A stretch of DNA of 61,192 bases from an uncultured Thermoplasmatales archaeon (lineage in GTDB: Archaea; Thermoplasmatota; E2; UBA202; DSCA01): NCBI GenBank assembly GCA_964514975.1, contig CAZESS010000011.1:1-61192 (forward strand), written 5' to 3'. Below, piece by piece: positions 1 through 61,192 of this stretch. The position numbers were made by a program, and so were the translations under genes. The notes beneath the pieces are model-generated. The model did no database searches, had not been told where the DNA came from, and saw only the letters and a program-made list of their open reading frames with translations. Position 1 is the first letter of the stretch. Every line of letters starts with the position of its first letter.

Positions 1-53
1 AGCGATTCATCCCTTGCCTAAAGGCAAGGGTTTTCTCGCTAGATTGAGGATAA
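1..53 (-). mobile_element. IS200/IS605-family left end (subterminal hairpin plus TTAT target tetranucleotide); element continues beyond window
   Basis: Hairpin CCCTTGCCT-AA-AGGCAAGGG (11-30) inside outer stem AGCGA/TCGCT (1-5/36-40); minus strand reads TTAT-CCTCAATCTAGCGAGAAAACCCTTGCCTTTAGGCAAGGGATGAATCGCT, the layout of archaeal IS605-type left ends. No tnpA/tnpB in window. Confidence 0.7.
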
Positions 54-89
54 GAGCTGGTTCCGTCACCCGTTTTTTCCAGGTGCCTG

Positions 90-3000
90 TTAGCCCTCGC
101 CGTGCCACATGCCCGGTGATGTCACATACACAAAGACGCCCATGCCCCGGGTGATGCGGAAGTCCATCGCCGGCGGCGACACATCGACCAAAAAGGACTG
201 GAAAACGCTGCTTGTAGCGTTCCAGTAGGCCACGATGGTACAGTTGCCAACCGCCGCACCGAGCGAGCTGGCGTTGGACACTATCGTGTCGTACCAGCCC
301 AGAGTGTTCCAGCCCATTGAGAGCGCAACCTCAACATCTGCAACCGGCGTGTCAGCCGCCCCGGCATAACAGTCATGTTCGACGTATACGAAATAGCCGA
401 CGCCGTCATGGATGTCGTAATCCATCCCGGGCGGCGAGATACCGACCAGGAACGACTGGAACATGCTGCTCGACGCGTTCCAGTAGGCCACGATGCTGCA
501 CCCGGAGATGTTTTCGCCAAGGCTGCAGGCGGTGTAGGTGTGGTTGACGGGCATCGTAACCAGGTTCCACCCCTGGCAAAGGTCGAAGGTGAACGTTGGC
601 ACGGGAACATGTGCCATGGCCTCAACGCCATCATATGACTCCATGTTGCCCAAGTGGTCCGTGGCGATGGTATGGAACTCGTAGTATGCCGGGGCATCGG
701 GCGCCGTGAACATCCATGTGCCGTCTTCGCCTGTGCCATAATGATGCCAGTCGCTCCATGTCGCATTGTCCGGGCTGTACCGGTAATACAGGGAAACGTT
801 TTTCACGCCACAGCCGAGGTCCGTCGGCACGCAGGACACCGGGAACGGGATATGGCTGTGCATGTATGGCTCGATGGGGATGATGTCGGCTGTCGGCGGC
901 GTCATGTCCACCGGGTGATACTGAACATGGGGTGGCGAGTACGTGATGTATTCACCAGTGATGTGCACGTTTTCGATGACCGCACCATAGCCATGGTTCC
1001 ATTCGTCGGTGTACGTGAAGTTGAGCATGATGACGTTGCCATCGGCGATGTCGGACATGTTGAGCGTCCATGGGCCGCTGACGTTGCCAGTCAGCGTCAG
1101 CACAGGCGTCCAGTTGCCACCATAGTCATCCGATATACTTAGAGAGAGCGTTTCGGTGGCACGTGCCCGCAATGCTCCGTCGAAAATGAGCTGGGTGTCG
1201 TTGAACAGGCTACAGCTAATCGGCGCCGATATGAGGGAGTCGGTGCTGGGAAGCTCGTAGAACAACGAGTCATCGAGCACCATGAAACTGCCCTCGAGGG
1301 ATTCGTTCAGCCAGCCGGGGGTCGTGTTTGTCCACTGCCAGGTCAGGGTGGTATTGTCGATGTCGTTGCTCATCCATCTGTCCGGATATCGCTGGAATGT
1401 CTCGCTGAAAGCTATCTGGTCCTCCATTTTGGCTTTTCCATAGAATTCGATGCCGTGTTCGCCCTCGCCATTGAAATGGATGGGCGTATCTGGGTCGTAG
1501 AGCATCCAGTCGGTCCAGGTATCGTCGTACCACAGCCGGTAGTAGTTCCAGACGGGATACGGGCAGTCAAGCGGGTAGTCTACAAGCTCGATTGGCGTTG
1601 CATCTGTCATCCATAGCGTGGTCCCGTCGTCGTATTGCGGGGTGCCTATTTCTTTTTCTTTCCGGATTATGTACATCACGTAGTCCTCAACCTCGCCGTA
1701 CTGTGCATGGGCATAGGTGTCGATGAGCGCCATGGTGAACGGGTGCTGTGAATCATAGCGCGGGTAGGGATATACACCGGCGTTTTCCCCGTAGTCCAGG
1801 CGGGTCCGATACCATATCCAGCCGTCTACCGCGGGAAGCGGAACCGTCGTTTTGCGGTATGCATGTTCGTTGAGCAATGGAGCAAATGTCCTGAATGACG
1901 GGGTGGCAAATGTGGAATAGTCAGGCCAGAACTGGCCGTAGCAGCAGGTCATGTTTGGTCCACCCCACCAGGTGGACGTATATGCCGGGCATTTCAACAA
2001 AAACTCTCCGCCGTCATCCCAGTCGCCGTCCTTGTTCCAGTCGAACCATGTGTTGATGAATATCTTTTTTTCATCTCTTTTGGAGGCATGGTATTCGTCG
2101 TATCTGCCATCGTCGACGTCATGCACAAACGGGTTTTCCACCTGGATGTGGAACTCTATCTCTGCGCTTCCGCCGGCGAAACCGATGCCCCGGAGGGAGA
2201 CGCCGTCATCGTATGCATCGGTATTGTTTTCCATGCTCGCCTGGTAGGGAGGATGGGGATTCAGCGGTTGCCGCCAGGGATAGAGATTCGACCACAGGTC
2301 GACGTCATAGGGCGGAAACGGCTCGACGTTGGAATCATATTCCGGGCTGGTGTCCCATCCCAGCCATTCCTCTCCCATGTCCTCATGGCTCGCCCCGTAT
2401 CCAGTGTCTCCCTGCAGCGTGGTGGGATATCGTCCCGGCGTGTGATGCTTCGGGTCGGGTGCATCTCCAAAATCGGGGCCGCATATCATCCGCAGCCTGC
2501 CGTCATGGTCGATGCCCGATACCACCCTGTCCTGCAACGACTGGCGAGGGTCAACCTTGCGGAGTATCCAATCTTTCACATCGGTATGCCCCAGGTCGGG
2601 ATACTGGCACCAGAAATGAGCCACGGAGCCGGCCACCACGGGAGTCGCCATGGACGTGCCCGACATGTACCTAACTAATGAGTATTTTATATTCGGTTGA
2701 AATGCTGTAAGCGGGCGTGGAAGATGAGGGGGATTATGCACATCGGCATCGCCTGCATTTACAAAACTTCCAGCAGGGTACGTTGGGCCACCTGCGAAGC
2801 TTTTTATTGTTAACCGTTGGTCTCCTGGTGTAACATTACCATCATTATCGTTATCGACATATATATTGTCAGCATCATCAAACCCGTTAGGCAAATGCCA
2901 GTCATTGAACTTTTCATTCGCTGCAAAACTGTGCAAACTGTCCCCGACGTCGCTGTCAGCGGCCTGCACCACCGTGTTCGGGGCATATCCGGGTATCGCC

Positions 3001-5480
3001 CGCCGCGATGCTATTTCCGTTAGCCTGCGGTCGCCCGCCGACACCGTGTCATCGTCGCTCCGGTATACATATCTCCCGTGCATAGCCAGGCTCGATATGT
3101 CCTGCCCGGGGGCCACGATGTCAACGGATGTGTTACCCCAGTTAGAGAAACCTGCAAGGTCATCCTGGTTATCAGATGCGGCAACGGCGATGATGTTGGC
3201 TGAGGTCAGTTTGGGCGGGTAATCGCTGTATGCACCAGCTGCGTCAACCCTATCAACATTCTGGCCGTAGTTGTTGCCAACCGCGCACACGAATAAAATC
3301 TCTTCGTTGTGCAGGTCCTGGATGGCTGCCCCATAAACGTCTGCCAGTCCGCTCCCGGTGATTATCCGTTCAGCCTGGTTTTCGTTTACCCCATACCATC
3401 TCATCACATCATGTCGAGAGACCCCCTGGCTGTAGCTCACAACGTTGACCTGCACCCCGCTGTTTTTCTGCTGGACGATGTAGTCCACACAGTGAGCAAA
3501 GAGCGACACGGAGGCCCGCCGCAGCCCAGCTTCCAGTAAGCCATGGGGACCTCGGACACTAACGGAGCCCGTTTTTAGCACCATCAACTGCGCCCGCCAG
3601 CAGATGCCTGTACCGCCCATCCCGTTATTTCCCTGTGCACATATAATACCGGCGCAATGCGTGCCATGTCCATCCTCGTCCTCGTCATCCGGGGAGCCAT
3701 CACCCGAATAGGTCATTCTCCATCGATTGGTGAAGTGGTCCCATCGACCCCTGACTGAAAACTCTGCTCCATGTACGTCGTCCACGACACCGTTGCCGTC
3801 GTCATCAGGGTTGCCGTCCCCGTCGTCGTCACCCGTCGGGTCATCTGGGTTCGTCCACAGGTTGGCCATTATGTCCGGGTGATGTAAGTCCACGCCGCCG
3901 TCTATTATGGCTATGACGAAATCATCGCCGTTCCAGTCCTGCCTGCAGTCCGTGATGTGCTCCCATGCCTGCGGGGCGTCGATATCGGCATCTATCAGGC
4001 CGGCTGGCACCCCCGGGTTTGTTCCGTAGTTATTCAAATGCCACTGCTTGGGATAGCATGGATCGTTCGGAGCAGTCAGATGAGCGGGTTTTACCTGCCG
4101 GGGGTAGGTGTACATATCCAGAGAGACAGCGCTCACGTGTGTATCGTTCCTGAACATGTAGAGCGTATCGAACTCTGACTGGCTGGCACCCGTGATGTTC
4201 AGGAGGTACATGTCGGGATGGGAGAGACGAGCTATTGTCTCTGTCCCATAGCCAGCGATTGTGGTGTTTATCGTTGCATTGGTGACATTTTGCTTGAATG
4301 CAACAAGCAATGAGCCGGGCGCAAACAATGGCTTCGTGCCGCCATCCCGTATCGCATGCGGCCATCGGTCCTGGTTGTCTCCCCCGGATATGTTGTAGGG
4401 GTGGTCGACGAGGAGGTCGAACCCGGTCAGGTTTTGATGGTATCCGTGGTGGTCGTCCGGCGTGGTGTGGTCGCTCCAGTGGTTGCCGCCGCCCGGGTAG
4501 CCGTTGTCCCATGAGGAGTCGCATGCGTCATATGCCTGGTGGGTGTTGTTGGTGAAGGTGTTGTAGAAAATCGCGTTGCTGTTGCTGCCGTCGGAGATGT
4601 ACACGCCATAGTGGTTGTCGGTGATGGTGTTGAACATGAGCGTGTTGTTCTCGGCATTCCAGAGTTTGACGGCATAGGATGAGAGATATGCGCTGCAATT
4701 GTGCAGCGTGCATCCCGATATGGTGTTGCGGTCAGAGGTGTGCAGCCGGATGTTGTGGTAATCGTTTGCGTGAACGGTGCAGGCTGTGATGTTTGTCGCG
4801 GAGGAACCGGTGAGCCCGATGCCGCCATAATCGTTCGCTGTGATGTCGCAGTCTGTTATCGCGGTCCCGGTCGCGCTGTTGAGGCTGACGCCCCACCAGG
4901 TGTTGTTGTGGATGGCGCAGGATGTAATGGTGTTGTCGTCGGTGTAGAATACGCTGACGCCGTCTTGGTCGTTGTCGTGGATGTCACAGCCGGTTACGAG
5001 GTTGTCGTCGCCGGTGTAGTAGAACCAGATGCCGTAGTAGCTGCCGGTGATGGTGCAGGCGGTTATCGTGTTCGTGTCGGAGAGGACCTTGATACCGGCG
5101 GCGGACGCCCCGCTGTTTTTGATACCGAGGTTGGTGATGGTGACGTTGTCGATGTTGAGGGTGACCACGTCCCCGGTCATGTTTCCGTCTATGGTCGTGG
5201 TATCGCGGTCTTCACCGATAATGTCTATCATAGTATTGACCGTTACATGTTCGGTGTATGTTCCGTTGTAGACGTATATCGTGTCGCCGCTGCTGGCGTT
5301 GTCCACGGCCGCCTGGATGCTGCTGTAGTTGCCCGGGCCGGTTCCCCCCACATACAGCGTGGCGCCCCGCTCTCCGGCGTGTTCGTGTCCGCCGTCTTCG
5401 CCGATTCCCGTGACGGCATACGACACGAGAACGATGCCGCCGATACATACTGCCACCAATATAATGGTTGCTTTTTGCAT
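90..5480 (-). CDS. Large secreted mosaic S8 (subtilisin-like) serine protease: NosD/pectin-lyase-like beta-helix, S8 domain, GEVED-like domain, duplicated C-terminal domain
   Basis: N-terminal hydrophobic signal; YVGGTGPGNYSSIQAAVD plus parallel beta-helix repeats; catalytic motifs IIDGGVD, HGTHCAG, AVGN, GTSMATP; DFGDAP...GEVEDY; SD GGAGG before ATG. Confidence 0.9.
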   Translation of the reverse strand: MQKATIILVAVCIGGIVLVSYAVTGIGEDGGHEHAGERGATLYVGGTGPGNYSSIQAAVDNASSGDTIYVYNGTYTEHVTVNTMIDIIGEDRDTTTIDGNMTGDVVTLNIDNVTITNLGIKNSGASAAGIKVLSDTNTITACTITGSYYGIWFYYTGDDNLVTGCDIHDNDQDGVSVFYTDDNTITSCAIHNNTWWGVSLNSATGTAITDCDITANDYGGIGLTGSSATNITACTVHANDYHNIRLHTSDRNTISGCTLHNCSAYLSSYAVKLWNAENNTLMFNTITDNHYGVYISDGSNSNAIFYNTFTNNTHQAYDACDSSWDNGYPGGGNHWSDHTTPDDHHGYHQNLTGFDLLVDHPYNISGGDNQDRWPHAIRDGGTKPLFAPGSLLVAFKQNVTNATINTTIAGYGTETIARLSHPDMYLLNITGASQSEFDTLYMFRNDTHVSAVSLDMYTYPRQVKPAHLTAPNDPCYPKQWHLNNYGTNPGVPAGLIDADIDAPQAWEHITDCRQDWNGDDFVIAIIDGGVDLHHPDIMANLWTNPDDPTGDDDGDGNPDDDGNGVVDDVHGAEFSVRGRWDHFTNRWRMTYSGDGSPDDEDEDGHGTHCAGIICAQGNNGMGGTGICWRAQLMVLKTGSVSVRGPHGLLEAGLRRASVSLFAHCVDYIVQQKNSGVQVNVVSYSQGVSRHDVMRWYGVNENQAERIITGSGLADVYGAAIQDLHNEEILFVCAVGNNYGQNVDRVDAAGAYSDYPPKLTSANIIAVAASDNQDDLAGFSNWGNTSVDIVAPGQDISSLAMHGRYVYRSDDDTVSAGDRRLTEIASRRAIPGYAPNTVVQAADSDVGDSLHSFAANEKFNDWHLPNGFDDADNIYVDNDNDGNVTPGDQRLTIKSFAGGPTYPAGSFVNAGDADVHNPPHLPRPLTAFQPNIKYSLVRYMSGTSMATPVVAGSVAHFWCQYPDLGHTDVKDWILRKVDPRQSLQDRVVSGIDHDGRLRMICGPDFGDAPDPKHHTPGRYPTTLQGDTGYGASHEDMGEEWLGWDTSPEYDSNVEPFPPYDVDLWSNLYPWRQPLNPHPPYQASMENNTDAYDDGVSLRGIGFAGGSAEIEFHIQVENPFVHDVDDGRYDEYHASKRDEKKIFINTWFDWNKDGDWDDGGEFLLKCPAYTSTWWGGPNMTCCYGQFWPDYSTFATPSFRTFAPLLNEHAYRKTTVPLPAVDGWIWYRTRLDYGENAGVYPYPRYDSQHPFTMALIDTYAHAQYGEVEDYVMYIIRKEKEIGTPQYDDGTTLWMTDATPIELVDYPLDCPYPVWNYYRLWYDDTWTDWMLYDPDTPIHFNGEGEHGIEFYGKAKMEDQIAFSETFQRYPDRWMSNDIDNTTLTWQWTNTTPGWLNESLEGSFMVLDDSLFYELPSTDSLISAPISCSLFNDTQLIFDGALRARATETLSLSISDDYGGNWTPVLTLTGNVSGPWTLNMSDIADGNVIMLNFTYTDEWNHGYGAVIENVHITGEYITYSPPHVQYHPVDMTPPTADIIPIEPYMHSHIPFPVSCVPTDLGCGVKNVSLYYRYSPDNATWSDWHHYGTGEDGTWMFTAPDAPAYYEFHTIATDHLGNMESYDGVEAMAHVPVPTFTFDLCQGWNLVTMPVNHTYTACSLGENISGCSIVAYWNASSSMFQSFLVGISPPGMDYDIHDGVGYFVYVEHDCYAGAADTPVADVEVALSMGWNTLGWYDTIVSNASSLGAAVGNCTIVAYWNATSSVFQSFLVDVSPPAMDFRITRGMGVFVYVTSPGMWHGEG

Positions 5481-5600
5481 TTTATGCCTCCCAATATGTA
5501 TACTATTTAAACCACGAGGCTGATTTAAACGTTTCTATGGAGACGTGTCCGCTCCGCCGGCGCATCGACACGTATTTATAAAAAATAGGGCTTTTCTCAC

Positions 5601-6848
5601 ATGGAAAAGACGTCACGTATCTCCGGTTTTTACAAGCTGTCCATGGAGGAGCGCATCGAACGGGTGCAGGCGTTCGCCGATCTGAGCGACAGCGAGGCAG
5701 CAATGCTGCACTCGATGCAGGGGCTGGACACGGGCACGGCGGACCGGCTGATAGAGAACGTCATCGGGTCGATGCAGCTGCCCCTTGGCGTGGCGACCAA
5801 TTTCACGGTCAACGGCAAAGACTACCTGGTGCCCATGGCGGTCGAGGAGACATCGGTGGTCGCTGCTGCCTCGAACGGCGCGAAGCGCGCCCGTGTCAAG
5901 GGCGGGTTTACGGCGAGCGCAGACGACCCGGTCATGATCGGCCAGGTGCAGGTGCTCCATCCCGAGAGCGGTGCCGCCGATGCTATACTGCAGCACAGGG
6001 ATGACATCCTTGAGCTTGCCAACGCGCAGGACAGGGTGCTCGTCGAACTGGGCGGGGGGGGCCGTGACGTCGAGGTGCGCAGCCTCGGCGATGACATGCT
6101 CGTGGTGCATCTGTATGTCGATGTCAGGGACGCGATGGGTGCCAATGCGGTCAACACGATGGCGGAGGCGGTTGCACCGCTCATCGAGGATCTTTCGGGG
6201 GGGAGCGCCAGGCTGCGCATCATCTCGAATCTGGCGGACCGCCGGCTCGTCCGGGCGAAGGCGGTATTTGATAAGGAGGCGCTCGGCGGCGAGGGGGTCG
6301 TCGACCACATCCTGGAGGCATACCGGTTTGCGGCCCTGGATCCCTACCGGGCGGCGACCCATAACAAGGGTATTATGAACGGTGTCGATGCCGTGGTCAT
6401 CGCCACGGGGAACGACTGGCGCGCCATTGAGGCGGGTGCACACAGCTATGCCGCCCGGGATGGCTACGGCCCGCTGACCCATTACGAGAAAAACGGGGAC
6501 GGCGACCTCGTCGGCTCCATCGAGCTGCCGCTCGCCCTGGGCACGGTTGGCGGCACCACCCGGATACATCCAATGGCGCAGCTTGCTCTCAAGATATTGG
6601 ACGTGGAGTCGGCGGCGGAGCTGGCGATGGTTGTCGCCTCCGTGGGGCTGGCGCAGAACTTCGCCGCGCTGCACGCACTGGCAACCAGGGGTATCCAGCA
6701 GGGCCACATGCGTCTGCATGCTAAAAACATCGCCGTGACGGCAGGGGCATGCGGCGAGGAAATCGACGAGGTTGCAGGGCGGATGGTCGAAGAAAATGCT
6801 ATCAGGACGGACCGCGCCGAGGAAATCCTGCGGGACATACGCGGCTGA
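5601..6848 (+). CDS. mvaA: Hydroxymethylglutaryl-CoA reductase, class II (bacterial/degradative type)
   Basis: [36 protein letters not shown] motifs; TTTATA box about 25 nt upstream. Confidence 0.95.
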
Positions 6849-7631
6849 CTATTTGATGTGTCGGGATGCCCGGGATACGATGAGCACCAGGATGAACGAG
6901 ATAATGTAGGCCACCAACGTCCCGAGGCCGATGTCGAGCTCGGGGAAGAGATAATGTACGGCGACGCTGAACCCGACGGTGGTCGCCGAACCCAGCATCA
7001 TGGACTTGGCCATCGCGCCGGCGAACCGTGCGCCGTGCTCATAGACAAAGATGGTCATCGTCGATGTAAAAATGGCGGGGAATACCGAAAAAATGCCGGA
7101 TATCGCCGCGCCGACGTTCGATAGCAGCACCGCTATGGCGATGACGGTGCCGGCCAGCAGGCCCCGGAACAAAATTTTCCGGCCCGTGTAGTGCACGCTG
7201 ACGGGGCTCCGCGACGGCACCTTTTTCCAGAGCTCCAGGAACAGGAACGACGGCAGCATCAATGCAAGGTAGATGGCCAGCGAGAGCCATACATGGCCGG
7301 GCGACAGCAGGTACAGGCCGGCGGAGAGCAGCGCCCACATTCCGAGGGAGACGGTCAGCGCGAAGGAGAGCGAGCGATATGCGGCGACGGAGAAAACCGC
7401 AAGGAAGAGAATGTTGATACCCATCTCCGCCGGTACGACAAGGGCTGCATCCGCAGCGAACATGGCGCCACGGTTGACCCCGATGAAGACCAACGCCACG
7501 GCCAGGTTGGTGGGCAGCGTGCCGATGATACCGCCGATTTTGGTACCGTAGCGCTCGGCGACCAGCGTGATGACAATGACAACGGCGGCGGACAGCGAAA
7601 ACGGGATGACGACCTGTGTGAGCCAGTCCAT
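6849..7631 (-). CDS. Integral membrane protein (DUF3147-like, internally duplicated)
   Basis: About 8 hydrophobic helices; AERYGTKIGGIIGTLP and GAAISGIFSVFP repeated motif; start chosen at MDWLTQ (track gives 7661). Confidence 0.7.
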   Translation of the reverse strand: MDWLTQVVIPFSLSAAVVIVITLVAERYGTKIGGIIGTLPTNLAVALVFIGVNRGAMFAADAALVVPAEMGINILFLAVFSVAAYRSLSFALTVSLGMWALLSAGLYLLSPGHVWLSLAIYLALMLPSFLFLELWKKVPSRSPVSVHYTGRKILFRGLLAGTVIAIAVLLSNVGAAISGIFSVFPAIFTSTMTIFVYEHGARFAGAMAKSMMLGSATTVGFSVAVHYLFPELDIGLGTLVAYIISFILVLIVSRASRHIK

Positions 7632-7697
7632 GGCAGGGGATACACCGGGGGTATAAAACATGCTCGAGGGTCATCGGCCGTCCATGGAGGAAGCGCT

Positions 7698-7736
7698 GTT
7701 AAACCAGATTTTAACCATGTTCAACCAGGGTTGAAC
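7698..7736. promoter_or_regulatory. Two tandem 18-bp palindromic operators upstream of the LuxE-like operon
   Basis: GTTAAACCAGATTTTAAC (7698-7715) and perfect 8-2-8 GTTCAACC-AG-GGTTGAAC (7719-7736), 21 bp apart, directly before TATA box TTTATAT (7742-7748). Confidence 0.7.
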
Positions 7737-7771
7737 TGACATTTATATCACGGGCATATCATTGTGCGGCA

Positions 7772-9136
7772 ATGGCAGCTACCACGCTCTATGACCGAGC
7801 CGAAGAGCTTTTCGGGCGGCCGCGCTCCACCTGGACGACGGTGGACGAAATGATATATGGCATGGACGGCTACTTTGACCGGGACCGCGAGGCGACGAGC
7901 GAGATGCGTTTCCGGGCGATACGGGAGGCGCTCGAGCATCACTACGAGCATAGCAGGTTTTACCGTCGCCTCTGCAGGGAATATGATTTTTCGCCCGATG
8001 ACGTCCAAAACGAGGGCGACCTGCATCGGGTGCCCATGATCCCCGACACGTTTTTCAAGGAATACCCGTCGGAGGACCCCCGCCAGGTCTATGAATGGCT
8101 TCGGAAGATCACCACGGTCGACATCGGCGACTATGACTACAGCGGGCGGTCGCTGCAGGGCTTTCTCCGATGGGCCGAGCGGCGCCTGGAGGGCATGGTC
8201 AACCATTCATCCGGCACCACGGGCCATTACAGTTTCATGTTCCGCGACCGGGTGACCTTTCAGCGCTTCTACTATGCAGTGGTTACCACGCTGCTGTCGG
8301 TGTCGCCGCCGCGGGATGAGCCGCATTACGTGTACCCCGGCTCACCGAACACCTATCTGACGCTTGGCAGATGGCTCGGCGAGGGCGCCCGTATCTTTGA
8401 AGAGAGCAGACAGCATTTTTTGACCGACCGGGAGATCACGATGGATGTCGCCCGGCTTATGTCGACGGGGCAGCCCCGCGGCATCAGGGACAGGCTGACG
8501 CTGCTGATGCTCCGCCGGGCCATGAAAAAGGGCGAGCGACGGCTCGTTGACCTGCTGCAGCGGCTCGACAAACAAGGTGAGCAGACCTATGTCATCGGTC
8601 CGCCGTTCCAGATTTTTAGCGTCATGCAGCGGATGCGCGACGGCGACCTGTCGCTCTCGCTGGGCGAGGATGGGGGCGCGCTGTTCACCGGCGGCGGCTG
8701 GAAGATATTCGAGGACCGGAAGATATCCGAGCAGGAGTTCGCCGAGATGGCGGAGGAAACGCTGGGCATCCCGCCGGAGCGCTATGTGGACATCTACGGC
8801 ATGTCCGAGATGAACGGGCTGGCCATCTCGTGTGAAAAGCGGTACAAGCATCTGCATCCCTGGATTTATCCGATGGTGCTCGATGACAACGAGGGCATGC
8901 TGGGCTACGATGAATGGGGACGGTTTGCGTTTTTGGATCCCGTGGCAAACAGCTACCCGGGCTTCATTCTTACGGGCGACCGCGTCCGCCTGCTCGATGA
9001 ATGCCCCGGCTGCGGCAAAACGGGTCCGGTGCTCGACAGCGACATCAGCAGGATGGCCGGCTCGGAGGCAAAGGGATGCGCCAATCTGATGCGCGGGCTG
9101 ATGGCGAACGAGCTCAAAAAGGCGGAGGAACGGTAG
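7772..9136 (+). CDS. LuxE/PaaK-like acyl-protein synthetase (ANL adenylating enzyme)
   Basis: HSSGTTG P-loop, TGGGWK, DIYGMSEMN, ILTGD, C-terminal R..GSEAKGC with the LuxE acyl-acceptor Cys. Confidence 0.85.
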   Translation: MAATTLYDRAEELFGRPRSTWTTVDEMIYGMDGYFDRDREATSEMRFRAIREALEHHYEHSRFYRRLCREYDFSPDDVQNEGDLHRVPMIPDTFFKEYPSEDPRQVYEWLRKITTVDIGDYDYSGRSLQGFLRWAERRLEGMVNHSSGTTGHYSFMFRDRVTFQRFYYAVVTTLLSVSPPRDEPHYVYPGSPNTYLTLGRWLGEGARIFEESRQHFLTDREITMDVARLMSTGQPRGIRDRLTLLMLRRAMKKGERRLVDLLQRLDKQGEQTYVIGPPFQIFSVMQRMRDGDLSLSLGEDGGALFTGGGWKIFEDRKISEQEFAEMAEETLGIPPERYVDIYGMSEMNGLAISCEKRYKHLHPWIYPMVLDDNEGMLGYDEWGRFAFLDPVANSYPGFILTGDRVRLLDECPGCGKTGPVLDSDISRMAGSEAKGCANLMRGLMANELKKAEER

Positions 9137-9137
9137 C

Positions 9138-10106
9138 ATGTCGTTGCGGGAACTGCGGGAGAAAGGCTATTTTTTCGACGGGGAATGGATACGGACCTTC
9201 GGGCGGGCGCTGCCGTCGCTCATCGCCATCTCGCTGCGCCATCCATTGCTCGTGCTGCATGCAAACCGCGCCTGCCCGGAGGGACCGAAAAACCTGCGCC
9301 CCGACGAGCTGCCCTACGAGATTCCATCCTATGATGAGGCGATGGAATGCGGCGCCACCGGCGAGCGGTATCTCCGCCCGACATATCTGTGTGAGCCCTG
9401 CACCGAGAGCATCGTCGCGATGGCGCATGAGCTGGGCGCCTTCGAACTGGATGACTGGAGCTATGCAGAGCGGGTGTTCCAGTTTGTGAACCGGAACATC
9501 CGCGTGGATTTTTCGCCCATCAAGTCGGCATCCGAGACGCTGCACCGGGGGCATGGCACCTGCATCGACAAGATGTCGCTGTTCATCGCGCTGTGCCGGG
9601 CCGCCGGCATCCCTGGACGGTACCGGCTGTACAACCCCACCGGCGTCCAGGCATTGTATGACATCTATTTATCCGCCGATCCATTGGTGCAGAAATGGTT
9701 TGACGCGCTGGGGTTTTTCATCCTGCACGGCAGCGCCGAGGTGTACATCGACGATGAATGGGTCATCAGCGACGTTTCCGCCGATTTTTATCATACCATA
9801 TCGGCCAGGATTCCGGTGCCGCATTTCGGCGAGGACCCCGCCGATACGTGGATAAAGCCGGCCAGAGGGGTCATGCAGAAGGAGGGGCTCCCGCTGGGGT
9901 TGAAAACAATCGGCAGGCTGCCATTTGTGTTGTTCGGGGGCACCGGCCGGGCTATCAACGCCAGCGTCAAAGCCAGCCTGGAGGAGGGAAAACGGTTGCT
10001 CGAGGACACCAGCCTCGAGGAATACGACCGTGCCATCAGGGAAAACTATACGCCGAAATGGATCCAGTCGGCGCAGAAGGCAACCAAGGTGCTGGACGAG
10101 CTGTAG
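9138..10106 (+). CDS. Transglutaminase-like domain protein
   Basis: GTCIDKMSLFIALCRAAGIPGRY (Cys), LHGSAEVYID (His), WVISD (Asp); starts 1 nt after LuxE-like stop; no signal peptide. Confidence 0.85.
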   Translation: MSLRELREKGYFFDGEWIRTFGRALPSLIAISLRHPLLVLHANRACPEGPKNLRPDELPYEIPSYDEAMECGATGERYLRPTYLCEPCTESIVAMAHELGAFELDDWSYAERVFQFVNRNIRVDFSPIKSASETLHRGHGTCIDKMSLFIALCRAAGIPGRYRLYNPTGVQALYDIYLSADPLVQKWFDALGFFILHGSAEVYIDDEWVISDVSADFYHTISARIPVPHFGEDPADTWIKPARGVMQKEGLPLGLKTIGRLPFVLFGGTGRAINASVKASLEEGKRLLEDTSLEEYDRAIRENYTPKWIQSAQKATKVLDEL

Positions 10107-10133
10107 CCGGACGGAAAAAAGAGAAAAAGCATT

Positions 10134-11039
10134 ATGCCCCCGGATGCTTTATCAACGATGAGACGGGCCCATGTGGCGTTGTTCGTCGCCATCGTGTCGG
10201 TATCATTTGCGGCGGTGCTGATCGTGTCGACGGAGGCAGCGCCGCTCACCATCGCGCTGTACCGGATGCTGTTCACCACGCTGCTGCTCGCCCCGTTTTT
10301 CGTCCTGCGGCGGTACCGCCGGGAGCTCGCACGGCTCGGCCGGCATGACCTCCTCGTGCTCGGAGGCATCGGCGTCGTGCTGGCAGGTCATTTCTCCTTC
10401 TGGATATCCTCGCTGGATCATACCTCGGTGGCCAGCTCGGTTATCCTGGTGACCGCGCATCCCGTCCTGGTGGCCCCGCTGGCCTATCATTTTTTCCGGG
10501 AGCAGATTTCCCGGGTGAACGTCATGGGGATAGCGCTCTCGCTGCTCGGCGTCGCGGTGCTGGTGGGCGGCAACTATGACCTTGATGCGGGGACGCTGCA
10601 TGGCAACCTGCTGGCGATGCTTGGAGGCATGGCAGCCGGCATCTATATCCTGGGCGGGCGCAGGATGCGCCATCGGCTGTCGACGCCCGTCTACGCCCTC
10701 GCGGTGTACGGCGTCGCGACGGTGACGCTGGCCGGGATCGTCCTGGTGGCCGGCGCGCCAGTGGCCGGCATTGGATTCCGCAGCTACGGGCTCATCCTGC
10801 TGATGGCACTGGTCCCCGGCATCTTTGGCCACACGCTGTACAACTGGTCGCTGAAATATGTCCGTGCCTCGGTTGCATCCGTGTCGCTGCTGGGGGAGCC
10901 ACTCGGGTCGACGGTGCTCGCGTTTGCGTTGCCCTGGATCCATCAGGTGCCCTCGTGGTTTACGGTGGCGGGCGGCGGCTGCATATTGCTCGGCATCTAC
11001 CTGGCATCGCGGACAGCCACCCGTCCCGAGCCTTTATAA
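10134..11039 (+). CDS. EamA/DMT family transporter
   Basis: About 10 TM helices, two EamA halves, TSVASSVIL and LGEPLGS motifs; true start may be MRRAH. Confidence 0.9.
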   Translation: MPPDALSTMRRAHVALFVAIVSVSFAAVLIVSTEAAPLTIALYRMLFTTLLLAPFFVLRRYRRELARLGRHDLLVLGGIGVVLAGHFSFWISSLDHTSVASSVILVTAHPVLVAPLAYHFFREQISRVNVMGIALSLLGVAVLVGGNYDLDAGTLHGNLLAMLGGMAAGIYILGGRRMRHRLSTPVYALAVYGVATVTLAGIVLVAGAPVAGIGFRSYGLILLMALVPGIFGHTLYNWSLKYVRASVASVSLLGEPLGSTVLAFALPWIHQVPSWFTVAGGGCILLGIYLASRTATRPEPL

Positions 11040-11064
11040 ATCATATGTACATTACGGAAAAATA

Positions 11065-12003
11065 ATGCGCGTGGGGATTACGGGTGCCGCGGGCTACTTC
11101 GGCAGAAAAATCATCGAACGCCTCGAGGAAAACGAGCGCTGCGAGCACATCGTGGGCATTTCCCGGCGGCCATGGCAGCACGAGTATGACAAGCTCACAT
11201 ATTACCGGCTCGACGTGCGAAGCGATGCGCTGCCAGCGCTGTTCGCCTCCCACGGGGTGGACACGGTGATACATCTCGCGTTCATGCTGAACCCCATCCA
11301 CGACGAACAGGAGATGCACAACATCAACGTCAACGGCACCAAAAACGTGCTCGCCGCCGCAGCCGGGGCAGGCGTCAAAAAACTGCTGATGAGCAGCAGC
11401 ACCACGGTCTATGGCGCCCAGCCGGACAACCCCCGGCGGCTGACCGAGCAACATCCACGCCGCGGAAACGAAAGCCGGTATTATTTTGCCCGGGACAAGG
11501 TCCGGCTGGAAAACATCTGCGAGCGATGGAAACAGAAACATCCCGGGGTCATCGTCACCATGCTCCGCCCCTGCCTGGTCATGGGGCCAACGGTCGACCA
11601 GTTCTACTCCCATCTGCTCCAATGGCGGATGCTCCCCCTTGTCAGCGGCGCCAACCCGGAGATGCAGTTCGTCCACGAAGACGACGTCGCCCGGGCATTC
11701 GAACATTTCACCGTCGAAGACGTCGGCGGCGTGTTCAACATCGTCGGCGACGGCACCATGCGATGGCGGGACATCGTCGAAACAGCCGGCATCCGCCCCG
11801 TCAGGATACCCCGCATCCTGCTCTCGCCGTTCCTGTCGCTGGCATGGTGGCTCCACCTGGTAGAGGTCCCGCCCGCCATCATCGACTTCATCCAGTACCA
11901 GTGGGTGGCCGCGGGCGACAAGGCAAAAAAAGCAGGCTTCACCCCGCGGTACAGCACCAGGGAAACCCTGTCCGCCTTCCTGAACGAGAAGAAAAGGTTT
12001 TAG
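11065..12003 (+). CDS. NAD-dependent epimerase/dehydratase (extended SDR)
   Basis: MRVGITGAAGYFG, HLA, NVNGT, SSTTVYG, QFVHEDDVA; TATA TTTATAA about 30 nt upstream; track ORF 10858 is over-extended. Confidence 0.9.
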   Translation: MRVGITGAAGYFGRKIIERLEENERCEHIVGISRRPWQHEYDKLTYYRLDVRSDALPALFASHGVDTVIHLAFMLNPIHDEQEMHNINVNGTKNVLAAAAGAGVKKLLMSSSTTVYGAQPDNPRRLTEQHPRRGNESRYYFARDKVRLENICERWKQKHPGVIVTMLRPCLVMGPTVDQFYSHLLQWRMLPLVSGANPEMQFVHEDDVARAFEHFTVEDVGGVFNIVGDGTMRWRDIVETAGIRPVRIPRILLSPFLSLAWWLHLVEVPPAIIDFIQYQWVAAGDKAKKAGFTPRYSTRETLSAFLNEKKRF

Positions 12004-12030
12004 TATGCCAAACGCCATACATGTCGCCAC

Positions 12031-12103
12031 GGGCCCGTAGGGTAGCTTGGAATCCTTCTACCATGGGGCGGTAGTAACTCGAGTTCAAATCTCGACGGGC
12101 CCA
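12031..12103 (+). tRNA. tRNA-Pro(GGG), intronless, CCA not encoded
   Basis: Acceptor GGGCCCG/CGGGCCC, D-arm GGGTAGCTTGGAATCC, anticodon stem CTACC/GGTAG with loop ATGGGGC, T-arm TCGAG-TTCAAAT-CTCGA, discriminator A. Confidence 0.95.
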
Positions 12104-12104
12104 C

Positions 12105-12278
12105 TCATTTTTCTGGCATCAGATACGGGATGCCCTCTTTGATGTCATAGTCAGCGTCACATTTCTCGCAGTGCAATGTTCCCGTCCATATCTCGCCGTC
12201 CTGTTCACGGGCGTCCCGAAGCGACAGCTCGCCATGGCACATCGGGCAGCGCAACAGTACCAGATATTCCTCCTGCAT
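12105..12278 (-). CDS. trm112: Trm112-like methyltransferase activator
   Basis: LLRCPMCHGEL...GTLHCEKCDADYDIKEGIPYLM zinc-knuckle signature. Confidence 0.85.
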   Translation of the reverse strand: MQEEYLVLLRCPMCHGELSLRDAREQDGEIWTGTLHCEKCDADYDIKEGIPYLMPEK

Positions 12279-12323
12279 CACATCCATAAACAACACATTA
12301 AAATAAAAAGGTGTTTATCGCTC

Positions 12324-13115
12324 ATGCGTCTCGCGTTCTCCATCGCCTACGACGGCACCCGGTTCCATGGGTCGGCGCGGCAGCCAGACATGGCGACGGT
12401 CGAGGGTACCATCATCGAGCGGCTCATGGAAATGCATGCGATCGAGAGAGCCGCCGGGGCGCGTGTCCAGATGGCCTCGCGGACCGATGCAGGTGTCAGC
12501 GCCGCCGGCAACATTGTCGCCTTCACCACCGACATGGCCCCGGAGTCTGTGGCCAACGGCCTCGTATATGGGCTCGAAAACATATATCCATGCTGTTACG
12601 CCGTCGTGGACGACGGCTTCAGGCCGCGGCATGCACAATGGAAAAGCTACCGGTACTATCTCCCCGGGGAGGGCTACGACCTGGCTGCCATGCGGCAGGC
12701 CGCCCGTTTTTTTGAGGGCAGCCATGATTTTTCGGCGTTCGCCCGGCTGGACGACCGGCCTCCTGTCAGAGAGATAACAGGGGTGACGGTGACCAGCGAT
12801 GACATCGTGACGGTTGACGTGGATGGCCACAGCTTTCTCTGGGAGCAGGTACGGCGGATGGTCGCCGCGCTCCGGATGGTTGGCCGCCACGATATAGCGC
12901 CGGGGGTGATACGGGATGCGCTCCGGTGTCCCGACGGACAGGGGTTTGGCGTCGCCCCGCCGGAATACCTGCTGCTCCTGGACGTCGCATACGGGATGCC
13001 GTTGCCCTGGATCGACCTCGCGGGCGTGGAACGGCTGGCAGCGCGGCGCCGCTCCCTGGAGGCACGGGCCCAAATGTTCCGGGATATATCGCTTCATGGC
13101 CATCGAAATAAATAA
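12324..13115 (+). CDS. truA: tRNA pseudouridine(38-40) synthase TruA
   Basis: IAYDGTRFHG, ASRTDAGVSA, GSHDFSAF, SFLWEQVRRMV. Confidence 0.95.
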   Translation: MRLAFSIAYDGTRFHGSARQPDMATVEGTIIERLMEMHAIERAAGARVQMASRTDAGVSAAGNIVAFTTDMAPESVANGLVYGLENIYPCCYAVVDDGFRPRHAQWKSYRYYLPGEGYDLAAMRQAARFFEGSHDFSAFARLDDRPPVREITGVTVTSDDIVTVDVDGHSFLWEQVRRMVAALRMVGRHDIAPGVIRDALRCPDGQGFGVAPPEYLLLLDVAYGMPLPWIDLAGVERLAARRRSLEARAQMFRDISLHGHRNK

Positions 13116-13153
13116 ATAGCGTATTGCCATTAGGTAAAGTAGGTGATTGGAGA

Positions 13154-13864
13154 ATGAAGTCAAAAACACTAAAGCTGAGTGTCGCAATCAGCGTTGCTGC
13201 ACTGCTGGTGCTACCGGCGTTGGCGGTGAACCCCGTTCATGCATCTCATTCAGATGACGAGCGGGAGATAACCGTCAACTGCTCCGTTGTAAACGACAAC
13301 ACGAAAACCGCGATGGCCGAGAAGACCATTACCGTGAGCGAGGCGAAACAGCTGTCGAACCAGTGGGACCGAGCAGCGGAGGCATTCGAAACCCTGTACA
13401 ATGCCGACGACGACAATGATGAGACAGAGAAGGAAGAAGCACGCCGCATTATCGAGAACGCCATCGAGATGATGAAACGGCTGGGGCTTCTGTCAGCGAC
13501 CGGCATGACGTCGAAGCTGCTGCGCCACCTGCTGATGCCCTCGCACACCGTCGACATACTTGGTCCGGTGGTCAGCGTGGGCAAGGGGCGAACCTGGATA
13601 CCGCTGTATCCCGGCGAGGCGTTCATCGGCATGATGCTCCGCCCGATCTTCGTGATGTACCCGTTCATGGGATATACGGCGTCGCTGAACGCGCAGTTGC
13701 TGCCGCCGCGTCTGAACTACTGGGATCTCGTCGGACCGCAGGTCTTCATGTCCTGGGGCTTCACGGGTATCTTCATCAATTTCGCCAAGATAGGCGTCGG
13801 CATACCGAACACGAACTTCATGCTGGGCTACTCGGCGATGACAGCGGGCATCAGCCTGATGTAA
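13154..13864 (+). CDS. Secreted hypothetical protein
   Basis: SD AGGTGA, signal peptide MKSKTLKLSVAISVAALLVLPALA, host-like codon usage, pyrimidine tract after stop. Confidence 0.75.
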   Translation: MKSKTLKLSVAISVAALLVLPALAVNPVHASHSDDEREITVNCSVVNDNTKTAMAEKTITVSEAKQLSNQWDRAAEAFETLYNADDDNDETEKEEARRIIENAIEMMKRLGLLSATGMTSKLLRHLLMPSHTVDILGPVVSVGKGRTWIPLYPGEAFIGMMLRPIFVMYPFMGYTASLNAQLLPPRLNYWDLVGPQVFMSWGFTGIFINFAKIGVGIPNTNFMLGYSAMTAGISLM

Positions 13865-13875
13865 AAAGCCGTGTT

Positions 13876-13910
13876 CCCTCTTTTTCCCTTTTTCTCCCTG
13901 TTTTTTTATT
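13876..13910 (+). terminator. Archaeal pyrimidine/U-tract terminator
   Basis: CCCTCTTTTTCCCTTTTTCTCCCTGTTTTTTT right after a stop codon; similar tracts at 48076-48095, 56781-56811 and on the minus strand at 33549-33575 and 58857-58877. Confidence 0.6.
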
Positions 13911-13978
13911 CCATCATTGTATTTTGTTAAAATCCGCTGATGCTAAGGTTTATAAGCCTCCGGGCATTCGGATGTGTA

Positions 13979-14893
13979 ATGGGTGGACGATTTAAAGCAT
14001 GGCTACACCTAGTGAGACCCTTCACGCTCATCGCGCCCTTTATCGCCGTGTTCTTCGGCGTCGTCATTCAGCTCTCGTTCAACGGAGCCCTGGACACCTT
14101 CCTGCCCAACGTGTCCACCATCATCTTCGCGGGGCTCGCGCTGTCCGCGGCGCAGGCCGTCGGCCAGATTTTGAACCAGGTCGAGGACGTCGAAATCGAC
14201 GTGCTCAACAACAAGGGCTACCGACCGATTACCAGCGGTGCTATCAGCCCGGCGCAGGCGGAGATCGCTGCCTGGGCGCTCGCTATTTTCGCCATCCTTA
14301 TCGGCTTCGCGGTCAACCTGGTGTATGGGGTGTTCATGGTCGCGTTTTTGCTGTTCGACATCCTGTACAACCTTGAGCCCTTCCGCATCAAAAAGCGGCT
14401 GTGGCTGAACACAATGTCGCTGGCTGTCTGCCGCGGTCTACTGCCGCTTCCGGCCGCCTGGAGTATTTTTGGCAATGCGGGTAGCGCGGTTCCCTGGCTG
14501 CTCGGAAGCATCATGGCGGTATGGGTGCTGGCATGGCAGAACACCAAGGATTTCACCGATGTCACCGGGGACAGACAGTGTGGCATCATGACGCCGACGG
14601 TGTATCATCGCTGGTCAACGCTGACGGCTATCATTGGAAGCCTGTCGCTGCTGACGTTTCTCCTGCTCGGCGGCTACATCGCGGCGGGATGGCTGCCCGT
14701 GTCGCTGCTCGCGCTCATGCTGCTCGCGCTTCCCACGGGCCGGATGTTTTACAAGATGGCCCGGAACGCGATTGCGGTGACGGCGCTGGAGAACAACGAG
14801 CTGTGGGCCGGCTTCTATCTCACGCTGGCCGGCTTCTATGTCGTGGCCGCGGCCGCGTTTCTGGTGAACCCATATCTGACATTGTTTTCCTAG
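13979..14893 (+). CDS. UbiA-family prenyltransferase (DGGGP-synthase-like, substrate uncertain)
   Basis: LVRPFT, NQVEDVEIDVLNNKGYRP, NTKDFTDVTGD Asp-rich motifs; multiple TM helices; TATA TTTATAA upstream. Confidence 0.85.
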   Translation: MGGRFKAWLHLVRPFTLIAPFIAVFFGVVIQLSFNGALDTFLPNVSTIIFAGLALSAAQAVGQILNQVEDVEIDVLNNKGYRPITSGAISPAQAEIAAWALAIFAILIGFAVNLVYGVFMVAFLLFDILYNLEPFRIKKRLWLNTMSLAVCRGLLPLPAAWSIFGNAGSAVPWLLGSIMAVWVLAWQNTKDFTDVTGDRQCGIMTPTVYHRWSTLTAIIGSLSLLTFLLLGGYIAAGWLPVSLLALMLLALPTGRMFYKMARNAIAVTALENNELWAGFYLTLAGFYVVAAAAFLVNPYLTLFS

Positions 14894-16470
14894 AGCTGCC
14901 TGGACATGTAGATGCCACGCCTCATGTACCCTTGTTTTTCATAGTATTCCCGGGCGCCGATGCCGCTGAGCACCAGCAGCGCGTCCATGCCCGCATCGGC
15001 AGCAACATGTTCCGCTTCCTCCAGCAGCTGTTTTCCGTAGCCGTGGTGCTGCCAGTCATCGCGGGAATGACGGCCCAGCGGGACGAGCGGGCCGCTCACC
15101 CTGAGCTCCCTGACCAGGGCGTCATGGTCGCCGGCGTCGGGATGCCATGCTCGGCCGGGAAACCGGAGGCGACAGTAACCGGCAAGCGCGCCGTGCTCGT
15201 CCTCCATCGACAGATAATATTCGGTGCCCGTGCTCGCCCGGTATCGTCGCTGCCGGAGCATGAGGTCGCCGATGTCCGCCTGCTGCTTGTACTGCCGGTG
15301 GCCGACCTCGCGGCATCGGATGCAGCGGCAGACCTGTCCGTGGTGCTCCATGTATGCATGGACGAGCTGCCGGAGGTTGCTTTTCTGGACGCCGGCATCG
15401 ATAAGCGGGGCGGGAACGTCGCGCTGCACCCGCTGGATGCGCACCCAGGATGGCACCCGGGTTTTCCATGCGGCGATTTGCTCCGTTGCCTCCCTGGTGG
15501 TGAGGGGCTCGTAGTCGCCCTGCCGCCATTGTTCGTGGAGCTCTGACGGCGCGACCACCAGGGTTGGATATATTTTGAGCATGTCGGGACGGAATGCAGG
15601 GTCGTCGAAAAGCATGTCGAAGGACATGTCATCGCGCTCCCTGTTGCTTCCGGGCAGCCCGGGCATGAGATGGTAGCATATCTTGAGGCCTGCGTCGCGG
15701 CAGATGCGCGTCGCTGCTCTGACATCGGTGATGGTGTGCCCGCGCCGCATGACGTGGAGCACCCGGTCGTCGAGGATCTGGACGCCGAGCTCGACCCGGG
15801 TCGCCCCCATGCTGAGGATGCGGTCGATGTGGTGCAGTCGCGCCCAGTCCGGCCTGGTTTCAACGGTGATCCCGATGCACCGGCAGCTGGCATGTTCGTT
15901 GCGGCGCATCGCTATTTCGAGCGTCGGGGATGCGCGGTCGTTCATGGCGTCGAGGCATCGATGGACGAACCAGCGCTGGTAGCCAAACGGCCGGGCGGTG
16001 AAGGTGCCGCCCATGACGACGAGATGTATCTTGTCGACGGGGTGCCCGATGGCCTCGAGCTGCCGGATGCGATGCATCGTCTGCCGGTAGGGATCGTAGT
16101 CATGGTTGACGGCGCGCTGCGCCGCGGGTTCCCGGCCGGTGTAACTCTGCGCCGACTGTGGCGGACCGCCCGGGCAGGGGACGCAGCGGCCGTGTGGACA
16201 TGGATGTGGCGAGGTCATGACCGCGACGACGGCGATACCGGACAGGGTGCGCACCGGTTTTTTCTGAAGCAACGGCAGCGCCTCGCGCCGATGGCTGTCG
16301 GGAACGTGTTTGAGCAGTTCGCTGTTCGCCGGCGGTGCGTCCAGCCCGTACCGTTTGCAGAGCCGTTTTTTGTGCTGCTCGACCTGCTCCCTGGCGATGA
16401 TGTCGCCGCGGTGGATGGCCCGAGCGATATCCCTGGCGATATGTGCCGTTTTTGTGTTACTGTCGGTCAT
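14890..16470 (-). CDS. elp3: tRNA uridine(34) carboxymethyl modification enzyme Elp3 (radical SAM + GNAT)
   Basis: RTLSGIAVVAVMT, CPHGRCVPCPGG, MGGTF, ETRPD, KIYPTLV, WQHHGYG. Confidence 0.95.
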   Translation of the reverse strand: MTDSNTKTAHIARDIARAIHRGDIIAREQVEQHKKRLCKRYGLDAPPANSELLKHVPDSHRREALPLLQKKPVRTLSGIAVVAVMTSPHPCPHGRCVPCPGGPPQSAQSYTGREPAAQRAVNHDYDPYRQTMHRIRQLEAIGHPVDKIHLVVMGGTFTARPFGYQRWFVHRCLDAMNDRASPTLEIAMRRNEHASCRCIGITVETRPDWARLHHIDRILSMGATRVELGVQILDDRVLHVMRRGHTITDVRAATRICRDAGLKICYHLMPGLPGSNRERDDMSFDMLFDDPAFRPDMLKIYPTLVVAPSELHEQWRQGDYEPLTTREATEQIAAWKTRVPSWVRIQRVQRDVPAPLIDAGVQKSNLRQLVHAYMEHHGQVCRCIRCREVGHRQYKQQADIGDLMLRQRRYRASTGTEYYLSMEDEHGALAGYCRLRFPGRAWHPDAGDHDALVRELRVSGPLVPLGRHSRDDWQHHGYGKQLLEEAEHVAADAGMDALLVLSGIGAREYYEKQGYMRRGIYMSRQL

Positions 16471-16473
16471 GCG

Positions 16474-16761
16474 TCATGTGTAGGCCATCCCGTGGTCGCC
16501 GGTTTCGTGGTCGCTGTCAAGACCATACTTTTTGGCGATGGACTCACGTTCGACGAAAAGATCTTCAAGCCGGGATATACGCCGCTGGACGTCCTCGTCC
16601 TCGATGTCCATTTCTTTATACATCCGGCTGATAAGCTTGACAAGGTCAACGAATACGGGAAAAAGGGACTGCTGCGCCCGGTACATCTCCTCGAGCACCG
16701 CCTCCTGGTACCGGAGCTTGCTCTCGAGTTCCTCCATCTTCCTGTCGACTTTTTCTGCCAT
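16474..16761 (-). CDS. Small coiled-coil hypothetical protein
   Basis: SD GCAGGTGA before MAEKV; helical charged sequence; co-oriented with and abutting elp3. Confidence 0.65.
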   Translation of the reverse strand: MAEKVDRKMEELESKLRYQEAVLEEMYRAQQSLFPVFVDLVKLISRMYKEMDIEDEDVQRRISRLEDLFVERESIAKKYGLDSDHETGDHGMAYT

Positions 16762-16799
16762 GTGGGGGGTCACCTGCCATCACAAAAGCAGGACCGTTA

Positions 16800-19700
16800 T
16801 TAAATCTTCCCCTGCCGTCTGCGCAGCGCCAGGCATGCAACGGCGAGCGCCAGCAGCAGCAGCGGCATGGCGAAGCCGGGCGTGTCGTTGTCATCTGTGA
16901 CCGTGATAGTTTTCGTCGTGGTGTTTTTCGCGCCGTCGTCGTCCCATATAGTCAGCGTCACCGTGTAGGTACCCGCTTTTTCGTAGGCATGCGAGGGGTT
17001 TTGCGCTGCCGATGCGTTGCCGTCGCCGAAGTCCCAGTGCCAGGTTTCGATGACGCTGTCATCAGTGGACAGGTCGGTGAAGGACACGGGCTCTCCTGCC
17101 CTGGGCTTCGATGGAATCGCCGAGAAAGCCGCGGTCGGCCTGGTGCCGGACACCTTTATTTTAAGGGAGGTGGTGTCGGTCGCGCCGTCGTCGTCGGCCA
17201 CGCGCAGCGTCACCGTGTAGGTGCCCGCAGTGCTGTATGCATGCGAGGGATTCTGCTGGCTGCTGGTGGCACCGTCGCCGAACGTCCAGTTCCAGCTGAC
17301 CACGGCGCCGTTGCCGTCGGTGCTGCCATCGGTGAACTGGATGGTCTCGTCGATAGCCGCCTCGGATGGCGACATGGTGAACCGGGCCTCGGGCGGCGTG
17401 TTGGACACCGTGATGGTGGTCTCGTGCGAGGCGCTTGCGTTCTGGCTGTCGGTGACGGTCAGCATGACGGTGTAGTTCCCGGGATGGGCATACCTGTGGG
17501 AGGGATGCTGCCGTGATGAGGTGTTGCCGTCGCCGAAGTCCCAGTGCCATTCGGCGATGTCGCTGTTTCCGTTGGGGTCGCTGGACCGGTCGACATAGTC
17601 GACGGGTTCATCGGACAATGGCTGCGCCGGATAGATGAAAAACGCTGCCACTGGCGGGCTGTTGGGAATGGCCGCAGCATTTTCCACCATGTCCATGAGC
17701 GGGTAGCTGTCGGCTGCGGAGCCATCCGCTATCGGATACGGAATGTCGCCGATGCCGTCGCTCCCCGACTGGTTTTGCGCCGGCCCTCTACGATGATCGG
17801 TGCCCGCGTAGTCGCTCCAGTAGTTGCCGCCGGCGGGATAGCCGTCGTCCCAGGAGTTGTTGGCTCCCGTGTCGGAGGCCTGCTCCATGTTGTAGGCGAA
17901 GTTGTTGTGATAGATATCGTTGAAGCGGCCGTTTATGATGCGGACGCCGTACATGTTCTTCCAGAACGAGCAGCGGACCACGGTGGTGTTGCCCGCGTGG
18001 ATGTCAAGGGCGTTGACGTTGTGATGGAGCAGTGAGCCGGTGATGGACGTGTCATTCGCATCGCTGAGCAGGAGCGCGTCGGTGTTGTTGTACACCACGC
18101 AGTCGTCGATGGTGGTGCCATTTGAGGCGGTCACCGTGACGGCGTTGACGTTATCGTGGAGCGAGCAGCCGGTGAGCATGACATCGGTGGAATGGTTAAT
18201 GGTGACGGCGTAGGTGTTGCCCGCGATGGCGCCGCCATCGGTGCAGTTGGCAACGCTGGCATGGGCATGGTCGAGCAGGATGCCGTAGGTGTTGTTGGTG
18301 ACCGTGCATCCCTCGATTGTAACCTCGGAAAACATGACGTGTAGCGCGTGATTGCTGGCGTCGAGAACCACCCCGCCGAGATAAACCGTCGTGTTGTCGT
18401 CTGCCATGATACCGGTCGAATGGTTGTGCAGCGTGGCACCTGCAATGGCCACCGTCGCCCGAGTCGCGGCGACGCCGACATCGTTGTCATGCAGATGGCC
18501 GCCCTGCATGTCGATAGTCCCATCCGTTGCCGTAATGGCCGTGTTATGGCCCCACATGGATAGGTTGTACAGCATGGCGCTGGACCGTGCTATCTCCAGT
18601 CCGTCGGTGTTGTCGTGCAGCGTGGTGTTGCCGACATGGATGTCATCTGACTTGTACAGCCGGATGGCAACGTTCTGGCTGCCAGACAGGGTCAGGTTTT
18701 CGAGCGTGTTCGAGCCCGTGTTTTCGATGTTGACCCCGAGCCAGTTGTCGGTGACGTCGCTGTCTGCGATGTGCACATGGCCGGCGCCGCCGGTGGAACG
18801 ATACAGGTTGATACCCCGCTGCCCGTTGCCGGTGATGGTACATGCGGTGATGGAGACGTTGTGCGTGCCGCTCGTCATGATGACGCCGTCGCCAGCGTTG
18901 TCCGAGCAGGTGGTCGACATGATGGAGCCGTTGCTCGAGGAGAACAGCACGGCGCCGTCCCTGCTATTGGCAAAAGTGCTTCCTGTAACGGTGAAGCTGT
19001 GCACGTCGGCCAGAAGCAATCCCTCTCCGTTGGGCTCCGTCCTCGCGCCATGGATGGTAACGTTGTGGCAGCTGACGAACGCAAGATAGCCATATCGGCC
19101 ATCCGGTGCAACAGCTGACCAGTTGACATCCGATGTGTCGGTAATGTAATAGACGGGCCGCCCGTTGACCGTGTTGCTGTCGTCGATGTCCTGATGGTAA
19201 TGGGACACGGTGCTCCCCTCGAGGTCGATGGCGTAGTCGTTGTCCACGAAGGAGTTGTTGTCGAGCACGTTTTCGGGCGCTCTGAAAAGCCTGAGCGCGA
19301 TGTGGTTGCCGGACAGGTTGTTGCCGTCCAGATGGGTATACATCCCGGAGAGAACGGTGACAGCGAGCATGTTGCGACGGAGATGGCTGTGCTGCACACG
19401 GCAGTTGGTCGCGTCGGTCAGCGCGAGCGCGGTCTCGCTGTCCGCTATCATGCTGTCCGCTATGACGGCGGCGTGGCTGCCGTTGAGCGCGACGGCGTTG
19501 GTGTTGTTTGCAAACGACGTGTTTTGAATGGCTGTATCGGTATCGTTCTCTGCGGACATGCCGTGTGTGTTGCCCGAGAGCGTGGATGTCGTGACAGTGA
19601 GATGATGGGCGTCGTGGACGACAATGCCGTACATGTTGTCTTCGATGGTGCAGCCGGTTATGGCGCCGTCGTCTCCCTGCATCAGCAGCGCAAGGGTGTT

Positions 19701-22268
19701 GTTGTGGAAACGCGAGCTGGCGATGGAGGTGTCATGGCCCGATGAAACGATGGCGGTTGCATGTGACGAGATGGTGCAGCCGGTGATGCTCGGCCCCGCG
19801 CCGTGTATGACAATGCCGGTGTCGCCGTCCGTGAAGGTACATGACTGTACCCGGACGTTGGCGGAATCGTTGACATATATGCCGCGGGTGTGCCCTGTAA
19901 ACGTGCAGCGTGACAGGTAGGCCTCCGTGTCGTGGAGGATGACGGCGTCCGCTGCCGTGGCGGAAACGTCGACGTTGTAAATCTGGGTGACCGCGTATCG
20001 TCCGCTGCCGTGGGCCTCGATGCCGACGGTGTTGCCGGAGAGGTCGCAGCTGGATATCCGTGTCCCGGATGACGAGGTGAGGACGATGGCTCTATCGTTG
20101 TCTGTAAAGGTGGCCTGCGTGATGGTGTTGCCGGTTCCCGTGACCTCGATGCCGACGGTGTTGCCGGTCAGCGTGTTGTTGCTGACGAGGGCGTCATTTG
20201 ACCGGAGCGTGACGGCTATGCCGTTGTCATGGAACATGTTGTCCGCGATGCTGCATCCCGCGGCGGCGACATCGACGGCGTAGGGATTGTTGCCAGTGAA
20301 GGTGTTGCCGGTGATGGAGCAGTTCTCGGCATGGGTGACCTGCACCGCACGGATGGTATCGGTGAAATGGTTGGCCTCAATGGTGTGGTCGCTGGCGTTG
20401 ACGAGGGCAACGCCGTCGGTGACCCCGGTAAAGGTGTTGTATGCAACATGGGCATATGGCCCCGTTACCCGGACGGCGGCGCCCGTGCCCGGGCCCTGGA
20501 ACATGTTTTCCATGACGCGTGCATATCCGCCCTGAACATGGATGCCGCCCGCGGAGGGAGCAAGGTCGGATACCGTGCAGCGGGTGACGGTGACGTTGTC
20601 GGCGGATACGTTGACCGCCCGGGAGGCGCCGGTAATGGCGAACTCGTGAAGAACGACGTTGTCGGCGCTCACGGTGAAAGCGGTGCCGCCATCGCCGTCC
20701 ACGGTTGCGTTGTCGCCGGTGAGGGTAACGTTTTTGTCGACGAGCACCTGCTCCTGGTAGGTGCCTTCGAGGACGTAGATGAGATTGCCGGTGCTGGCAT
20801 TGATGACACCCTCCTGTATCATCCGGACATGTGTGTGGTCGTACCATCCAGGGCTCTGGTCGTCGTCGACATAGATGTCGGCCACGTGGACGGTATGGGT
20901 GGTCTGGTTGACGTCGCCGCTGTCATCTGTCACCCGGAAGGTGACGTTGTGGGTGTCGCTCGCGGTAAACGTGTGGGTGAGCGTCGGGCCGTATCCGACC
21001 GTGGTGTTGTCTATTATCCAGGTCTGGTTTGTAACGGTGCCGTCGAGGTCCGTGGTGTTCCGCCGGATGCCTCCGGGGCCGATGGAGTAGTTGACGAAGG
21101 TCACGGCATCGTTGACGGCGGGATAGGTCGGCGTCCATGAAAAAATGGGGTCCGGGGGCAGGTTGATGACCGCTACCTCCCGGGTCGTCGTGTTGTATGC
21201 GTGGCCGCTGTCGATGACGGTGAGGGTGACCGTGTAGGTGTCCTTTGCGCTGTAGCGGTGGGTGAGGTTGCGTGCATGGCTCGTGGTGCCGTCGCCGAGG
21301 TTCCATGTCCGGTTGACGATGGAGCCGTCATGGTCGGTTGAGATGTCTTTGAACACGACATCGGTTTTGATGGTGGCCTCGACGGGGCTGATGGAGGCCG
21401 CGGCATCGGGAAGGTCATTGGTGGTGTCGACGGTCTTGGTGACCTCGCTGGTTTCCCCGTCGTCGTCGGTTACCTGCAGCGTCACCTGATAGGTGCCGTC
21501 CTCCTGGTAGACATGGGAGGGATTCTGGACGTAGCTGCCGTTGCCGTCGCCGAAGCTCCATTCCCAGGCAGATATCGCGCCGTCATCGGTGGAATAGCTG
21601 CCGTTGAACCGGATGGCGTCGTGTTCTTTCGTCCAGTAAAAGTTTGCCGTCGGCGGGACGTTGAACACGTACACCTGCTTCGTCACGCTGTCAAGACAGG
21701 TATCGTTGGAGTCATATATCGTGAGCTGGACGTTGTATATGCCGTTGTCGGCGAAGGTATGCACGGGGTCTCTGAGATATGATACCGCTCCGTCGCCGAA
21801 CTGCCACGTCCAGTTCCGTATCTCCTGGTGCGGGTCAACCGATTCATCCCAGAACTGGACCGCGGTCTGCGTCGTCGGCGTCTCGGGCCCCCAGGTAAAA
21901 TCCGCAACGGGCGGGTCATCGGAAACGCTGATCGTCCGGGTGTTCGATGCGCCATCGCCGGCATGTATGGTGGTGAGCGTGACGGTGGCGGTGCCCGGCT
22001 GGAAGGCATGGGTCACCGTTTTACCGTAGCCCATGGAGTCGTTGCCAAATGACCAGGTGTAGTTGGCGCTGTCCGGGCCATACGCGGTGAACGCTATCTC
22101 TGTGCCGCTGGTGTATTGCCAGTGAAAGTAGGCGGCGCTGGCCGCCTGCTCCTCATATGATGAGATGGATTCGCTTCCGCCGGACTGCACGCCTGCCAGC
22201 GCGGCCAGCACAAGTAAAGATATGAATGCTACTGCAAAAATGCTTCTTGCATGTGGCTTTTTCGTCAT
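16800..22268 (-). CDS. Giant cell-surface glycoprotein with PKD domains, NosD-type beta-helix and PGF-CTERM anchor
   Basis: Signal peptide; multiple WxFGDG...H.Y...GTY.VTLTV PKD repeats at both ends; long parallel beta-helix; ends TPGFAMPLLLLALAVACLALRRR (archaeosortase signal); many N-x-S/T sequons. Confidence 0.92.
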   Translation of the reverse strand: MTKKPHARSIFAVAFISLLVLAALAGVQSGGSESISSYEEQAASAAYFHWQYTSGTEIAFTAYGPDSANYTWSFGNDSMGYGKTVTHAFQPGTATVTLTTIHAGDGASNTRTISVSDDPPVADFTWGPETPTTQTAVQFWDESVDPHQEIRNWTWQFGDGAVSYLRDPVHTFADNGIYNVQLTIYDSNDTCLDSVTKQVYVFNVPPTANFYWTKEHDAIRFNGSYSTDDGAISAWEWSFGDGNGSYVQNPSHVYQEDGTYQVTLQVTDDDGETSEVTKTVDTTNDLPDAAASISPVEATIKTDVVFKDISTDHDGSIVNRTWNLGDGTTSHARNLTHRYSAKDTYTVTLTVIDSGHAYNTTTREVAVINLPPDPIFSWTPTYPAVNDAVTFVNYSIGPGGIRRNTTDLDGTVTNQTWIIDNTTVGYGPTLTHTFTASDTHNVTFRVTDDSGDVNQTTHTVHVADIYVDDDQSPGWYDHTHVRMIQEGVINASTGNLIYVLEGTYQEQVLVDKNVTLTGDNATVDGDGGTAFTVSADNVVLHEFAITGASRAVNVSADNVTVTRCTVSDLAPSAGGIHVQGGYARVMENMFQGPGTGAAVRVTGPYAHVAYNTFTGVTDGVALVNASDHTIEANHFTDTIRAVQVTHAENCSITGNTFTGNNPYAVDVAAAGCSIADNMFHDNGIAVTLRSNDALVSNNTLTGNTVGIEVTGTGNTITQATFTDNDRAIVLTSSSGTRISSCDLSGNTVGIEAHGSGRYAVTQIYNVDVSATAADAVILHDTEAYLSRCTFTGHTRGIYVNDSANVRVQSCTFTDGDTGIVIHGAGPSITGCTISSHATAIVSSGHDTSIASSRFHNNTLALLMQGDDGAITGCTIEDNMYGIVVHDAHHLTVTTSTLSGNTHGMSAENDTDTAIQNTSFANNTNAVALNGSHAAVIADSMIADSETALALTDATNCRVQHSHLRRNMLAVTVLSGMYTHLDGNNLSGNHIALRLFRAPENVLDNNSFVDNDYAIDLEGSTVSHYHQDIDDSNTVNGRPVYYITDTSDVNWSAVAPDGRYGYLAFVSCHNVTIHGARTEPNGEGLLLADVHSFTVTGSTFANSRDGAVLFSSSNGSIMSTTCSDNAGDGVIMTSGTHNVSITACTITGNGQRGINLYRSTGGAGHVHIADSDVTDNWLGVNIENTGSNTLENLTLSGSQNVAIRLYKSDDIHVGNTTLHDNTDGLEIARSSAMLYNLSMWGHNTAITATDGTIDMQGGHLHDNDVGVAATRATVAIAGATLHNHSTGIMADDNTTVYLGGVVLDASNHALHVMFSEVTIEGCTVTNNTYGILLDHAHASVANCTDGGAIAGNTYAVTINHSTDVMLTGCSLHDNVNAVTVTASNGTTIDDCVVYNNTDALLLSDANDTSITGSLLHHNVNALDIHAGNTTVVRCSFWKNMYGVRIINGRFNDIYHNNFAYNMEQASDTGANNSWDDGYPAGGNYWSDYAGTDHRRGPAQNQSGSDGIGDIPYPIADGSAADSYPLMDMVENAAAIPNSPPVAAFFIYPAQPLSDEPVDYVDRSSDPNGNSDIAEWHWDFGDGNTSSRQHPSHRYAHPGNYTVMLTVTDSQNASASHETTITVSNTPPEARFTMSPSEAAIDETIQFTDGSTDGNGAVVSWNWTFGDGATSSQQNPSHAYSTAGTYTVTLRVADDDGATDTTSLKIKVSGTRPTAAFSAIPSKPRAGEPVSFTDLSTDDSVIETWHWDFGDGNASAAQNPSHAYEKAGTYTVTLTIWDDDGAKNTTTKTITVTDDNDTPGFAMPLLLLALAVACLALRRRQGKI

Positions 22269-22338
22269 TGTTTCCCCCGAATTGTGGACGTAAAGAAGAA
22301 TAAGGCGTGCTTATTTATAAATTTGTATCCCTTTTCCT

Positions 22339-23112
22339 TCAGCCGCCGGGCTCGAGACTGCTGATGTCGCCGGCGTGGAGCTCCCCGTTTTTCACGTAGA
22401 GCCGGATACCATGGAGCATGTCGCCCTCGCTGAACTGCTGCAGCCGCTTCGCACGCTGATTCCAGGCGACGAGCGTTCGCTCGCCGGTGTCGTCTGCCAG
22501 CGTCGCCCGGGCGGAAAATGTTTCCCCGGAGGAGGTGAAGAACACCTGCGTCGGGCTGATGTCTTTGAGCGTAGCACGGATGTCGACGATGCCCTGGTCG
22601 ACGTCCTGCAGCCGGGTCGGCTCCTCCGACGGCTCGATGTCGGGCGCATCCGACGGGTTGATTTCGATGAGTCCCCATTTGCCGATGTTTACCTCGATGC
22701 CGTGGAAGCCCTCCTTGACATAGCCGTTGATGACCTTGATGATCTCGCCCTCGGATATCTTCCCCGCGGCGACCAGATCGACGTCGGCGTCCCAGAGCAC
22801 GAGCACGCATCGCCCCGTCTCGTCGGAGATGATGCTGTTGACCACCCGGCCGCCGCTGAACTCCCTGACGTCGCCGATGTGCTCCACGAGCGCGTACAGC
22901 GTCGCGTCGATGTCCGGGGCCAGCGCCGATATAGGCGTCAGCGGCAGCAGGTTGCGGCAGTGCTTATCCACCACGATGAGCGCCGCCGCGTCCTCGTCGA
23001 TGAGACCGCCGTAGTCCTCGATTTCCTGTCGTATCTGGCGGTCGTATTCCTCGCGGTCGAGCACGTCGCTGACCGCCCGGTAGAGCTCGTTTTTGGTGTA
23101 GCGCTCCGGCAT
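22339..23112 (-). CDS. RPA-like single-stranded DNA-binding protein (OB folds)
   Basis: YGGLIDEDAAALIV N-terminal domain; ISDETGRCVLVLWD and LADDTGERTLVAW OB-fold motifs. Confidence 0.8.
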   Translation of the reverse strand: MPERYTKNELYRAVSDVLDREEYDRQIRQEIEDYGGLIDEDAAALIVVDKHCRNLLPLTPISALAPDIDATLYALVEHIGDVREFSGGRVVNSIISDETGRCVLVLWDADVDLVAAGKISEGEIIKVINGYVKEGFHGIEVNIGKWGLIEINPSDAPDIEPSEEPTRLQDVDQGIVDIRATLKDISPTQVFFTSSGETFSARATLADDTGERTLVAWNQRAKRLQQFSEGDMLHGIRLYVKNGELHAGDISSLEPGG

Positions 23113-23183
23113 AGATGGTGATAGCGCGGGCCTTGATAGTGTTTTCGTGATAGATTTTTATACGCCGCGGCGTTTTAATCGCC

Positions 23184-24467
23184 ATGGAACCAGTGCTGCA
23201 GGTCGCGCTTGACCTCGTGAACATGGACCGCGCGCTCCAGATAGCCAGGGAAGCACTGGAGGGCGGCGTCGACTGGCTCGAAGCGGGCACCCCGCTCATC
23301 AAGTCCGAGGGCATGGATGCCGTGCGTCGTCTCGCGGATCTGGACGTGCCCGTCGTCGCTGACATGAAGACGATGGACGTCGGCGACGTCGAGGTCGAAA
23401 TGGCGGCCAGGGCCGGCGCATCGGTCGTCTGTCTGCTTGGCGTCGCGAGCGACGAAACGCTGCGGGAGGGCATCGCGGCGGCACATCGCTACGGTGCAGA
23501 CATCCTGGTCGATCTGATGGGCGTCCCCGACCTTGAAAGGCGGGCGCAGCATGCTGCGGAGCTCGGCGCCGACATCGTGGGCGTCCACGTGTCCATCGAC
23601 GAGCAGATGACCGGTCGGCAGCCCTATGAGGACGTCGCACGCGTCGCCACGTGCTGTTCGATTCCCGTCGCCGCGGCGGGCGGCATCACCAGTGAGACGG
23701 CGCCGCTTGCCATCGAAAACGGTGCGAGCGTGGTCATCGTCGGTGGCGCCATCATCAAGGCCGAGCAGGTATCCAGGGCAGCCCGGACGATAAAAACCGC
23801 GATGCAACAGGGTTCGGCCATCAAAAGCGAGTTGTTCAAAAAATACGGCCGCGACGAAATACGGCAGGCGCTGCAGCGGGTGTCGGCATGCAACGTCTGC
23901 GATGCGATGCACAATGCCGGCGGGCTCCGCGGCATCCGCCCCCTGAAAGAGGGCTACCACCTGGTCGGCCCGGCGCTGACCGTCAAAACCATGGACGGCG
24001 ACTGGGCGAAGGTCGTCGAGGCCATCGACGCCGCATCCGAGGGCGACGTCATCGTCGTGCAGGCCGCCCCGGGTCGGCAGGCGGTCTGGGGAGAACTGGC
24101 CACGTGGAGCGCCGTGAAAAACGGCATCGGCGGCGTGGTCGTCGACGGCGCCGTCCGCGACGTGGGCGACATCCGGGAGCTGGACATCCCAGTGTATACC
24201 CGGCGGACGGTCGCTGAGGCGGGTGAGCCGAAGGGTTACGGCGAAATCGGCCATGAGGTGGTCTGCGGCGGACAAACCGTGCACTCCGGCGACTGGCTGG
24301 TCGGCGACGACTCCGGCCTGGCGGTCATCCCCCGGGAGCGCGTGCAGGAGGTCGCCAACCGCGCGGTCAACGTCCACGAGCGAGAAAATCGGATGCGCGA
24401 GGAAATCAGGCGCGGCAGCTCCCTCGGAAGGGTGCTCGAGCTCGAAAAATGGGAGAAAAAACGGTAG
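23184..24467 (+). CDS. 3-hexulose-6-phosphate synthase fused to RraA/MenG-like domain
   Basis: LQVALD, EAGTPLIK, ADMKTMD in the N half; NVCDAM, AVWGEL, DGAVRD, GDDSG in the C half. Confidence 0.9.
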   Translation: MEPVLQVALDLVNMDRALQIAREALEGGVDWLEAGTPLIKSEGMDAVRRLADLDVPVVADMKTMDVGDVEVEMAARAGASVVCLLGVASDETLREGIAAAHRYGADILVDLMGVPDLERRAQHAAELGADIVGVHVSIDEQMTGRQPYEDVARVATCCSIPVAAAGGITSETAPLAIENGASVVIVGGAIIKAEQVSRAARTIKTAMQQGSAIKSELFKKYGRDEIRQALQRVSACNVCDAMHNAGGLRGIRPLKEGYHLVGPALTVKTMDGDWAKVVEAIDAASEGDVIVVQAAPGRQAVWGELATWSAVKNGIGGVVVDGAVRDVGDIRELDIPVYTRRTVAEAGEPKGYGEIGHEVVCGGQTVHSGDWLVGDDSGLAVIPRERVQEVANRAVNVHERENRMREEIRRGSSLGRVLELEKWEKKR

Positions 24468-24473
24468 CCCCGG

Positions 24474-25100
24474 TCAATATGTTTCTATCAGATGCCGTGC
24501 CCATCTGAGCTTTTTTTGCTTTACCGCGGTGTCCTTGCCGGGCTTGCGAGCGGGATGCTCGAAGTCATAGCCGAGGAGAGTAACCGAGGTGGCGCCACAT
24601 GTTTTAGCGAGGAAATAGGCGCGGTCGCCGTCGGTGAACCCTCCAAAGTTGTAGACCTCGTCGAATGGCGCTGCCTGCGTCGTCGGCACAATCGGGCCGG
24701 GAAACCGCGGGACGTGCTGTTGGAGCGCTTCAATATTGTCTCCATGTGCATGGATGGCCGTGACGGTGCCCTGCCGGCTGGCCGCTATCTGGTCGTTGAC
24801 GGCGCCGTCGAGGTCGGTAACGATGACGTCGGGCCGGATGTCATGCCGGAGCAGGAGCGACGTGGCCTCGTCCGCAGCGACGACGACACCGCTGACATCA
24901 ATTATTTCCTGTTCGAGGGTATCCGCGGCGCCGCATATGGATACGTCTTCCCCGGCGAGGATATCCCGCAATATGGCTGGATGAGCCGGACTGTCGACCA
25001 GCGAGCTGAGAATGCGGGCTGCCTCCTCGTCTGCCTCCCGCCTGATGCCGAAGTCGGCGAGGATCCGCATGTAGATGGGCTCCCAGATCTGGAAGTCCAT
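24474..25100 (-). CDS. mptE: 6-hydroxymethylpterin diphosphokinase MptE-like (DUF115)
   Basis: PDVIVTDLDG, HAHGDN, NFGGFTDGDRA, KKLRWA; start 1 nt after guaAB stop. Confidence 0.85.
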   Translation of the reverse strand: MDFQIWEPIYMRILADFGIRREADEEAARILSSLVDSPAHPAILRDILAGEDVSICGAADTLEQEIIDVSGVVVAADEATSLLLRHDIRPDVIVTDLDGAVNDQIAASRQGTVTAIHAHGDNIEALQQHVPRFPGPIVPTTQAAPFDEVYNFGGFTDGDRAYFLAKTCGATSVTLLGYDFEHPARKPGKDTAVKQKKLRWARHLIETY

Positions 25101-25101
25101 C

Positions 25102-26046
25102 TTACTCCCATTCGACGGTACCCGGCGGCTTGTGGGTAATGTCGTAGACCACGCGGTTAACCTCGTTGAGCTCGTTGGTGATGCGCGTGGAGATACGGTC
25201 GAGCACCTCATAGGGAACGCGGCTGAAATCCGCGGTCATCGCATCGAGCGATTCCACGGATCGGACAGCGATGGTGTAGCCATAGGCACGCCGGTCGCCG
25301 TGCACGCCAACTGTTTTGACGGGAAGCAGCACCGCAAAGTATTGCCAGGGCTTCGACATCTCCCCCTCTGCCACGGCTGTGCCGATTTCCTCCTCGACGA
25401 TGGCGCAGGCGTCCCGGATGACGCAGGCGCGCTCCGGTGTCACCTCGCCGATGATGCGCACCGCCAGCCCGGGACCGGGGAATGGCTGCCGTTCCGCCAC
25501 CGGCAGGTCGAGGGCGCGGGCGACCCTGCGCACCTCGTCCTTGTAGAGGTCGCGGAGCGGCTCGACGAGCTCAAGGTCCATGTCCTCGGGCAGGCCACCG
25601 ACGTTGTGATGGGACTTGATGGTGTCGCGGAGGCCGCCGCCGCTCTCGATCCAGTCGGGAGCGATGGTCCCCTGGATGAGATAGCCAGCGTCAACATTAC
25701 GGGCCTCGCGCTCGAATATCCTGATGAACTTTTCACCGATGATTTTACGTTTTTTCTCGGGGTCGACGACGCCTGCAAGCACCTCGTAGAACTCGTCGCC
25801 CGCCTCGACATACCGAAGCGTCAGGTTCATCCCGCCGATGATGTCTCTGACCTGGTCGCCCTCGTTCTTCCGCATACAGCCCGTGTCGACATAGATGGCG
25901 GTGAGGTCGCTGCCCAGCGCCATGCTGCCGAGTTTGGCCGCCACGGTTGAGTCAACGCCGCCCGAGGTCGCGATGATGGCGGTGCCGTCGACCTGCTCTC
26001 TGATGTTCTGCACGGCCTGCTCGATGAACGCCTTGGGTTCAAACAT
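25102..26046 (-). CDS. guaAB: GMP synthase, ATP pyrophosphatase subunit B
   Basis: [57 protein letters not shown]. Confidence 0.95.
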
Positions 26047-26476
26047 ATTTCTGCCTCATCTTCTCGCGGTACTGCTCAAGGCGTTCCCGCACCTCGGGAT
26101 GCTGCAGCCCGAGTATCTCCGCCGCAAGCAATGCAGCGTTGTCCCCCCGGTCGAGGCCGACCGCTGCCACGGGAATCCCCGGCGGCATCTGGACGATGGA
26201 CAGGATAGCGTCCATGTTGACCTTGCCCGAGACGGGAACGCCGATGACTGGCCTGGTGGTGTGCGCGGCGAGGCTGCCCGGCAGCGCCGCCGCGAGCCCG
26301 GCGATGGCGATATAGACGTCGGCGTCGCCAGATGCGATTTCCTTTATCTTTTCCGGGGTGCGGTGCGCCGATGCAACGACGGTTTCATATGGTATCTCGA
26401 GACGGTCGAGCTTTTTTTCTGCTTTCGCCGCCACCGGTTCGTCGCTCGTGCTGCCCATGACAATTGTTACCTTCAT
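26039..26476 (-). CDS. purE: N5-CAIR mutase / AIR carboxylase PurE
   Basis: [30 protein letters not shown]. Confidence 0.95.
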
Positions 26477-26550
26477 GTTCCCGAAATTCCCAGGGGTTAA
26501 TAAAAATTTGCAGATGACAAAGGATTTTAAGGCCGCCGGGCTTCATCTCC

Positions 26551-27378
26551 ATGGCCCACATGTGCTGCAACTGCCATACCCATCTGGGCGATGCGTTCAT
26601 CTCGCTCCCCAAGCAAGCATGGACGGTCGAGGAGCTGGTTGCGCCGCCCGACGGCTACAAGCACCGGATGCTCCGCGATGCCGACAGAAGAGAAGTCATC
26701 AAGGGAATACGGCGGGCGCTACATGCGATGCGCGACAGCGGTGTCACCCATTTCGTCGACTTCCGGGAGGATGGCATCACGGGCGTCGAGCTGCTCGAAG
26801 CGGCCATGCGGGGGGTGGACGACCTCACGGCCATCATCATGGCACGTCCCCGGAAAGAGCGCTACAACGAGGCGGAGATAGATGTGCTGCTTGACCATGC
26901 CGACGGCATCGGGGTGAGCAGCGCCGCTGACTGGCCGTACCGGCAACTGCAGAAGGTGGCGACGCATACCAGGCAGCGCAGCAAGCAGTTTGGACTGCAT
27001 GCCAGCGAGAGCGTCCGGGAAAACATCGATGATGTCCTGGGGCTGCAACCCTCGTTTCTGGTGCATCTGTGCCGGGCCACCGACGATGACCTCCAGGCGG
27101 TCGCTGATGCCGGCGTGCCCGTGGTGGTATGCCCCCGGGCCAACGCCTTTTTCGGGCTCCGCCCCCCGGTGGAGCGCATGCGTGATCTGGGCATCCCGCT
27201 CTTGCTGGGAACGGACAATGCGATGATCGTGTCGCCGGACATACGGGGTGAGATGGCATATGTCCGGGAGCATTTTGATGTCTCCCCGGGGGATGTGCAG
27301 GCGATGACGGCGGCCAATCCAAGGAAATATTTAAATGTAGGCGGTAATATTCACCAACGAGCCGGAGGGAGCCCGTAA
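26551..27378 (+). CDS. Metal-dependent amidohydrolase (compact, TIM barrel only)
   Basis: NCHTHLGD, DFREDG, LHASE, VHL, CPRAN, LGTDN. Confidence 0.85.
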   Translation: MAHMCCNCHTHLGDAFISLPKQAWTVEELVAPPDGYKHRMLRDADRREVIKGIRRALHAMRDSGVTHFVDFREDGITGVELLEAAMRGVDDLTAIIMARPRKERYNEAEIDVLLDHADGIGVSSAADWPYRQLQKVATHTRQRSKQFGLHASESVRENIDDVLGLQPSFLVHLCRATDDDLQAVADAGVPVVVCPRANAFFGLRPPVERMRDLGIPLLLGTDNAMIVSPDIRGEMAYVREHFDVSPGDVQAMTAANPRKYLNVGGNIHQRAGGSP

Positions 27379-27431
27379 TCTGACGTGCCCTGCATGCGGG
27401 GCGCGATGGCGTGCCCTCTTCCGAGGAAACA

Positions 27432-28283
27432 ATGAACAAGAAACAAAAAGTCAAGGACGTCATGACCACCGAGACCATCACGGCGACGGTGCCGGGAAAC
27501 CGGGAGGACGTGCTCCGCCTTTTCGGGAAGCACGAGATAACCGGCATGCCCGTTGTGAAGGCCGGGACGAGCACCCTTGCCGGCATCGTCACCCGCAGCG
27601 ACCTGTTTCGCCACAACGAGGAGGAGCAGCTCGCGCTCATCATGAACGACCGCCCGCTGACCGTGGCGCCGGATGACACCATCGAGATGGCGGCGACCGT
27701 TTTGTACAGGGAGCGGGTGCACGGGCTGCCCGTGGTCGAGGACGGCGAGCTGCAGGGCATCATCGCGCCGTCGGACATCCTCCGTCTCATCAGGGCCTTC
27801 GACGGGGAACTCGTCGAGGAGTTCCTCTCACCTCTGTTCATCCCCATCTATCAGGAGACGCCATTGCCGGCGGTCATGCGGATTTTCAAGATCACCGACG
27901 TGGACGCGGTGCCGGTCATCGACGACGAGGGAGCGCTGGTGGGCATCGTCGGCGACGGCGACCTGTTCACTTTTTCGCACCTTGAGGAAAGCGTCGGGAA
28001 ATCCGAGATGGGTCTCGGCGAGGACGAGGACATGTGGAGCTGGGAGGGCATCCGTGACGTCATGCGCCTCTACTATGAGACCTCGAAGATAGAGCTCCCG
28101 CCGATCCCGGTGAAAGAGGTCATGGTAACGGACCTGTTCACGGTGTTCAGGAAAACCCCGATATCCGGGGTGGCGGAAAAAATGCTCACCCATCAGGTCA
28201 ACCAGCTGCCGGTCACCGATGACAGCGACGAGCTCGTGGGCATGGTCAGCGACATCGACCTCATGAAGGCAATTATTTCGTGA
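27432..28283 (+). CDS. Tandem CBS-domain protein (4 CBS)
   Basis: VKDVMT, GMPVV...GIVTRSD, GLPVV, AVPVID, QLPV...GMVSDID. Confidence 0.9.
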   Translation: MNKKQKVKDVMTTETITATVPGNREDVLRLFGKHEITGMPVVKAGTSTLAGIVTRSDLFRHNEEEQLALIMNDRPLTVAPDDTIEMAATVLYRERVHGLPVVEDGELQGIIAPSDILRLIRAFDGELVEEFLSPLFIPIYQETPLPAVMRIFKITDVDAVPVIDDEGALVGIVGDGDLFTFSHLEESVGKSEMGLGEDEDMWSWEGIRDVMRLYYETSKIELPPIPVKEVMVTDLFTVFRKTPISGVAEKMLTHQVNQLPVTDDSDELVGMVSDIDLMKAIIS

Positions 28284-29920
28284 ATGACATGGACATATAC
28301 AGCGAGATAGTGTCCCTGGCGAAACGACGCGGCTTTTTTTATCCCTCCTATGACATCTACGGCGGCGAAGCCGGCTTTTATGATTATGGACCGCTGGGCA
28401 CCCGGCTGAAACACCAGGTGGAAGAAAAATGGCGCTCGTTTTACGTCCTCCGCGAGAGATGCATGGAGATTTCGACGCCGGCGATCACCCCCTACGCGGT
28501 GTTCAAGGCCTCCGGCCACGTGGACAAGTTCCTGGACGTCGTGCTCACCTGCTCCAAATGTGGCTTCTCCGCCAAGGAGGAAAACGTCGACGAGGGCTCC
28601 CGCTCAAGCCTGGAATGTCCCGAGTGCGGCGGGCGGCTGCAACGCGGCCACATGAACCTGATGTTCGAGACCGAGACCGGCGCCCGAGACCGGCGGACGG
28701 CGTTCCTGCGGCCTGAGACGGCGCAGGGCATCTTCGTCGACTTTCCCTTCCTTTACCAGTTTTCACGGAAACAGCTTCCCATGGGCGTCGTCCAGGTGGG
28801 GAAGGGTTTCCGCAACGAGGTCTCCCCACGGCAGAGCCTCTACCGGATGCGAGAGTTCGCCATGGCCGAAGCAGAGATATTTTTCGACCCGGAGGACAAG
28901 ACACATCCCCGCTTCGACGAGGTGGCCGATGACACGCTGACGGTCATCCCGGCGGACGCCGACGAACAAATGGCGACGGTCGGATCGCTCCTTGACAGCG
29001 GCATCATCGGCAACCAGGCGCTCGCCTACTATATCGCGCTGACCAGGCGGTTTCTGCTGGCGGTGGGCATCGCCGACCAAAAGCTGCGGTTCCGGCAGCA
29101 TGAGCCCGACGAGATGGCTCATTATGCCAGCGACTGCTGGGACGCCGAGATCCTGACGGCGCTGGGCTGGATCGAATGCGTGGGCATCGCAGACCGCACC
29201 GCATATGATCTCAGCGCACACATGGAGGCCACGGGCGAGGACATGACCGCGTTCCGCAGGTATGATACGGCGCGGCAGGAGAAACGGCGTCGCATCATCC
29301 CTGACATGGCGAAGCTGGGCCCCGCGTTCAAGGAACAGGCTAAGGAGATCGCCGACCTGCTGGCAGACATGGAGCCGCCGGAGAACGCTGATGACGGCCT
29401 CGTGGTGCAGGTGGACAACGAGGACGTCGCCATCGACCCCGGGCTGTATGACGTCGTGGAGGAGGAGATAACGATAACGGGCGAAAACGTCATCCCGCAC
29501 GTGGTGGAGCCCTCCTACGGCATCGACCGCATCCTGTACAGCATCCTGGAGCACAGCTACTGCCGGAGTGAAAAAGAAGGCGAAAGCTATGTCCGGCTGG
29601 AGCTGCCATCCGACATCGCGCCCGTCACGGCCGGGGTGTTCCCCCTGGTCAGCAAGAACGGGCTATCCGACATTGCCCGGGACATCGCCGACGAGCTGCG
29701 AACCCAGGGCCTGCTGACCTATTACGACGAGGGCGGCAGCATCGGCCGGCGGTATGCACGGATGGACGAAATCGGGACGCCTTTTTGTGTCACGGTTGAC
29801 TTCGACACCCTTGAAGATGACACGGTGACGGTCCGCTTCCGGGACACTACGGAGCAGGTCCGTGTGCTCCGCAATGAGCTCGCCCGATGGCTGCGGGAAC
29901 GGGTAGAGCTAGAGCGGTAA
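28280..29920 (+). CDS. glyS: Glycine--tRNA ligase (alpha2 type)
   Basis: KRRGF, LRPETAQG, FRNEVSPR, EMAHYA, VEPSYGIDR, GSIGRRYARMDEIG. Confidence 0.97.
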   Translation: MNDMDIYSEIVSLAKRRGFFYPSYDIYGGEAGFYDYGPLGTRLKHQVEEKWRSFYVLRERCMEISTPAITPYAVFKASGHVDKFLDVVLTCSKCGFSAKEENVDEGSRSSLECPECGGRLQRGHMNLMFETETGARDRRTAFLRPETAQGIFVDFPFLYQFSRKQLPMGVVQVGKGFRNEVSPRQSLYRMREFAMAEAEIFFDPEDKTHPRFDEVADDTLTVIPADADEQMATVGSLLDSGIIGNQALAYYIALTRRFLLAVGIADQKLRFRQHEPDEMAHYASDCWDAEILTALGWIECVGIADRTAYDLSAHMEATGEDMTAFRRYDTARQEKRRRIIPDMAKLGPAFKEQAKEIADLLADMEPPENADDGLVVQVDNEDVAIDPGLYDVVEEEITITGENVIPHVVEPSYGIDRILYSILEHSYCRSEKEGESYVRLELPSDIAPVTAGVFPLVSKNGLSDIARDIADELRTQGLLTYYDEGGSIGRRYARMDEIGTPFCVTVDFDTLEDDTVTVRFRDTTEQVRVLRNELARWLRERVELER

Positions 29921-30039
29921 GCATCCTCTGTGACAAGGTATCTGGCAGTTCTTTTACAATGGTGTAACTTCCACATTTAGTTTCATATTTTTTCTAACTG
30001 TTCTAAAAAAATTATTTATCTAGTGCTTGCATTAGGATA

Positions 30040-30984
30040 GTGATGCTGCAGAAAAGGATTGTAGACGGGCACATCAGCGAAGAAGGCCCTAAAATTAACG
30101 AGGAAATGCTACAGAAAAAAATCCAGAAATATACAGATATATATCTTAAAAAGCTGCCCGATGACGCCATGCAGATACGACCCCGCTCAATAACCTGCCT
30201 GCCGTACGATGTCGGTTTTGATGATGTGATAGGCATCGAAGACGGCAAACAAATTATTGCTGACCTTCTTGACCTTCTCCAAGATGAGACAGCCATCCAG
30301 AAATACCATATCGAACTGCCATCGGGCATCCTACTGCATGGCCCTCCTGGCTGCGGTAAAACACATTTCGCCCGAGCCATAGCGGGTACATGGCATGTTC
30401 CACTGATCCGTATATCACCCGCAGACCTTATGAGCCGGTGGTCAGGCGAAACCGAGAGCAACATCCGGCAACTCTTCATTTACGCACGATACCTCTCCCC
30501 CTGCGTCCTCTTCCTCGACGAACTCGACGGACTTGGACGTAGCAGAAGCAACGTCAGAACCCGCTTTGAACAGATGGACTTGAGCCAGTTGCTCATCGGC
30601 GTGGAAAAAACGCATGGATGCCGACCTCCGGTTCTCATGCTTGGCGCTACGAACCGTCTCGATGACATAGACCCTGCATTGCGGAGGCCGGGTCGGTTTA
30701 CCAGAGAAATCTATGTCGGGCCGCCGAACCAATCACAGCGAGAAGCGCTACTACGCCACTATACCCGAAACAGACCGATTTCACCATCCGTTGACTATAC
30801 GGAGTTGGCAGAGCAGACCACAAACATGACCGGGGCAGACATCAAGCAGCTGTGCAACGATGCGGCCCGGCATGCATGGCGCAGGGCCAAACGAGAGGGT
30901 GGAAATGATGCTATAGGATTAGAAGATTTTACCGCAGTATTGCAACAGAATGATCAGCAAAAAACCTGCCTGATATATCAGTGA
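30040..30984 (+). CDS. Single-domain classical-clade AAA+ ATPase
   Basis: Walker A GPPGCGKT, pore loop SRWSGE, Walker [27 protein letters not shown], lid TGADI. Confidence 0.9.
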   Translation: MMLQKRIVDGHISEEGPKINEEMLQKKIQKYTDIYLKKLPDDAMQIRPRSITCLPYDVGFDDVIGIEDGKQIIADLLDLLQDETAIQKYHIELPSGILLHGPPGCGKTHFARAIAGTWHVPLIRISPADLMSRWSGETESNIRQLFIYARYLSPCVLFLDELDGLGRSRSNVRTRFEQMDLSQLLIGVEKTHGCRPPVLMLGATNRLDDIDPALRRPGRFTREIYVGPPNQSQREALLRHYTRNRPISPSVDYTELAEQTTNMTGADIKQLCNDAARHAWRRAKREGGNDAIGLEDFTAVLQQNDQQKTCLIYQ

Positions 30985-30993
30985 GGAATATAT

Positions 30994-31626
30994 ATGACAG
31001 TGATATTTAGCACCCTTGGATTTACGCCTGACGCCCTGTTACCTTTGATAACCCATTTTCCTGACGTGGAAAAGGTCGTGTTTTATTATTCGACGGAGAA
31101 GGAAGAGCGGGTGGTCAAAGCCAAGGAAGAAGTCATCAAGGTATGTGTGTCGCTTACCATCCCCGTTGAAGCAAATGAACTGGAAAACTATGTGGACATC
31201 ATCCCCATGATAAAACGGATGCGGGACGACCTACAGCAGTACGAGAGAGACAATGTGGTGTTCAACATCACGGGTGGAACGAAGGCCATGGCGGGGGCAG
31301 CCATTATTACGAGCATTTTGGAAGGCATACAGGTGGTGTTCAACGACTGGGAAAACAATAGAGTAGTGGAATATCCGGTGTTACGGATGCGGTATGAGGA
31401 TACGCTCACCAAGCGCCAAAAAGAAATCCTCAAATATATTCATCGCAAGGATGAGTGTAAATTCTCTGAAGTTGTCAAGAGTATGGGGGTGTCGAAGTCA
31501 ACGATTTCACATCATATCAGAGAACTTGAGGAGAAAGGGTTTATCGAGCGAAAGGCGATTAAAGAAGATAAACGAGAGCAGATTATCAGAGCGAAAGAAG
31601 TAGCAGAACTCGTAATAAACCGTTAG
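30994..31626 (+). CDS. CARF-wHTH transcriptional regulator (Csa3-like)
   Basis: Rossmann-like start VIFSTLGF, CARF motif FNITGGTK, C-terminal LTKRQKEIL...SKSTISHHIRELEEKGFI winged HTH. Confidence 0.85.
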   Translation: MTVIFSTLGFTPDALLPLITHFPDVEKVVFYYSTEKEERVVKAKEEVIKVCVSLTIPVEANELENYVDIIPMIKRMRDDLQQYERDNVVFNITGGTKAMAGAAIITSILEGIQVVFNDWENNRVVEYPVLRMRYEDTLTKRQKEILKYIHRKDECKFSEVVKSMGVSKSTISHHIRELEEKGFIERKAIKEDKREQIIRAKEVAELVINR

Positions 31627-31663
31627 ATATATAGCATAAGAATGACATTATGATTTGGTGAAT

Positions 31664-32422
31664 ATGATGGCTGGATGCGGTAACAATAAAAAATTTCAAG
31701 ATTGGTCAAGCATTGGCCAGTTGAAGCAAAACTTAAATCTCTCTCTTTCAGAACTACAGTTAGAGATTGATAGCACAGAGCCGATATACTATTATGTTTC
31801 AACATCTGTTATTAGGAAACCAACTAATGGCCATAGTTTTCTGCATACAAGTTGTGGGCCTAACTTTGAGGGAGGAATTTTAACTAATTTTACGTGCAGG
31901 CGAGACATCAGAACGTGGAATGTTGATGGGGGATGGCATAACAAATGGATAGCTGGTGTCACGGGTGTAAATGGAGCAAGCGATGAAAATCCCAATAGGA
32001 GATATCTATTCTATCTCATGCAAGTTGCAGAAATATATCATTCACAGATGGAAATATGGAGAAAAGAAAGCAACATACTAACTCAAGAGGTTAAGCAAAT
32101 CAAAAATGCGACTAAAAACCCGTTCGGTGACATATTTCCTCCCCTTCCAAACGCAAGCGATGATGACCAATACTGTGTTGAAAGCTATCAAAAACCGATA
32201 TCCAATCATGTACACTATAAGGATAATAAAGGATGGATGAAAGATATTAACTATCCACCAAATGATAGTACAAAACAGCAAGTATATCTTGTGGGCCATC
32301 CAAAGAGGAGTTATTTATGGTCAAAACCACTCATTTATTTAGAACGTGAGCAAAACTGGAGAAATAGAACCAATGACAACATACAACATTTTCTTACACA
32401 ATTATCTTCTGAAACAAAATAA
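31664..32422 (+). CDS. Nmad2-like (nucleotide-modification-associated domain 2) protein
   Basis: GPNFEGGILTNFTCRRDIR, WIAGVTG, LFYLMQV resemble the recalled Nmad2 pattern (PN..G..TL.TC...IR, W..G, L.Y.M.V); not HMM-verified. Confidence 0.6.
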   Translation: MMAGCGNNKKFQDWSSIGQLKQNLNLSLSELQLEIDSTEPIYYYVSTSVIRKPTNGHSFLHTSCGPNFEGGILTNFTCRRDIRTWNVDGGWHNKWIAGVTGVNGASDENPNRRYLFYLMQVAEIYHSQMEIWRKESNILTQEVKQIKNATKNPFGDIFPPLPNASDDDQYCVESYQKPISNHVHYKDNKGWMKDINYPPNDSTKQQVYLVGHPKRSYLWSKPLIYLEREQNWRNRTNDNIQHFLTQLSSETK

Positions 32423-32562
32423 ACGATAAAGAATATCGCATCCTTTGGTCTTGAATTAAAGAGGAGTATTCTTACCCTCAAATTTAGAAAACTGGGTATA
32501 TAGGGAAAGAAGTTGAGGAATTTCCGTAAACAATAAGGAGCAGATTTACAATCACTGGTACC

Positions 32563-33480
32563 ATGCCGAGCTATCTAATTCCATACCAAGACCCACGTAA
32601 GATCGAGGGGCATGAAGACCCCATGTTTGAGGAATACACCTATGGAGATATAGGCAGCAGAGGAAAAAAGTTGCTCAATAATGTCGATAAGGGTGACTAT
32701 CTGTTTTTCCACACCACCCAGAAAGGCAAGCGAGTTCTTACCTCATATTTTGTTGTCGAGAAAACAATGCCTGCAGACGAAGCCAAGCAAAACAAACTGA
32801 TCACGATGAAATACAAAAACCCACATCTGGATAGGGAAGAGATCTACGAGCACGACACACTCGCATTCGGCAACCCCATATTCTCCAACAACCTCAAAAG
32901 ACCGCTCGAACTCACCAAGGAACTATTACAGCAATTGTCCATAAAAACAACCTTCAATCGCACCCAAACAGAGCTCGGGCAAATATCATCAACGCTCCGC
33001 AGCTGGAGAGAACTGGGTGACGACGACATCGAATTTTTATTAAATAAAATAGCGGAGATAGAGGAACGGAGTTTTCTCCGCCACACACCCATATCCACGA
33101 AGGAAATAGAGCAACTTCGAGAAGAAGACATCGAAAACTTCATCGAAGAAAATCCAAAGGTTCTGGGAAACGATATCCAGCTACTTGAACGACAATATAC
33201 ACTGCAATCAGACCACCGAATTGACCTATTGTGCAAAGATAACAACGGCTACGTCGTAGTGGAGATAAAACTGGGTTCCATTGGCAGAGACGCCTACAAA
33301 CAAGTCAGGAAATACATGAAACAACTAAAAAAAGAAGAAGGCGAACAGGTGAGAGGCATCCTCGTATGCGCTGACATCCTCCCAGTTTTTGAAGACTATC
33401 TCATCAAACGAATAAACGAAGGAAAAGTCGAAGTCTACCTATACTCATGGAAATTTACCCTAAATCCGTTCAGGCCATAG
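32563..33480 (+). CDS. Nmad3-like domain fused to NucS-like PD-(D/E)XK endonuclease
   Basis: N-terminal HEDPMFEEYTYGD...KGDYLFF (Nmad3-like); C-terminal EEDIENFIEENP, RIDLLCKD, VVVEIK, QVRKY, VRGILV (NucS-type C-terminal nuclease). Confidence 0.75.
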   Translation: MPSYLIPYQDPRKIEGHEDPMFEEYTYGDIGSRGKKLLNNVDKGDYLFFHTTQKGKRVLTSYFVVEKTMPADEAKQNKLITMKYKNPHLDREEIYEHDTLAFGNPIFSNNLKRPLELTKELLQQLSIKTTFNRTQTELGQISSTLRSWRELGDDDIEFLLNKIAEIEERSFLRHTPISTKEIEQLREEDIENFIEENPKVLGNDIQLLERQYTLQSDHRIDLLCKDNNGYVVVEIKLGSIGRDAYKQVRKYMKQLKKEEGEQVRGILVCADILPVFEDYLIKRINEGKVEVYLYSWKFTLNPFRP

Positions 33481-33579
33481 CCAACTGATCCCGATAATCC
33501 GCTAGATCCCGTAGTCCTGATTGTTAATTAGTTAGATAGGGCTACGTAGAGAAAAATAGGGAGGAAAAAGGGAAAGCGG

Positions 33580-35190
33580 TTAGCTGCTCTTTTTCTGGCG
33601 TTCTCGCTTGCGGAGCTCAACCCGGCGTATTTTGCCGCTGATGGTCTTGGGGAGCTCGTCGACGAACTCTATCTCCCGCGGGTACTTGTAGGGCGCCGTC
33701 TCCTTTTTGACGAATGTCTGGAGCTCCGTGACGAGGTCGTCGCTGGGCTCATGCTGCTTGGCGAGGACGACATACGCCTTGACGATGTTGCCCCGTATCT
33801 CGTGCGGCGAGGCAACGACGGCTGCTTCCATCACGGCGGGATGCTTGACCAGCGCGTCCTCGACCTCGAAGGGACCGATGCGGTAGCCCGACGCTTTTAT
33901 GACATCGTCGGCGCGTCCCTCGAACCAGAAGTAGCCGTCCTCATCTTTTTTGGCGAGGTCGCCGGTCAGATACCAGCCGTTGACCGCCAGGTCATCCAGG
34001 TCTTCGCCGTTCCAGTAGCCCACCATCAGGCCGGGATGGTCGATGGGGACCGCTATCTGACCTATCTTGCCCGGAGGCAGCTCGTTGCCGTCTTCGTCGA
34101 TGATGGTGGCGCCTGAGCCGGGCATCGGCTTGCCCATGGAGCCGTATCTGACATCGATGCCGTGATAGTTGCAGACCAGGCCCGAGCTCTCCGTCTGCCC
34201 GTAGCCGTCATGTATCTGCAGGTCATATGCCCGCTTGAAGCGGTCGATGACCTCGCGGTTGAGTGCCTCGCCGGCGCTCAGGAACTTGGTCATCTCGGAC
34301 AGGTCGTATTCCTCGAGATCCTCCTGGGCCCACATGCGGTACTCGGTCGGGGTGGCGCAGAGCTTGTTGACCCCGTATTTTTCCATGAGACGGAGGAATT
34401 TCTGTGGGTCGAACCGGCCCCGATAGGTGACCTGTGATGCGCCGACGGTGACGGCAACGCCGAGCGGGCTCCAGAACCATTTCGCCCAGCCGGGAGAGGT
34501 GGTCGACCACAGCACCTCGTCAGGATGCGCGTCCCACCAGTACCGGGCGTTGGTTTTCAGGAAGCAGTACATCCATTTGTGGTCGTGGAGCACGCCCTTG
34601 GGGTCGCCCGTGGTTCCCGAGGTGTAGTTGATGGTCATGATGTCCTCGGCGTTGACGTCCTGCGGCTCGAGGTCTGCTGAGGCGTCGCTGACGAGGTCGT
34701 CGTAGCGCTGCCAGCCGTCACGTTCGCCGCCGACGATGATATAGTTTTTGAGCGGCGTTTTGTCGCGGACTTTGTCGACGTGCTCGGCGGCTGATGGCGA
34801 TGCGACGATGGTGGTCGCCTCGCAGTTGGTTGAACGGTATTCGATGTTTTTCTCCCGGAGCATCTCGGGGCAGGGCACGATGATGGCGCCTATCTTGAAT
34901 GCGCCGATCTGGGTGTAGAAGACCTCGGGCAGGCGGGGAAGCACGACCATGATGCGGTCGCCTTTTTCGACGCCCATCTTGAGGAGGGCGTTGGCCAGGC
35001 GGTTGGCCTCGTCGCGGAGCTCCCGGTAGGTGATGGCGTGCTCGTTTCCCTGGTCGTTCTCCCAGTATATTGCTACCTTGTCCGGGTTTTCTGCATGCTC
35101 GTCCACCGCCTTGGCGATGGTGTAATCCGCTGGAATATCCCATTCGAAATCCTGCATCCATTGTTCATAGTCGTCCATGGCTGTCACCAT
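33580..35190 (-). CDS. Short/medium-chain acyl-CoA synthetase (AMP-forming)
   Basis: YTSGTTGDPKG, YGQTE, YLTGD, GRADDVIK, PKTISGKIRR; start may be MDDY at 35178. Confidence 0.93.
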   Translation of the reverse strand: MVTAMDDYEQWMQDFEWDIPADYTIAKAVDEHAENPDKVAIYWENDQGNEHAITYRELRDEANRLANALLKMGVEKGDRIMVVLPRLPEVFYTQIGAFKIGAIIVPCPEMLREKNIEYRSTNCEATTIVASPSAAEHVDKVRDKTPLKNYIIVGGERDGWQRYDDLVSDASADLEPQDVNAEDIMTINYTSGTTGDPKGVLHDHKWMYCFLKTNARYWWDAHPDEVLWSTTSPGWAKWFWSPLGVAVTVGASQVTYRGRFDPQKFLRLMEKYGVNKLCATPTEYRMWAQEDLEEYDLSEMTKFLSAGEALNREVIDRFKRAYDLQIHDGYGQTESSGLVCNYHGIDVRYGSMGKPMPGSGATIIDEDGNELPPGKIGQIAVPIDHPGLMVGYWNGEDLDDLAVNGWYLTGDLAKKDEDGYFWFEGRADDVIKASGYRIGPFEVEDALVKHPAVMEAAVVASPHEIRGNIVKAYVVLAKQHEPSDDLVTELQTFVKKETAPYKYPREIEFVDELPKTISGKIRRVELRKRERQKKSS

Positions 35191-35391
35191 GGGCGATGAT
35201 GTGACATCGTCATTTAACCGTTTTGGTCATCCCGACAAAAGATGCAGGCAGCCGGTATACGTCGGCCGACCAGCGGGAATGCAGCCGGCGCCACATGCCG
35301 CCCCATAGAGGGTTTTTGTTCGATGAACGTTCCGCATCCTTCGGCGCTTGTACCACAGCCTTTATAACAAAGGGCGGGGCATAGTATCCCT

Positions 35392-35483
35392 GAAAGCAAA
35401 CGGGGCGGGCGAGACGCATGTTTTGCCTCCATGTCTCCCCTCTTTTTCCCTTTCTCGTCTTGCCCCGTTTCTTCGACTTTTTT
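35392..35483 (+). ncRNA. Putative structured small RNA (about 90 nt)
   Basis: TATA TTTATAA at 35361-35367; 5' GAAAGCAAACGGGGCGGGCGAGA pairs with 3' TCTCGTCTTGCCCCGTTTCTTC; followed by T6; no credible + strand CDS downstream. Confidence 0.5.
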
Positions 35484-35503
35484 ATTTCTGGCTGTCCGGC
35501 ACG

Positions 35504-35914
35504 TTACACGCCAAGGGTGAAGGGGCCCAGCAGCCATAATCCGGTGGACGCCGTCATGTCGTCAACCTCGACCACGAGCGAGGCCGGACCGAGGCCGACG
35601 GGGTACAATGCAACGGTGAATGCTTTCCCGGGCTCCAGGACGGCGGCGGTACCTGAGACGTCGCTGTCGATACACAGCGGCCCGGACACCGACATCCGCC
35701 ATGACAGGTTATACAGGGCAGCGATGCCGGCATTGGTCACGGTTATCCTGACGCCCAGGCCACCGGACACCGATATCTGCAACTCCGCTGCCTCATCGTG
35801 CTGCCCAACGATGTTTTCCATCGGATGGGCTATCCCCTGGATGGTTATGCCCGCGGGGTAGAGACAGAGCAGCGTCACCACGGCCAGGACTACACCTCCG
35901 ACGGTTTTGCCCAT
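35504..35914 (-). CDS. Small secreted beta-sandwich protein (paralog of 58382-58783)
   Basis: Signal peptide; GGLGVRITVTN, LEPG, GLG, LLGPFTL. Confidence 0.7.
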   Translation of the reverse strand: MGKTVGGVVLAVVTLLCLYPAGITIQGIAHPMENIVGQHDEAAELQISVSGGLGVRITVTNAGIAALYNLSWRMSVSGPLCIDSDVSGTAAVLEPGKAFTVALYPVGLGPASLVVEVDDMTASTGLWLLGPFTLGV

Positions 35915-36018
35915 CTATCCCACGTGTTTCATCCCCGCGAGGATACTATAACGTTTCGTGCATCGACCGTTGCCCCCGGCGGGCGGAAGGCTGCATATTT
36001 AAAAAACAAGGGCGTATT

Positions 36019-37305
36019 ATGTCCATGGTCAAGCTGGAGCGTTCCCTCAGCCTGTGGGAGGTCACCCTGATGAGCGTGGGCATCATCCTCGGCGCCGGGA
36101 TATACGTGCTCATCGGGAAGGCTGCCGGGCTCGCCGGCGACGCGGTCTGGCTGTCGTTCATCATCGCCGCCATCGTCGCCTCCTTCACGGGGCTGAGCTA
36201 CGCGGAGCTGTCATCCCGTTTTCCCGATGCAGGCGCCGAATATGTCTACGTGCAGCGGTCCTTCGGCCGGCGGCCCGCCTGGCTCATCGGCTGGCTCATC
36301 ATCGCCGGGAGCGTCATCGGGGGCGCCACCGTCGCCATCGGCTTCGCCAACTACTTTGCAGGCCTGTTCGGAACCGCGGTGATACCCGTCGCGTTCGGGG
36401 CGCTGCTCGTCTGCGGCGTCATCGTGTTCGCAGGCATCCAGGAAACCGCGTTTTTCACCATCGCTATCACGCTCATCGAGACCGCCGGACTGATCATCAT
36501 CATGGCCATCGGGCTGCCAAAGTTCGGCGAGCCGGCCGACTATGTCCAGATGGCGCATGGCATCGAGGGTATTCTCAAGGCGGGGGTGCTCATCTTTTTC
36601 AGCTACCTCGGTTTCGAGAGCATCGCCCGACTGGCCGAGGAGACAGAGGAACCCCGGAAAAACATCCCCAAGGCCATCGTGCTGTCCATCGCCATCACGA
36701 CCATCATATACATCCTGGTGGGCATCGCCGCCGTGAGCGTGCTGCCCGCCGAGGAGCTCGCAACCTCGGGCTCACCGCTCGCGGACATCGCCGAAACATG
36801 GCTGGGTCAGAAAAGCTTCTGGCTGCTCTCCCTGATCGCCCTGTTCTCGACGTTCAACACCGTGCTGGTGATGCTGCTGAGCGCCTCCCGGATGGTTTAC
36901 GGCATCGCCGACGAGCGTGCATTGCCGGATGTGTTCTGCCGGGTGTCATCGAAGACCCGGACGCCCTGGGCGGCGACCCTGGCCGTGACGGCGGGAGCGA
37001 TGCTGTTCCTGGCGCTCGGCGACGTCGAGATGGTGGCCAACCTGACGAATTTTACCGTCTTCGCCGTCTTCATCGCGGTCAACGCCGCCCTGATATATTT
37101 CAGGTTCAACCGGCCGGCCCGGGAGGGTTTCCGTGTCCCCGGCTCCATCGGCCGATTGCCCATCATTCCGGTGCTCGGCATCCTTGCCTCCATCTTCATG
37201 ATAACCAATCTGTCGCTGGAGGTGCTGCTGCTGGGCGCCAGTCTCATCGTCATCGGCCTGCTCATACAGGTGATGATGCGCCAGTTTGAAAAGAAAAGGT
37301 TTTAG
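36019..37305 (+). CDS. APC-family amino acid permease
   Basis: GIILGAGIY, YAELSSRFPDAGAEY, FFSYLGFE, SRMVYG, TPW; about 12 TM. Confidence 0.93.
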   Translation: MSMVKLERSLSLWEVTLMSVGIILGAGIYVLIGKAAGLAGDAVWLSFIIAAIVASFTGLSYAELSSRFPDAGAEYVYVQRSFGRRPAWLIGWLIIAGSVIGGATVAIGFANYFAGLFGTAVIPVAFGALLVCGVIVFAGIQETAFFTIAITLIETAGLIIIMAIGLPKFGEPADYVQMAHGIEGILKAGVLIFFSYLGFESIARLAEETEEPRKNIPKAIVLSIAITTIIYILVGIAAVSVLPAEELATSGSPLADIAETWLGQKSFWLLSLIALFSTFNTVLVMLLSASRMVYGIADERALPDVFCRVSSKTRTPWAATLAVTAGAMLFLALGDVEMVANLTNFTVFAVFIAVNAALIYFRFNRPAREGFRVPGSIGRLPIIPVLGILASIFMITNLSLEVLLLGASLIVIGLLIQVMMRQFEKKRF

Positions 37306-37329
37306 AGTAACGCTCCGTTGTCTGGCACA

Positions 37330-37851
37330 ATGGACCTGATGCAGGTGCTGCTGGACGCGATGGGCAACCCCCTGTCCTACTCCATCATCTTTTTCATCTA
37401 TGTCGTCCTCGCCGCCGTCATTCTGCCCATCCCGGTGGAGCTCGGCCTGTTCAACCCTGAGCTGCCCCCGCCGCTGCGATGGATGCTGCCCATTGCTATC
37501 CTTGCCGCCGGCAAGGGAGTCGGTGCCTACATCGTCTTCAACATCGGGTCGCGCGCACGGAAAAAGCTCAAGGCGTTCTCGAAAGGCGGACGGCTCACCA
37601 CGCGCATCGTCGAGGCAGCGGAGCGCTTCGTCCGCCGCTACGGCCACATCGGCCTGTTCGTCATCATGAGCACACCGCTGATGGTCGACTCCGTGTCCCT
37701 CTACCTGTTTTCGCTGCTGAACCCGCATGAGCAGGAGGATGCGGCGCTGGCCGAGCGAAACTTCGTGCTCATCAACGTCGCGGCCGGCGCCGTCCGGGGT
37801 ATCATCATTCTTGCCGTTGCGGCGCTGGTTGGCATCCGGCTGACCGGCTGA
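37330..37851 (+). CDS. DedA/VTT-like membrane protein
   Basis: ILPIPVE, GKGVGAYIVF, FVRRYG, PLM.D motifs; hydrophobic helices. Confidence 0.65.
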   Translation: MDLMQVLLDAMGNPLSYSIIFFIYVVLAAVILPIPVELGLFNPELPPPLRWMLPIAILAAGKGVGAYIVFNIGSRARKKLKAFSKGGRLTTRIVEAAERFVRRYGHIGLFVIMSTPLMVDSVSLYLFSLLNPHEQEDAALAERNFVLINVAAGAVRGIIILAVAALVGIRLTG

Positions 37852-37887
37852 GGGAAAATAAAAAAAGCGCGGCGGCATTCATGTTGT

Positions 37888-39033
37888 ATGTTAGACAGAA
37901 GTGTCGTGCAGGAGCAACTGGAAAACTACGACCTGGACAGGGCGGGCATCGGAGCCGTGGCGTCGCATTCGGCGCTCGACGCCTTCGACGGCGCCAAAGA
38001 GGAGGGGTTTCCGACGCTGGCGGTCTGCCAGAAGGGACGGGAGCAGACATACGCCCGGTATTTCCGGACGCAGCATCACGACGGGCGGCACGTCAAGGGA
38101 TGCGTCGACAAGGCCTGGGTGTTCGACCATTTCCGCGAGATACTGACGGAGGAAAACCAGCGACGGCTCATCGACAACGACATCGTGTTCATCCCCAACC
38201 GCTCCTTTACCTCGTACTGCAGCCTGGACCGCATCGAGGATAGCTTTGCGGTGCCGATGTTTGGCTCGCGAAACCTGCTGCGCACCGAGGAGCGAAGCGA
38301 GGAAAAAGACTACTACTGGCTGCTCGAAAAAGAGGGCATGCCTTTCCCCGAAAAAATCGACGCGCCGGAGGACATCGACGAGCTGTGCATCGTCAAGCTG
38401 CACCACGCGCAGAAAAAGCTGGAGCGCGGTTTTTTCACATGCTCCTCCCCCGAGGAATACAGGGAGAAGGCGGAGCAGCTGCTCAGCCAAAACGTCATCA
38501 CCCGGGAGGCGCTGGACAACGCCCGCATCGAACGCTACGTCATCGGCCCGGTGTTCAACTTTGACTTTTTTTATTCGCCGCTTACCGACGAGCTGGAGCT
38601 GCTGGGTATCGACTGGCGCTTCGAGACCAGCCTGGACGGCCATGTCCGGCTGCCGGCACCGCAGCAGATGTCGTTGCCGGAAACGCAGCAGATACCCGAG
38701 TACACGGTGGTGGGCCACAACGCCGCAACATTGCGGGAATCGCAGCTTGAAAAAGTGTTCCGGCTCGGCGAGCAATATGTGGCGGCGACGAAAAAACACT
38801 ATGGCTACGGGGTCATCGGGCCGTTCTGCCTGCAGACCTGCCCGGACAAGGACCTCAATTTTTACATCTATGACGTGGCGCCGCGCATCGGCGGTGGCAC
38901 CAACGTGCACATGTCCTGGGGGCATCCATATGGCAACACGCTCTGGCGGCGGCAGATGTCCACCGGACGGCGTATCGCCCTCGAGATAAAGATGGCTATC
39001 GAGGAGGACAGGCTGCACGAGGTTGTCAGCTAA
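37888..39033 (+). CDS. purP: PurP-family ATP-grasp ligase (formate--AICAR ligase-like)
   Basis: ASHSAL, FIPNRSF, ERGFF, GPFCLQ, DVAPRIGGGTN, MSTGRRIA. Confidence 0.9.
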   Translation: MLDRSVVQEQLENYDLDRAGIGAVASHSALDAFDGAKEEGFPTLAVCQKGREQTYARYFRTQHHDGRHVKGCVDKAWVFDHFREILTEENQRRLIDNDIVFIPNRSFTSYCSLDRIEDSFAVPMFGSRNLLRTEERSEEKDYYWLLEKEGMPFPEKIDAPEDIDELCIVKLHHAQKKLERGFFTCSSPEEYREKAEQLLSQNVITREALDNARIERYVIGPVFNFDFFYSPLTDELELLGIDWRFETSLDGHVRLPAPQQMSLPETQQIPEYTVVGHNAATLRESQLEKVFRLGEQYVAATKKHYGYGVIGPFCLQTCPDKDLNFYIYDVAPRIGGGTNVHMSWGHPYGNTLWRRQMSTGRRIALEIKMAIEEDRLHEVVS

Positions 39034-39974
39034 TCGTTCCAGGCGACGCTTGCATTCTCGATGGTGAACCAGATGCTGCCGTCGGCACCGTGCAGCGCGT
39101 AGCTGCCACAGTCAGTGGTGATGTCGAACTGGTCGTTGACGTAGCTGCCGTTGCCGTCTATCCGGACGAAATCCTGCTCGCGGAACCCGTCGAACGAGTT
39201 CCATTCGGTCAGGGTTTCGTCATGGTCGATGATGGTGAGCGCGATGCTGTTGTTGTATCCCCCGGGCGTCCCGGCGTCGTCGAGGTCGGCATCGAATGCA
39301 TAATTGACGGTGTTGTTCTGCCCCTGAATGATGTCGTATCTGCCGGATGACTGTCCGCCTGAGAGCGCGGTGGCGTCGGTGACCAGCTGGAACTGGGTTT
39401 CGAAATGACCGTCTCGTTCGTTCATGTCCGATGTTATCATGATGGCTTCGATGGTGACGGTGACCTTGAGGTCGTTCAGCGGGTCGACGTCGAAGCCATC
39501 TTTGACGCCGTCGCCGTCAACGTCGTCCGTCTGCAAAAACTGGAGGCTGGTCTCGTTTGAAATATTGTAGTTGTTCCGGTAAAACTGGAGTTCCTCGTAG
39601 TCGCCGCGCCAGTTGCCGTTGTCGTGGTCGACGTCGTGCCGCCAGGTGGTCGGACCGGAGCCGAGCTGCACCTCCATGCCGTCGGGGATGCCGTCGCCGT
39701 CGGTATCCGGGTTGGAGGCATTGGTGGGCTTCCCTGAGCCGCCGCCCGAAAACCATTCATCGTAGTCGGATATGCCGTCATCGTCGGTGTCCTGCCTCTC
39801 GGGGTCATGGTGCACCAGGACCTCCGTCTCGTTCTGTTCACCGGCGTAGACAACCGTTATCGTCCAGGTCTCAGGCAGGTACGGCTCGTCTCCGCCGCCG
39901 TCGAGACAGCCCGACATGGCGGCCATGATGAGCAGCATCACACCGGCGGCGGCCCACCATTTCACCGGGATCAC
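39030..39974 (-). CDS. Archaeal lipoprotein with DxDxDG (TSP3-like) Ca-binding repeats and C2-like C-terminal domain
   Basis: Lipobox AMSGCL; DTDDDG, DTDGDG, DVDGDG; overlaps upstream gene stop. Confidence 0.75.
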   Translation of the reverse strand: MIPVKWWAAAGVMLLIMAAMSGCLDGGGDEPYLPETWTITVVYAGEQNETEVLVHHDPERQDTDDDGISDYDEWFSGGGSGKPTNASNPDTDGDGIPDGMEVQLGSGPTTWRHDVDHDNGNWRGDYEELQFYRNNYNISNETSLQFLQTDDVDGDGVKDGFDVDPLNDLKVTVTIEAIMITSDMNERDGHFETQFQLVTDATALSGGQSSGRYDIIQGQNNTVNYAFDADLDDAGTPGGYNNSIALTIIDHDETLTEWNSFDGFREQDFVRIDGNGSYVNDQFDITTDCGSYALHGADGSIWFTIENASVAWND

Positions 39975-41476
39975 CAGCCGGACAGCGTGAACCGGGTCAG
40001 GTCTATGGTTTCCCAGTCGTCCTGGTCGTGGTCACCGTCGTCACCGTTGGAGTAGTCGACGAGCTTGTAGACGTAGCGGTAGTTCATGCAGCTCCGGTAT
40101 GGACCCCATTCCCAGTATTCCCTGTTCCAGGGGAACCGGCTTTTTTCGTTATCGATGCCCTCGAAGGAGCCGAGGCCCAGCGTGTGACCGAGCTCGTGCA
40201 TGAACACGCTTGCAAAGCCCGTGTAGTAGTCGCTGCCCTGCACCCTGAACAGGGGTGCCCAGTTCCGCACGTACTGGCCACCGATGGTGTGCATGTCGAT
40301 GTAGCACATCCTTCCCCCGGCAGGTCTGCCCGACCATTCCATCTGATGGCATATCAACGCATAATGGAACACGCCGCGCCGCCAGTAGTTTTCATTGCCC
40401 CTGAGGAAATATTTGAGGCGGGCGGCCTGCAGCTCGGTGCCGGTCATGCCCTCCTCGAAGGGGATGAGATCGCCGCCCCCGCCCATCAGCCCCTGGTCGA
40501 TGTGGACGGTGATGTTATGCAGAGCGAAGGGGTTGAGCAGGAGCTGCTGGGATTTCTCCGGGAAGAGATAGGGCTCGCCGCCGGGACGCTTGGCCTTCAT
40601 GCCGTCGACCTCGATGAATATGTCCTGTGCAAACGGGTCTGAGAGCCACTGCGAGGTGCGGTATTCCTGGTAGTTGGTGAGGCCATCGTTGTCCGGGTCT
40701 GCGTCCGCCTGGCTCTGATTGGCGAAGGGGTCGAGGGCGTATTTGTCCTCCCATTCGAGCGGGATGCCGTCGCCGTTGAAGTCGACGGTGGCGTAGTCCT
40801 GTGAAGCGTTGAGCCGGTAGACGTGTTCTTTTTCCCAGCCGGTCAGCCGGCTGCTGTCGCCCCACCAGCCGCCTTCCTCCCACTGGTAGATGTCAAACCA
40901 GATTTCGCAGTCATTGTCATCAGTGCTACCGTCCTCGAATCCGGAGGCATGGCCGTAGCCGTTCCCGTCTCGCAGGTAGTCGTCGCCGGTCCACTCACCG
41001 CGCTTGAGGTCATAGAAAATTGTGACGGTTTTCCCGGCGAGCTGGTCGCTGGTGCCACGGCTGACGTCGCAGGGCTCATCCGGGGCGAGCGGGTGTTTCT
41101 GCCAGACCTCGAGCTGGATGGTAACCGGCTCGTCGGGGGTGTAGGGCACGGTCATGGCCGCGGTCGGCCATTCGAAATAGATGTCCGGGCCCTCGTGTAC
41201 CTGCTCCCACCAGACTGCGTTTTCGCCGTTGATGAGGATTTTGAAGTAGAGCCGTGGCGTATCTGTGTCGAGGGTCATGGCTCTGAGGCGCATGACGTCT
41301 ACGACCACGGTGACGTTGTCCGGGCTGTATGATGCCGAGCCGACGTCGTGGCCCGCATCGTTGGTTCCTGCGGGTTCGCCCGGGTACACCGGGTGCATAG
41401 TGAGGGTCATGGCCGCAGGGATTATGAGCACAAACAGCGCGAGGAGCGCCCCGATTGTCTTGCTGTTCGAATACAT
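39971..41476 (-). CDS. Secreted zincin metallopeptidase-like protein
   Basis: Signal peptide; DFNGDG/DPDNDG repeats; DIFIEVD; FMHELGHTLGL; SCMNY Met-turn. Confidence 0.8.
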   Translation of the reverse strand: MYSNSKTIGALLALFVLIIPAAMTLTMHPVYPGEPAGTNDAGHDVGSASYSPDNVTVVVDVMRLRAMTLDTDTPRLYFKILINGENAVWWEQVHEGPDIYFEWPTAAMTVPYTPDEPVTIQLEVWQKHPLAPDEPCDVSRGTSDQLAGKTVTIFYDLKRGEWTGDDYLRDGNGYGHASGFEDGSTDDNDCEIWFDIYQWEEGGWWGDSSRLTGWEKEHVYRLNASQDYATVDFNGDGIPLEWEDKYALDPFANQSQADADPDNDGLTNYQEYRTSQWLSDPFAQDIFIEVDGMKAKRPGGEPYLFPEKSQQLLLNPFALHNITVHIDQGLMGGGGDLIPFEEGMTGTELQAARLKYFLRGNENYWRRGVFHYALICHQMEWSGRPAGGRMCYIDMHTIGGQYVRNWAPLFRVQGSDYYTGFASVFMHELGHTLGLGSFEGIDNEKSRFPWNREYWEWGPYRSCMNYRYVYKLVDYSNGDDGDHDQDDWETIDLTRFTLSGW

Positions 41477-41545
41477 AGCAAGAGGGTTAATAAAATATTA
41501 ATATAAGTGTTTTTCCCTCGACAGGTGGCACGGTAACGTATGTCA

Positions 41546-43297
41546 CTATGAATCGTCCGCGCGCTCCCTGGCACGCTGGCGGCGCAACTGCGCCCGCTTC
41601 TTCGCGAGTTCCCGGTCCTTTTTACCCGCCTTCGAGGAGGACTGCTTTGCCTGACGGCGCAACTGCTTTTTCTTGCGCGCCACCCGCCGGCGCTTGCGCT
41701 CCTGTCTGATTCGGCGCTGCACCCGCTCCATCTCGCTCTCCAGCTTGTGATCGATGGCAGCAAAGGTTTTTTCCAGTTTTTCTTTCCGGGCCTCGGCCCG
41801 GCGCCTGATTTTCTCGGCCTCCAGCTTGCCGGCGCGCTCCCCTCGCTGCAACGGCGTCATGATTTTCTTGACCACCCTGTCCTTCGGCGCGACGAGGCGA
41901 CCGTGGCGCTCGTCGACCTGGTACTGCGGGATGCTGGGCTTCGGCAGCTTCCCCGGCTTGGGGGGCAATCGCAGCGGCGGGAACTCGGGCTTCGCGATCG
42001 TGCTAAATGACACGTCAAGGCGGTCGCTGGCCTCCCGTATCTTGCGGTTCATCCGCTTCCACTTGGTCAGCAGACGGCGTTTTTCCTTCCGGTAGCGCTC
42101 GCGCAGGTCACGGCGCTGCTTGTTCCACTCCCGGAGCGGTTTCTGCCAGGCGGTCCGCCAGGCATCCATGATTTTTCGCCGTAACGCCTTTTGCTTGCGG
42201 TCTCGTTTGCGGTGCAGGGCACGTATCCGCTGCCGGCGCTTGCGCTCGGCCTGGCAGAAGAGATAGGCCGATTTCCATTCTTCCTTCATCAGCTTTTTCT
42301 CTCTGCGGCGCCGGCGCCAGTCCATCTGCTCAAGGCGTTTTTTCTCGGCCGGGTCCTTCCATGGCTTCGGGATGTGGTTGCACGGATTGCGGGCGTGGAA
42401 AAACGCGATGCCGATGCCGATGAGCAGCAGCACCGACGGCGTCACGGTGCCGAACACGGCCCACTGGCCGACGGTGAGATGGAACCCGCTGAGGGTCACC
42501 ACGACGGGCTCCGTCCGGTAGCTGGCGGGATTGTTGGTCGATGAAACGCGGAGCTGCATGACGTAGCTGTCATACTGGATGTAAAACTGCTGATGCGGGA
42601 TATAAAAACTCAGGTTGACCTGCGTCTGCTCGCCCGGGGCCAGATACACCCGCTCCCGGGAAAACGCATACGCCCATTCCTGGGGCACGTAGTCCATCGA
42701 GATACGGAAGCTGTCCGGGAGGTTGCCCGTGTTGGCGATGGTAACCGGGACATGGTAGACGGCGTCCTGCTCCCCTGAAATCGTCGGCTTTTCGACCTTG
42801 AAATACAAAAAGCGCTGGGGCTCAGACCGCACCTGGAAGGTGACATTGGCCGTCTTGACGAAACCGCCCGGAAGGAGACCGGGCCGCACGTGCATCTCAA
42901 CCTCGCACGTGATATTGGCAATATATGAGGGGTCGGCGCCGGCGCTGACCCACACCGTCGCGTTGCCGACCTCGTTCCAGTCATAGTAGCCAAACGAGGG
43001 GCTGACGCTGGCGGACCATCCCTCGCCGTCTATCTCGACGATGCGGAGATAATACCGCATCGGGACGTTGGAGGAGCCGTTGACCACCCCGCCGTTCCAG
43101 AACTGGAAGCGGAAGCCGTGCTGGCCCGTCACCGGCTCAATCGCCGCCTGGGTCGGCCCGACGGGCTCAATCTTGACGTTCCACCAGAAGTTCGACCACT
43201 CCTCCCACGGGATAATCTGCGCCTCTGCCTCCTGCGGGGGAGGCACAAGCAGCGAAAAGAGAACGAGCGTCGCGAGTAGGAGTGCAACCTTCCGCAT
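41546..43297 (-). CDS. Membrane-anchored Ig-like surface protein with long Arg/Lys-rich cytoplasmic tail
   Basis: Signal peptide; VTIANTGNLPDSF...LAPGEQ (CARDB/NEW3-like); single TM (WAVFG...IAFF); about 280-aa highly basic tail. Confidence 0.8.
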   Translation of the reverse strand: MRKVALLLATLVLFSLLVPPPQEAEAQIIPWEEWSNFWWNVKIEPVGPTQAAIEPVTGQHGFRFQFWNGGVVNGSSNVPMRYYLRIVEIDGEGWSASVSPSFGYYDWNEVGNATVWVSAGADPSYIANITCEVEMHVRPGLLPGGFVKTANVTFQVRSEPQRFLYFKVEKPTISGEQDAVYHVPVTIANTGNLPDSFRISMDYVPQEWAYAFSRERVYLAPGEQTQVNLSFYIPHQQFYIQYDSYVMQLRVSSTNNPASYRTEPVVVTLSGFHLTVGQWAVFGTVTPSVLLLIGIGIAFFHARNPCNHIPKPWKDPAEKKRLEQMDWRRRRREKKLMKEEWKSAYLFCQAERKRRQRIRALHRKRDRKQKALRRKIMDAWRTAWQKPLREWNKQRRDLRERYRKEKRRLLTKWKRMNRKIREASDRLDVSFSTIAKPEFPPLRLPPKPGKLPKPSIPQYQVDERHGRLVAPKDRVVKKIMTPLQRGERAGKLEAEKIRRRAEARKEKLEKTFAAIDHKLESEMERVQRRIRQERKRRRVARKKKQLRRQAKQSSSKAGKKDRELAKKRAQLRRQRARERADDS

Positions 43298-43335
43298 GAT
43301 TTACCAATCCGGTAAACAGGTGTTCGTTTAAATAA

Positions 43336-44304
43336 TTAGTTGCTCCGGCGGCGTCGGATGACGAACGCCAGAGCAGCGAGCGCGCCGATGAGGATGACCG
43401 CCTCGAACCCGGGCACGTAGAAGCCCCTGTTCTTCACCATCATTCTTGCATAGACAGTCGCCTGCTTGATGTTCTCGGGGTCCTTCGACGACTTCTGGAA
43501 CTGGTTGCCTTCCTTCACCCAGTAGTCGGCGAAGGACTGCGCATGTGCCTGCAGCAGGAACGTCTCCCGGTCGTTGTGATACGAGATACCGGTGCCGTGC
43601 GGCGTGGTCACCGTGAAGGAGACGGTTTTCTCCGGAGGGTTCGGGTCGCCCGGTTTTTTGGCGTCGAGGATGATCTGCTGCGGCGAAATAATGGGATCTG
43701 TCCAGTCGTCGGGCACGTCGGTGGCCGAGAGCGTCACGCGCGTCTGCGCGGTGCCCCAGTTCTCGATGGTGACGGGGAACGTGAGCTCCTTGTCCGGCGA
43801 GGACCGCTCGATGGGCTTCGCGATGCTGACGGTTATCTGCGTGAACGGGTTAACGCCGACGAGGATGTCGGTCTCCGCCAGGGCGACCTCCCGCAGCTCG
43901 CCGCCCAGCACGATGCGGCCCGTTACCTGGATGGTCACGCTCGACAGGCTGGGCGCCTCCACGTCCTGCTCGCTCAACGCCAGGTTGACCTTCACGTCCT
44001 TCCGGGCGTTCGTCCGGGCGTCAAGCGGGAATGTTTTCTGGGTCGGCGTCACGGTCAGCCAGCTCGGGCTCTTCACGACCTCTATCTGGGCCCACACCGG
44101 GAAATACTGGAAGAAGAAATCCTGATATTCGACCGTGAGCGTAAACGAGTCACCGCCATACCGGTTCACATAAAACGGGGAAATATTGGGCGATGCGCTC
44201 ATCGCACCCCATTCGATGGCCTGCGCGGCCGGGGCGAACAGGATCGTTGACAGAAACATGAATGCAGCGAGGACCACACCAATCGTTATTGTTCTTTTCA
44301 GCAT
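43336..44304 (-). CDS. Secreted beta-sandwich protein with PGF-CTERM anchor
   Basis: Signal peptide; ends VPGFEAVILIGALAALAFVIRRRR; strong SD GAGGTGA; strongly C/G-ending codons. Confidence 0.85.
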   Translation of the reverse strand: MLKRTITIGVVLAAFMFLSTILFAPAAQAIEWGAMSASPNISPFYVNRYGGDSFTLTVEYQDFFFQYFPVWAQIEVVKSPSWLTVTPTQKTFPLDARTNARKDVKVNLALSEQDVEAPSLSSVTIQVTGRIVLGGELREVALAETDILVGVNPFTQITVSIAKPIERSSPDKELTFPVTIENWGTAQTRVTLSATDVPDDWTDPIISPQQIILDAKKPGDPNPPEKTVSFTVTTPHGTGISYHNDRETFLLQAHAQSFADYWVKEGNQFQKSSKDPENIKQATVYARMMVKNRGFYVPGFEAVILIGALAALAFVIRRRRSN

Positions 44305-44366
44305 TTTTCACCTCTCCGTGAAAGATAATGTTGTTATTGGCATTTCGATATATATGTTTTTCGTGG

Positions 44367-44636
44367 TCACTCTTCCTCTTCCTCTTCTTCCTCGTCCAGG
44401 CAGACCATTTCAGGGAAATAGCTCAGGATGATGATGTCTCCGGCAGCCGACACCCACCGGTAGGGCACGCCGACGTCCACCGAGCCCTCGACCACCTCGG
44501 GGTTCGTGTTGGTGATAACGAGGCTGTCAATCCGACGTTCATCGGTGTTGAGAGCCACGTTGCGAACCTCGCCCACGTAGATGCCGTGACGGGTATATGT
44601 TGGCACGTTCAAGAAGTCCGTAATTTCCTTCGCCAT
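44367..44636 (-). CDS. PRC-barrel domain protein (CdpB-like)
   Basis: YTRHGIYVGEVRNV, VPYRWVSAAGDIIIL, acidic tail; start MAKEI. Confidence 0.8.
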   Translation of the reverse strand: MAKEITDFLNVPTYTRHGIYVGEVRNVALNTDERRIDSLVITNTNPEVVEGSVDVGVPYRWVSAAGDIIILSYFPEMVCLDEEEEEEEE

Positions 44637-44842
44637 TGTAATCACGTGAACATACATCCGAAATGCCTTATTAAGAGTTGTGGTGACACCGGAGCGGCAG
44701 GCAAGCCCGCAACGGAAAGAGCGCCGGCGGACGGCGGCGCAGATGCAGCATCCATTTTGCCCCGCCATTGCCCACATCGCTCCAGAGATAATCACAGATA
44801 ATTTTATAAGGAAACACGTCATTATATAAAAGAGGTCAAAGA

Positions 44843-45661
44843 ATGCACGCAACAGCCTGGAAGAAGGGCATGGCACTCGCTGCCGCCCTGATATTTTGCA
44901 CCCTCGCACTGACGCCGCTGGCGACACACGCAGCCACATCCAACGAGGAGACACAACAGGCATACGTCACCCGGTACAACGCGGATGGCAGCGCCGCGCA
45001 CCATGTCATGTCGCTGTCGGCACAGACGGTCCAGCGTCTCAAGGAACGCTTCATCGAGGCGTCCACCGCGGAGGAGCGGCTGACGCTCCTGCGGGAATAC
45101 GACCTGCTGTCAGATGACATATCGCTCGACACATGGAAGACGGGCATGGAGCAGCGGGCTGCAATGCTCGGGCTCGACCAGCAGGATGCCGACAACCTCA
45201 ACGACGCGGATGCGACGGGCCGGCTGCTGCGGATGCCGCTGATGCTCACCTTTTTCAGCAAGATAAACGCCATGTACGTGCTGAGCGGCGAAGCCGGGGT
45301 CGGCCTGCCGCCGCTGTTCGGCATCATGAAGTTTTTCGGCGGGCAGCGCGTCGCCCAGTTCGACCTGTTCGATGTCTGCTGGGGTGCCTTCGGCGTGCTC
45401 CAGGCCAAAACGCTGTTCCGGCAACACACCATGGTAACGATGCCCAGCCTGCTCGGCATGGCCGGCTTCGTCGGCATTCACATCCACATCCCGTTCGTCC
45501 TCAACATCTACAACGGGTTCTCGGCCATCACGTTCGCCGCCGGGCTCGGCCCGCACAGCATCAACTTCAACCTGGCCACCATGGCCCTCCTCGGGTTCTT
45601 CCTGGGCGGCACCCTGGGCGCTCTTCTGGCCGGTGGTGGCGGCGGCAACGCGACCGTCTGA
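44843..45661 (+). CDS. Secreted/membrane hypothetical protein
   Basis: SD GAGGT, signal peptide, C-terminal hydrophobic helix; GFVGIHI...GFSAIT motif shared with 13154-13864. Confidence 0.75.
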   Translation: MHATAWKKGMALAAALIFCTLALTPLATHAATSNEETQQAYVTRYNADGSAAHHVMSLSAQTVQRLKERFIEASTAEERLTLLREYDLLSDDISLDTWKTGMEQRAAMLGLDQQDADNLNDADATGRLLRMPLMLTFFSKINAMYVLSGEAGVGLPPLFGIMKFFGGQRVAQFDLFDVCWGAFGVLQAKTLFRQHTMVTMPSLLGMAGFVGIHIHIPFVLNIYNGFSAITFAAGLGPHSINFNLATMALLGFFLGGTLGALLAGGGGGNATV

Positions 45662-45746
45662 TGGTGCCCGGACACGTAATGGAACGGCATCTGTAGAACG
45701 AGCGTAAAAAAGTACAATTTAAAATAGGGAAGCACATTGGGAGGTC

Positions 45747-47177
45747 ATGCCAGAAACGCTGTCCTTCCCCGAGCCGCACGACGTCGTCCGGCAGAAACCG
45801 TCACTGCGAAAATATCTCCGCTACCTCCTGTTTTTTGGGCCGGGAGCCATCCTGGCCTCGATGACCATCGGGCAGGGACAGCTCATACTCGGCCCCCAGA
45901 TAGGAGCATGGGCCCGCTACGCCCTGCTGTGGATCATCACCCTGAACATTGGCTCCTATGCCGTGGCCTATGTCGGGACGAGGTTCACGATGCTGTCCGG
46001 CATCAGCACCATGGACATGTTCGCAATGAAAACCCGGGGTGGATGGATCAACTGGCTGATCATCGCCATCATGGCCGTCTTCGTGCCGACGTTCGCTGCG
46101 GCGATAATCACCACGCTCGGACATTCACTCGCCTGGATATTCGGCGTCGGCCACTACCTCATCTGGGGCATCGGGTTCTCCGTGTTCGCCGCGATACTGG
46201 CGCTGCTCGGTCGATACAAGGTGCTGGAGGTATCGCAGGCGTTTTTCGTGGCCGTGCTGGGCATCGGCGCCGTCGCATCGGTGGCGGTGCTCCAGCCCGA
46301 CTTTTTGGAAATTTTACCCAATTTCGCGTTCATCGGCAACGTGCCCGACTATCCCGCCTGGGTTGACACCGTCCCCGATTTCACCAAGACCCCGATACCG
46401 CTGTCGATGCTCGGCTATCTGGGCACGCTCACCATATCCATCGTCCCGCTGGTCGGCTACCTCGGCTGGATAAAGGTCAAGCGATGGGGTATCTTCCGGG
46501 GAAGCGCAGACCCCGATGGGTTGTCAGAGCGCCTCTTTGCGAGATACCGCTGGGATGGCACCATCGACTATCTGCCCGACGACAGCGAAGAGGTGAACAA
46601 ATCACGGCTGTTGCTCCGCCCGCTCATGGTCGACCTTATCGTCGCGTTCGCCATCGTGTCGCTCGTATCTGCAGCATATATGATAGCGGGCGCCGACCGG
46701 CTCGGACGGAGCATTCCCACCGACGTCGACCTGCTGAAACGACAGGCCGTCATCTTCTCCGACATGGCCGCCTGGCTGGAACCCCTCTACCAGCTAAGCG
46801 TGGCCTTCGCCCTGTTCGGAACGGTCTACAGCGCCTTCGAGGCGGCCTCCCGGATGCTCTTCGAGGCCGGGAAAACCGTGCGCGCCGGCATCGGCAAGCT
46901 CCCATACAAGCGCTTCATGCTCTACTTCCTGATATACGTGCTTGCGCTGGGCATCCCGCTGGCGTTGCTCATGTACGGCGGCCTGTCGGTGCTGCTGGTG
47001 CTGTCCATCACGCTGCTGTTCATCGGCGTCATCAGCGTGGTCATCTACGGCGCAGGAGCAATATACCTGTCGCAGACGGTGCTCCCCCGGCGCTATCAGC
47101 TGGGGGCACTGGGCATGGGCCTTGCCGTGTTTTGCCTGGAGCTGCTGCTGCTGCCCGCCATTTTTTTCTTTATCTGA
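45747..47177 (+). CDS. Nramp-like (MntH-related) transporter
   Basis: FGPGAILASMTIGQGQ, YALLW, about 11 TM, ALFGTVYS. Confidence 0.7.
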   Translation: MPETLSFPEPHDVVRQKPSLRKYLRYLLFFGPGAILASMTIGQGQLILGPQIGAWARYALLWIITLNIGSYAVAYVGTRFTMLSGISTMDMFAMKTRGGWINWLIIAIMAVFVPTFAAAIITTLGHSLAWIFGVGHYLIWGIGFSVFAAILALLGRYKVLEVSQAFFVAVLGIGAVASVAVLQPDFLEILPNFAFIGNVPDYPAWVDTVPDFTKTPIPLSMLGYLGTLTISIVPLVGYLGWIKVKRWGIFRGSADPDGLSERLFARYRWDGTIDYLPDDSEEVNKSRLLLRPLMVDLIVAFAIVSLVSAAYMIAGADRLGRSIPTDVDLLKRQAVIFSDMAAWLEPLYQLSVAFALFGTVYSAFEAASRMLFEAGKTVRAGIGKLPYKRFMLYFLIYVLALGIPLALLMYGGLSVLLVLSITLLFIGVISVVIYGAGAIYLSQTVLPRRYQLGALGMGLAVFCLELLLLPAIFFFI

Positions 47178-47243
47178 CGCATCCTGCCAGGCATGTGCAA
47201 AACCTTTTTATCGCCGTAGCCGATACCACATGGAGAAGATACC

Positions 47244-48065
47244 ATGGCTATAGATATAGTAGGCTACGGACTGAACGAAAATCTGCCATTGATAGGGGTG
47301 AGCATCTGGGACATGCTCGTCGCCGTTATCGCGCTCGTCGTCGGCGTCATCGTGGTGCGCCTGATTGTATCGATGCTGGGGCGATGGATGGTCAGGGCGG
47401 AGCTGTCGGAACTGCTGGTGGAATTCACCACGCGCATCCTCCGCATCATCATGTACATTTTCGTGGTCGGCATCGCGCTGTCCCTCATGGGACTCAACAT
47501 GGGCGCGGCGCTGGTCAGCATCTCGGTGGTGCTGGGCTTCGTGCTCGGCTTCGCGCTGGGCGACACGTTGAGCAACATCGCCGCCGGGTTCATGATCGCC
47601 ATCACCCGGCCGTTCAGGACAGGAGACTATGTGACGGTCAACGGCGAGAGCGGCTCGGTGCAGAGCGTCGGCATCAGCGTCACCGAGCTGGACACGCCCG
47701 ACAACAAGCGGGTCATCATCCCCAACAAGTCGGTCTGGGGCGGCAACATCGTCAACTACACGCGTCATGGCACCCGCCGGGTCGACATGGAAATCGGCGT
47801 TGGCTACGACGACGACCTCGACCACGTCATCGAGACCACGCGGGAGCTGCTCACCGCCGACGAGCGGGTGCTGTCCGAGCCGGCTCCGCAGGTGGCCGTC
47901 AGCTCGCTGGGTGACAGCGCCGTGGTGCTCGTCGTGCGCCCCTGGGTGAAAACCGCCGACTACTGGAGCTTTTTCTTTGCCTTCCAGAAGACAGTCAAGC
48001 AGACGTTCGACGACGCGGAGATATCGTTTCCCTACCCGCAGATGGACGTCCACCTGGACAAATAG
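47244..48065 (+). CDS. mscS: Small-conductance mechanosensitive channel
   Basis: GFALGDTLSNIAAG, RPFRTGD, IIPN, ISFPYPQ. Confidence 0.93.
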   Translation: MAIDIVGYGLNENLPLIGVSIWDMLVAVIALVVGVIVVRLIVSMLGRWMVRAELSELLVEFTTRILRIIMYIFVVGIALSLMGLNMGAALVSISVVLGFVLGFALGDTLSNIAAGFMIAITRPFRTGDYVTVNGESGSVQSVGISVTELDTPDNKRVIIPNKSVWGGNIVNYTRHGTRRVDMEIGVGYDDDLDHVIETTRELLTADERVLSEPAPQVAVSSLGDSAVVLVVRPWVKTADYWSFFFAFQKTVKQTFDDAEISFPYPQMDVHLDK

Positions 48066-48092
48066 GATGGCTCGTCCCTCTTTTTTCTTTTT

Positions 48093-50972
48093 TTATTCCT
48101 TGTAGCGGAGCGCCTCGGCCGGCGGGATATGCGAGGCTTTCCATGACGCGGGGACGATGCTGAGCAGGGTGACAACCAGCGCAATTGCTGCGACGGCCAG
48201 GATGGGCTGCCAGTTGACCATGAATGCGAAGCCCTGGGGCTTGAAGCTGTCCCGCCACAGCGTGTAGCTGATGAAGATGCCCAGCAGGGTTCCGATGACG
48301 ATGCCCATCACGGCGACGAAGGAGGTCTCGACGGTGAACGATGCGAGGACGTCACGTTTTTTGAAGCCCAGTGCGCGCATCATGCCGATTTCCTGCCGTC
48401 GCTCGTGCACCGACCGGATGGTGATGATGCCCAGGCCGGCGATGCCGATGACCAGCCCGAGGGCCATGAACGCCTCGAACAGGTTGAAAAACTGGTTCAT
48501 CGCCTCCAGGATGTCAAGCACCATGTTTTTGACGTCCACGGTCTGCATGCCGTTCGTCAGGAACGCCTGCTCCAGATTTTTTGAAACCATGTCGGTGTCA
48601 ACGCCGTCGTTGACCCCGAACAAGAAAAAGGTCGGTGCCTGCAGACCGAAATCCCGCCGGGCATGCCCGGCCGATATGTAGATGCCCTGCACGATGGAGG
48701 TGTCCAGGATGCCGATGATTTTTTTCTCCACCGTCTCGTTATCCCTGTTTTTCATCGTTATCGTTCCCCCGAGCTCGACGGTGAGCGCTGACGGCGGCCC
48801 AAACTCGTTTCCCTGCACCGACCCGTCGATGACGGCCAGGCTGTCGTTGCTCATGACGGCCTCCCAGACCGCCGTTTCATCCGCATAATCGGGGATCATC
48901 TCCGCGAAGCCGAACTCGTTGTGCTGCACGAAGTCCTCGCTGACGCCCAGCAGCCGGTAACCCGTGGTGCCGGTGCCGCCAGCCCTCGTCGTGTTGATGG
49001 TTACCATGGCTGAGAGCATGGCCGCCGTTTTGTCTATCTCGTCGTCGAGGCCCCTCGCGGCGAGCGCTGCCTCGATGTCGGATATGGGCAGCTCCGGCAG
49101 CGTAAATGCCATAATGTCGTAGCCTCCGGCTGCCTCGTCGACCTGCCGCTCGATGTTGGTGCCCAGCATGCCCACGATCATGGACATCACCGTGATGGAA
49201 AAAATAATCAGCGCGAAGATAGCGATGGTCATGCCGGTGCGAAAGCGGGACCACAGCGAGTAGGAAATGGACGTCTTGAGGACGGCGGGCATCGACCGGA
49301 ACCGGCCGAACAGCGCCGTGAACATACCGGGGATGAGCCGGGCGTTGAACATCACGATGAACAGCGAGCCGACCACCAGGAAGAGGCCGGAGACGATGAA
49401 CATCTCGATGCCACCCCCGTAGTCGGGGAACCAGCTCCAGGGCAGAAACCACCAGATAAGGGTGGCAGCACCGGCCGCGGTGTAGGCAGCCCGGTCGCCT
49501 ATCCATCGGCGGGCAACGGTGGCAGCACCGATGAACAGCAGGGAAACACCAGAGAAAAAGAGCGCTGCCTGCTCCCCCGCCATGCCGGCTGCGACGGCCA
49601 GGCCGGCGCCGACGAGCAGCGCCATCCCGATATACAGCATCCGGCGGTCGCTCCGATGGATGGCCGGCTCCGGGATGTCCCGGACGGCGCGGACGATGTT
49701 CAGCCGGGAGATACGCCGCGCTGTTATGGTGATGGTGGCAAGGGTGATGAAAAAGCCGACGGTGAAGCCGAGCAGCAGGCTGGCCGGCGTGGCCGTGAAA
49801 TACTGCAGCATGTTGAAGGCGCCGAACTCCGCGAATATCGCGCTCATCGCCCACATGATGAGGTAGCCGGTGCCGATGCCAAACCCGACGCCGACCGCTG
49901 ATGCGACAAGCGCGTAGACCAGTCCCTCGGCCATGTACATCCGCTGGAGCTGGCCGCGCTGCATGCCGACGGCGCGGCTCATGCCCATCTCGGGCTTTCG
50001 CTCCTCCGCCAGCATGACGAATATGTTGACGATGAGGATGACGCCGGCGATGACGGAGAAGCTGCCGAAGACCAGGAACAGGTCGGTGAACTGCCGCATG
50101 CTTTGCCGTGACTCGTCGAGCAAATCTTGCTTTACCTCGGTGAGTTCAAAGGTCAGCTCCATATCGGATGAAAGCGAGCGGAGCACGGGCTTGAACGCCT
50201 GCTCGACCTCGCGGGTATACCGGATGCCCTCGTGGACGCCGCCCTCGTTTGACACCAGTATCTCGTTTATCTGTCCGGTCCGGTTGAGCAGCGATTGCAC
50301 CGTCTGCAGCGCCATGTATATGCCGCGGCCGCTGCCGGCCCGTCCCTCCTTTTGCAGGATGTGGGTGACGGTGAAAAACCGGGGGGTGGTGTTGGCGTAG
50401 ATGACGAGGCTGTCTCCCTTGCGGGCCTCGAGGTTGTCGGCGGTGTCCGCGGCCAGCAGGAGCTCGCCGGACTCGAGGCTCGTGATGGCTGTGCCGTTCC
50501 GTGTGACGAGCGAGCCGAACGGTCCCGCCGTGGCCATATCGACGCCGTGGAGGGTGACCCGGGTCTCCGAGAGATTGGTGTCCGTGTCCAGCACGGCGAC
50601 GGCATCCTGAATCGCCGGGGAAAGACCGTCGATGTGCTCGGTGCTGAGCTGCTGCTCCACCCGGGCGAATACTGACTGGTTGAAATAGGCACGTTCGCCG
50701 GTTGGCGTCACCGCGACGACCTGCATGTCGGTTGTATGGTACTGGTTCAGGATTTCCGAGGCGATCATGGTGTCCATGGTGTCGCCGACGGACAGCGAGG
50801 CCGTGATAACGGCGGTGCCGACCATCAGGCCGAAGACGATGATGAGCGCATAGCCCTTCCGGCGCATGATGTTCCGGATGCCCATTTTGAAGACGATGCG
50901 CTCCCGCAGCAGGAAAACGAGCGCCGAGATGAGCACCACGATGAACAGGCCGACGAGCACCTCTGTGAGCAT
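48093..50972 (-). CDS. ABC transporter permease, double FtsX/MacB-like
   Basis: ERKPEMGMSRAVG and ERRQEIGMMRALG; two large extracytoplasmic domains; start could be 50981. Confidence 0.9.
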   Translation of the reverse strand: MLTEVLVGLFIVVLISALVFLLRERIVFKMGIRNIMRRKGYALIIVFGLMVGTAVITASLSVGDTMDTMIASEILNQYHTTDMQVVAVTPTGERAYFNQSVFARVEQQLSTEHIDGLSPAIQDAVAVLDTDTNLSETRVTLHGVDMATAGPFGSLVTRNGTAITSLESGELLLAADTADNLEARKGDSLVIYANTTPRFFTVTHILQKEGRAGSGRGIYMALQTVQSLLNRTGQINEILVSNEGGVHEGIRYTREVEQAFKPVLRSLSSDMELTFELTEVKQDLLDESRQSMRQFTDLFLVFGSFSVIAGVILIVNIFVMLAEERKPEMGMSRAVGMQRGQLQRMYMAEGLVYALVASAVGVGFGIGTGYLIMWAMSAIFAEFGAFNMLQYFTATPASLLLGFTVGFFITLATITITARRISRLNIVRAVRDIPEPAIHRSDRRMLYIGMALLVGAGLAVAAGMAGEQAALFFSGVSLLFIGAATVARRWIGDRAAYTAAGAATLIWWFLPWSWFPDYGGGIEMFIVSGLFLVVGSLFIVMFNARLIPGMFTALFGRFRSMPAVLKTSISYSLWSRFRTGMTIAIFALIIFSITVMSMIVGMLGTNIERQVDEAAGGYDIMAFTLPELPISDIEAALAARGLDDEIDKTAAMLSAMVTINTTRAGGTGTTGYRLLGVSEDFVQHNEFGFAEMIPDYADETAVWEAVMSNDSLAVIDGSVQGNEFGPPSALTVELGGTITMKNRDNETVEKKIIGILDTSIVQGIYISAGHARRDFGLQAPTFFLFGVNDGVDTDMVSKNLEQAFLTNGMQTVDVKNMVLDILEAMNQFFNLFEAFMALGLVIGIAGLGIITIRSVHERRQEIGMMRALGFKKRDVLASFTVETSFVAVMGIVIGTLLGIFISYTLWRDSFKPQGFAFMVNWQPILAVAAIALVVTLLSIVPASWKASHIPPAEALRYKE

Positions 50973-50974
50973 CG

Positions 50975-51676
50975 TTACCACCGGGTTGGCGTGTATGCTT
51001 TGTCGATGACGCCGCTGCCCATTTTGAGGACGCGGTGGGCGCGCTCCCCGATTTTGTGGTCGTGGGTGACGATGACGAAGGTCTGCTCGTTTTCCTCGTT
51101 GAGCCGTTCGATGAGCGCCATGACCTGCATCGAGGTCTCACGGTCGAGGTCGCCGGTGAGCTCGTCGCCGAACACGATGAGCGGGTCGTTGGCCAGCGCC
51201 CGGGCGATGGTGACCCGCTGGCGCTGCCCCCCGGAGAGCTCCGCAGGGGTATGCTGTGCCCGGTCGGCCAGTTCGACGAGCTCGAGCATCTCCAATGCTT
51301 TTTTTCGTGCCTCCGATGGTGCTACGTCAGAGAGCAGCAGCGGCATTTCGACGTTTTCGACGGCGGTGAGCACGGGCAGCAGGTTGTAGAACTGGAAGAT
51401 GAAGCCGATGTGTCTGGCCCGGTATTTCGTTTTTTCGTTGTCGGACAGTGTTGAGATGTCGGTTCCCTCTATGGTGACGGTGCCCTCGGTGACGTCGTCG
51501 AGGCCCGACAGGCAGTTGAGCAGCGTGGTTTTCCCGCAGCCGGACGGTCCCATCAGGGAGACCATTTCGCCGCGCTGGATGCAGATGTCGACGCCACGGA
51601 GCGCGTGGACGCGGACGCTGCCCGTGTTATAGACTTTGTGGACGTTGCTCGCTTCAATGATGCAGTCGTTGTTCAT
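50975..51676 (-). CDS. ABC transporter ATP-binding protein (LolD/MacB-like)
   Basis: [28 protein letters not shown]. Confidence 0.95.
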
Positions 51677-51755
51677 TGTGTTCTCCTCACCACGTCAATA
51701 GATAGCACGATGAAGTGATAACGCTGAACCGTGGATGCTTTTAAAGCATTGCCCC

Positions 51756-51771
51756 TCCGTCTATAGACGGA
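51756..51771. promoter_or_regulatory. Perfect 16-bp palindrome in divergent promoter region
   Basis: TCCGTCTATAGACGGA, about 10 bp upstream of the minus-strand TATA (TTTAAAA, 51739-51745) of the ABC operon. Confidence 0.5.
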
Positions 51772-51830
51772 TGTATAGCATGGTATAGGCGGGGCGCAGG
51801 CGTTATATGCGGCCTGTGGATGCCCATTGT

Positions 51831-52793
51831 ATGCATGTGCTGGTCACCGGCGGCAGCGGCTTCATCGGCGGCTACCTGGTCGACGAGCTGCTTGAACACG
51901 GCCACCAGGTACGGGTTATCAGCCGGCATCCCGGGCGGCTGACCGATGGCGACGGCGGGCTCGAGATATACCACGGCGACATAACCAGACCGGAGACGTT
52001 GCAGGGAACGATGGAGGACATCGACCTGGTGTTTCACAACGCCGCCCTCGCCGCCGATTTTGGCCCGGCGGAGCGGTTCCGGCAGGTCAACGTGGCGGGA
52101 ACGGAACACGTCCTCGATGTCTGCCGCAGCGCCGGGGTGCCGCACCTGGTCTACACGAGCTCCGCCGGCGTGTACGGCTTTCCCGACTCCATGGCGCCGA
52201 TTACGGAGGACAACGAACCACGGCCGATGAACGCGTATCAGCGTTCGAAGCTGCAGGCGGAGCGGCTCGTGTTGCGGCAGCGCGATGTCGAGGGGGTTGC
52301 TGTCCGGCCGCCGCTGGTACTCGGCGCCGGTTCACCGGCGGCACGACTGCTTCTGTCGCGGCTAGAGCGTGGTGACATGCCGTTTTTTGGCTCCGGCGAG
52401 AGCCTGGTTTCGCTGGTGCATCCCCGAGATGTCGCGCGCTGTATCCGCCTGGCTGCGGCGCATGGCACCGCGGGCGAGGCGTACAACGTGGTGAGCTTTG
52501 CCTGTCCTGTCCGCCGGTTGTTTGCGGAGCTTGCCGCTCGCCTTGGGGTGCAGCCGCCGCAGCGGCATGTGCCATATGTGCTTGTGTATGCGGCTGCTGT
52601 CGCTGCCGAATGGATGGCGCAACTCCGCGGCAATGAGCCATTGCTGACCCGTTTTCGGGTGATGCAATTTGGGACGAGCCGGGACATCCGCTGTGACAGG
52701 GCGCAGCGGGATCTGGGGTTTACGCCGGCCTGGGATCTGGCAGCGATGGCCGATGACGTGGTTGCGTGGTACCGGGACGAGGGCGGGCTGTGA
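51831..52793 (+). CDS. NAD-dependent epimerase / 3-beta-HSD-like extended SDR
   Basis: VLVTGGSGFIG, HNAA, NVAGT, TSS, YQRSK. Confidence 0.9.
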   Translation: MHVLVTGGSGFIGGYLVDELLEHGHQVRVISRHPGRLTDGDGGLEIYHGDITRPETLQGTMEDIDLVFHNAALAADFGPAERFRQVNVAGTEHVLDVCRSAGVPHLVYTSSAGVYGFPDSMAPITEDNEPRPMNAYQRSKLQAERLVLRQRDVEGVAVRPPLVLGAGSPAARLLLSRLERGDMPFFGSGESLVSLVHPRDVARCIRLAAAHGTAGEAYNVVSFACPVRRLFAELAARLGVQPPQRHVPYVLVYAAAVAAEWMAQLRGNEPLLTRFRVMQFGTSRDIRCDRAQRDLGFTPAWDLAAMADDVVAWYRDEGGL

Positions 52794-52844
52794 ACCGCAA
52801 CAGCCATCAAAAACATTAAATACTACCTTGTATTATGTTTTTTG

Positions 52845-52876
52845 TTGTAAACGTTACAAAAAAGTATCGTTTACAG
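52845..52876. promoter_or_regulatory. Putative PerR/Fur operator over the transcription start
   Basis: TTGTAA-ACG-TTACAA (52845-52859) plus inverted degenerate copy AAGTATCGTTTACAG (52862-52876), downstream of TATA TTAAATA (52816-52822). Confidence 0.65.
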
Positions 52877-52888
52877 CAGGTGGCGCGT

Positions 52889-53311
52889 ATGGATAAATAC
52901 GTCTCGATACTCAGGGACCAAAATATCACGGTGACTCCCCAGCGGATAGCCGTGCTTCGCTATCTAGACCATCATCGCACACATCCAGATGCAGATACCA
53001 TTTACGAGGAGCTCAAGCAGGACAACCCATCGCTCTCGAAGACGACCATCTACAACACGCTCGACATGCTCAGACAGCACGACCTCGTCAAGGTGCTCAC
53101 CATCGGCACGAAGTTCCGTTACGACTTCAACCTGCTCCCCCACCACCACTTCCGCTGCCGACGATGCAGCACCATCATCGACATCCCCCAGGGAAATGCC
53201 CCCCTGGACTGCATGGACACCGACGGCCACCGCATCGACGAGGTCCACGTCTATCTCAAGGGCATCTGCAAAACATGCCTGCACAAAGAAAAGGAGGAAA
53301 ACAATGGATAA
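52889..53311 (+). CDS. perR: Fur-family regulator, PerR-like
   Basis: [29 protein letters not shown]; heads an oxidative-stress operon. Confidence 0.85.
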
Positions 53312-53465
53312 ATATGTATGCACGGTCTGCGGCTACGTCTACGACCCCGAAGAAGGAGACCCCGACGGCGGCATCAAGCCCGGAACGCCGTTCGAGGAGA
53401 TACCGGACGACTGGGTCTGCCCGGTCTGCGGCGCAGCCAAGGACGCATTCGAACCAGTGGAGTAA
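53304..53465 (+). CDS. Rubredoxin
   Basis: [20 protein letters not shown]...WVCPVCGA; SD GGAGG. Confidence 0.97.
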
Positions 53466-53468
53466 ACC

Positions 53469-54656
53469 ATGCACCTGCAACCAATCGACACGGATATATA
53501 TGCAGCGGTAGCCCGGCACTGGGACCGCGAGCTCTTCGACGAGCTCATCCCGCTGCCCGACGGCACCAGCTACAACGCCTACCTCATAGAGGGCAGCGAG
53601 GCAACCGCGCTCATCGACACCGTCGACCCCGCCAAGCAGGACGAGCTGCTCCAGATGCTCGACGAATATGAGGGTGACATCGACATCATCGTAGCCAACC
53701 ATGCGGAGCAGGACCACGCCGGGAGCATCCCGGCAGTGCTCGACCGCTACCCGGATGCGACGGTGCGCTGCGCCACCAAGTGCAGAGACATGCTCATCGA
53801 CCATCTGCATATCAACGGCGAGCGCATCCAGGCCGTCAAGGACGACGACACGCTGTCCCTGGGCGACAAGACGCTCCGGTTCATCGAAACCCCATGGGTT
53901 CACTGGCCGGAGACCATGAGCACATATCTGGAAGAGCGGCGCATCCTGTTCCCCTGCGACTTCTTCGGCTCCCACCTGGCGACCAGCAGCCTCTACGTGG
54001 AGGACGAAGCCAGGGTGTACGAGGCGGCGAAGCGCTACTACGCCGAGATCATGATGCCGTTCCGCAAGCCGATCAGAAAAAACCTGGACAGGCTGGCATC
54101 GCTCGACATCGACATGGTCGCGCCGAGCCACGGGCCCATCTATCGCCACCCCGATTTCATCATGGATGCCTACCGGGACTGGGCGGGCGACGCCGTCGCC
54201 AACGAGGTCGTGCTGCCCTATGTGTCGATGCACGGGAGCACACGGGCGATGGTGGACCATTTCATCGATGCGCTCATCGAGCGGGGCGTCACGGTCAAGC
54301 CGTTCAATCTTACCACCACCGATGTGGGGCAGCTCGCCGTGGCGCTCGTCGACGCCGCCACACTGGTCATTGCCACGCCGACGGTGCTCGGGGGGCCGCA
54401 TCCCGCTGCCGTGTATGCCGCCTATCTGGCGAATGCTCTTCGCCCCAAAACGCGTTTCGCGGGCATCATGGGGTCCTATGGATGGGGCGGCCGGATGGAG
54501 AACAAGGTCAAGGAGCTCATCGGCAATCTCAACGTGGAGGTGCTTGACCCGGTTATAATAAAGGGACATCCACGTGAAAGTGATTATAAATCGATATATG
54601 CACTAGCTGACGAAATACTTAAAAAACATGAACAGATAGAACTCAAGGAGGTATAA
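53469..54656 (+). CDS. fprA: Flavodiiron protein (FprA)
   Basis: GTSYNAYL, HAEQDH, HWPET, DFFGSH, PSHG, flavodoxin SMHGST, GSYGW. Confidence 0.95.
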   Translation: MHLQPIDTDIYAAVARHWDRELFDELIPLPDGTSYNAYLIEGSEATALIDTVDPAKQDELLQMLDEYEGDIDIIVANHAEQDHAGSIPAVLDRYPDATVRCATKCRDMLIDHLHINGERIQAVKDDDTLSLGDKTLRFIETPWVHWPETMSTYLEERRILFPCDFFGSHLATSSLYVEDEARVYEAAKRYYAEIMMPFRKPIRKNLDRLASLDIDMVAPSHGPIYRHPDFIMDAYRDWAGDAVANEVVLPYVSMHGSTRAMVDHFIDALIERGVTVKPFNLTTTDVGQLAVALVDAATLVIATPTVLGGPHPAAVYAAYLANALRPKTRFAGIMGSYGWGGRMENKVKELIGNLNVEVLDPVIIKGHPRESDYKSIYALADEILKKHEQIELKEV

Positions 54657-54659
54657 AAA

Positions 54660-55049
54660 ATGGAAGCATTTGAAGACCTGCTGCAAAAAGCAGACTGGAA
54701 AAAAGAGAAACATGTACCAGCCATCGCGGTACTCAAAGCGACGGACGACAACGTACGCGTTGAGGCAAGCGTGGGCAAGGAAATCGGACATCCCAACACC
54801 ACGGCGCACCACATCGAATGGGTCGAGGTCTACTTCAAGCCCGACGGCGAACAGTTCCCCTACCTGGTGGGACGCTACGATTTCGCCGCCCATGGTGCCT
54901 CGACCGACGGCGCAGACACCAGCACCGTGTACACCACGCCGGAGGTAACGACGACGTTCAAAACCGAGAAATCCGGCGTCATATACGCCAAGTCGTACTG
55001 CAACATCCACGGCCTCTGGGTCAACAGTGAAGAAATCACGCTCAAATGA
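54660..55049 (+). CDS. sor: Superoxide reductase (neelaredoxin / class II SOR)
   Basis: EKHVP, HPNT..HHIEW, YCNIHGLW. Confidence 0.93.
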   Translation: MEAFEDLLQKADWKKEKHVPAIAVLKATDDNVRVEASVGKEIGHPNTTAHHIEWVEVYFKPDGEQFPYLVGRYDFAAHGASTDGADTSTVYTTPEVTTTFKTEKSGVIYAKSYCNIHGLWVNSEEITLK

Positions 55050-55060
55050 GGTGAAAAAAT

Positions 55061-55546
55061 ATGGGAACAATTGGAAGAGAAATGGTCGACATGGACGTCG
55101 ACGAGCTGCTGGCGCTGCTCAACAGGGCCTTCGCAGACGAATGGCTGGCCTACTACCAGTACTGGATCGGCGCCCAGGTGCTCGAGGGACAGATGCACGG
55201 CGAAGCAGAAGCGGAGCTGCTCGAGCATGCGAACGACGAGCTCAGGCATGCGCAGATGCTGGCCGATCGGATCATCCAGCTGGACGGCACCCCGGTGCTG
55301 ACGCCGGAGGACTGGTACGAGCACACCAACTGTGGCTACGAGGCACCCGATGACCCGTCGGTCAAGACGATCATTCATCAGAACATCGAGGGTGAACAGT
55401 GCGCCATCAAGGTCTACCGGAAGCTGGCGGACATGACCAGGGACACGGACCCGGTGACCTACGAAATCGTGCTCGAAATCATGCGCGATGAGATTGAACA
55501 CGAGGATGACCTCGAGGGCATCCTCGACGACATGAAACACATGTGA
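55061..55546 (+). CDS. Dps-like (DPSL) ferritin-superfamily protein
   Basis: ADEWLAYYQYW, DELRHA, NCGY and EQCAI cysteine pair, DEIEHE. Confidence 0.85.
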   Translation: MGTIGREMVDMDVDELLALLNRAFADEWLAYYQYWIGAQVLEGQMHGEAEAELLEHANDELRHAQMLADRIIQLDGTPVLTPEDWYEHTNCGYEAPDDPSVKTIIHQNIEGEQCAIKVYRKLADMTRDTDPVTYEIVLEIMRDEIEHEDDLEGILDDMKHM

Positions 55547-55557
55547 GGTGAAAAAAA

Positions 55558-56223
55558 ATGGAAGACAAAGAAAAAGGTATGCCCCTCATCGGGGACCGGT
55601 TTCCGGACATGACCGTACAGACCACCCATGGCGAGCTAAAGCTGCCCGACGCGTTCAAGGGAAAATGGTTCATCCTGTTCTCCCACCCCGGCGACTTCAC
55701 GCCCGTCTGCACAACCGAGTTCTACGCGTTTCAGAAGCGCTTCGAGGAGTTCCAGTCGCTCAACACAGAGCTCATCGGCCTGAGCATCGACCAGGTGTTC
55801 AGCCATCTGAAATGGACGGAATGGATCGAAGACAAGCTCGGCGAAAAAATCGAGTTCCCGATCATCGCCGACGGCACCGGCAAAGTCGCCAACACGCTCG
55901 GGCTCATCCATAGCGCCGGCGGCACCGCAACGGTCAGAGCCGTATTCATCGTCGACCCCAAGGCGACCATACGCGCTATCCTGTACTACCCGGCCGAGCT
56001 GGGCCGCAACATGGACGAGTTCATCCGGATGATCAGGGGCTTCCAGAAAGCCGACGAGGACGGCGTTGCCATCCCCGCAAACTGGCCTGAGAACGAACTG
56101 GTGCGCGACCACGTCATCGTCCCCCCGGCGAGCAGCGAACAGGAAATCGAGGAACGCAAAAAACTGCAGGATAAGGGCAAAATCGAATGCTTCGACTGGT
56201 GGCTCTGCCACCGGAAACCCTGA
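55558..56223 (+). CDS. Peroxiredoxin (Prx6/archaeal type)
   Basis: [25 protein letters not shown]. Confidence 0.95.
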
Positions 56224-56255
56224 GCCTGCCAGGTAACATATAAAGGAGAGAAACC

Positions 56256-56777
56256 ATGTTAAAACAAAAAATACAGGACGCGATAAACAAGCAGATAAAC
56301 GAGGAGCTCTACTCTGCCTACATCTACCTCTCGATGTCCGGGTACTTCGAGGACGAGGACCTGCCGGGCTTCGCCCGGTGGATGTACGCCCAGTACCAGG
56401 AGGAGATAGAGCACACAATGCGCTTCTACCGCTACCTGCACGACCGTGACGGCCGGCTGCACCTCCAGGCAATCAAGGAGCCACCCAAGGAGTGGGACAG
56501 CCCGCTCGACGCCTTCGAGACGGCGCTGGAACACGAGCAGTACATCACCGGCTGCATCGACGAACTGGTCGACCTCGCAGAGAGCGAACAGGACCGGGCG
56601 ACGTTCAACATGCTGCAGTGGTACGTCGACGAGCAGGTGGAGGAGGAAGCCAGCGTCGGAGAAATCGTCGCGAAGCTGGAACGGGTCGGCGACAGCGGCA
56701 ACGGCCTCCTGATGCTCGACCGCGAGCTCGGGCAGCGACAGGCACCCGGCACCGGCGAAGAAGAACCAGCGGAGTAA
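56256..56777 (+). CDS. ftnA: Ferritin (non-heme, FtnA-like)
   Basis: QINEELYSAYIY, EEIEH, HEQ, WYVDEQVEEE. Confidence 0.95.
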   Translation: MLKQKIQDAINKQINEELYSAYIYLSMSGYFEDEDLPGFARWMYAQYQEEIEHTMRFYRYLHDRDGRLHLQAIKEPPKEWDSPLDAFETALEHEQYITGCIDELVDLAESEQDRATFNMLQWYVDEQVEEEASVGEIVAKLERVGDSGNGLLMLDRELGQRQAPGTGEEEPAE

Positions 56778-56881
56778 CACCCCTCTCTTTTTCCCTTTTT
56801 TTAATTCTTTTAGCTCTTGTTAAATCTCACTCGTTCTTTTCTTACTGTTTGTCACCATACCGGTCATCGAAGAGGAGCCGG

Positions 56882-56992
56882 GGTGATGTAGAATAATCAG
56901 TAAAAGTATAGGAAGTGCCTATACAATTGAGATGAAACAACTATTCGTAACCTTGGGAAAATCTATCCATTAACCAGCCATTCTACATCCCC
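56882..56992. mobile_element. MITE (111 bp) with imperfect TIRs and 9-bp target-site duplication
   Basis: AGGAGCCGG at 56873-56881 and 56993-57001; ends GGTGATGTAGAAT / ATTCTACATCCCC (12 of 13 match; 21 of 30 over 30 bp); AT-rich non-coding interior. Confidence 0.85.
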
Positions 56993-57041
56993 AGGAGCCG
57001 GCTTGCCAGGGTTTTTATATCAGGGTGTATGTTGTGCTGGT

Positions 57042-57356
57042 ATGGAAACGTCAGTGGGCGACGATGCGCGGGAGAAAAAAAAGAGCTTGCAGGACTATAT
57101 GGATGCGGCTCGCAGGGATGAACTGGACAAAGCGGGCCCGTTGCTCTCCGATCGCAAGATGATGGGGCTGAGCCGGGAGGCCGCCCGCGAGGCTATCGGC
57201 CGGGGGCCGCCATCAGGCGAAGATGTCCTGGAACGCAGGCTCGGGCAGCGGCTCGACCGGCACAAGGAAAAGCTCAAAGAGCTCTCCCGCCAGGCCACCG
57301 GGAAACAGATGGCCGGCCTCGAAGAAACACCCGAAGAACGGGCGGACGACATCTAG
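57042..57356 (+). CDS. Small charged hypothetical protein
   Basis: TATA TTTATAT about 25 nt upstream of METSV; helical charged composition. Confidence 0.6.
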   Translation: METSVGDDAREKKKSLQDYMDAARRDELDKAGPLLSDRKMMGLSREAAREAIGRGPPSGEDVLERRLGQRLDRHKEKLKELSRQATGKQMAGLEETPEERADDI

Positions 57357-57379
57357 ATACCACGACTTTTTTGCATTCC

Positions 57380-58306
57380 TCAGCCGAGCAGGTCGGTGGT
57401 GAACATCCCCGTCAGGTGGACGGGTTCGGCGGTGTGCCGCTGCCCGTTTAACGTAAACGTGGCACTGCCGCCTATCCCGTATCTGGTTATCTCGTTGTTC
57501 CGGACATGTATGGTGAACCAGTCGATGAGGTCGCTGTTGTCGATGACGGTGTCGACGGCAACCGGCGTTATCCTTCGGGGCGGCAACGGGATGCTGGAGC
57601 CGAGCGAGCCGGAGCCGACGGTGACCCCGTTCATCGTGAAATAGTAGGTGAACGTGTTGACGGCGACGGTGCTGCCATGTGGATTGTACAGGTCGACGGT
57701 GGCGTTGATAACAGTTGCCCCGTCGGTGATGGTGCCCCATCGCGCTGCAAAGTCGGTGGCGACGAGCAGCCAGCGGTCCTGTCCATTGATGGAGACGGTG
57801 ATGTTTCTGGGCTCGCTGAGGTGGAGCATGGAGAGCAGGTCGGTGTCGATGGTGTCATATGTCTTGCGGCTGGTGTATGAGCGATGGAGCGGCCCGATAC
57901 CTGCCCGTACGGTGTACACGAGTTCTATCCGGGTTGTCTCATCGCGGGCGATATGGGATGACCACCACCGGGGAATCCTGCTCATGTTGAGGCCGGTGAC
58001 ATAGTCAAGGTCGGTGGTACCATCCTTCAGGGTAACGTCGGTGTCATATCCCCCGGCCATGGTGACGTTGTTCAGCAGGATGCTATACCGGAGCGATGAA
58101 ATCGTGACAGGGAAGGGATTCGGGTTTTCAATGGTGACCGATGTCACCAGCCGCATTTCATTTGAGGACACGTCTCCCCATCTGTTTTCGATGGATGCCA
58201 CGTATGGTGCACCGAACCAGCCGGCCAGGTAGCCCACGGCGACGACGGTGGCGATAACGGCTGCGGCTGCTGCAATGGCCACTATAGCTTTTTTCCATGG
58301 CTCCAT
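57380..58306 (-). CDS. LEA type 2 / WHy double-domain membrane-anchored protein
   Basis: N-terminal TM; IENPNPFPVTI, IPRWWSSHI..DETT, LYNPH, WFTIHVRNNEIT. Confidence 0.85.
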   Translation of the reverse strand: MEPWKKAIVAIAAAAAVIATVVAVGYLAGWFGAPYVASIENRWGDVSSNEMRLVTSVTIENPNPFPVTISSLRYSILLNNVTMAGGYDTDVTLKDGTTDLDYVTGLNMSRIPRWWSSHIARDETTRIELVYTVRAGIGPLHRSYTSRKTYDTIDTDLLSMLHLSEPRNITVSINGQDRWLLVATDFAARWGTITDGATVINATVDLYNPHGSTVAVNTFTYYFTMNGVTVGSGSLGSSIPLPPRRITPVAVDTVIDNSDLIDWFTIHVRNNEITRYGIGGSATFTLNGQRHTAEPVHLTGMFTTDLLG

Positions 58307-58381
58307 CGTGTTCCTCCCACCCTGCTATCAGGTGCCGGTTTTTGAACGTTTGGCCTTCGGCCGCCCAACCGAAGCGCGATA

Positions 58382-58783
58382 TCAGTCGAGCGGCAGGGTG
58401 AACGGCCCGAGGACCATCAGCCGGCCGGCGATGGTCGCCTGCACCAGTTCATCCTGATACGTGTATGAGACGACGGCTGACACGAGGATAGAGCCAAAGC
58501 CGAGCAGGCTGATAGTGCAAAGCGCCGACTCGCCTGGCTCGAGCGTGCCGGGCTGCCAGCCCAGGTCCCGGCCGAGCAAAACGAGCCCGCCGGCGATGGA
58601 AAGCATCTGCAGCCCCTCGATGGCGACCACGTCGTCATACATGTTGGTAATGCGCATCCGGATGCCAAGACCGGGTTCAAACGACCCCTCCAGGTCGGCC
58701 GGCGTAGCCCGTGCCGTCTCAACGCCTGCCAGCAGCGGCAGCGTGAGCAGGAGCGCCATGGCGACAGCCGTGGCTTTCTGCAT
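58382..58783 (-). CDS. Small secreted beta-sandwich protein (paralog of 35504-35914)
   Basis: SD GGAGGTGA, signal peptide; GLGIRMRITN, LEPGE, GFG, VLGPFTL. Confidence 0.7.
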   Translation of the reverse strand: MQKATAVAMALLLTLPLLAGVETARATPADLEGSFEPGLGIRMRITNMYDDVVAIEGLQMLSIAGGLVLLGRDLGWQPGTLEPGESALCTISLLGFGSILVSAVVSYTYQDELVQATIAGRLMVLGPFTLPLD

Positions 58784-58880
58784 TATGTCACCTCCACCTC
58801 TATAACCGCATGCGGCTATTAAAACATTCCGTCACTGGAATATAGCAGGCCAGTTCAAAAAAAGAAAAGAGGGAGAGCGG

Positions 58881-61076
58881 CTATCGTTCCTCGAACTCGG
58901 CGGCGATATCCTGATAACGCTTGAGCTCCTTTCTGGAGATGGGCTTGACCTCGTCGAGCGCCTGCTCGAAATGCCGCTTTTCGACCGTCAGCTGCTTGAG
59001 CTCCTCCGGATCGATGTCGTCGCGTGCAGCAACATATTCCCGGATGGCGAACATGACGGCCTCGTTTGCGACGGCGGCGATGTCTGAACCGGTGTAGCCG
59101 TCGGTTCTTTCGGCAATTCTTTCGGCAAGGCCGTCGAGTTCGACGTCGTCGGCCAGCGGCTTCCCCTGCATGTGGATGCGGAATATCTGCCGCCGTGCCT
59201 CAAGATCGGGCGTCGGCACATGGATGAGACGGTCGAAGCGGCCGGGACGGAGCAGTGCGGTGTCGATGATGTCAGGCCGGTTGGTGGCGGCGATGACCGT
59301 GACATCCCGGAGCTCCTCCAGACCGTCGAGCTCCGTGAGCAATTGACTGATAACTCGCTCCGTCACCTGTGAATCGCCGATGCCGCCCCGGGTTGGCGTG
59401 ATTGCATCCAGCTCGTCGAAGAAGATGACGGACGGGGCTGCCTGCCGGGCCTTCCGGAAGGTCTCCCTGACGGCTTTTTCGCTTTCACCGACCCATTTGG
59501 ACAGGAACTCCGGGCCTTTCACCGAGATGAAGTTCGCCTCGCTCTCGTTGGCGACGGCCTTCGCCAGCATGGTCTTCCCGGTGCCGGGCGGCCCGTAGAG
59601 CAGGATGCCCCGGGGAGAATCCGCATGCATGTGACGGAAGACATTCGCATAGCGGAGCGGCCATTCGACGCCCTCGCAGAGCGCCTGTTTCGCGTCGTCG
59701 AGACCACCGACATCCGTCCATGAAACGGTGGGCTTCTCGATGAGCACCTCGCGGAGCGCCGACGGGCTCATCGCCTTGAACGCCTCATAAAAATCATCCT
59801 CGGTTACCTGTATCCTGTTCAGCACGTCGGCCGGAATGTTTTCCTCCTCGAAATCGATGTCGGGCAGCACGCGCCGGAGCGCCCGCATGGCGGCTTCCTT
59901 GCTCAGCGCCTCGATGTCGGCACCGGAATATCCATGGGTGACATCGGCGAAATGGTCGAGGTCGACCTCCTCGTCGACGGGCATACCCCGGGTATGGATG
60001 GTCAGGATTTCACGGCGTCCCGCACGATCGGGGATACCAATCTCGATTTCGCGGTCGAATCGGCCGGGGCGGCGCAATGCCTCGTCGAGGTCGTTGATGC
60101 GGTTGGTGGCACCGATGACCACGACCTTGCCGCGCTCCTTGAGCCCGTCCATGAGTGCCAGGAGCTGCGCGACGACCCGACGTTCGACGTCACCGCGTGC
60201 CTCGCCTCGCTTGGGCGCTATCGAATCTATTTCGTCGATGAAGACGATGGACGGCGCATTTTCGGTCGCTTCGTTGAATATCTGCCGGAGGTTTTCTTCG
60301 CTTTGCCCGTAGTATTTGCTCATGATCTCCGGGCCGCTCAGGGTGTAGAAGTTGGCATTGGTTTCGTTGGCCACGGCTTTGGCGATGAGGGTTTTGCCCG
60401 TGCCCGGCGGGCCGTGGAGCAGGACGCCCTTGGGCGCCTCGACGCCGATTTTTTCGAACAGCTCAGGGTATTTCAGCGGGAGCTCTATCATTTCGCGTAC
60501 CTGTTTGATGGCGTCGCCGAGCCCGCCGATGTCCTCGTAGGTCACGCGGGGAGCCGCTGCCTCTGTTTCCTTCGCGGGCGTGTCGCTCAGGTTGACCGCT
60601 GTCTGCCGGGTGATGATGACGGCCTCGCTCGATGGTGACATGCCGGTGACGACGAGGTCGATTTTGCGGCCCATGACGTTGAGCTCGATGGTGTCACGCC
60701 TGGTGACAACGCGTCCCTCGAGTATCTGGGACAGGTACTGCTCGCCGCTGACGATGCGGAGTTCCTGTGTTGGCGCGAGGTTGATGCGCGTTGCCTCCTG
60801 TGCTGTTCCCCTGCGGACATGGACGCGGTCGTCGATGCCGGCGCCGGCGTTACGCCGGACGGTGCCGTCGATGCGGATGACTCCCGTACCGGCGTCCTCT
60901 GGATAGCCGGGCCAGAAAAGGGCGGCTGTCTGCTGTTTGCCGTCGATGGTGACGACGTCGCCGGGCTGGAGGGATAGCTGCTCCGCTATCACGGGGTCGA
61001 TGCGGGCGATGCCTCTGCCGACGTCCCTGGCACGGGCCTCTGCTACCTTTGCTGATATGTCATTTTGTGTGTTCAT
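58881..61076 (-). CDS. cdc48: CDC48/VAT AAA+ ATPase
   Basis: N-domain [10 protein letters not shown]; two AAA modules GPPGTGKT / IDEID and GPPGTGKT / FDELD; SD GGAGGT before MNTQ. Confidence 0.97.
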
Positions 61077-61192
61077 ATTGTGGTACCTCCACTGCTGGAA
61101 TATGTATATTAGCACTACTATAAATATTTATCGCATATTTAGTCTCTGCGAATGAGATTTTTTCCGAAAAATTTCAACAGAATTAAAAGCAG

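Follow-up and report, generated by a model that had tools for sequence, protein, structure and literature searches.

The window analysed here (61,192 nt of contig CAZESS010000011.1, assembly GCA_964514975.1, from an uncultured Thermoplasmatales archaeon) contains a foreign, horizontally acquired and composite islet of four genes, g1 to g4, and we favor, with moderate confidence, a reading in which g3 and g4 form a module that cuts base-modified DNA as a Type IV-like defence against viruses. The working core of the islet would be g4, aided by g3. The N-terminal domain of g4 may flip out and inspect a chemically modified DNA base, and its C-terminal nuclease may cut the DNA bearing that mark, so that g4 would act as a Type IV-like modification-dependent endonuclease against viruses with modified or hypermodified genomes. 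The g3 protein could be a second reader or a specificity partner of g4, perhaps through physical interaction with it. The features, with positions in the window, are as follows:

28280..29920, plus strand: glyS, glycyl-tRNA synthetase, flanking host gene outside the islet
29961..33545, no strand: inserted AT-rich islet of ~3.6 kb, boundaries approximate
30040..30984, plus strand: g1, single-domain classic AAA+ ATPase by Pfam, 314 aa
30970..30981, no strand: perfect 12-bp palindrome
30994..31626, plus strand: g2, Csa3-like CARF and winged-helix regulator by Pfam, PADLOC and TIGR01884, 210 aa
31655..32422, plus strand: g3, Nmad2-family protein (assigned through relatives), 255 aa; residue 5 (31667) is the start in the database form
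32477..32562, plus strand: g4 upstream region common to a second g4 copy, a promoter-like stretch travelling with the gene
32563..33480, plus strand: g4, Nmad3 core and NucS-type PD-(D/E)XK nuclease, 305 aa
32563..33054, plus strand: g4 N-terminal domain, residues 1-164, Nmad3 core of EVE/ASCH/YTH-like PUA fold, predicted modified-base reader
33118..33453, plus strand: g4 C-terminal domain, residues 186-297, NucS/EndoMS-type PD-(D/E)XK nuclease
33580..35190, minus strand: AMP-binding acyl-CoA synthetase, flanking host gene outside the islet

All four islet genes are intact plus-strand ORFs between glyS and the acyl-CoA synthetase gene. The original prediction of four co-oriented genes in an AT-rich island after glyS, within a GC-rich chromosome, was borne out by the ORF coordinates and by a GC content of 0.35-0.55 over 29.8-33.6 kb vs ~0.60 on either side; genome-wide, 7.2% of 1-kb windows (n = 1928) fall below 45% GC. 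GC3 is 0.80 and 0.82 in the flanking genes and 0.54, 0.56, 0.33, and 0.51 in g1, g2, g3, and g4, respectively. The site is empty in all five relatives with sequence there, in which glyS and the synthetase gene are convergent and directly adjoining, with a spacer of 15-110 bp. In same-genus relatives, whose glyS is 81-83% identical and whose acyl-CoA synthetase, again next to glyS, is 89-91% identical, similarity in the spacer ends at ~29960 and restarts at ~33545, and two metagenome runs (X1 and X2) yield contigs in which 29862/29907 is joined to 33564/33578, across the islet. Given the empty site in 5/5 relatives and the contigs that bridge the islet, the insertion is real and goes beyond an effect of composition. 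A target-site duplication or flanking repeat was looked for at the islet edges and none was seen, and the Pfam scan of the islet returned no integrase, capsid, replication or protease gene.

For g4, the predicted Nmad3-like and NucS domains were both recovered by Pfam, Nmad3 at 6.1e-9 (36.3 bits, cut-off 27; profile positions 68-231 of 247) and NucS_C at 1.2e-13. The reader thus spans part of the Nmad3 profile, and a local Nmad3 HMM matches g4 at positions 67-160 of 238 only, which we count against the favored reading. Aligned by VIA-align, the model of the reader matches PH1033 (EVE) with a Z score of 11.1 over 132 aligned residues, MJECL36 at 10.8, ASCH at 9.7 and YTH at 9.6, while Foldseek retrieved THYN1 bound to 5mC DNA (1.9e-4), MspJI (2.4e-4) and also the McrB N-domain. 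The nuclease model superimposes on NucS 2vld with a Z score of 16.8 and an rmsd of 1.9 A over 106 residues at 28% identity, and its D..ExK catalytic motif is intact. Conservation across 37 family members holds for D221, E234-x-K236, Q247 and Y251, all of which align with NucS. With a PUA-like reader fold joined to a NucS-type domain that retains its catalytic residues, the g4 model is built like a modification-dependent (Type IV) restriction enzyme.

Full-length members of the g4 family form 40 other clusters (36-57% identity) from archaea-like metagenome contigs and Bacillales, and among 40 other genomes of close relatives no full-length match was found, with weak NucS_C-type matches in seven. 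Defence-type neighbors of g4 relatives, which favor the reading, include HNH endonuclease (4 loci), AIPR, ApeA-HEPN, RT+HD-CE, T5orf172, N6 methylase/Eco57I, ThsB-TIR, PLD, AbiEi-NucS_C, HepT, integrase and transposase genes. On the Peribacillus plasmid pSHB26, a g4 relative lies with MazG-like, HNH, RES-domain and deaminase-domain genes, two C5 methyltransferases and IS110. Ordinary neighbors are also many (tRNA synthetase, ribosomal proteins, PFK) and are likewise counted against the favored reading. We know of no recurring Nmad2 partner gene among VcaM4I/MspJI-type enzymes. In the available portions of the sources, VcaM4I (EVE-HNH) and MspJI are described as modification-dependent (Type IV) endonucleases in which a PUA-superfamily reader is combined with a nuclease (Lutz et al. 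2019, PMC6765204; PMC7897488). As far as those descriptions go, g4 resembles these enzymes in its two domains, with an EVE/YTH/ASCH-like reader (Z up to 11.1) and an intact nuclease site, and in its patchy distribution and often defence-type surroundings; it differs in that its reader is an Nmad3 core, its nuclease is of the NucS type and its activity is predicted. In a term search, neither 'NucS' nor 'Nmad' turned up in the available text of PMC6765204 or PMC7641849.

A second copy of g4, 98% identical, stands on another contig (C27) that belongs to the same organism as the islet contig. That copy occurs without g1-g3, and the gene ahead of it is ADDT/aGPT-Pplase-like, where the islet copy has g3. 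The sequences upstream of both copies agree except for a 30-nt indel, and blastn identity between the copies spans 32510-33461; g4, with an upstream region of its own, moves as a cassette. Alternatively, g4, alone or together with g3, could be a repair or genome-maintenance nuclease, a NucS-like enzyme whose usual N-terminal domain has given way to one that reads damaged or unusual bases. Because NucS is itself a repair enzyme, a possible repair role for g4 counts against the favored reading: the mismatch endonuclease NucS/EndoMS is the nearest solved relative of the g4 nuclease domain, sharing its D..ExK, Q and Y residues, and the neighborhoods of both the g3 and g4 families are partly housekeeping. 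Unlike NucS/EndoMS, however, g4 is without NucS_N and scores 65.5 bits with the equivalog model, vs a cut-off of 216 bits, and a complete NucS, NucS_N domain included, is already encoded on contig C22 of the genome. The lack of full-length matches in the close relatives, the location of g4 in foreign DNA, its duplication as a cassette and the frequency of restriction, abortive-infection and mobile genes beside its relatives also speak against repair, which we consider unlikely.

The g3 protein alone had no Pfam match at E<=1. At E<=0.001 its relatives number 405, and when g3 and 80 of them were scanned, 79/81 matched PF18753 (Nmad2) at E<=1, the best at 3.6e-11; the predicted Nmad2-like identity of g3 therefore holds through relatives only. 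Among its ESM Atlas matches, 24/30 are Nmad2-bearing clusters. The structure model has a pLDDT of 91.2 and retrieved nothing at E<=0.001 with Foldseek. Every structural match is to a YTH/EVE/ASCH-type PUA-like domain, though a weak one, and the best Z score of 5.3 is below the tool's reliable level; the fold is probably PUA-like, and the weakness of these matches also counts against the favored reading. Many g3-family genes are found alone in housekeeping surroundings (SMC, NifS/NifU, QueA), so the Nmad2 family is not defence-specific, a further point against the favored reading.

Nmad2 (PF18753) and Nmad3 (PF18754) were reportedly defined by Iyer and colleagues of the Aravind group in 2013 from DNA base-modification neighborhoods, and their pairing recurs here. 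In 52/78 loci a g3-family Nmad2 gene has an Nmad3 gene beside it in the same orientation, 46 of these lying downstream and 6 upstream and many overlapping it by 4 nt, and Pfam Nmad3 was confirmed in the 10 adjoining neighbors scanned. The g3 protein is a recurring accessory of Nmad3-type proteins, and the islet, with an Nmad2 gene adjacent to an Nmad3 core on the same strand, shows the commonest context of g3 relatives. It differs from these pairs in that their Nmad3 is ~240 aa long and without a nuclease, whereas g4 keeps only the middle of the profile and is fused to one, and in that the pairs are mostly bacterial (Planctomycetota, Chloroflexota, others), whereas the islet is archaeal. Around the Nmad3-NucS fusions of the g4 family, Nmad2 adjoins in 8/80 loci, five of these neighbors being Pfam-confirmed at about 1e-50, and they fall in an Nmad2 branch other than that of g3. 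No Nmad2 adjoins in the remaining 72/80 loci, which means that the g4 family can do without g3, and this too is counted against the favored reading. The pairing of g3/g4 type alone recurs, and g1 and g2 are not conserved partners. The original prediction of a module that recognises and cuts modified DNA is accordingly retained in part, with the g4 architecture and the recurring Nmad2/Nmad3 pairing in its favor but with g1 and g2 removed as partners; should either of these play a role in the nuclease module, it would be confined to this islet. Its proviso that uneven composition allows independent arrivals applies to g1 and g2 with respect to g3-g4, and within the pair it applies in part, because GC3 is 0.33 in g3 vs 0.51 in g4.

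What the PUA-like domains of the g3/g4 pair sense could instead be free modified nucleotides arising from infection, not marked bases of intact viral DNA, and binding would then unleash the nuclease in the manner of abortive infection. A preprint, in the portion available, describes a defence module with a PUA domain for which m6-dAMP is the trigger (10.64898/2026.01.15.699771), and the invariant g3 residues C81, H185, H187, K150 and D197 are as compatible with a site for a small ligand or a metal as with a flipped base. The g4 reader, however, also matches DNA-bound EVE and McrB-N readers, so that DNA reading fits at least equally, and we regard the sensing of free nucleotides as very unlikely. 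Another possibility is that a mobile element's DNA-hypermodification or anti-restriction cassette left behind g3, g4 and the ADDT-like gene on C27, which would then not be host defence. The Nmad and aGPT-Pplase/ADDT family names come from base-modification contexts, and both g3 and the ADDT-like gene (GC3 0.32) are extremely AT-rich. ADDT-type enzymes have a role in phage thymidine hypermodification, according to the parts of two papers at hand (PMC8989533, PMC5889632). This origin would sit poorly with a viral contig collection that contained no g3-family or g4-family relatives, with phage records that contained no g3 match, with an islet devoid of integrase, capsid and replication genes and with intact ORFs and a conserved g4 catalytic site, and we judge it highly improbable. 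The accessible part of the DefensePredictor study (PMC13092281) places an NMAD domain in one validated system and lists aGPT-Pplase and NMAD among predicted, unvalidated defence domains. Compared by domain name only, the islet is like these systems in NMAD at g3/g4 and the C27 gene is like them in aGPT-Pplase, but the systems are bacterial and that part of the text mentions no NucS fusion, whereas the islet is archaeal and carries one.

The remaining genes, g1 and g2, were at first taken together with g3 and g4 as a single signal-regulated system, in which CARF would sense a cyclic oligonucleotide and switch on the ATPase and the Nmad2/Nmad3-NucS effector. The domain calls themselves were sound: g1 matches AAA (PF00004) at 8.5e-36 and AAA_lid_3 at 8e-12, with Walker A (GPPGCGKT) and Walker B (LDELD) readable in the translation, and g2 matches Csa3_N CARF at 7e-9, MarR wHTH at 4.3e-14 and the PADLOC CARF3 model PDLC01853 at 7.6e-78 (residues 1-208). 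Four co-oriented genes share one islet with operon-like packing (gaps of 10 nt for g1-g2 and 28 nt for g2-g3), which speaks for some functional tie within the islet and counts against the favored reading. The similar GC3 of g1, g2 and g4 (0.51-0.56), the full-length CARF3 match of g2 and the resemblance of the g4 nuclease domain to those of the CARF nucleases Can2 and Card1 (Z 9.2-9.5) also favor one system. Against it, the combination was found nowhere else in 78 g3-family, 80 g4-family and 29 g2-relative loci. A g1-like AAA+ gene adjoins in 0/78 g3-family loci (1/78 at ~4 kb) and in 0/80 g4-family loci, a g2-like CARF gene occurs in 0/78 and 0/80, and the surroundings of the g2 relatives, taken to 1.5 kb, contain no g1-like gene (0/29). 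Fused CARF forms were looked for and none was found, which is weak evidence, and g4 has its own upstream region and stands on C27 apart from the other three. Regulation by a cyclic-oligonucleotide signal also lacks a visible source: neither Cas10 (Cmr2 or Csm1) nor Cas1 was found in the 98.9%-complete assembly, so no known source of cyclic oligoadenylate is seen there, and the sole SMODS match in the genome is a CCA-adding enzyme and was rejected. The four-gene system was therefore abandoned as the main reading, and we now hold it to be decidedly unlikely.

Across 400 other genomes of the phylum, g1 lacks an ortholog. The best-matching sequences there, 39-41% identical, are AAA cores of mid-length to long open frames (397-1439 aa) that, by their NCBIfam matches, would read as Cdc48- and PAN-type ATPases. 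The best PADLOC match of g1 was to IetA models (3.5e-39), a likeness to IetAS, which pairs the AAA+ ATPase IetA with the protease IetS; this candidate was rejected, as the NF042959 equivalog gave 131.6 bits vs a cut-off of 510, a generic resemblance confined to the AAA core, and, unlike IetAS, the islet has no protease gene. Most likely, g1 is a co-transferred ATPase.

With 68.3 bits against TIGR01884 (cut-off 60.2) and a CARF + wHTH build, g2 is like the Csa3 regulators of CRISPR-Cas loci, but unlike them it lies in a genome where no CRISPR-Cas genes were found, and the scanned neighbors of 21 g2 relatives in the phylum are mostly metabolic, with Cas6 beside one. It is most likely a local transcription regulator. 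The 12-bp palindrome is statistically unremarkable, since 28/100 shuffles gave >=2 matches at <=2 mismatches; it has a single occurrence in the window at 0 mismatches and, lying 13 nt ahead of the g2 start codon, is a possible, putative operator.

The AT-rich islet of the window carries four co-oriented open-reading frames within the stretch 29921-33540, between the gene for glycyl-tRNA synthetase and a gene for an AMP-binding acyl-CoA synthetase, with the following features:

28280-29920, plus strand, glycyl-tRNA synthetase gene (glyS), flank
30040-30984, plus strand, g1, ORF of 314 aa
30994-31626, plus strand, g2, ORF of 210 aa
31655-32422, plus strand, g3, ORF of 255 aa
32563-33480, plus strand, g4, ORF of 305 aa
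33580-35190, minus strand, AMP-binding acyl-CoA synthetase gene, flank, convergent to glyS

The GC content of the islet is 0.35-0.55 compared to ~0.60 around it, and GC3 reaches 0.80 and 0.82 in the genes on either side versus 0.54 in g1, 0.56 in g2, 0.33 in g3, and 0.51 in g4; across the whole genome, windows below 45% GC make up 7.2% of 1928 1-kb windows. The glyS gene was present in all 21 genomes searched, and the DNA 3′ of it was compared in nine relatives. The original prediction had proposed checking whether glyS joins the synthetase gene directly in relatives, and this is the case in five of the nine (three of the same genus and two of the same family), where the synthetase gene follows in convergent orientation after a gap of 15-110 bp. 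Three of the others end 120-650 nt past glyS (G002:C2, G008:C3, and G009:C3; loci L170, L175, and L176), and in G006:C1 (L178) there is no synthetase within 5.5 kb of glyS; the site after glyS may vary in other lineages too. No match to g1-g4 was found in the post-glyS DNA of the nine relatives. The island is a real insertion, as indicated by the drop in GC and GC3 and by the empty site in five relatives.

Junction alignment placed the limits of the islet at ~29961 and ~33545 and revealed no target duplication at its ends, nor were flanking repeats or tRNA-type attachment sites found around it by this alignment and a short-repeat search. Contigs from two public metagenome runs, X1 and X2, connect position 29862 or 29907 with 33564 or 33578, the gap being filled by 60-105 other letters, and, since these joining contigs diverge by 10-20% from the window, they derive from relatives with an empty site. 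Cover in X2 is nearly nil over 30008-33521, a value weighed only together with the contigs joining across. In X1, the summed contig depth over the g1-g2 part (window 30008-31513) is 30-51, about twice that of g3 (18.3) and of the flanks (~15), and one X1 contig has 255 unrelated, GC-rich letters before its match sets in at 30503; that community may hold a variant of the g1-g2 part or a second context for it.

The last gene of the islet, g4, had been described as an Nmad3-like/NucS nuclease. The nuclease half of this description stands, as g4 matches NucS_C (1.2e-13) and its C-domain keeps the PD-(D/E)XK catalytic residues, aligned with the active-site motif of NucS. The other half holds in part: the N-domain scores above the cut-off for Nmad3 (PF18754; 6.1e-9, 36.3 bits vs 27), only over profile positions 68-231 of 247, and the match to a local Nmad3 HMM is limited to positions 67-160 of 238. 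Judged by these profile matches, g4 carries an Nmad3 core, not the full domain. It differs from NucS/EndoMS in having no NucS_N match and in reaching 65.5 bits in NF003270 against a cut-off of 216. A complete NucS (NucS_N plus NucS_C), in a row with a LigT-like 2′-5′ RNA ligase and a CCA-adding enzyme, is encoded on another contig of the genome (C22:9403-12158; L239:86-2841) and represents its regular NucS, separate from g4. A repair role is one of the rival explanations for g4, though an unlikely one.

The structural model of g4 (pLDDT 88.4) splits into two domains. Residues 186-297 superimpose on Pyrococcus abyssi NucS with a Z of 16.8 and an rmsd of 1.9 Å over 106 residues at 28% identity, while residues 1-164 match PUA-like folds of the EVE/ASCH/YTH type, led by PH1033 (EVE, Z 11.1 over 132 residues) and followed by MJECL36 (Z 10.8), ASCH (9.7), and YTH (9.6); Foldseek matches also included 5mC DNA-bound THYN1, the McrB N-domain, and MspJI. 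Across 37 aligned members of the family, E234, K236, Q247, and Y251 are invariant and D221 nearly so, and the invariant set of the reader consists of H17, P20, T26, Y27, G28, F48, H50, N86, H88, F102, and G103. Modeled in this way, g4 has the build of a modification-dependent restriction endonuclease, with a reader and a cutter. It resembles the Type IV modification-dependent endonucleases in fusing a PUA-superfamily reader to a nuclease domain, such fusions being an established kind of Type IV enzyme according to the portions consulted of PMC6765204, PMC7897488, and PMC7641849. The terms "NucS" and "Nmad", both of which apply to g4, are absent from the term-searched text of PMC6765204 and PMC7641849. 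For a reader of this kind, sensing of free modified nucleotides is a rival to the restriction reading, though an unlikely one.

A word-indexed search returned 40 other clusters of the g4 family, alike in length and architecture and 36-57% identical, including Bacillales proteins labelled only "endonuclease NucS domain-containing protein". Of 214 metagenome loci confirmed for this family, the best 80 were compared; they contained no g1-like, g2-like, or ADDT-like genes (0/80 each), and their commonest neighbour cluster was Nmad2 (8/80), which in six loci directly adjoins the g4-family gene on the same strand, before or after it. Five of these Nmad2 members were confirmed by Pfam (~1e-50); with the g3-family HMM they score no better than 1e-6 to 1e-7, which places them on a different branch from g3, indicating that the Nmad2/Nmad3-type association occurs in two Nmad2 lineages. 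A Pfam scan of 129 of the 161 neighbour representatives (short or end-cut ones being dropped by hand) and four further top-cluster members identified HNH endonuclease (a cluster in 4 loci), AIPR, ApeA-HEPN, RT+HD-CE, T5orf172, DNA methylases, ThsB-TIR, PLD, AbiEi-NucS_C, HepT, integrase, and transposase, as well as ordinary genes. The sole plasmid match to the family, on Peribacillus simplex pSHB26, is adjoined by MazG-like, HNH, two cytosine methyltransferase, RES-domain, and deaminase-domain genes and by IS110. No relatives of the g3 or g4 family were found in a viral contig collection, nor did g3 match any phage record.

Contig C27 of the same genome carries another copy of g4, with 96.7% DNA identity over window 32510-33461 and 98% protein identity; this copy and the gene before it lie at C27:123-2006 (L011). 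The ~85 nt 5′ of g4 are common to both copies except for a 30-nt indel, and the gene that precedes the copy is not g3; it encodes a 259-aa protein matching ADDT (4.2e-16) and aGPT-Pplase3 (3e-11), has a GC3 of 0.32, on par with g3, and begins 122 nt from the start of the contig. A search of the genome with the ADDT model gave one match, C27:339-902. ADDT and aGPT-Pplase are transferase families of phage thymidine hypermodification, as presented in the sections consulted of PMC8989533 and PMC5889632. Gene order in the far half of C27 follows that of same-genus relatives (74-87% identity), which indicates that C27 comes from the same organism. Given the common upstream stretch and the different partner on C27, g4 behaves as a cassette that brings along its own upstream region and can change the partner in front of it. 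A rival explanation, though an unlikely one, is a modification cassette left behind by a mobile element; the lack of g3- and g4-family matches among the viral contigs speaks against it. C27 also holds, in its AT-richer half and close behind the second g4 copy, a 2491-aa ORF with beta-helix/NosD, PKD, and Ig-like domains (C27:3840-11315, L011), a probable giant surface protein.

The identity of g3 was less direct. Neither g3 itself nor any other part of the genome matched the Nmad2 model (PF18753) at E ≤ 1; g3 had no Pfam match at this threshold, falling below the Nmad2 gathering cut-off, and had no family match in PADLOC or PHROGs and only a chance-level match (0.1) in NCBIfam. An exhaustive phmmer search gave 405 relatives (E ≤ 1e-10 for 317), and when g3 was scanned together with 80 relatives, 79 of these 81 sequences matched Nmad2 at E ≤ 1 (best 3.6e-11). 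In the ESM Atlas, 24 of 30 g3 matches were Nmad2-bearing clusters, with Nmad2 called on only 22-26% of their members. Because g3 is clearly homologous to Nmad2-matching proteins, its designation as Nmad2-like was correct by descent, even though the Pfam model fails to reach it.

The g3 model (pLDDT 91.2, pTM 0.89) gave no Foldseek match at E ≤ 0.001 against the PDB or viral models, and the best Z in a wide VIA search was only 5.3. The lists of fold matches were uniform, with YTH, EVE, ASCH, the McrB N-domain, and VcaM4I, and on this basis the modeled g3 is probably PUA-like too, with low certainty. Residues P69, N70, C81, W98, K150, G158, Y178, H185, H187, and D197 are invariant in the family, and its C-x-C and H-x-H pairs would fit the coordination of a metal. 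Profile-profile comparison of the g3 and g4 families was non-significant (probability 0.26, E 0.23); a short common motif around Y..P..H and G[DN]P..S is a lead and does not count as evidence for homology. Complex prediction of g3 with the g4 reader (residues 1-170), both entered as alignments, gave 0.00 twice, with controls that did not fold, and is uninformative on binding.

Seventy-eight g3-family loci were collected from species-representative genomes, mostly of Planctomycetota, Chloroflexota, and Verrucomicrobiota, with a few archaea. By the local HMM, 52 of them have an Nmad3 gene next to Nmad2 in the same orientation (46 downstream and 6 upstream, often with a 4-nt overlap), and Pfam found Nmad3 in all ten neighbours scanned; these proteins are ~240 aa and nuclease-free. 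Of the 26 loci without an adjacent Nmad3, 11 extend <700 nt beyond the Nmad2 gene on one side, and in the rest Nmad2 stands alone amid ordinary genes, e.g., SMC, NifS/NifU, and QueA. A g1-like AAA+ gene was present in one of the 78 loci, ~4 kb off, and a g2-like CARF gene in none.

The first two genes of the islet are the AAA+ ATPase and CARF-winged helix protein that had been proposed. In g1, PF00004 (8.5e-36) is followed by a lid domain, and Walker A and Walker B are legible in the translation of this classic AAA+ ATPase. Its best match in a defence library was IetA, through the generic core only; g1 differs from IetAS in failing the IetA equivalog (131.6 bits vs a cut-off of 510) and in having no adjacent IetS, a protease domain not being found in g2-g4. 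No g1 ortholog was found among 400 other genomes of the phylum, where its best matches (39-41% identity) are the AAA cores of open frames of long or middle length, which are taken for Cdc48- and PAN-type ATPases on the strength of NCBIfam matches. The g2 protein combines a Csa3-like CARF domain (Csa3_N, 7e-9) with a winged helix (MarR, 4e-14), matches PADLOC CARF3 over its full length (7.6e-78), and passes the threshold of the Csa3-type regulators (TIGR01884, 68.3 bits vs 60.2). It differs from these regulators in its genomic setting, without CRISPR-Cas or another source of cyclic oligoadenylate in the searches made. Models for Cmr2, Csm1, and Cas1 had no match in this 98.9%-complete genome while control genomes were positive, and the one SMODS match, on C22, considered as a signal synthase, was rejected as the CCA-adding enzyme beside the true NucS and LigT. 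The cyclic-oligonucleotide input originally envisaged for the CARF domain is thus left with no visible source in the genome.

Relatives of g2, at ≤37% identity, occur in 29 of the 400 other genomes, none in the window's own family or order, and no g1-like gene lies within 1.5 kb of any of the 29 loci. Their neighbours (49 of 80 called ORFs, hand-picked, at 21 loci) were mostly metabolic when scanned, with Cas6 once. Proteins of the metallo-beta-lactamase fold, ~460-480 aa, recurrently adjoin g2 relatives (L186, L198, and L199) and may be a usual partner of this regulator subfamily. Fused, longer forms of g2 were not found, weak evidence by the search tool's own grading. A perfect 12-bp palindrome at 30970-30981, 13 nt 5′ of the g2 start codon, occurs once in the window and is statistically unremarkable, and a scan for promoters and terminators gave no excess over shuffles with models that are bacterial-type and ill-suited to archaea.

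Bacterial and archaeal viruses shield their DNA by elaborate base modifications, and enzymes that read such marks are both a layer of defence and tools for modified-base mapping. The original prediction joined all four genes into one signal-regulated system against base-modified viral DNA. For such a true four-gene system speak the gaps of 10 nt between g1 and g2 and 28 nt between g2 and g3, from which g1-g2-g3 are probably co-transcribed in this islet, against full independence. Elsewhere the set resolves into separate modules: the Nmad2/Nmad3-type pairing recurs, and no g1-like or g2-like gene accompanies the g4 family at the 80 loci compared. The best-supported account is a composite islet, in which g3 would be an accessory to an Nmad3-type reader and g1 and g2 co-residents, perhaps with a part in local transcription regulation. 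We infer the reading of modifications, DNA cutting, and g3-g4 binding. A bolder, joint reading would make Nmad2 and Nmad3 PUA-like readers of hypermodified bases and the Nmad3-NucS fusion the cutting arm of an undescribed class of modification-dependent restriction, with an upstream slot exchangeable in the same genome between an Nmad2 reader and an ADDT/aGPT-Pplase-like DNA transferase, here under a CARF-wHTH/AAA+ control unit; taken whole, we consider it improbable. If true, it would permit viruses with hidden thymines or cytosines to be targeted by "mark, then cut" or by dual readers.

The most interesting parts are the fold assignments for Nmad and the partner swap. In the models, the Nmad3 core takes the form of an EVE/YTH-like reader, joined to a NucS nuclease in a family conserved from archaea to Bacillales, and Nmad2, its recurring neighbour, models weakly as the same kind of fold, giving two orphan families a concrete, testable function. 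To our knowledge, few modification-dependent nucleases act on thymidine hypermodifications, and the family suggests a new source of such nucleases, possibly for these bases. The literature search returned nothing on Nmad2 or Nmad3 in the relevant sense and no fold or function assigned to Nmad domains, and within its scope the Nmad3-NucS fusion family is undescribed. In the portions consulted of PMC13092281, DefensePredictor has an NMAD domain in one validated system and lists NMAD and aGPT-Pplase also among predicted, unvalidated defence domains; these systems and the g3/g4 family may overlap. The negative result counts as well, in that an attractive one-locus, four-gene "system" falls apart into modules on comparison elsewhere.

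Two neighbour clusters adjoin Nmad2-Nmad3 pairs at g3-family loci (L042, L046, L038, and others), one PRiA4_ORF3-like (5 loci; both members scanned confirmed by Pfam) and one with a NOV_C domain (4 loci; NOV_C in one of two members scanned), and one g4 relative (L134) likewise has a PRiA4_ORF3 gene in its vicinity. On a Planctomicrobium MAG contig (L041:1684-9581), the gene immediately upstream of a g3-family Nmad2 gene encodes a 325-aa NucS_C protein; next come a 1443-aa protein without a known family and a DEAD/ResIII helicase, and this locus may be a further nuclease-bearing variant of the module.
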